A DNA stretch of 64,000 bases from Eledone cirrhosa. Taxonomy: Eukaryota. Positions 1-64,000 of the stretch are shown one piece after another. The notes beneath the pieces were generated by a model, which saw nothing but the letters and a program-made list of their open reading frames with translations, searched no databases and was not told the origin of the DNA. Position 1 is the stretch's first letter. Each line of letters starts with the position of its first letter. The position numbers were made by a program, and so were the translations under genes. The stretch covers positions 6,448,001 through 6,512,000 of the forward strand of contig OZ024764.1 of assembly GCA_964016885.1 (NCBI GenBank). Reading direction: 5' to 3'.

Positions 1-130
1 ATATATTTTAATGTGATATAGGTGGGGCCCAGTCAACTGTATATTTTAATGTGGTGTCGGTGGGGCCCAGTCAACTGTATAGTTTAATGTGATGTAGGGC
101 CCAGTCAACTGTATATTTTAATGTGATGTA
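1..130. repeat. ~38-bp minisatellite (atattttaatgtgatgtaggtggggcccagtcaactgt), ~3.5 copies, cut by window start
   Basis: Unit gggcccagtcaactgtat seen three times. Confidence 0.85.
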
Positions 131-269
131 TTTTTTTATTAAATATTATTTTCTGAGTATGTTTTCCTTTAAAATATCCATAATTACCCCCCTCTCCCTC
201 ACTCTCTCCCTCCCTCTCTCTCTTTCTCTCATTGTCTGTCTATATATCATCATCATCATCATTTCATTT

Positions 270-592
270 TACCCAATCTCGCGGTTAAACCACTGGGAGT
301 GAAGGACCCCTAGCCTTTCTCAGGGCCTTCTTCTGGGAGAAGGCAACTCAGGAAACTGGAATAACTCCCATATAAAACCTGCGACTCAGTAGTTACAGAT
401 GATGTTGATCTTTTCTTCTTTTCAGGTTATAGCTACTGTCTCTCAGAGAGTGGGATTGGCTCAGTGCACAGTCTTTCCTCACTTTAAAAAATATATCTTC
501 ACGCACAGACATTGCATGATAGAATTGATTGATAATTATTAATAATGGTATAACGTGCAATGGCCATACTCATTAACGAGGGGGCAGCCATC
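270..592 (+). mobile_element. Diverged copy of a non-coding interspersed repeat (RTE 5'UTR-like), sibling of 4470-4878 and 48693-49300
   Basis: Shared blocks in the same order: gacccc(t)tagccttt, ggagaagg(c/a)aactc, gagagtgggattggc, 3' end ggcagcca. Confidence 0.55.
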
Positions 593-624
<32 letters not shown>

Positions 625-676
625 CTATATATATATATAATATATAAGATCAAAAGATGGTTAAATGAGTTCCATG

Positions 677-747
677 TATTTTATTATGCACATTTCAAAA
701 ACAAATATCATCATGCAATAACATTTGCGTTTTCATCAGATAAAATA
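677..747 (-). ncRNA. Type-I hammerhead ribozyme motif, family A
   Basis: Reverse complement: tattttat-CTGATGA-stem II-GAAA-tgtgca-T-A-ataaaata; 8-bp stem I. Confidence 0.65.
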
Positions 748-860
748 GGAAGACATGATATGAAGGTTAAAAACACTTGTGGATAGTGCAGTTGATTTAA
801 AACTGTTGATTTAAAACTGCACTATCCACAAGTGTTTTTAACCTTCATATCATGTCTTCC

Positions 861-929
861 TATTTTATCTGATGAAAACACATGTTATTGCATGATGATA
901 TTTGTTTTTGAAATGCACATAATAAAATA
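861..929 (+). ncRNA. Type-I hammerhead ribozyme motif, family A (AUA cleavage triplet)
   Basis: tattttat(861-868) CTGATGA(869-875) aaaca...tgttttt GAAA(910-913) tgcaca T A(921) ataaaata(922-929). Confidence 0.7.
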
Positions 930-1052
930 CATGGAACTCTTTTAACCATCTTTTGATCTTATGTATTATGTATACTCCAATCCTACAAACTGTAGAGTGC
1001 TTCTTATCCGATATCTGCATTGCTTTATTGTACTACAATAAAACTCACCTCC

Positions 1053-1134
<82 letters not shown>

Positions 1135-1802
1135 GAGTACCTGTAGGAGTGACATGTGTGTAATCATAACCTGAGGCTTAAGATACACCTATTGTCAACT
1201 GTCATCTCATACACCCCCACCCCACCCCCCCCCCGCTCAGGTCCCACCTCTCTTTCTCACTCTCTCTCTCTCTCCATCTTTATCTAATCATCACCTAAAG
1301 CTGACATCCACTCATAATGTCTTCCTCTCCTTTTCTCTCTCTCTCTCTCCCACCATCTCCCTCTTGCTATATATACAACACCACCACCACCAACAACAAC
1401 AACACCACCACCAACATCAATATCAACAACAACACCACCACCAACAACATCAACACTAACACCACCAACAACAACAAACAACAGCCACTGTCAACAACAT
1501 CAATAACAACACCACCACCAACATCAACACGAACACCACCAACACCAACACCAACATCAGTACCACTATCTCCATCACCACCGACACCAGCTGTTATGAC
1601 ATAACTCCACCTACTTGATGTGATTGCCTGTATCATCATCATCAACATCATCTTCCATGGGTTAGACATGCTGTGGCTGGATTGGTCAAGTGTCTAGGGT
1701 CGAAGTCAATTTGGTTTCTATAGCTATATACCCCTCCTAACACCACCCTACACTGTACTGGGAGTATGGTTTTTATGACTGGATGCCCTAAATTGCACTA
1801 TC

Positions 1803-2289
1803 TTCCATTACTCCTGGCAGCTGCCCCTTACTGAGGGTTGTATCGCCTGAGAGATGTTAAAGGTTCAAGCAGGTCTTCCTTGAGTTGGTTCCCATGGTAG
1901 ATAGAGATGGCTGTAGCTACTGGGAGTGTTATTGAGAGAGAGATAGAGGAAGAGGTAGATGACCGTCATAATCCATGATATATATCATTGTGACCTCAGT
2001 CAAACATTCCTGACAAAGTCCCTTCATTGCTCCTGGCAGCTGCCCCTTACTGAGGGTTGTATCGCCTGAGAGATGTTAAAGGTTCAAGCAGGTCTTCCTT
2101 GAGTTGGTTCCCATGGTAGATAGAGATGGCTGTAGTTACTGGGAGTGTTATTGAGAGAGAGATAGAGGAAGAGGTAGATGACCGTCATAATCCATGATAT
2201 ATATCATTGTGACCTCAGTCAAACATTCCTGACAAAGTCCCTTCATTGCTCCTGGCAGCTGCCCCTTACTGAGGGTTGTATCGTCTGAT
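1803..2289. repeat. 219-bp tandem duplication (~2.2 copies)
   Basis: ctcctggcagctgccccttactgaggg recurs at 1811, 2030 and 2249. Confidence 0.9.
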
Positions 2290-2419
2290 AGTTGATGTTC
2301 AACCAGGTCTTCCACGACTGTGTCTCCCATCAATTGGTTCCCACAATAGTATCTTGTGTATAACTTCCTGCTTACTTCTCCACCAATGTCCTCCAAATCG
2401 TAACTGTAGTTACTATGAG

Positions 2420-3565
<1,146 letters not shown>

Positions 3566-3817
3566 TAGAACGTGAGTAATATTGTAGAACAATAAAACTA
3601 TGCATATATCAGATAAGTAGCACTCAACAGTTGGTAGAACTGGAGTATATATTAAAGAAGAAATTAAAAGATGGTTAAAGAAGTTCCATATATTTTATTA
3701 TGCACATTTCGAAAACAACATCATCCTGGGACAAAAATTGTGTTCTCATCAGATAAAATAAGGTAACATGATATGAGTGAGCCCTAAAAACACTTGTCAA
3801 CAGGAAAGTGCAAAACC

Positions 3818-3820
<3 letters not shown>
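3566..3820 (-). mobile_element. Penelope-like pseudo-LTR module family A, second locus
   Basis: Homologous to 815-1056; flanked by TA/TATG repeats. Confidence 0.7.
3691..3760 (-). ncRNA. Type-I hammerhead ribozyme motif, family A, with canonical G10.1-C11.1
   Basis: RC: tattttat CTGATGA gaacac...gttttc GAAA tgtgca T A ataaaata. Confidence 0.75.
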
Positions 3821-3896
<76 letters not shown>

Positions 3897-3909
3897 CCTA
3901 TGCCTGTAT

Positions 3910-4100
3910 GTGGCTTTGTGTTTAAAATGTTTGGCTCACCTCAGATATTGAGGTTGTGAGTTCAATTCCCAGCGGCACATTGTGTCCTTAAGCAAGTTAT
4001 TTCACTTGCATTTCCCCCCAGACCTTTCAGCGTTGTCACATGCTGACTCTCCCTGTGAATTAAATTATAGATGCCCGTGAAGTTCTCAGCAACATACGTA
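3910..4100 (+). mobile_element. Old diverged tRNA-derived SINE fragment
   Basis: B-box-like gaggttgtgagttcaattccc followed by tgtgtccttaagcaag core. Confidence 0.55.
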
Positions 4101-4414
4101 CTACTTAATTATACATATATGTATCTATATACACATATATATATATATATATATACACACACAATAGAAGCACCCAGTACACTCTGTAAAGTGGTTTGTT
4201 TTAGGAAGGACATCCTGTAGAAAGCTGATCCAACAAAGGGTTAGGAAGACCCTTTAGTTTTGTGAGGGCCAGGCCACCCTCCCATATGTATGAGTATATA
4301 TATACATATGCATGTGTATGTGTGTATATATATATGTATGTATGTATGTACGTATGTGTATATGTATATATACATGTATGTATGTATGTATATATATGCA
4401 TGTGTATGTGTGTG

Positions 4415-4445
<31 letters not shown>

Positions 4446-4469
4446 GTACGTATGTGTATATGTATGTAG

Positions 4470-4878
4470 AGGGAGAGATGACCCCTTAGCCTTTGTCAAG
4501 GCAGAATTCTAGGAGAAGGAAAACTCTGATATAACACCTGCAACCCTGATGATATCCAATGATGTTGACTTGTTCTTCTTTTTGCTAAATATCATCTTAG
4601 TTAAGAGAGTGGGACTGGCTTTGTGCAGTGCCTTTGCTCACTATAAAAGCTTCACGGCACAGGCATTGCTTTATATCTGGAGAGCTCTCTGCACTTGTCA
4701 CATGGTACCATGGGCCTAGCACTATGTATCAATAATTGTCACAAGTGTAGTGTTTGTACCAGAGTTTTCAAGTCGCTGGCTGGACTAAAAAGTCACACTT
4801 GTTCAGGGCATCGGTAGGGGTTCTCCTACATGGATATAAAGTAGTGGCCGTACTCGAAAACGAGTTGGCAGCCACCAT
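4470..4878 (+). mobile_element. Non-coding interspersed repeat (RTE 5'UTR-like), close copy of 48895-49300
   Basis: Long near-identical match gagatgaccccttagcctttgtcaaggcagaattctaggagaaggaaaactctga...ggcagccacca. Confidence 0.75.
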
Positions 4879-4927
4879 GTATGTATATATACATGTATGT
4901 ATGTATATATATACATATGCATGTGTA

Positions 4928-4974
<47 letters not shown>

Positions 4975-5700
4975 TTGTATGTGTATATGTATGTATGTAT
5001 ATATACATGTATGTATGTATGTATATATATACATATGCATGTGTATGTGTGTGTGTATATATATATATATATGTATGTATGTACGTATGTGTATATGTAT
5101 GTATATATATACATATGCATGTGTATGTGTGTGTGTGTGTATATATATATATATGTATGTATGTATGTATGTACGTATGTGTATATGTATGTATGTATAT
5201 ATACATGTATGTATGTATATATATATACATATGCATGTGTATGTGTGTATATATATATGTATGTATGTACGTATGTGTATATGTATGTATATATATATGT
5301 ATATATATACATATGCATGTGTATGTGTGTGTGTATATATATATATATATGTATGTATGTACGTATGTGTATATGTATGTATATATATACATATGCATGT
5401 GTATGTGTGTGTGTGTATATATATATATATATGTATGTATGTATGTATGTACGTATGTGTATATGTATGTATATATACATGTATGTATGTATATATATAT
5501 ACATATGCATGTGTATGTGTGTGTATATATATATATATGTATGTATGTACGTGTATATGTATGTATATATATATGTATATATATACATATACATATGCAT
5601 GTGTATGTGTGTGTGTGTATATATATATATATGTATGTATGTACGTATGTGTATATGTATGTATATATACATGTATGTATATATATACACATGCATACAC
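4879..5700. repeat. Higher-order TA/TG/TATG microsatellite (recurrent acatatgcatgtgtatgtg unit)
   Basis: Direct reading. Confidence 0.9.
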
Positions 5701-5778
5701 TGTCATTCTCATAAAAACTGTTGTTTCGATTGAAAATATGTAATAAATTATAAAATCAACACAAATGTATATTTATGT

Positions 5779-5821
<43 letters not shown>

Positions 5822-5969
5822 TATGTATGTATCTATATATCTATATATATATATATATACACACGTATGTATGTATGTACATACATATATAACAAAAAAT
5901 TGTCCTCAGTCACATTCCTTTATAGTTGACTGACTTCATGTGAATGGTGGTTACTGTTGTAATAATTAG

Positions 5970-7855
5970 GGTGGTGGTGGGGTGGCGGTTGGGGTGGAGG
6001 GGTGGTGTTGATAGTCTTGGTGGTGGTGGAGGGGTGGTGCTGATAGTCTTGGTGGTGGTGATAGTGGTTGTGGAGGGGTGGTGTTGATAGTCTTGGTGGT
6101 GGTGATAGTGGTTGTGGAGGGGTGGTGTTGATAGTCTTGGTGGTGGTGATAGTGGTTGTAGAGGGGTGGTGCTGATAGTCTTGGTGGTGGGTGGTGGCAG
6201 TGGTGGAGGGGTGGTGTTGATAGTGTTGTTGGTGGTGGCGGTGGTGATAGTGATGGTGGAGGGGTGGTGTTGATAGTCTTGGTGGTGGTGGCGGTAGTGG
6301 TGTTGTTGGCAGTGGTGGAGGGGTGGTGTTGATAGTCTTGGTGGTGGTAGTGGTGGCAGTGGTGATAGTGGTTGTGGAGGGGTGGTGCTGATAGTCTTGG
6401 TGGTGGGTGGTGGCAGTGGTGGAGGGGTGGTGTTGATAGTGTTGTTGGTGGTGGCGGTGGTGATAGTGATGGTGGAGGGGTGGTGTTGATAGTCTTGGTG
6501 GTGGTGGTGGTGGTGGTGATGATGGTGGTGGTGGAAGGGTGGTGTTGATAGTCTTGGTGGTGGTAGCGGTGGTGATAGTGGTGGTGGAAGGGTGGTGTTG
6601 ATAGTCTTGGTGGTGGCGGTGGTGATAGTCTTGGTGGTGGTGGCGGTGGTGATAGTGATGGTGGAGGGGTGGTGTTGATAGTCTTGGTGGTGGTGGCGGT
6701 GGTGGAGGGGTGGTGTTGATAGTGTTGTTGGTGGTGGCGGTGGTGATAGTGATGGTGGAGGGGTGGTGTTGATAGTCTTGGTGGTGGTGGTGGTGATAGT
6801 GGTTGTGGAGGGGTGGTGTTGATAGTGTTGTTGGTGGTGGCGGTGGTGATAGTGATGGTGGAGGGGTGGTGTTGATAGTCTTGGTGGTGGCGGTGGTGAT
6901 AGTGGTGGTGGAGGGGTGGTGTTGATAGCCTTGGTGGTGGTGGCGGTGGTGATAGTGGTTGTGGAGGAGTGGTGCTGATGGTGGAGGGGTGGTGTTGATA
7001 GTCTTGGTGGTGGCGGTGGTGGAGGGGTGGTGTTGATAGTCTTGGTGGTGGTGGCGGTGGTGATAGTGGTGGTGGAGGGGTGGTGTTGATAGTCTTGGTG
7101 GTGGTGGCGGTGGTGATAGTGGTGGTGGAGGGGTGGTGTTGATAGTCTTGGTGGTGGTGGCGGTGGTGATAGTGGTGGTGGTGGTGGCGGTGGTGATAGT
7201 GGTGGTGGAGGGGTGGTGTTGATAGTCTTGGTGGTGGCGGTGGTGATAGTCTTGGTGGTGGTGGCGGTGGTGATAGTGGTGGTGGAGGGGTGGTGTTGAT
7301 AGTCTTGGTGGTGGCGGTGGTGATAGTCTTGGTGGTGGTGGCGGTGGTGATAGTGGTTGTGGAGGGGTGGTGTTGATAGTCTTGGTGGTGGTGGCGGTGG
7401 TGATAGTGGTGGTGGAGGGGTGGTGTTGATAGTCTTGGTGGTGGTGGCGGTGGTGATAGTGGTGGTGGAGGGGTGGTGTTGATAGTCTTGGTGGTGGTGG
7501 CGGTGGTGATAGTCTTGGTGGTGGTGGCGGTGGTGATAGTGGTGGTGGAGGGGTGGTGTTGATAGTCTTGGTGGTGGCGGTGGTGATAGTCTTGGTGGTG
7601 GTGGCGGTGGTGATAGTGGTGTTGGAGGGGTGGTGTTGATAGTCTTGGTGGTGGCGGTGGTGATAGTGGTGGTGGAGGGGTGGTGTTGATAGTCTTGGCG
7701 GTGGTGATAGTCTTGGTGGTGGTGGCGGTGGTGATAGTGGTTGTGGAGGGGTGGTGTTGATAGTCTTGGTGGTGGCGGTGGTGATAGTCTTGGTGGTGGT
7801 GGCGGTGGTGATAGTGGTTGTGGAGGGGTGGTGTTGATAGTCTTGGTGGTGGTGA
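5970..7855. repeat. GGT-based complex minisatellite (ggaggggtggtgttgatagtctt core)
   Basis: Core repeated dozens of times among (GGT)n. Confidence 0.9.
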
Positions 7856-7879
7856 CTGCAGTTATGGAACTGATTCACA

Positions 7880-8225
7880 TCAACAACAACCAGCACAACA
7901 ACAATACCACTCTCATCCCCACTGTCACCACCATCACTACCACCACCACCACTATCACCAGCACCACTACCACCATCACTACCACCACCACCACTGCCAC
8001 CATCACTACCACCACCATCACTACCACCATCACTACCACCACCACCACTATCACCACCACCATCATCATAATAACCACTGCCACCATCACTACCACCACC
8101 ACCACTACCACCACCACCACTACCACCACCACCACTACCACCACCACTATCACCACCACCATCATCATAATAACCACTGCCACCACCACTACCACCACCA
8201 CCACTATCACCATCGTCACCAATAA
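7880..8225. repeat. (ACC/ACT/ATC)n trinucleotide tract
   Basis: Direct reading. Confidence 0.9.
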
Positions 8226-8418
8226 CACTTCTTTCACTATATCAAACATCTGCAATGTATAATACACCCAGTACACTCTGTAAAGTTATTGGTGGTACAA
8301 AGGGTATCCTGCCATAGAGAACTTGCCCTGCATAAGGCTGAATCTTCAGGTGTGTCTATGTAGAAGCTGTGTCTGTGTGTGTACACATACACCCACTATC
8401 TTTGTTACTTTATACAAT

Positions 8419-9480
8419 ATCATCATCATCATCGTTTAAGGTCTATCTTCCACGCTAGCATGGGTTTAGACGGGAGTTGTCCCACTTGAGGCAAGATTGG
8501 TTGTCCTGCTCGCATAGGACTGTCTGGCGGGTTTTCTACGGCTAGATGCCCTTCCTAACACCAACCATGTTTACATACAGTGTGGACTGGGAGCCTTTTT
8601 ACCACGTCTCCTACACAACCACTTTACAGTGGGGACTGGGAGCCTTTTTACCACGTCTCCTACATGACCACTTTACAGTGGGGACTGGGAGCCTTTTTAC
8701 CGTGTCTCCTACATGACCACTTTACAGTGGGGACTGGGAGCCTTTTTACCGTGTCTCCTACATGACCACTTTACAGTGTGGACTGGGAGCCTTTTTACTG
8801 TGTCTCCTACATGACCACTTTACAGTGTGGACTGGGAGCCTTTTTACCACGTCTCCTACATGACCACTTTACAGTGGGGACTGGGAGCCTTTTTACCGTG
8901 TCTCCTACATGACCACTTTACAGTGTGGACTGGGAGCCTTTTTACTGTGTCTCCTACATGACCACTTTACAGTGTGGACTGGGAGCCTTTTTACCACGTC
9001 TCCTACATAACCACTTTACAGTGTGGACTGGGAGCCTTTTTACTGTGTCTCCTACATGACCACTTTACAGTGTGGACTGGGAGCCTTTTTACCATGTCTC
9101 CTACACAACCACTTTACAGTGTGGACTGGGTGCCTTTTTACCATGTCTCCTACATGACCACTTTACAGTGTGGACTGGGAGCCTTTTTACTGTGTCTCCT
9201 ACATGACCACTTTACAGTGTGGACTGGGAGCCTTTTTACTGTGTCTCCTACATGACCACTTTACAGTGTGGACTGGGAGCCTTTTTACCACGTCTCCTAC
9301 ATAACCACTTTACAGTGTGGACTGGGAGCCTTTTTACTATGTCTCCTACATGACCACTTTACAGTGGGGACTGGGAGCCTTTTTACCACGTCTCCTACAC
9401 AAACACTTTACAGTGTGGACTTTACAGAGAAAGGGTGGTGTTGGATGGAGTATGGGTAGTGGTGTGGGGTGTATATTTGG
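8419..9480 (-). mobile_element. RTE-type LINE 3'UTR copy with expanded internal 40-bp repeat
   Basis: (ATC)n tail and gcccttcctaacaccaacc motif; matches 27617-28005 and 49577-50043. Confidence 0.75.
8578..9428. repeat. 40-bp minisatellite (cagtgtggactgggagcctttttaccacgtctcctacatgaccacttta-like), ~21 copies
   Basis: Clear 40-bp period. Confidence 0.95.
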
Positions 9481-9664
9481 TATTATATATATATATATAT
9501 ATATTATACAGAAGACAGGCAATTGTGTATACATCCTCTTTTCATTATGTTCTATACCTACCTTATAGGTAATACTTTAAGTGCCTCACATCATGGAGTG
9601 CTTTTATCTGTTTACACCACAGTTGCTTGATTAATTGATCAACCGAAGTTCCTTTCATTGAATT

Positions 9665-9703
9665 GTATACATTTATACACACACATATATATACATACAT
9701 ATA

Positions 9704-9745
<42 letters not shown>

Positions 9746-9771
9746 CATATATATGTATATATATATATACA

Positions 9772-9806
<35 letters not shown>

Positions 9807-9811
9807 GTGTA

Positions 9812-9843
<32 letters not shown>

Positions 9844-9881
9844 CATACATACATACATATATATGTGTGTATATATGTATA

Positions 9882-9912
<31 letters not shown>

Positions 9913-9917
9913 GTATG

Positions 9918-9985
<68 letters not shown>

Positions 9986-10023
9986 CATATATGTATATAT
10001 ATGTATATATATGTATATATATG

Positions 10024-10097
<74 letters not shown>

Positions 10098-10154
10098 CAT
10101 ACATACATATATATGTTTGTATACATATATACAGACATGTATATAGAGCGATTA

Positions 10155-10194
<40 letters not shown>

Positions 10195-10631
10195 CCTCAC
10201 AGTTTGATTTCTGCTCTTGCCCATTTCATCTAAATGGCTTCTTGTCTTCACCGAGATAATTGCTGCGTTTGTCTATATATATATACACACACACTATATA
10301 TATATATATATATATAGTGTGTATATATAGATATAAACTGTCTAGTGTATATAGAAAGATGAGAGCAGATGTGTTTATTGCTTTGTTGGTTACAGATCAG
10401 TGGAGCTGTGTGTATATATATATATATATATATGTATGTATATATATATATATATATGTGCCTATGTCTCTATACATGTACGTACGTGTGTATATATATA
10501 TATATGTATGTGTGTATATATATATTTATGTGCCTATGTCTCTATACATGTACGTACGTGTGTATATATATATATATATGTATGTGTGTATATATATATA
10601 CATGTGCCTATGTCTCTATACATGTACGTAC

Positions 10632-10711
<80 letters not shown>

Positions 10712-10825
10712 ATATATATATATATGTGCCTATGTCTCTATACATGTACGTACGTGTGTATATATATATATGTATGTGTGTGTATATATATATATATGTG
10801 TCTATGTCTCTATACATGTACGTAC

Positions 10826-10873
<48 letters not shown>

Positions 10874-10913
10874 ATATATATATATGTGCCTATGTCTCTA
10901 TACATGTACGTAC

Positions 10914-10992
<79 letters not shown>

Positions 10993-10995
10993 TTA

Positions 10996-11029
<34 letters not shown>

Positions 11030-11079
11030 CAGTGTAGTTGTACTGTATATGTATGTATACACAAACACACACACACACA

Positions 11080-11136
<57 letters not shown>
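9665..11136. repeat. TA/TG microsatellites with higher-order gtgcctatgtctctatacatgtacgtacg unit, plus (TC)n and (GA)n
   Basis: Direct reading. Confidence 0.9.
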
Positions 11137-11138
<2 letters not shown>

Positions 11139-11224
11139 TTAATAGGCTAGTCATTGTTGTTCTGATTATTGTTGTTGATGTGTAAATTAACACCACACTC
11201 ACATACTGTATATATGTGTGTGTG

Positions 11225-11275
<51 letters not shown>

Positions 11276-11375
11276 ATGTATTATATATAGGTATATGTAT
11301 CTATCTATCTATCTATATATATATAGAGAGAGATAGATAGATACATATACCTATATATAATACATACACACACAT

Positions 11376-11738
11376 AAATACCACTTTGGAAGAAGAGTCA
11401 GGAGTGAGAGAGAGGTGATGTACCCCAGCAAGTTTTATGAAAGGTGGGTGAAAGTGGCGAGAATGGCCCGAGTGAATGGGCCTTCTCTCTATATCAGCCT
11501 GTAGGTTGAGGAAAAGGAGGAGGAGAGGAAAGAAGTACAAACTCTTCGTACTCCTGGAGTTGAGGGTTGCACATTTTTTCGGGGGGTACGTGTTACCCAC
11601 ATGAAATGTCTCCCCCTATTGGGGAAAATCGATTAACTTTTAAATTGCATTTGTGATAGTATTTTACACGTTTTTATTGTATGTAAACTTCCCCCTTTGT
11701 ATTTGTCCCCTTCTTTTGTGCTCCTGTGGCTAATAAAG

Positions 11739-11740
<2 letters not shown>
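11376..11740 (+). mobile_element. 5'-truncated Tx1/L1-clade-like LINE 3' end (ORF2 C-terminus + 3'UTR)
   Basis: 11376-11504 reads KYHFGRRVRSEREVMYPSKFYERWVKVARMARVNGPSLYISL*, resembling the Tx1/L1 ORF2 F..RW C-terminus; 3'UTR ends AATAAAG then (AC)n. Confidence 0.55.
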
Positions 11741-11824
<84 letters not shown>

Positions 11825-12129
11825 GTATATATGTATGTGTGTATGTACGCACGTGTGCGTTTGAACAATTTCCATTAAAATTGCATGTACACTTAAAATG
11901 ATAAATTAAGGGGGGGGGCACCTCAACCATCCAACCCATGCCAGCACGGAATGACATACGTTGAAACGATGGTGGTGGTGGTGGTGGTGGTGGTGACGAT
12001 GTCACCTAAGTGAAAGACTGTTGGAAAAAAAAAAGTCATCTCCTGCAAGGGGAGATCACTCTCATTGACTATTTGGTGGAAGTTCATTTTTTTTTTTCTT
12101 CTTGTCTGAAAATATCTTAATATATCTCA

Positions 12130-13230
12130 TCTAGCTTGTATCTTTATAAATCTTAGCATTTGTCCTTGTATTGAGTACTGTTGTCACATCTGGGGTCTCT
12201 GCTGTGTACCTTGAGAGTTTAGATAAGATCCAAAGAAGAATAACCAATATTAATGGTCATGACTTATTATGTCAGCTTCAATCCCCATCACACCAAATGT
12301 TGCCTCTCTTGGCCTTTTTTATATTTTCATGAGAATTGTTCTGAAGAGTTCACCTCTTTGTTGCTTCATATAACACTAACGGAGCACCAGCATGGCAGCT
12401 AGGCCTCATATAACCCTAACGGAGCACCAGCATGGCAGCTAGGCCTCATATAACCCTAACGGAGCACCAACATGGCAGCTAGACCTCATATAACCCTAAC
12501 GGAGCACCAGCATGGCAGCTAGGCCTCATATAACCCTAACAGAGCACCAACATGGCAGCTAGACCTCATATAACCCTAACGGAGCACCAACATGGCAGCT
12601 AGGCCTCATATAACCCTAACGGAGCACCAGCATGGCAGCTAGGTCTCATATAACCCTAACGGAACACCAGCATGGCAGCTAGGTCTCATATAACCCTAAC
12701 GGAGCACCAACATGGCAGCTAGACCTCATATAACCCTAACGGAGCACCAGCATGGCAGCTATGCCTCATATAACCCTAACGGAGCACCAGCATGGCAGCT
12801 AAACCTCATATAACCCTAACGGAGCACCAACATGGCAGCTAGGCCTCATATAACCCTAACAGAGCACCAACATGGCAGCTAGGCCTCATATAACCCTAAC
12901 GGAGCACCAACATGGCAGCTAGGCCTCATATAACCCTAACGGAGCACCAGCATGGCAGCTAGGCCTCATATAACCCTAACAGAGCACCAACATGGTAGCT
13001 AGGCCTCATACATTGAAGTTCCTATAATCACAAATTCTATTCTGACAGTTTCTTCCCTCACATATCTCACCTATGGAATTTACTTCCAGTTTCTTACTTT
13101 CTGAACCACTAACTACAATTTGCAAGGATTCCAAGGCTACATCAAACATCTTCTCTCCCCTTGAATTATTTTCTCTCTGTCTTGTACTGTTCCCTTTTCA
13201 GTAACCCCTTACATTTTAGTAGCTTTATTG
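12130..13230 (+). mobile_element. Decayed CR1/L2-group LINE ORF2 C-terminal fragment interrupted by a minisatellite
   Basis: Frameshifted peptides CIEYCCHIWG, LESLDKIQRR, NVASLGLFY, CSEEFTSLL, then FYSDSFFPHISHLWNLLP, YNLQGF. Confidence 0.75.
12364..13010. repeat. 40-bp minisatellite cctcatataaccctaacggagcaccagcatggcagctagg x16
   Basis: Exact 40-bp period from 12364 to 13004. Confidence 0.95.
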
Positions 13231-13528
13231 CCTTGCTTGGGACTATGTTCTCTCTGTCTTGTCCTTCTCCCTCCTCAATAACCCCTTACATTTTAGTAGC
13301 TTTATTGCCTTGCTTGGGACTATGTTCTCTCTGTCTTGTCCTTCTCCCTCCTCAGTAACCCCTTACATTTTAGTAGCTTTATTGCCTTGCTTGGGACTAT
13401 GTTCTCTCTGTCTTGTCCTTCTCCCTCCTCAGTAACCCCTTACATTTTAGTAGCTTTATTGCCTTGCTTGGGACTATGTTCTCTCTGTCTTGTCCTTCTC
13501 CCTCCTCAGTAACCCCTTACATTTTAGT
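13199..13528. repeat. 77-bp tandem repeat x~4.3 at the LINE 3' end
   Basis: cagtaaccccttacattttag at 13199, 13276, 13353, 13430, 13507. Confidence 0.95.
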
Positions 13529-13859
13529 GAATTTAAAATGCCCAGGACACACTGGTGACCCTAGGACTCCACCAAACAGTTAAGGGCCAGTGGATGGTTG
13601 CCAGATAGATCTTCAGCGTGGTGAATTAACCAATTCATTTTGATAGCACGTTTATAGTGAAGAGGAGGCATTCATGCTGCTGGAAGTGTTGAAGCTCGGT
13701 GTGGTGTGATGGCGGGGCGTGGGGATTGAGCAAGAAGCAGGCAAGCGCTGTGTTTGGCATGGTTCCTGTCAGATAACGAGAATCGTTGCAAAAATTAGCT
13801 CTCGATGAGAATATGTGACTTTTATAGAATTTTGGGTTTAAAAAAAATAGATTTTTTTT

Positions 13860-14495
13860 ATGATGTGGTGGTGGTGGTGGTGGTGGTAGTGGTGGTGGTG
13901 GTGGTGGTAGTGATGTTATGGTGGTGGTGATGGTGGTAGTGGAGGTAGTGATGGTGTGGTGGTGGTGGTAGTAGTGGTGTGGTGGTAGTGGTGGTGATGT
14001 TATTATGGTGGTAGTGATGTTATGGTGGTGGTGGTGTGGTGGTAGTGATGTTATGGTGGTGGTGGTGTGGTGGTGGTAGTGATGTTGTGGTGGTGGTGGT
14101 GGTGCTGGTGTGGTGGTAGTGATGTTATGGTGGTAGTGGTGGTAGTGATGGTGATAGTGGTGGTGGCAGTGGTTATTATGATGATGGTTGTGGTGATAGT
14201 GGTGTAGTGGAGGTAGTGATGGTGTGGTGGTGGTGGTGGTAGTGGTGGTGATGTTATTATGGTGGTAGTGTAGTGGTGGTAGTGATGTTATGATGCTAGT
14301 GGTGTGGTGGTAGTGATGTTATGGTGGTGGTGGTGTGGTGGTGTTGATGTTGTAGTGGTGTGGTGGTGGTGTTGATGTTATAGTGGTAGTGGTGTGGTGG
14401 TGGTGTTGTAGTGGTATGGTGGTGGTGTTGTGGTGTTAGAGGATGTAGAAGTGTGGGTGGTTGTAATGGTGGTGGCGTGTGGTGGTGGTGGTGAT
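13860..14495. repeat. (GGT/AGT/GAT)n low-complexity tract
   Basis: Direct reading. Confidence 0.9.
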
Positions 14496-15034
14496 GGAAG
14501 CTGCCCGTGGGGGAGGGTTGGGCTGCTGTTGTTTTCTTAATTGTTTTTCTTTCTTTTCTTTTGGCTGATTGGAGGGGAGGGGGTTGGTCCTCTTCTTCCT
14601 CAGCTATCTTCCTTTCCTCTTCCATAACATTACCCACACCGCCGCCACCACCCTCCTCTACTCCACCTCCCCACCACCACCCCCTCCTCTCAGGAGAAGC
14701 AACATTTGTGTCAATGAGGCATACCTTCCTATGTTGTTGATGATGATGTTGTTGTTGTTGTTGGTGTTGAGCTTGATGGTGGTGGTGGTGGTGGTGTTGA
14801 TCTTGGTGGTGGTGGTGATCGTGTAGTAGTTGTTGGTGGTGGTGGTGGTCTTGGTGGTGGTGATGTTGGTGGTGGGGCGGTTTGTTGTGGAGGGGGTCGG
14901 TGGGGGAGTTGATCTTATTGTTGTTGATGTTACTGTTGTTGTTGCATAACAAAGTTCTTTCTTCATATAGTGCAGAGAGAGAGAGAGAAGGAAACAGAGG
15001 CAAAGAGAAAGAGGGGGGGTGAAGGAAAGAAAGT

Positions 15035-15065
<31 letters not shown>

Positions 15066-15231
15066 GGTGGGTAGGAGTGAGAGGAGTACCCGGAAAGAAT
15101 GCTGAAATGATCATGGGATTAAGGTTGGTGTAGTGTGTGGTGGGTGTGGCTGTGGGGATGAGTGACAGACAATGGCAAGGATAGTTGCTATGTACTGTAG
15201 AGAGGGGGGGGGGGTTGCCGCTATATATATA

Positions 15232-15266
<35 letters not shown>

Positions 15267-15306
15267 GTGTGTGTTTGTGTGTATATGTGTGTGTTTGTGT
15301 GTATAA

Positions 15307-15338
<32 letters not shown>

Positions 15339-15971
15339 ATATATATATGTGTGTGTGTGTATGTGTGTGCGTGTGTGTGTACATATATATGTGTGTGTGT
15401 ATGTGTGTGCGTGTGTGTACATATATGTGTGTGTGTATGTGTATGTGTGTGCTTGTTGGCCTTTTTTTCATGCTTGCATGGGTTAGACACTTATCTACTT
15501 ACACACATACATATATATATATATATACACACACACACATATACATACATACATACATACACACACACACATACATATATATATACACACACACATACAT
15601 ATATATATATGTATATATCATTATATACACACATATATATGTATATATACACACACACATATTTATATATATAATAATGTTTAGGAAGTTAGCTGTGAGT
15701 GAATGATAGCTCTAAGTGTGAGGGGTGGTGGGGTAGAAGAGGGTGTGTGGGGGTGGGGGAAGAATGAATGATGAGTTAATATATAGACATAGAAAAGTAG
15801 GTAGATTTACACAGACAGGTAGATAGGTGTGTGTACCTCTAGATATATAAGGACATTCCTGATTTCATAGGAATGAAACAGTTCTAGTCCTGTACAAGTC
15901 ATTTCTATTTAAAATAAAGATGCATTTTTAAACTGTTGTTACATCCTTATATATATATATGTATATATGTA

Positions 15972-16275
15972 TGTAAAAGGTAAACAGAAATAACAACACA
16001 ATCAGTACAGTATATGGAAGGTATATATTAGGTTAACGCTTGAGATAGCAGGAAGAGGGTCTTAACGTTTCGGACGCTAGTCCTTCATCAGAAGAAAGAA
16101 TGAGAAATAAAATACATTGAGGGGACGGGCGGGTTGGAATTGGAAAAAATGTCTTTAGATAAAAAATAACAGGTCCATTCATGTTGACATCTCTTGGTAA
16201 ACTGTTGGTGCTGGCGTTTTGTGTATAATTTATTTTTTAGAAAAGTGGATGATGGAGCGCGTCTACCTGAAATGG
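15972..16275 (-). mobile_element. Penelope-like pseudo-LTR module family B
   Basis: Near-identical to 32282-32561 and, in part, 25785-25907; carries hammerhead core; TA-repeat flank. Confidence 0.7.
16060..16095 (-). ncRNA. Minimal hammerhead motif, family B (palindromic AACGTT stem III)
   Basis: RC: tctt CTGATGA a ggac-tagc-gtcc GAAAC GT T aaga. Confidence 0.65.
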
Positions 16276-16497
16276 AAAAAAAAAAACGTTTTGTAAAAAG
16301 AGCTATACTTGAGCGCGTGTGTAAGCATGTGTGTGTGTGTGTTATTATACGTCCGTACGAAGCTAAGAAGAAATGTGTGTGTGTATATGTGATATATATA
16401 TATATATATATATATATAGTAAATTAACAGAGCAAAAGACTCGCGTATAATCCTGTAATTAAATCAGCTCAAAGGAAAGAGTTTTCCTGGGCACTTT

Positions 16498-16593
16498 AAT
16501 ATATAGAGAGGGGAAAAAGACCGAAGAGTGTGTTATCCTTGAAATTCCTGTAAAGGAAAACACACTCTTCAGTGTTTTTCCCCTCTATATATT
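16498..16593. repeat. Imperfect ~43-bp inverted repeat (fold-back)
   Basis: aatatatagagaggggaaaaagaccgaagagtgtgttatcctt / aaggaaaacacactcttcagtgtttttcccctctatatatt. Confidence 0.75.
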
Positions 16594-16613
16594 GTGTATA
16601 TATATATATATAT

Positions 16614-16961
16614 GGAGGCACATGGCTTAGTGGTTAGAGCATTGGGCTTACTATCGAGAGGTTGTGAGTTCAATTCTAAGACTGGGTGATGTATTGTTTC
16701 CTTGAGCAAGACACTTTATTTCACATTGCTCCAGTTTACTCAGCTGTAGAAATGAGATGATAGGGACTGGGGTCCCTATCATTCCACTGTAAAGTGGTCG
16801 TGGAGGTGCCACGGCAAAAAAGCACCCAGCACTCACTGTAAATGAGGTTGGTGTTAGGAAGGGCATCCAGCTGTAGAAATCAAGCCAGAATCAGTTCCTG
16901 TCGCACCCTTGCAAGCAGGGAAAAGCGGACGTATGATGATGATGATGATGATGATGATGAT
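16614..16961 (+). mobile_element. tRNA-derived SINE (family 1), full length
   Basis: A box tggcttagtgg, B box gagttcaattc, core ccttgagcaagacactt, RTE-like tail ccttgcaagcagggaaaagcggacgta(tga)n. Confidence 0.9.
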
Positions 16962-17270
16962 ATGTGTGTGTGTGTGTGTATACCAATCTCACCTCAAGTG
17001 GGACAAAACCGTTCAACCCACGATAGCGTGGTAGATGGACATCAAACAATGATATATATACATGTATGTCTATATATATATATATATGTGTGTGTGTGTA
17101 AGATGGTAGTGCTGGTACCATGACAAAAAGCACCATGTCCACCCTGCAGTGCTGGGATCTTGCAAAACGGCTTCCAGTATGTACTGTAATCTGGTTGTTA
17201 TGACGAAGGGCATCCAGCCATTAAAAAATCTATATACATGCATAAACACACACACACATATATATATATT

Positions 17271-17783
17271 CTGTTGACGAAGAAGGGTTTCTCCCTGCAT
17301 ACGAAAGGCCGGTTGTATGATGCCTGTGTGAGGAGCGCGATGCTGCATGGTAGTGAGACATGGGCAGCAACTGCAGAGGATATGCGACGGCTGGAGAGAA
17401 ATGAGGCAAGCATGCTCCGTTGGATGTGCAGTGTAAATGTGCGTGAACGACCCAGCATAAATGTGTTGAGAGAGAAACTGTGTCTGAGAGGGATAGAATG
17501 TAGTGTGCGGGAGAGGAGACTGAGGTGGTATGGACATGTGATGCACATGGAGGATGACCGATGGGTGAAGAAGTGCCAGGAACTGCCAGTTGAAGGAAGA
17601 CGTGGTAGAGGTAGACCACGAAAAACATGGGCGGAGGTGGTGAGAACAGACCTCAGATCATTGAAGCTCACGGTGGAGATGACGAGGGACCGTGACGAGT
17701 GGAGAGATGCTGTGCTGAATAAGACCCGTCCCACTCTTGCAAGCAGGGAAAAGCGGACGTAAAATGATGATGATGATGATGAT
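17271..17783 (+). mobile_element. RTE-clade LINE 3' fragment (intact ORF C-terminus, 5' truncated)
   Basis: KGRLYDACVRSAMLHGSETW...RRLRWYGHV...GRGRPRKTW...DRDEWR; (GAT)n tail. Confidence 0.92.
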
Positions 17784-17933
17784 ATATATATATGTGTGTG
17801 TGTGTGTGTGTATAATTAAGGATTGCAATGTCCAGTTACTGTAAGTTCACCAGAGCGAATATTCGGTAAAACACCAGAGCTGATCAATCACAAAACGCAT
17901 ATCACTACTCAAACATAATATTATTATTATTAT

Positions 17934-18203
17934 TGGTGGATTGGCAGTATCAGTAGAGGGTCGGACGTCATGCTTTGCAGCATAGAGTTACGGCCCTTTA
18001 TGATCTGAGTTCAAATCCTGCCGAGGTTAACTTTGCCTTTCATCCTTACGGGGTCGATAAAAAATAAAAGTACCAGTAATACACTGGGGTAATTGCTGGC
18101 CTTGTGCCAAAAGTAGAAACAATTATTACGGGGTCGATAAAATAAGTACCAGTAATACACTGGGGTAATTGCTGGCCTTGTACCAAAAAGTAGAAACAAT
18201 TAT
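17934..18203 (+). mobile_element. SINE family 2 (tRNA head, Meta-domain-like core) with duplicated 3' end
   Basis: gagttcaaatcc B box; gccgaggttaactttgcctttcatccttacggggtcgataaa; second copy at 51030-51200 (-). Confidence 0.75.
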
Positions 18204-18227
18204 TATATATATATATATATATAAATA

Positions 18228-18350
18228 TCATCATCATTATTTTACGCCCGCTTTTCCCTGCTTGGAGAGATGCTGTGTTGAGTAGGACCCATCCTATTCG
18301 TCACGGTCCTTCGTCATCTCCTCCGTGAGCTTCAGCGATCTGAGGTCAGT
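18228..18350 (-). mobile_element. RTE LINE 3'-end fragment
   Basis: Reverse complement similar to 17650-17780. Confidence 0.7.
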
Positions 18351-18382
18351 GATGCTGAGAGCAAGGCGACCACTAATCATGG

Positions 18383-18613
18383 GAGTACTCAATACGTGGG
18401 GAGATGTAGAGTGGCTAGAAAGATGTGTAAAATGCTAACCATGGCGCCATGCTGTCTCGGCCTAATATATATGAGGACTCAGAAATAGCCGTCGAAACGG
18501 CTTGAGTTCTGCCGTCGGGGTCATACTTTCTCCTATTAGCCACTCTACTACCCTAAGTATTGAGTACTCTGGTGCGTTATGGTCCATCTGGTTCCTTACC
18601 ACAACTCCTTCGT
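18383..18613 (+). mobile_element. Penelope-like module family E with 5'-truncated hammerhead (GUC) and flanking IR 18383-18417 / 18537-18569
   Basis: (ctg)ATGA g gac...gtc GAAA cggc-ttgagttct-gccg TC ggggt; related pieces at 40275-40370, 52981-53040, 59091-59115. Confidence 0.55.
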
Positions 18614-18675
<62 letters not shown>

Positions 18676-19009
18676 CACACACAAGTTGGGTGTATAAAAC
18701 CTTGCAGGCCATTTCATTTATCAGGATCTTATATACTGAAAATGTTTGACTATTTTATAGTTAAACCTGCGTTGTTGCAGCTTACAGTACACTAACTTAG
18801 TTTCAATATATGTGTCTTAGTGTGTGTGTGTTACTGACTTTCTGTGTGTGACTGTGTGTGTGTGTGACTGTGTGTGTGTGTGACTGTGTGTGTGTGTGAC
18901 TGTGTGTGTGTGAGTGTGTTTAGAGAGCGGTGGTGGGGGGAGAGAACAAAGAATCGCCTTAAGATTTAATTTGTCTTAAAAATACAGTTATTGTTGTATT
19001 ATGAGTTTA

Positions 19010-20330
19010 GTGGTGTTAGGGTGGTGGTGGTGGTGGTAGGTGGTGGTGGGTGGTGGTGTTAGGTTAGGGTGGTGGTGGTGGTGGTAGGTGGTGGTGGGTG
19101 GTGGTGTTATGTTAGGGTGGTGGTGGTGGTGTTAGTGTTAGGTTATGGTGGTGGTGTTATGTTAGGGTGGTGGTGGTGGTGTTAGGTTAGCGTGATGATG
19201 GTGGTGGTGGTGGTGGTGTTAGGTTAGGGTGGTGGTGGTGGTGGTAGGTGGTGGTGGGTGGTGGTGGGTGGTGGTGTTATGTTAGGGTGGTGGTGGTGGT
19301 GGTAGTGTTAGGTTATGGTGGTGGTGTTATGTTAGGGTGGTGGTGGTGGTGTTAGGTTAGCGTGATGATGGTGGTGGTGGTGGTGGTGTTAGGTTAGGGT
19401 GGTGGTGGTGGTGGGGTTTGTTAGAGTGAGGTGGTGGTGGTGGTGTTGTTGGTGTTAGAATGTGGTGGTGTTGTTGGCGGTGGTAGTTCTGGCAGAGGTG
19501 TTCTGGTGTTCTGGTGTTCGGGTGTGGTGGTGGTGGTGTGTTTGTATAATTATCCTAGATTTAAAAGATTGGGAGGTTGAGGTGTGGTGGTGGTGGTGTT
19601 GATGGTGGTGGTACTAGTGGTAGTGTTGATGGTGGTGGTTGTGGTAGTAGTGTTGATGGTGGTGGTGTTGGTAGTAGTGTTGATGGTGGTGGTGGTAGTA
19701 GTGTTGGTGGTGGAGGTGGTGGTGTTGGTAGTAGTGTTGATGGTGGTGGTGGTAGTAGTGTTGGTGGTGGAGGTGGTGGTGTTGGTAGTAGTGTTGATGG
19801 TGGTGGTGGTGGTAGTAGTGTTGATGGTGGTGGTGTTGGTAGTAGTGTTGGTGGTGGAGGTGGTGGTGTTGGTAGTAGTGTTGATGGTGGTGGTGGTGGT
19901 GGCAGTAGTGTTGATGGTGGTGTTGGTGGTGGTGGTAGTAGTGTTGATGGTGGTGGTAGTAGTGTTGATGGTGGTGGTGGCAGCAGTGTTGATGGTGGTG
20001 GTGGTGGTGGCAGTAGTGTTGATGGTGGTGGTGGTGGTGGTAGTAGTGTTGATGGTGATAGTGGTGGTGTTGGTAGTAGTGTTGATGGTGTAGGTGGTGG
20101 TGTTGATGGTGGTGGTGGTGGTGGTAGTAGTGTTGATGGTGATAGTGGTGGTGTTGGTAGTAGTGTTGATGGTGTAGGTGGTGGTGTTGATGGTGGTGGT
20201 GGTGGTGGTAGTGTTGATGGTGATAGTGGTGGTGTTGGTAGTAGTGTTGATGGTGGTGGTGGTGGTAGTGTTGATGGTGATAGTGGTGGTGTTGGTAGTA
20301 GTGTTGATGGTGGTGGTGGTGGTGGTGGTG
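19010..20330. repeat. GGT-based low-complexity/minisatellite tracts
   Basis: Direct reading. Confidence 0.9.
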
Positions 20331-20439
20331 AGAAGTGTTTGTTTTAGTGGTGTTGGGTGTTAAAGATGATTCCAACGGTGATGGTGAAGGTGGTGGTGGT
20401 GTTGGTGGGAGTGGTGGTGACGTGGGGGAAGTGAGGCTG

Positions 20440-21124
20440 GTGGTGGTGGTGGTGGTGGTGGTGGTGTCGCCAGTGGTGGTGGTGGTGGTGGTGGTGTCGC
20501 CAGTTGTGGTGGTGGTGGTGGTGTCGCCAGTTGTGGTGGTGGTGGTGGTGTCGCCAGTGGTGGTGGTGGTGGTGGTGGTGTCGCCAGTTGTGGTGGTGGT
20601 GGTGGTGTCGCCAGTTGTGGTGGTGGTGGTGGTGTCGCCAGTGGTGGTGGTGGTGGTGGTGGTGTCGCCAGTTGTGGTGGTGGTGGTGGTGTCGCCAGTT
20701 GTGGTGGTGGTGGTGGTGTCGCCAGTTGTGGTGGTGGTGGTGGTGTCGCCAGTTGTGGTGGTGGTGGTGGTGTCGCCAGTTGTGGTGGTGGTGGTGGTGT
20801 CGCCAGTTGTGGTGGTGGTGGTGGTGTCGCCAGTTGTGGTGGTGGTGGTGGTGTCGCCAGTTGTGGTGGTGGTGGTGGTGTCGCCAGTTGTGGTGGTGGT
20901 GGTGGTGTCGCCAGTGGTGGTGGTGGTGGTGGTGTCGCCAGTGGTGGTGGTGGTGGTGGTGTCGCTAGTTGTGGTGGTGGTGGTGGTGTCGCCAGTTGTG
21001 GTGGTGGTGGTGGTGTCGCCAGTGGTGGTGGTGGTGGTGGTGTCGCCAGTGGTGGTGGTGGTGGTGGTGTCGCCAGTGGTGGTGGTGGTGGTGGTGTCGC
21101 CAGTGGTGGTGGTGGTGGTGGTGG
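20440..21124. repeat. 24-27-bp minisatellite (ggt)n-gtcgccagtt
   Basis: gtcgccag recurs at ~24-bp spacing. Confidence 0.95.
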
Positions 21125-21409
21125 AGTGTTTCATGCTTTGAAAAAAAAAAGGTTTAGTGTATTCTTTTTTGCCCCCCAGGAAGAGACACTCTCTACCTGT
21201 GTGTGTGTCTGCGTCTGTGTGTGTGTGTGTGTGTCTGCGTCTGTGTGTGTGTGTGTCTGCGTCTGTGTGTGTGTCTGTATATGTGTGTGTGTGGGGGTGT
21301 ATATGTGTTGAAATGTAGGTGAGAGAGACGGCGTGGGGCTTGAGGTGGAGAAGGAAGTGGTGTAAAATGCACATATTTGTGTGTGTGTGTATTTATACAC
21401 ACACACACA

Positions 21410-21631
21410 AATATATATATATATATGTATATATATATATGTATATATGTATGTATGAATATATATATATGTATGTATGTATATATATATGTGTATATAT
21501 ATATATATGTATATTTATGTATATATATATGTATGTATATATATTTATATATGTATATTTATGTATATATATATATGTATGTATATATATATGTATATAT
21601 ACATATGTATATTTATGTATGTATATATATG

Positions 21632-21669
<38 letters not shown>

Positions 21670-22215
21670 AATATATTGGAACTGGACTAATTATATAGAC
21701 AGATTAGCAAGTTTATGATTCAAGTGTCTTTACAAATGTAATATATATATATATGTGTGTGTGTGTCTCTCTATATAGATGTATATGTGTCTCTCCCTAT
21801 ATATATATATATGTGTGTGTGTCTCTCTCTATATATATGTATATGTGTCTCTCCCTATATATATATATATGTGTGTGTGTCTCTCTCTATATAGATGTAT
21901 ATGTGTCTCTCCCTATACATATATATATATGTGTGTGTGTGTCTCTCTATATAGATGTATATGTGTCTCTCCCTATACATATATATATATGTGTGTGTGT
22001 CTCTCTCTATATATATGTATATGTGTCTCTCCCTATATATATATATATATATATGTGTGTGTCTCTCTATATATATATGTATATGTGTCTCTCCCTATAC
22101 ATATATATATATGTGTGTGTGTGTCTCTCTATATAGATGTATATGTGTCTCTCCCTATACATATATATATATGTGTGTGTGTCTCTCTCTATATATATGT
22201 ATATGTGTCTCTCCC

Positions 22216-22246
<31 letters not shown>

Positions 22247-22629
22247 CTCTCTATATATATATGTATATGTGTCTCTCCCTATACATATATATATGTGTGT
22301 GTGTGTCTCTCTCTATATATATGTATATGTGTCTCTCCCTATATATATATATATGTGTGTGTGTCTCTCTCTATATATATGTATATGTGTCTCTCCCTAT
22401 ATATATATATATATGTGTGTGTCTCTCTCTCTATATATATGTATCTCTCCCTATACATATATATATATGTGTGTGTCTCTGTGTATATATATGTATATGT
22501 GTCTCTCCCTATACATATATATGTGTGTGTCTCTGTGTATATAGATATGTGTGTGCGTGTTTGTATGTATGTGTGTCTCTGTGTATATATATATGTATGT
22601 GTGTGTCTATATATATATGTATGTGTGTT

Positions 22630-22661
<32 letters not shown>

Positions 22662-22691
22662 CCTATATATATATATATGTGTGTGTGTGCC

Positions 22692-22722
<31 letters not shown>

Positions 22723-22723
22723 C

Positions 22724-22754
<31 letters not shown>

Positions 22755-22755
22755 C

Positions 22756-22786
<31 letters not shown>

Positions 22787-22817
22787 CTATATATATATAT
22801 ATATGTGTGTGTGTCTT

Positions 22818-22850
<33 letters not shown>

Positions 22851-23036
22851 CTCTCTGTGTTTACATATGTCTGTATATACACATATATATATATATATGT
22901 CTTTCGATTTCTCTGTATTTCTGTTTATATATGTGTATGTGTGTTATATATGTGTATATGTGTTTACACACATACACATACATACACACAAGTGCATATA
23001 TTGGCAGGCAGTCAATATACACCCAAATATACACAT

Positions 23037-23071
<35 letters not shown>

Positions 23072-23455
23072 CACACACACATACATGTACACACACACAC
23101 ATGTGCACACATATACATGTACACACACACACACATGTACACACATATACATGTACACACACACATGTACACACAGACACACATGTACACACATACATGT
23201 ACACACACACACATGTACACACACACATACATGTACACACACACACACATGTACACACACATACATGTACACACACACACACATGTACACACATATACAT
23301 GTACACACACACACATGTACACACACACATGTACACACACATACATGTACACACACACACACACACACACATGTACACACACATACATGTACATGCACAC
23401 ACACACATACATGTACACACATATACATGTACACACACACACATGTACACACATG
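21410..23455. repeat. Compound TA/TG/CA microsatellites with higher-order units
   Basis: gtatatgtgtctctccctata and catgtacacac units. Confidence 0.9.
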
Positions 23456-24172
23456 TATTGTCAGATTTAAATATATAAAATAACATTCATTTTAAAAACC
23501 ACCACATTTCCAACACCACACCACACCACAGTAGCGACAACACCACACCACACCACACCACACCACCACAACAACAACAGCAACCACACCACACCACACC
23601 ACACCACCACAACAACAACAGCAACCACACCACACCACACCACAACACCAACATGACCACACCAACACCAACACACCAACACCACAACACCACAACACCA
23701 ACATTACCACACCAACACCAACACCACCACAACACCAACATGACCACACCACCACACCAACACCACACCACCACCACAACACACCAACACCAACATTACC
23801 ACACCAACACCACACCACCACCACAACACACCAACACCAACATTAACACCAACACCACAACACACCAACACCAACATTACCACACCAACAACACCACCAC
23901 AACAACACCACACCACAACAACACCACACCACGCCAACACCACACCACGCCAACAATACCACTCAACCATTGCTACAACACTACAAGCCTCACTGTGACA
24001 CACACCACCATCTCTACCACTAGACACCACACCACACTGCAGCTCTTAACAGTACCACACCAGACAACCCATCATTTCTGTGTCCTCTACTTTATTGCTA
24101 GACTGGTTGACCTCATGTCGTTTATGTCAGGAAGTGGGTTGTGTTCTTCAGCAAGACACTTCACTCCTATGA

Positions 24173-25173
24173 GAAACCTCCTATGAGATACAACCTTGTA
24201 GGAGGCCAGCTAAACCTACATAGGTGTGAGTTGTAACAACATGATAGGACTGGGGTCCCTATCATTAAAAGACCGAAGAAACCTCCTATGAGATACAATC
24301 TTGTAGGAGGCCAGCTAAACCTACATAGGTGTGAGCTGTAACAACATGATAGGACTGGGGTCCCTATCATTAAAAGACCCAAGAAACCTCCTATGAGATA
24401 CAACCTTGGAGGAGGCCAGCTAAACCTACATAGGTGTGAGCTGTAACAACATGATAGGACTGGGGTCCCTATCATTGAAACACCCAAGAAACCTCCTATG
24501 AGATACAATCTTGTAGGAGGCCAGCTAAACCTACATAGGTGTGAGCTGTAACAACATGATAGGACTGGGGTCCCTATCATTAAAAGACCCAAGAAACCTC
24601 CTATGAGATACAACCTTGGAGGAGGCCAGCTAAACCTACATAGGTGTGAGCTGTAACAACATGATAGGACTGGGGTCCCTATCATTGAAACACCCAAGAA
24701 ACCTCCTATGAGATACAATCTTGTAGGAGGCCAGCTAAACCTACATAGGTGTGAGCTGTAACAACATGATAGGACTGGGGTCCCTATCATTAAAAGACCC
24801 AAGAAACCTCCTATGAGATACAACCTTGGAGGAGGCCAGCTAAACCTACATAGGTGTGAGCTGTAACAACATGATAGGACTGGGGTCCCTATCATTGAAA
24901 CACCCAAGAAACCTCCTATGAGATACAATCTTGTAGGAGGCCAGCTAAACCTACATAGGTGTGAGCTGTAACAACATGATAGGACTGGGGTCCCTATCAT
25001 TAAAAGACCCAAGAAACCTCCTATGAGATACAACCTTGGAGGAGGCCAGCTAAACCTACATAGGTGTGAGCTGTAACAACATGATAGGACTGGGGTCCCT
25101 ATCATTGAAACACCCAAGAAACCTCCTATGAGCTACAACCTTGTAGGAGGCCAGCTAAACCTGCATAGGTGTG
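24173..25173. repeat. 105-bp tandem repeat (~9.5 copies) with 210-bp higher-order dimer, SINE-derived
   Basis: gaaacctcctatgag at 24173, 24278, 24383...; alternating variants; contains the SINE hairpin atgatagg(g)actggggtccctatcat. Confidence 0.92.
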
Positions 25174-25460
25174 ATGAGCTGGCAATTTCCAGTTTTGTTT
25201 TTATGTCAGGAATCTGGTCAAGATATAAAAGATCTGATTGTCACCCTGTTGGGTTTCTAGCAAACACTGCCTCATAACTGCTTTGGTGGTGATGGGAGCC
25301 AGTTAAGGTGCAGATGGACCTGATCATATAACAGGTTGTACTGGGTCGTGTCACAAGTAGCACTCGTGAGTGTCCTTGCACAATTGGCTTGTATCATCAT
25401 CATTGTTTAACGTCCATCTTCCTCGCTAGCATGGGTTAGATGGTTTTTATATATATATAT

Positions 25461-25767
25461 GGTTAGAGCATTGTCCTTGCAATCGAAAGGTTGTGAGTTC
25501 AATTCTCAGACCCGGTGATGTGTTATTTCCTTGAGCAAGACACTTTATTTCACATTGCTCCAGTTTACTCAGCTGTAGAAATGAGATGATAGGGACTGGG
25601 GTCCCTGTCATTCCACGGCAAAAAAGCACCCAGCACTCACTGTAAATGAGGTTGGGGTTAGGAAGGGCATCCAGCTGTAGGAATCAAGCCAGAATCAGTT
25701 CCCGTCCCACCCTTGCAAGCAGGGAAAAGCGGACGTAAAATGAAATGATGATGATGATGATGATGAT
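25461..25767 (+). mobile_element. SINE family 1, slightly 5'-truncated
   Basis: Matches 16614-16961. Confidence 0.9.
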
Positions 25768-25784
25768 ATATATATATATATATA

Positions 25785-25902
25785 TTCTGATGAAGGACTA
25801 GCGTCTGAAACGTTAAGACCCTCTTCCTGCTATATCAAGTGATAAACTAATATATTCCTTCCATATACTGTACCGATTGTGTTGTTATTTCTGTTTACCT
25901 TT

Positions 25903-25907
<5 letters not shown>
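25785..25907 (+). mobile_element. Family B module beginning at its hammerhead (core 25787-25818)
   Basis: tt CTGATGA a ggac-tagc-gtct GAAAC GTT aaga; (TA)n on both sides. Confidence 0.7.
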
Positions 25908-25950
<43 letters not shown>

Positions 25951-25966
25951 CATATGTATATATATA

Positions 25967-26154
25967 GTGGAGGGAAGACGCAGTAGAGGAAGACCACAAA
26001 AAACATGGGCGGAGGTGGTGAGAGCAGACCTCAGATTGCTGAAACTCACCGACGAGACGACGAAGGACCGTGACAAGTGGAGAGATGCTGTGCTGAATAG
26101 GACCCGTCCCACCCTTGCAAGCAGGGAAAAGCGGACATAAAATGATGATGATGA
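25967..26154 (+). mobile_element. RTE LINE 3' fragment
   Basis: VEGRRSRGRPQKTWAEVVRADLRLLKL...SREKRT* plus (GAT)n. Confidence 0.88.
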
Positions 26155-26166
26155 TATATATATATA

Positions 26167-26516
26167 TCATCATCATTTCATCATCATCATCATCATTTCA
26201 TTTTACGTCCGCTTTTCCCTGCTTGCAAGGGTGGGACGGGAACTGATTCTGGCTTGATTTCTACAGCTGGATGCCCTTCCTAACACCAACCTCATTTACA
26301 GTGAGTGCTGGGTGCTTTTTTGCCGTGGCACCTCCACGACCACTTTGCAGTGGAATGATAGGGACTGGGGTCCCTATCATCTCATTTCTACAGCTGAGTA
26401 AACTGGAGCAATGTGAAATAAAGTGTCTTGCTCAAGGAAATAACACATCGCCTGGTCTGAGAATTGAACTCACAACCTTTCGATTGCAAGGCCAATGCTC
26501 TAACCACTAAGCCATG

Positions 26517-26517
<1 letters not shown>
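26167..26517 (-). mobile_element. SINE family 1
   Basis: Reverse complement of 16614-16961. Confidence 0.9.
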
Positions 26518-26547
<30 letters not shown>

Positions 26548-26779
26548 CCATGTACATAGATGTTTGTATGTGATGTGACGTTTGTTTGTGTGTGTATCTG
26601 TATGGCTGTAAGTGTGTCTATATATACACACTTATGTGTGTGTGTATATGTATGTGCACCAATGTATCTATGCCTCTGTGAGTGTCGATGTATGTGTGTG
26701 CGTGTGTGTGTGTAAATATGTGTATGTGTGTGCATCAATATATGTGTGTGTGTCAATATATGTGTATATGTATGCGTGT

Positions 26780-27410
26780 GTGAGTATGAATTTGTAGGTA
26801 TGTATCTGTGTATGTGTGTGTATCTATGTATGAATGTATGTGTATGTATGTGTGTACATTTATGTATGTATGTGTATGTATCTACGTATGTATGTATATC
26901 TACGTATATATGTATGTGTATGTATGTATGTATGTATGTATGTGTCTACGTATGTATGTATGTATATCTATGTATGTATGTGTCTATGTATGTGTCTACG
27001 TATGTATGTATGTGTCTATGTATATATCTACGTATGTATGTATGTATCTACGTATGTATGTATGTATATCTATGTATGTATGTGTCTATGTATGTATGTA
27101 TGTATGTATGTATGTATGTATGTATGTGTCTATGTATGTATGTATGTGTCTATGTATGTATGTATGTATATCTATGTATGTATGTATCTACGTATGTATG
27201 TATATCTATGTATGTATGTGTCTCTGTATGTATATCTATGTATGTATGTGTGTATGTATGTGTCTATGTATGTATGTATGTATGTATATCTATGTATGTA
27301 TGTGTCTATGTATGTATATCTATGTATGTATGTGTCTATGTATGTGTCTATGTATGTATATCTATGTATGTATGTGTCTATGTATGTGTCTATGTATGTA
27401 TGTATGTGTA
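26780..27410. repeat. (TATG)n-based microsatellite
   Basis: Direct reading. Confidence 0.9.
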
Positions 27411-27616
27411 ACAGTACACTAGTTTTTACTTCCTGAAACACAACAGTTATTGTAAGGAAATATTGTAGATGTTGGAGGGGGAGTACGGTGATGGTGGTGG
27501 ATGTACGGTGATGGTGGGGGTTGTGTAGTGGTGGTGGTGGTGGTGGATGTACGGTGATGGTGAGGTGGGGTGCTAGTAACCATATTGTTTGTATATATGT
27601 ACATATGTATGTATGT

Positions 27617-28005
27617 ATCATCATCATCATCATCATCATCGTCGTTTAACGTCCATCTTCCACGCTTGCATGGGTTTGGACGGGAGGTTTCCCACTTGAG
27701 GCAAGAGTGGTTGTCCTGCTCGCATAGGACTGTCTGGCGGGTTTTCTACAGCTGGATGCCCTTCCTAACACCAACCACGTTTACAGTGTGGGACTGGGAG
27801 GTTTTTACCGTGTTGCCTACACGGCCACATTACAGCGTGGACTGTGTGTTTTTTTTGTCGTGACACCTACACGACCTCATTTGTTTCAGGCTGGATGTTG
27901 TGGTACCAACATAACTTTACAGAGAAAGGGGTGGTGTGGATGGGGTGGGGGTAGTGGGACGGGGGTGTATTTTTGTTAGAGGTGCCTACTGACTGTAGGT
28001 TTCGC
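27617..28005 (-). mobile_element. RTE-type LINE 3'UTR copy
   Basis: Reverse complement of 49660-50043. Confidence 0.8.
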
Positions 28006-28027
28006 ATATATATATATATACTAGTTT

Positions 28028-28255
28028 AATATTAATAAATGAGAAATATTCTCATAATCAAAATATATATTGTATTATACATATTTCTAAGGTACAATGG
28101 TGTTTAAGTACGTTTTCTTAAACACCATTGTATCTTTGAAATGTGTATAATAAAGTATATATTTTGATTATGAGAATATTTCTCATTTATTAATATTTTG
28201 AATAATATTAAATACTCCAGGAAAATCTACTGTTGAGTGCTTCTAATCTATTGTA
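28028..28255 (+). mobile_element. Fold-back (IR 28028-28108 / 28117-28197) of a family-A-related Penelope-like module
   Basis: ~80-bp IR; right arm has GAAAtgtgtaTAataaa (3' half of hammerhead); tail tactccag...ctgttgagtgct like family A. Confidence 0.6.
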
Positions 28256-28497
28256 AAATTGTATTTGTTGAGTAATCAACGAACCATATTAATCTTTGGT
28301 TATGTACTAGTATATTTAGATTTACAGCCATGTCGGAGCAACTCCGTTTATCGATTTCTTCTTGCTTAACTGCTAAGTTACAAGACTTGGACACACAACA
28401 CCACCCCACACACACACACATATATGTATATGTGAGTGTATGTGTGTATATATATATATATGTGTGTATATATATATATCCATATATATATATATAT

Positions 28498-28837
28498 ATC
28501 ATCATCATCATCATTTTACGTCCGCTTTTCCCTCCTTGCAAGGGTGGGACGGGAACTGATTCTGGCTTGATTTCTACAGCTGGATGCCCTTCCTAACACC
28601 AACCTCATTTACAGTGAGTGCTGGGTGCTTTTTTGCCGTGGCACCTCCACGACCACTTTGCAGTGGAATGATAGGGGCCCCAGTCCCTATCATCTCATTT
28701 CTACAGCTGAGTAAACTGGAGCAATGTGAAAATAAAGTGTCTTGCTCAAGGAAACAACACATCACCCGGTCTGAGAATTGAACTCACAACCTTTCGATTG
28801 CAGGGCCAATGCTCTAACCACTAAGCCATGTGCCTCC
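28498..28837 (-). mobile_element. SINE family 1, full length
   Basis: Reverse complement match including head ggaggcacatggcttagtgg. Confidence 0.9.
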
Positions 28838-29519
28838 ATTATTATATATATATATATATACATACATACACACACACACCGCAATTTTCAATTTGTCAAG
28901 CTATTTAAACGTAATGTTATTACCCTAAGGACCTACCCTTATTGAGTACTTTGCTACTCATTCCTTATTGTAGGTCAACTTTGCTTGGCCACTGCCAAAG
29001 CTTCGATTTTACTAAGCTTCCACTTATATTATATATATATACACACATATATATATATATACACACACATATATATATATACACACATATATATATACTC
29101 AGTAAATTGTTCACTAATTCTGATCTGTAACCAAACCAGACAATATATGAAATGTGGTGGTGGTGGTGGTGGTGGTGTGTGTGGGGGAGGGGTGATGGTA
29201 GCCTGCCAGAGGGCCAACAGTGTCCTGTCTGTCACATTGTCACACACACACACACACACACAGATTTCCTCCCCCTGGGGGGGTAGGGGGTCTAGGTAGT
29301 GGTGGGGTGTTTGCTGTCATTGTGAAATAGCTGGACCAACAGGTAGATAGATAGATATTATGTATTGTATCAATTAGTCAGGTGTCTAATTCCACCCCCA
29401 CCTCACCCCGTCTCTGGGTTCCCCCTCCTCCTCTCACCTGACACAATTACAGCCCCCCCCCACACACACATCACTTCTGTCAGCAGCTAGTGTAGGGTGG
29501 ATGGTGGATAATATATATA

Positions 29520-29580
<61 letters not shown>

Positions 29581-29634
29581 CACACACACATACATATATA
29601 TATATATGTGTATATGTATATGCACACATACATT

Positions 29635-29672
<38 letters not shown>

Positions 29673-29813
29673 TATATATATGTATATGTATATACACATA
29701 TATACACACACACATATATATACATATATACATAATATATATATTTTGCTAGCAGGGAAAGCCACCTTTACAAAAATATAATGCTGATATATGTATATAT
29801 ATGTGTGTTTGTG

Positions 29814-29902
<89 letters not shown>

Positions 29903-30033
29903 GTGTGTGAATGTATATATGTATGTGTGTGTGTTTGTATATATATATATATGTGTGTGTGTGTATATATATATGTGTGTATATTTATGTATGTGTGTGT
30001 ATATATATATGTGTGTGCGTGTGTTTGAATATG

Positions 30034-30066
<33 letters not shown>

Positions 30067-30115
30067 ATATATGTATGTGTGTGTGTATATATGTGTGTGC
30101 GTGTGTTTGAATATG

Positions 30116-30156
<41 letters not shown>

Positions 30157-30704
30157 ATATATGTATGTGTGTGTGTTTGAATATGTATATATATGTGTGT
30201 GTGTTTGAATATGTATATATATATGTGTGTGTGTGTGTATATATATATATGTGTGTGTATATATATATTTATGTATGTGTATGTATATATATATATGTGT
30301 GTGCATGTGTTTGTATATGTATGTGCGTATACATGTATGTATGTGTGTGTATATATATGTGTGTGTTTGTATATGTATGTATATATATGTATGTGTGTAT
30401 ATATATGTGTGTGTGTATATATATATATTATACTATAGGTATGAGTGATGTTGTTCTTATCACAATTAGTTCATCTTTGATTGTGGAGGAGCGGTGGGTG
30501 GGTGGTGTTGTGATAATGTGATGATGAAAGATCTAACAGTGATGGTGGTGTTGGCGCCGTCGTGATGGTGGCGGTGGTGTAGTGGTGGTAGTGGTGATGG
30601 TGGCGGTGATGGTGGCATCGTTCACCGCCACCACCCAAATTCCATCTCTATTTATAACTAGGACATGGATCTTGGAAACTAGTTTAAAACACTGAGGCGG
30701 GGTG

Positions 30705-30744
<40 letters not shown>

Positions 30745-30949
30745 AGTGTTTATATGTATATATGTATATATATATACAGACAGATAGATGTAAATGCCTC
30801 CTGATTATAATATATAGATATGTCTATTTTACTGATTTTTTCTTGTGTATTTTTGGCTGATTCTTCTAGAAACGTGTAAGAAGATAAAGATTAGTTAATG
30901 TTTCATATATATATATTATATATATATATACACACATATGTATATATAA

Positions 30950-30982
<33 letters not shown>

Positions 30983-31586
30983 AGATAACAAGATATCGTT
31001 TAAGGTAATCCAAGTAGACATACAGGACTAATGAAACAATTGTTAATACTTTAAATAAACCCTATTGTACTCTTTTATTACATATATATATATACATATC
31101 TGCTTCCCCTCTCTCTGTATCTCTCACCTTCTTTATACCCTCTCTGCCAGTCACACTCTCTCTCTGCTGGCCTCTTCCTCACACTTCCACTCACCCACTC
31201 TCTGCTTCTCCCCCTCTCTCACTTCCTCCCGTTTGACCTGTGTGAAATCCTCTTCTCTCTCACACCTCACCCATGTCGGATGGTCTGTATCTCTCGTCCA
31301 TGATTTCACCAATCTTAAGCTTACAGATATCATGTACTTGTCTCTTCCTATCTTTCCGTTGCAATACCATCTTTGTTTGTTTACATGTCTTGCTCGCTTC
31401 ACCCTATTTTACTTGTCCCAATAACTGTATTTAGTTATTGTTCGCACCAACCAGAGGTATATGATTTTTAAAGCGATGAAATACCAATGAAGGTTGGAAG
31501 ATCACTGATGAAGGACTAACTTTATTCATATGTAACCCATGTGCAACCACGCAACACTCCATTTTTCTTATATTTATATATTTATA

Positions 31587-31631
<45 letters not shown>

Positions 31632-31700
31632 AAAAAGAGATGAAATCGAAAATGCAACTGGAGTCTTATTTTTTTAAAAAATATATATATTTATTTGGTT

Positions 31701-31738
31701 CCTTTACCGGTTTCGCAGTTCTTCTGCTTTTCAAAAGG
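31701..31738 (-). ncRNA. Minimal type-I hammerhead, U3-A8 variant, GUA site (copy 1 of 4)
   Basis: RC: cctt TTGAAAA gcag-aagaa-ctgc GAAA ccgg T A aagg. Confidence 0.75.
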
Positions 31739-31804
31739 TGAGTTGAGATGGAGGGTCTGTGGTTTTGGTAAAGGAACCAAATAAATATATATATTTATTT
31801 GGTT

Positions 31805-31842
31805 CCTTTACCGGTTTCGCAGTTCTTCTGCTTTTCAAAAGG
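31805..31842 (-). ncRNA. Minimal hammerhead family F, copy 2
   Basis: Identical to copy 1, +104 bp. Confidence 0.75.
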
Positions 31843-31908
31843 TGAGTTGAGATGGAGGGTCTGTGGTTTTGGTAAAGGAACCAAATAAATATATATATTT
31901 ATTTGGTT

Positions 31909-31946
31909 CCTTTACCGGTTTCGCAGTTCTTCTGCTTTTCAAAAGG
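31909..31946 (-). ncRNA. Minimal hammerhead family F, copy 3
   Basis: Identical, +208 bp. Confidence 0.75.
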
Positions 31947-32012
31947 TGAGTTGAGATGGAGGGTCTGTGGTTTTGGTAAAGGAACCAAATAAATATATAT
32001 ATTTATTTGGTT

Positions 32013-32050
32013 CCTTTACCGGTTTCGCAGTTCTTCTGCTTTTCAAAAGG
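32013..32050 (-). ncRNA. Minimal hammerhead family F, copy 4
   Basis: Identical, +312 bp. Confidence 0.75.
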
Positions 32051-32217
32051 TGAGTTGAGATGGAGGGTCTGTGGTTTTGGTAAAGGAACCAAATAAATAT
32101 ATATATTTTTTTAAAAAATAAGACTCCAGTTGCATTTTCGATTTCATCTCTTTTTCTTTATACTTTCACTCGTGTAGGACACCTCGGTTATTTTTCATTT
32201 TGTAAAAAAAACCTCAC

Positions 32218-32279
<62 letters not shown>

Positions 32280-32281
32280 AT

Positions 32282-32561
32282 GTAAAAGCTAAACAGAAAT
32301 AACAACACAATCGGTACAGTATATGGAAGGAATATATTAGGTTAACACTTGATATAGCAGGAAGAGGGTCTTAACGTTTCGAACGCTAGTCCTTCATCAG
32401 AAGAAAGAATGAGAAATTAGATTGAGGGGACGGGTGGGGTGGAATTGGAAAAAAAATGTCTTTAGATAAAAATAACAGGTCCATTCATGTTGACATCTCT
32501 TGCAAAACTGTTGGTGCTGGCGTTTTGTGTATGGTTTATTTTTTAGAAAAGTGGATGATGG
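32282..32561 (-). mobile_element. Family B module with hammerhead at 32369-32404
   Basis: RC: tctt CTGATGA a ggac-tagc-gttc GAAAC GTT aaga. Confidence 0.7.
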
Positions 32562-32612
<51 letters not shown>

Positions 32613-32756
32613 GAGGTTATATTAATAGAATATTTATAGAACAAATTTGTATTTTATCAAAATTTGCCATGGTTGCCCTTAAAATATATATAATAAAATA
32701 ATTAAGGTTTTATAAATATAGTTTCCAGTTATTAATATATTGTATATATATATATA

Positions 32757-32893
32757 TCATCATCATCATCGTTTAACGTCCATGTTCCACGCTTGCATGG
32801 GTTTGGACGGGAGTTTTCCCACTTGAGGCAAGGGTGGTTGTCTTGCTCGCATAGGACTGTCTGGCGGGTTTTCTACAGCTGGATGGCCTTCCT
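32757..32893 (-). mobile_element. RTE-type 3' tail fragment
   Basis: Matches 27630-27765. Confidence 0.75.
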
Positions 32894-32904
32894 ATATATA
32901 TATA

Positions 32905-33225
32905 TAAATGGCGTAGGATAGAAGAAAGAAAAGGCACAGAAACGAAGAGAAGAAAGGAATCCCCAGTCACTGAAGAGGTCACAGAGTGTGTGACGAAAGG
33001 ACTATGACTATATATATAAACAACTATCTGGTTGTGGAACCAACCAACCAACCAGAAATTTATAAGTTTGTAGATTTGTAAATTTATAAATATATAATAA
33101 ATTGAAGTGAAAGCAACTGGTGCGTGTGTTTCTTATTGGCAACATGACCCTCCCAAAGTATAACAATATCGGTTTCAACACACGATTTCAGATAAAGAAT
33201 CTTGCTAAACAAATTCAGAAACGAA
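32905..33225 (+). mobile_element. Penelope-like module family C
   Basis: Homologous to 57715-57968 (-); TA-flanked; hammerhead at 32965-33009. Confidence 0.65.
32965..33009 (+). ncRNA. Minimal hammerhead, family C (CUA site)
   Basis: agtca CTGAAGA g gtcaca-gagtg-tgtgac GAAA ggac T A tgact. Confidence 0.72.
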
Positions 33226-33257
<32 letters not shown>

Positions 33258-33456
33258 AATAGCCAGGTGGTACTATTAAGTTAGACATGGCCTGGGCTAA
33301 TACTTGCCAAAACCTATCAAAGTTATATATATATGTATAATCCTCGTTGTTTAATGTTCCATGCTTGCATGGGTTTGATGGATTGTTAAATTATGAGACA
33401 AATTATGATGACGATGATGATGATATATATATGTGTGTGTGTGTGTGTGTATATAT

Positions 33457-33595
33457 TTCATTATAATGAAATTCCCGTTGTAATGAAAAGTACTCTTTAC
33501 AACGAGATCGACCTAACACATTAAGTATGAAAAAATGTTGTTATAGTGAAAAATGTTGTTATAATGGTATTTATTGTAACAGAATTTTACCTGTA
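33457..33595. mobile_element. Possible pogo/Tigger-type MITE end
   Basis: Repeated gttataa/ttgtaa motifs ending ...ttttacctg-TA; partner TIR not found. Confidence 0.4.
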
Positions 33596-33819
33596 TACAA
33601 TGACAGAACACAGGTGAGTTGTATCCACAGTGGTGGAGCACTGAGTCCATTGGACGAGTTTGGTAGAAGTAGTTCCACAACAGTTAGTACACCATATTGT
33701 TCACAGAAATGGTCTACTAAATGTTGTGGGACTACTTATATATATATATATATATATATATTTGTCCCACCCTTGCAAGCAGGGAAGAGCGGACGTAAAG
33801 TGATGAGGATGATATATCG

Positions 33820-36070
33820 GCCCACACTGTAAAGTGGTCATGTAGGTGTCACAACAAAAAGTACCCAGTCCACACTGTAAAGTGGTCATGTAGGTGACAC
33901 AACAAAAAGTACCCAGTCCACACTGTAAAGTGGTCATGTAGGTGTCACAACAAAAAGTACCCAGTCCACACTGTAAAGTGGTCATGTAGGTGTCACAACA
34001 AAAAGTACCCAGTCCACACTGTAAAGTAGTCATGTAGGTGTCACAACATAAAGTACCCAGTCTACACTGTAAAGTGGTCATGTAGGTGTCACAACAAAAA
34101 GTACCCAGTCCACACTGTAAAGTGGTCATGTAGGTGTCACAACAAAAAGTACCCAGCCCACACTGTAAAGTGGTCATGTAGGTGTCACAACAAAAAGTAC
34201 CCAGTCCACACTGTAAAGTGGTCATGTAGGTGTCACAACAAAAAGTACCCAGTCCACACTGTAAAGTGGTCATGTAGGTGTCACAACAAAAAGTACCCAG
34301 TCCACACTGTAAAGTGGTCATGTAGGTGTCACAACAAAAAGTACCCAGTCCACACTGTAAAGTAGTCATGTAGGTGTCACAACAAAAAGTACCCAGTCCA
34401 CACTGTAAAGTAGTCATGTAGGTGTCACAACAAAAAGTACCCAGTCCACACTGTAAAGTAGTCATGTAGGTGTCACAACATAAAGTACCCAGCCCACACT
34501 GTAAAGTGGTCATGTAGGTGTCACAACATAAAGTACCCAGTCCACACTGTAAAGTGGTCATGTAGGTGTCACAACAAAAAGCACCCAGTCCACACTGTAA
34601 AGTGGTCATGTAGGTGTCACAACATAAAGTACCCAGTCCACACTGTAAAGTGGTCATGTAGGTGTCACAACATAAAGTACCCAGCCCACACTGTAAAGTG
34701 GTCATGTAGGTGTCACAACATAAAGTACCCAGCCCACACTGTAAAGTGGTCATGTAGGTGTCACAACATAAAGTACCCAGTCCACACTGTAAAGTGGTCA
34801 TGTAGGTGTCACAACATAAAGTACCCAGCCCACACTGTAAAGTGGTCATGTAGGTGTCACAACAAAAAGTACCCAGTCCACACTGTAAAGTGGTCATGTA
34901 AGTGTCACAACAAAAAACACCCAGCCCACACTGTAAAGTGGTCATGTAGGTGTCACAACAAAAAGTACCCAGTCCACACTGTAAAGTGGTCATGTAGGTG
35001 TCACAACAAAAAGTACCCAGTCCACTGTAAAGTGGTCATGTAGGTGTCACAACAAAAAGTACCCAGTCCACTGTAAAGTGGACATGTAGGTGTCACAACA
35101 AAAAACACCCAGCCCACACTGTAAAGTGGTCATGTAGGTGTCACAACAAAAAGTACCCAGTCCACACTGTAAAGTGGTCATGTAGGTGTCACAACAAAAA
35201 GTACCCAGTCCACTGTAAAGTGGTCATGTAGGTGTCACAACAAAAAGTACCCAGTCCACTGTAAAGTGGACATGTAGGTGTCACAACAAAAAACACCCAG
35301 CCCACACTGTAAAGTGGTCATGTAGGTGTCACAACAAAAAGTACCCAGTCCACACTGTAAAGTGGTCATGTAGGTGTCACAACATAAAGTACCCAGTCCA
35401 CACTGTAAAGTAGTCATGTAGGTGTCACAACAAAAAGTACCCAGTCCACACTGTAAAGTAGTCATGTAGGTGTCACAACAAAAAGTACCCAGTCCACACT
35501 GTAAAGTGGTCATGTAGGTGTCACAACAAAAAACACCCAGCCCACACTGTAAAGTGGTCATATAGGTGTCACAACAAAAAACACCCAGCCCACACTGTAA
35601 AGTGGTCATGTAGGTATCACAACAAAAAGTACCCAGTCCATACTGTAAAGTGGTCATGTAGGTGTCACAACAAAAAACACCCAGCCCACACTGTAAAGTG
35701 GTCATGTAGGTGTCACAACAAAAAACACCCAGCCCACACTGTAAAGTGGTCATGTAGGTGTCATGACAAAAAGTACCCAGTCCACTGTAAAGTGGACATG
35801 TAGGTGTCACAACAAACAACACCCAGTCCACACTGTAAAGTGGTCATGTAGGTGACACAACAAAAAACACCCAGTCCACACTGTAAAGTGGCCATGTAGG
35901 TATCACAACAAAAAGTACCCAGTCCACACTGTAAAGTGGTCATGTAGGTGTCACAACAAAAAGTACCCAGTCCACACTGTAAAGTGGTCATGTAGGTGTC
36001 ACAACAAAAAACACCCAGTCCACACTGTAAAGTGGACATGTAGGTGTCACGACAAAAAGTACCCAGCACA
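33820..36070. repeat. 40-bp minisatellite cacactgtaaagtggtcatgtaggtgtcacaacaaaaagtacccagtc, ~56 copies
   Basis: 40-bp period with some 38-bp units; runs into an RTE-type tail at 36070-36217. Confidence 0.95.
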
Positions 36071-36329
36071 CATTGTCAATGTGGTTGGTGCTAAGAAGGG
36101 TATCTAGCTGTAGAAACCTAGCCAGAAACTCTCCTATATGAGCGAGACATGGTCACCCAACCCAACTAACCGTCTAACCCATGTTAGTGTGGAAGATAGA
36201 CGTTAATCGATGATGATGGTGGTGGTGTGGTGGTGGATTCGCTCCTAAAAATTTCTGAAGAAGCACAAATCCTAACAAATGTGTTTATGGAAGACCAGCA
36301 GTCACCCATTGATACTGGACTCCCTTCTC

Positions 36330-36440
36330 CCCACCACAGATGTTGTCCAAGGGAAAGGCTGTGGCTGATACAGCTTGGCACCAGTGATGGGACAACTCAT
36401 TTCTACAGCTGTGTGTCTTGCTCAAGGACACAACACATCA
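36330..36440 (-). mobile_element. Diverged SINE fragment
   Basis: caactcatttctacagctg...gtcttgctcaaggacacaaca. Confidence 0.6.
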
Positions 36441-37303
36441 TTCAGTCCAATGGCAAGCCCAACACCACACCAGTACCACCACCACCATCACCACCACCAT
36501 CAATATTTCTACCTCTATATCAACACCACCATCAACACACCACCCTCACCACATCAATATCACTTCCACCACCAACACACCAATAATATCACCACCACCA
36601 CCACATCAATAACACCACCACCACCACTACACAACACCATCACCACCACCTACACACCACTACACAACACCACCACCAACACACCACTACACAACACCAC
36701 CACCACCACATCAATAACACCCCCACCGCTATCACCAGTACACAACACCACTACCACATCAATAACACCACCACACCACTACACAACAACACCAGCACCA
36801 CCACCACATCAATAACACCCCCACCACTACCACCAGTACACAACACCACTACCACATCAATAACACCACCACTACACAACAACACCACCACCACCACCAC
36901 ATCAATAACACCACCACCACATCAATAACACCACCACTACACAACACCACCACCACCAACACACCAATAATATCACCACCACCAAATAACACCTCCACCA
37001 CTACCACCACTACACAACACCACCACCACCACACCACTACACAACAACACCACCACCACCACATCAATACACCACCACCACCAACACACCACTACACAAC
37101 ACCACCACCACCACCACATCAATAACACGTCCACCACCACCACCACTACACAACACCACCAACACACCACTACACCACACCGCCACCACCACCGCCAACA
37201 CACCACTACACCACACCGCCACCACCACCATCAACCCCACCTCCACCACCCTGCCATCTTCAGACATCTGTGCAAGGATGAGGCTGCTGACACAGGGAAA
37301 GTT

Positions 37304-37618
37304 TTACCAAACTGAATTCAGCACCCAGGTAGAGGTGTGAGGAGAGATAGTGATAGAGAGAGGGGGAGGGGTGCCGTGTGATTGTGATGTGGTTGTATTC
37401 CTGGTGTTGTTATTGATGGTGGTGGTGGTGGTGGAGGGTGGGGTTCTGAAGACAGTGTGTCTGGGATGGTTGATTGTGTGCTGGGTGAGGGAGGGGGGGG
37501 GGGGGTTGTTGTCGTCGTTGATGGAGTTGGTGGTGGTGGTGGTGTTGTTGATAGAGCTGGTGGTGGCAGCGGCGGTGGTGGTGTTGGCCGTTGTAGTGTT
37601 GGAGGAAGGGTGGGGGGG

Positions 37619-37649
<31 letters not shown>

Positions 37650-38185
37650 GGTGTCGGTTGTAGTGTTGGAGGAAGGGTGGGGGGTGTTGTTGTTGTTGGT
37701 GGTGGTGGTGGTGGCGGTAGTGTTGTCAGTTGTAGTGTTGGAGGAAGGGAGTGGGGTGTTGTTGTTGATGGTGGTGGCGGTGATGGTGTTGGGGAGGGGG
37801 GTTGATGGTGGTGGCGGTGGTGGTGTTGGAGGGTTGTTGATGATGATAGTGGTGGTGGCAGTGTTGATGATGATAGAGGTGGTGGTGGTGGTGGTTGTAG
37901 TGTTGGGGGAGGGGGGGGGGGTGATGGTGGTGGCGGTGTTGATGATGATAGTGGTGGTGGTGGTGTTGGGGGAGGGGTGGTGGCAGTGGCGTTGTTGTTG
38001 TTGTTGTTGTTGGTGGTGGTGGAGAAGACTGTCTGGGGTGGTCGGTGGGGGGTGGGGGGTTTGATGGATGGGAGGGTGGATGTGGCCCGGGGGGTGCGGG
38101 GTGGGGGTGTTTGTGGCAAATATAGAAGTTGAGCAGGATGTGAGAACAACATCATCAACAACAAGTACAATAGCTGCAGCATCAT
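37304..38185 (-). CDS. Candidate low-complexity host exon (Pro/Thr-rich or His/Gln-rich, depending on frame)
   Basis: Non-repetitive ends; AG directly before ATG at 38185; one frame starts with signal-peptide-like MMLQLLYLLLMMLFSHPAQL; no recognisable domain. Confidence 0.2.
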
Positions 38186-38201
38186 CTACATGTAGATCAA
38201 T

Positions 38202-38235
<34 letters not shown>

Positions 38236-38364
38236 GCCACTACTACTACTACTACTGTTACTACCACCACTAATACTAGTACTACTACTGCTACTACTAC
38301 TACCACTACCACTACCACTACTGCTGCTATTACTACTACTACTACCACTATTACTACTACCACC

Positions 38365-38444
<80 letters not shown>

Positions 38445-38854
38445 AAAATGTGTATCAATATCACAAATGACTCATCAAATATGTTTAGGTATGTGTGTGT
38501 GTGTATACAGGTATGTGTGTGTGTGTGTGTGTGTATACAGGTATGTGTGTGTGTGTATACAGGTATGTGTGTGTGTGTATACAGGTATGTGTGTGTGTGT
38601 GTGTGTGTGTTTACAGGTATTTAGATATAAATAGTAAAAAGTTATGTATCTATGTATTAATATATATATAGATGTCTGTCTACTTATACATGTTTGTGTG
38701 TTTGCATCTGCATGTGTGTACACATTTGTGTGTAATACACATATATATTTGTAAGTGTATGTATGTATTGGTATGTGTATGTACATTTGTGTGTGTGCGT
38801 GTGTATGTGTGCATGCAAAATGTCAACGGGGGGGGGGGGGGCTACCCAAGAATG

Positions 38855-39030
38855 ATACAGTACAATGAAGAAATATATTAGTTTAAAGCTTGAAATAATA
38901 GGAAAAGTGTCTTAGCGTTTCAGACACTGATCCTTCCTCAGAAGATAGAGATAGATAGAGAAGAGGAGGAAACAGGAAGAAACTTTTTTACAGCAGGAAA
39001 GGAAAGCCTGTATATGTTTAGTCAGCCATT
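38855..39030 (-). mobile_element. Diverged family B module with degenerate hammerhead (38910-38945)
   Basis: RC: tctt CTGAGGA a ggat-cagt-gtct GAAAC GC T aaga (U16.1 lost). Confidence 0.55.

Positions 39031-64000: not shown

Follow-up and report, generated by a model that had tools for sequence, protein, structure and literature searches.

The window analysed here is a 64,000-nucleotide stretch of the genome assembly of Eledone cirrhosa, and it contains a tandem array of four identical 104-bp units followed by a 14-bp overhang, for which Tandem Repeats Finder returns a period of 104 and 4.2 copies and whose period-104 identity is perfect by exact comparison. On the minus strand each of the four units holds one minimal type-I hammerhead motif, made up of a 4-bp stem I, a U3-A8 core, a 4-bp stem II with G10.1-C11.1, and a stem III that is a six-base palindrome. 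Outer inverted arms of 84 bp enclose the array, one of them lengthened by about 60 nt, and (TA)n lies on both sides. The unit borders are occupied by three perfect 46-bp palindromes with one predicted cut in each, so that three of the four cuts are covered. The features, in window positions, are as follows.

31569-31628, no strand: (TA)n target microsatellite, left side (repeat scan; a TA run lies within 140 nt downstream of the anchor in 97 of 100 family arms)
31625-31766, minus strand: forward pseudo-LTR arm, from the last hammerhead unit to the short 3' end (all 142 bases match the 3' pseudo-LTR of the RT-endonuclease copy L055)
31679-32108, no strand: tandem array, 4 x 104 bp plus the 14-bp overhang (Tandem Repeats Finder and exact comparison)
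31679-31692, no strand: 14-bp AT-rich direct repeat at the left array boundary, recurring every 104 bp (the array on C12 starts at the same tract)
31701-31738, minus strand: minimal type-I hammerhead motif, U3-A8, predicted cut 31705/31704 (motif reading)
31767-31812, no strand: perfect 46-bp palindrome, first of three, centred on the internal TA tract; hairpin of -27.8 kcal/mol
31805-31842, minus strand: hammerhead motif, predicted cut 31809/31808 within a palindrome (motif reading, folding)
31871-31916, no strand: perfect 46-bp palindrome, second of three
31909-31946, minus strand: hammerhead motif, predicted cut 31913/31912 within a palindrome (motif reading, folding)
31975-32020, no strand: perfect 46-bp palindrome, third of three
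32013-32050, minus strand: hammerhead motif, predicted cut 32017/32016 within a palindrome (motif reading, folding)
32068-32089, no strand: head-to-head junction of the original insertion, once per unit (four genome matches at up to one mismatch, all here)
32079-32162, plus strand: inverted pseudo-LTR arm, 84 bp (99% complementary to 31625-31708)
32095-32108, no strand: 14-bp direct repeat at the right array boundary (exact comparison)
32163-32223, plus strand: tail extension of about 60 nt, on the inverted arm only; in full elements it leads to ORF1
32224-32269, no strand: (TA)n target microsatellite, right side (repeat scan)

The preliminary description of this DNA had reported a four-copy 104-bp tandem, a minimal type-I hammerhead with a U3-A8 core in every minus-strand unit, and the four cut positions given above, and on these points it was accurate: in the assembly the units are identical and periodic without a break from 31679 to 32108, the motif is found in four out of four units, and all four cut coordinates are correct. 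The 46-nt palindrome, the 84-bp inverted arms, the one-arm tail and the flanking (TA)n are additions to it. At the junction (32068-32089) both arms start upstream of the cut, the forward arm by about 62 nt and the inverted arm by 4 nt. Elsewhere in the window there are other minisatellites at 24172-25174, 33822-36085, 8576-9421 and 12366-13010, with units of 105, 48, 49 and 40 bp, respectively; no host exon was recognised among 43 reading frames at 24-42 kb of the window, and the array may lie inside an intron.

An Rfam scan of the window by E-value gave 71 matches at E<=10, none of them to a hammerhead family, and a scan at the gathering threshold gave one weak tRNA match only, so that the assignment of the motif rests on motif reading together with the conservation of the core and stem III in other families. 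The tRNA-like match (39926-39983) is probably the head of a SINE, and a microRNA was considered and rejected, the Rfam matches being driven by the hairpin and below threshold. A pattern combining the U3-A8 core with the palindromic stem III has 3,426 genome matches against 42 for a control pattern, and the first 100 of these matches listed include families with unrelated stem II sequences that still pair; the corresponding C3-G8 pattern has 123 matches against 164 for its control. Stem I in the other U3-A8 families amounts to only 1-2 contiguous pairs at 14 of 15 loci, the fifteenth belonging to the array's own family, and covariation support is therefore confined to stem II. Within the family of the array the core columns are kept in 77-80 of 80 arms, but since the flanks are likewise 96% identical this is no sign of selection; stem I is 3 bp long in 41 of the 80. 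At least two other repeat families (L182-L196 and L021) have the U3-A8 core and palindromic stem III with a different stem II, a link to a frame of a Penelope-like element (PLE) being visible only at L190/L191, and a further repeat family (L167-L181) carries a C3-G8 hammerhead-like core without immediate stem I pairing. The U3-A8 variant has been published for Schistosoma PLEs (PMC4209133).

Comparison with other genomic copies shows, at the level of sequence, that the array motif belongs to the pseudo-LTR (pLTR) of a young autonomous PLE with a reverse transcriptase (RT) and a GIY-YIG endonuclease (EN). A 22-mer of the pLTR has 16,942 exact matches in the genome. An 81-bp query from the locus matched at 61 places, many of them paired with an inverted copy, and a GIY-YIG frame upstream of one of these, used as the next query, gave at least 150 matches at 95-100% identity, with 18 of the 150 listed in 775-aa frames. 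Of these 150, 20 loci picked for long RT-endonuclease frames were fetched, and the terminal 142 nt of the array are present at all 20 with 89.5-100% identity, downstream of the frame in 19; copy L055 is identical to them throughout, and copy L047 has the order pLTR-ORF1-RT/EN-pLTR with a period of 4,679 bp. The preliminary description had traced the motif to the minimal hammerheads of Penelope pseudo-LTRs, an origin upheld by these parent copies and by the published U3-A8 variant (PMC4209133). In the 775-aa frame Pfam finds RVT_1 at E 1.5e-6 with 28.5 bits, slightly below the 29.6 cut-off, and GIY-YIG at E 3e-6, above its cut-off. The family thus shows the features of EN+ PLEs (RT with C-terminal GIY-YIG, direct or inverted pseudo-LTRs, an optional tail and a pLTR hammerhead motif) and those of Neptune/Nematis (a CX2-5CxxC linker before the endonuclease, a CCHH motif in the translation, and (TA)n targets); the cysteine linker and the (TA)n targets point to Neptune or Nematis, a clade placement by features compared with PMC8557442. 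A 400-aa ORF1 begins about 30 nt past the tail (L047:2859-4061; also L045, L048, L051, L054, L057 and L058), and in seven of the seven copies retaining the ORF1 start it overlaps the RT frame, in the -1 frame, at a U-rich heptamer; a frameshifted ORF1 is mentioned in the legend to Fig. 1 of Craig et al. 2021 (PMC8557442).

The footprints left by the family were counted in the first 100 anchor matches on C1 (L075-L104 and L114-L163), a sample from one chromosome end that leans to young copies because an exact anchor was needed. More than half of the arms (52/100) start 61-75 nt upstream of the predicted cut, 43 of them at 67-74, while two start exactly at the cut and four extend past the aligned range. 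A TATA box starts 30-35 nt before this 5'-end peak, which makes the peak a likely transcription start; in L047 the distances from the cut back to the starts of the upstream elements are 102 nt for the TATA box, 151 nt for a CCAAT box and 180 nt for a site that we take to be E2F-like. Because the array begins at about -62, downstream of the putative start, it would have no promoter of its own. At the cut itself 89 arms break off, compared with 37 at a single control position; of the 89, however, 31 are fused to TA repeats, a class that the control pattern leaves out, and like-for-like rows, judged by eye, number 35 at the cut against 24 at the control (27 with all four window units), so that there is no clear excess over that single control position. 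The scarcity of 5' ends at the cut and the want of a clear excess of breaks there suggest that most templates are probably uncut by the hammerhead. As to the other end, 62 of the 100 arms are tailed and 38 short; half of the arms lie in fold-backs, forming 25 head-to-head pairs within 5 kb, and 23 of these 25 combine one short with one tailed end; of the 50 unpaired arms, 37 are tailed. In the green anole Poseidon element PAc two start sites (3' ends) bound the tail (PMC11167929), and pairs of short and tailed ends are what would be expected if both of these start sites prime one insertion.

The hammerheads of the array were assessed by equilibrium folding, whose energies leave out tertiary contacts, magnesium and proteins and do not follow a co-transcriptional series. 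At all four sites of the whole 599-nt element the nucleotide preceding the cut has a probability of 0.002 of being unpaired and stem I one of 0.0 of forming (0.0-0.016 for stem I in multimers). Forcing a double hammerhead costs 15.4 kcal/mol in two units, 17-31 in four and about 32 in the whole element; with the antisense half shuffled (100 shuffles) the cost has a median of 5.5 and a range of 2.9-15.2 kcal/mol, the top of which almost equals the two-unit value. Removal of the upstream arm from a four-unit RNA leaves the last cut free (unpaired probability 0.93), and the nucleotide preceding the cut is equally free in the parent RNA (0.93), where stem I is weak (0.085). Since the unit includes the inversion junction, the hairpin of 27.8 kcal/mol would bury the cut, and in three of the four repeats the palindrome is expected to prevent self-cleavage. 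The proposal in the preliminary description that the tandem arrangement supplies a dimer partner in cis and releases 104-nt monomers fares poorly against this prediction; read-through RNA is expected to form long hairpins in place of hammerheads, with few or no 104-nt monomers, and on the folding model the array is probably inert and not a mobile ribozyme RNA. Dimers and trimers of published minimal hammerheads are described as cleaving poorly (PMC4209133).

Across the assembly the unit junction has no match at up to one mismatch beyond the four within this array, and by this search there are no dispersed copies of the 104-bp unit. The preliminary description had called the array a candidate miniature retrozyme, a reading at odds with this single location and with an array start downstream of the putative promoter; tandem hammerhead units are indeed present, but dispersed unit copies and a canonical hammerhead able to fold were not found. 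It had also suggested a genome search for further arrays, and here the answer is divided: the unit itself occurs nowhere else, but a palindrome pattern search recovered, besides this locus, a second array with another junction on C12 (L069:1146-2080, G000:C12:33.81 Mb). This array has five units of 182 bp, one of them 186, within a fold-back that likewise has one short and one tailed arm; it uses the same AT tract as its boundary, all five units carry a hammerhead motif on each strand, and one unit has a 4-bp longer junction and a substitution. A search allowing two mismatches in the palindrome added five loci, no arrays among them, and the palindrome searches returned arrays of four and five units but none of two or three. 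A genome pattern search further found 160 fold-backs joined at internal AT tracts without a core (100 of 320 rows listed), and three loci switch direction at the neighbouring T/A tract; fold-backs with 0, 1, 4 and 5 cores thus exist, always hinged at self-complementary AT tracts, and the core-less, collapsed forms may have arisen as primary junctions and not by deletion.

Some further observations concern these hinges. The three-segment insertion L166 (G000:C11:13.78 Mb) reverses at the T/A tract, and its last-made arm extends further 5' than the middle arm and would therefore have been copied from another template. At L209/L210 (G000:C1:348.96 Mb) both arms of a fold-back start exactly at the predicted cut and are joined by a 20-bp palindrome, which could reflect either a jump over stem I or a pair of cut templates. 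The boundary within the T-run/A-run tract behind the internal TA repeat (31668-31680 and 32106-32118 in the window, and family-wide) slides: the lengths of the two runs are anticorrelated (Spearman -0.78, 49 of 100 arms scored), their sum is 12-13 in 34 of the 49, and they usually differ between the two arms of one insertion.

The reading that we favour, with a probability of roughly three in four, is that a short head-to-head Penelope insertion entered a TA microsatellite, that its 104-bp core was likely multiplied in place by slip-back between the 14-bp repeats, and that the hammerheads are passengers, predicted to be buried. Reverse transcription from the two start sites of the element, one for each target strand, would have set a short and a tailed arm head to head. 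Being self-complementary, the internal TA tract reappears after inversion as a second copy in direct orientation, which gives a 14-bp repeat with 104-bp spacing; the intervening arms pair around a loop of 58 nt and bring both copies together at the base of the hairpin. Synthesis may then have slipped from the second 14-bp copy back to the first three times, by hairpin-assisted slippage of DNA synthesis, each round adding one unit and reproducing the junction exactly, probably in one burst during insertion or soon after. The ends of the array coincide exactly with the 14-bp repeat, and the occurrence of four- and five-unit arrays without those of two or three favours a burst over stepwise growth, while also fitting an artefact; two arrays are few from which to argue any mechanism. 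Serial insertion into the internal TA tract was also considered and rejected: it would leave element ends and a differing junction in each unit. More tentatively, and in our estimate with the odds somewhat against it, PLEs in general might prime both target strands from two start sites on uncut RNA, the polymerase circling the hairpin junction repeatedly and so producing a hammerhead array in one insertion event. Subscription papers aside, a literature search judged mostly by title found no title setting out such a model for PLE inverted repeats.

Against the preferred reading of an insertion multiplied in place we count the model of Arkhipova et al. 2013 (PMC3846280), who already describe an inverted pLTR bearing a tail and who derive head-to-head repeats from self-priming on an antisense RNA template. 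A different and unlikely, though not negligible, account holds that the multiplication is an artefact of sequencing or assembly, a polymerase or assembler having looped through the hairpin of a real one-unit fold-back. The identity of all four units, the missing two- and three-unit arrays and the known trouble that tandem and inverted PLE structures cause in assemblies (PMC8557442) would suit it, but the C12 unit with its longer junction and substitution is not expected from simple looping, and the array pattern occurs at two loci only, yet about half of the sampled arms (50/100) lie in fold-backs. Among the contig pieces listed from four sequencing runs, with repeats skipped and a further 20,503 pieces outside the list, none spans the array or its junction.

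Two other accounts give the RNA a role. It is rather improbable that an array born passively is nevertheless active, its read-through RNA being cut into 104-nt hairpin monomers or circles with the help of the element's own protein or of co-transcriptional folding, as a nascent retrozyme. Such activity could draw on four intact tandem motifs, on the precedent of the anole PLE hammerhead, which cleaves only with its protein and which the element does not need for insertion (PMC11167929), and on the proposal that local amplification of pLTR ends is a source of retrozymes (preprint 10.64898/2026.07.22.740005), but it must contend with a folding penalty of 15-32 kcal/mol, an insertion without a promoter, family 5' ends that are not clearly in excess at the cut, and the Xenopus tandem elements of the same preprint, of which one of nine tested cleaved and eight did not. 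Least probable of all, and by our estimate very improbable, is a true non-LTR retrozyme, in which the array would derive from a self-moving circular RNA of 104 nt, reverse-transcribed as a multimer. An arrangement of head-to-tail units, each with a single hammerhead motif, agrees with the working definition of that preprint (10.64898/2026.07.22.740005), its energy filter apart, but the junction is confined to a single locus, the array stands in register inside the pair of arms of a single insertion, a fold-back of one unit, with its lone hammerhead, cannot release a circle, and described retrozymes carry canonical hammerheads (PMC7229834).

One practical consequence is that screens for tandem repeats with hammerheads can miscount amplified fold-backs as retrozymes. 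The family is more useful than the array: it is young and huge, and it offers countable footprints of how PLE inverted repeats form, the origin of which is named as an open question by Craig et al. 2021 (PMC8557442). These footprints are the short-plus-tailed pairing in 23 of 25 pairs, the 5' ends 30-35 nt behind a TATA box, and the little sign of hammerhead-cut templates. If true, the model of two start sites and a circling polymerase would account for the inverted repeats of PLEs, for their tail on one side only and for one way in which retrozyme-like satellites originate, and this genome holds thousands of family copies on which to test it.

Several known systems invite comparison. The animal non-LTR retrozymes (Cervera and De la Pena 2020, PMC7229834; Li et al. 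2026, preprint 10.64898/2026.07.22.740005) share with the Eledone array the tandem type-I hammerhead units, the kinship with PLE pLTRs and the small number of repeats, and its 104-bp unit, which the preliminary description had thought unusually small, lies within the 51-972 bp given for tandem hammerhead repeats in the preprint. Unlike these retrozymes, the array, known from sequence alone, occupies a single locus, includes an inversion junction in its unit, has a cut predicted to be buried and carries a minimal hammerhead. PAc of the green anole (Frangieh et al. 2024, PMC11167929) is alike in its two 3' ends bounding the tail, its AT-rich targets and its templates apparently uncut at the hammerhead, but it is a Poseidon element, of a different clade, and the short-plus-tailed pairing and the 5'-end peak are counts from the Eledone genome. 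The C-terminal EN+ PLEs of Neptune/Nematis type (PMC8557442, PMC3846280) resemble the Eledone family in architecture: RT is likewise followed by GIY-YIG with a CX4CX2C linker, and they have pseudo-LTRs, an inverted 5'-truncated copy, a tail at one end, (TA)n targets, an upstream ORF in another frame and a pLTR hammerhead; their tail measures 30-40 nt against about 60 in the Eledone family, and the multiplied fold-back core is a feature of the Eledone locus that the relevant passages of these two papers do not describe. The motif itself finds its nearest counterpart in the U3-A8 variant of the minimal PLE hammerheads (Cervera and De la Pena 2014, PMC4209133), with which it shares the short stem I, the G10.1-C11.1 pair, the palindromic stem III and the U3-A8 core.
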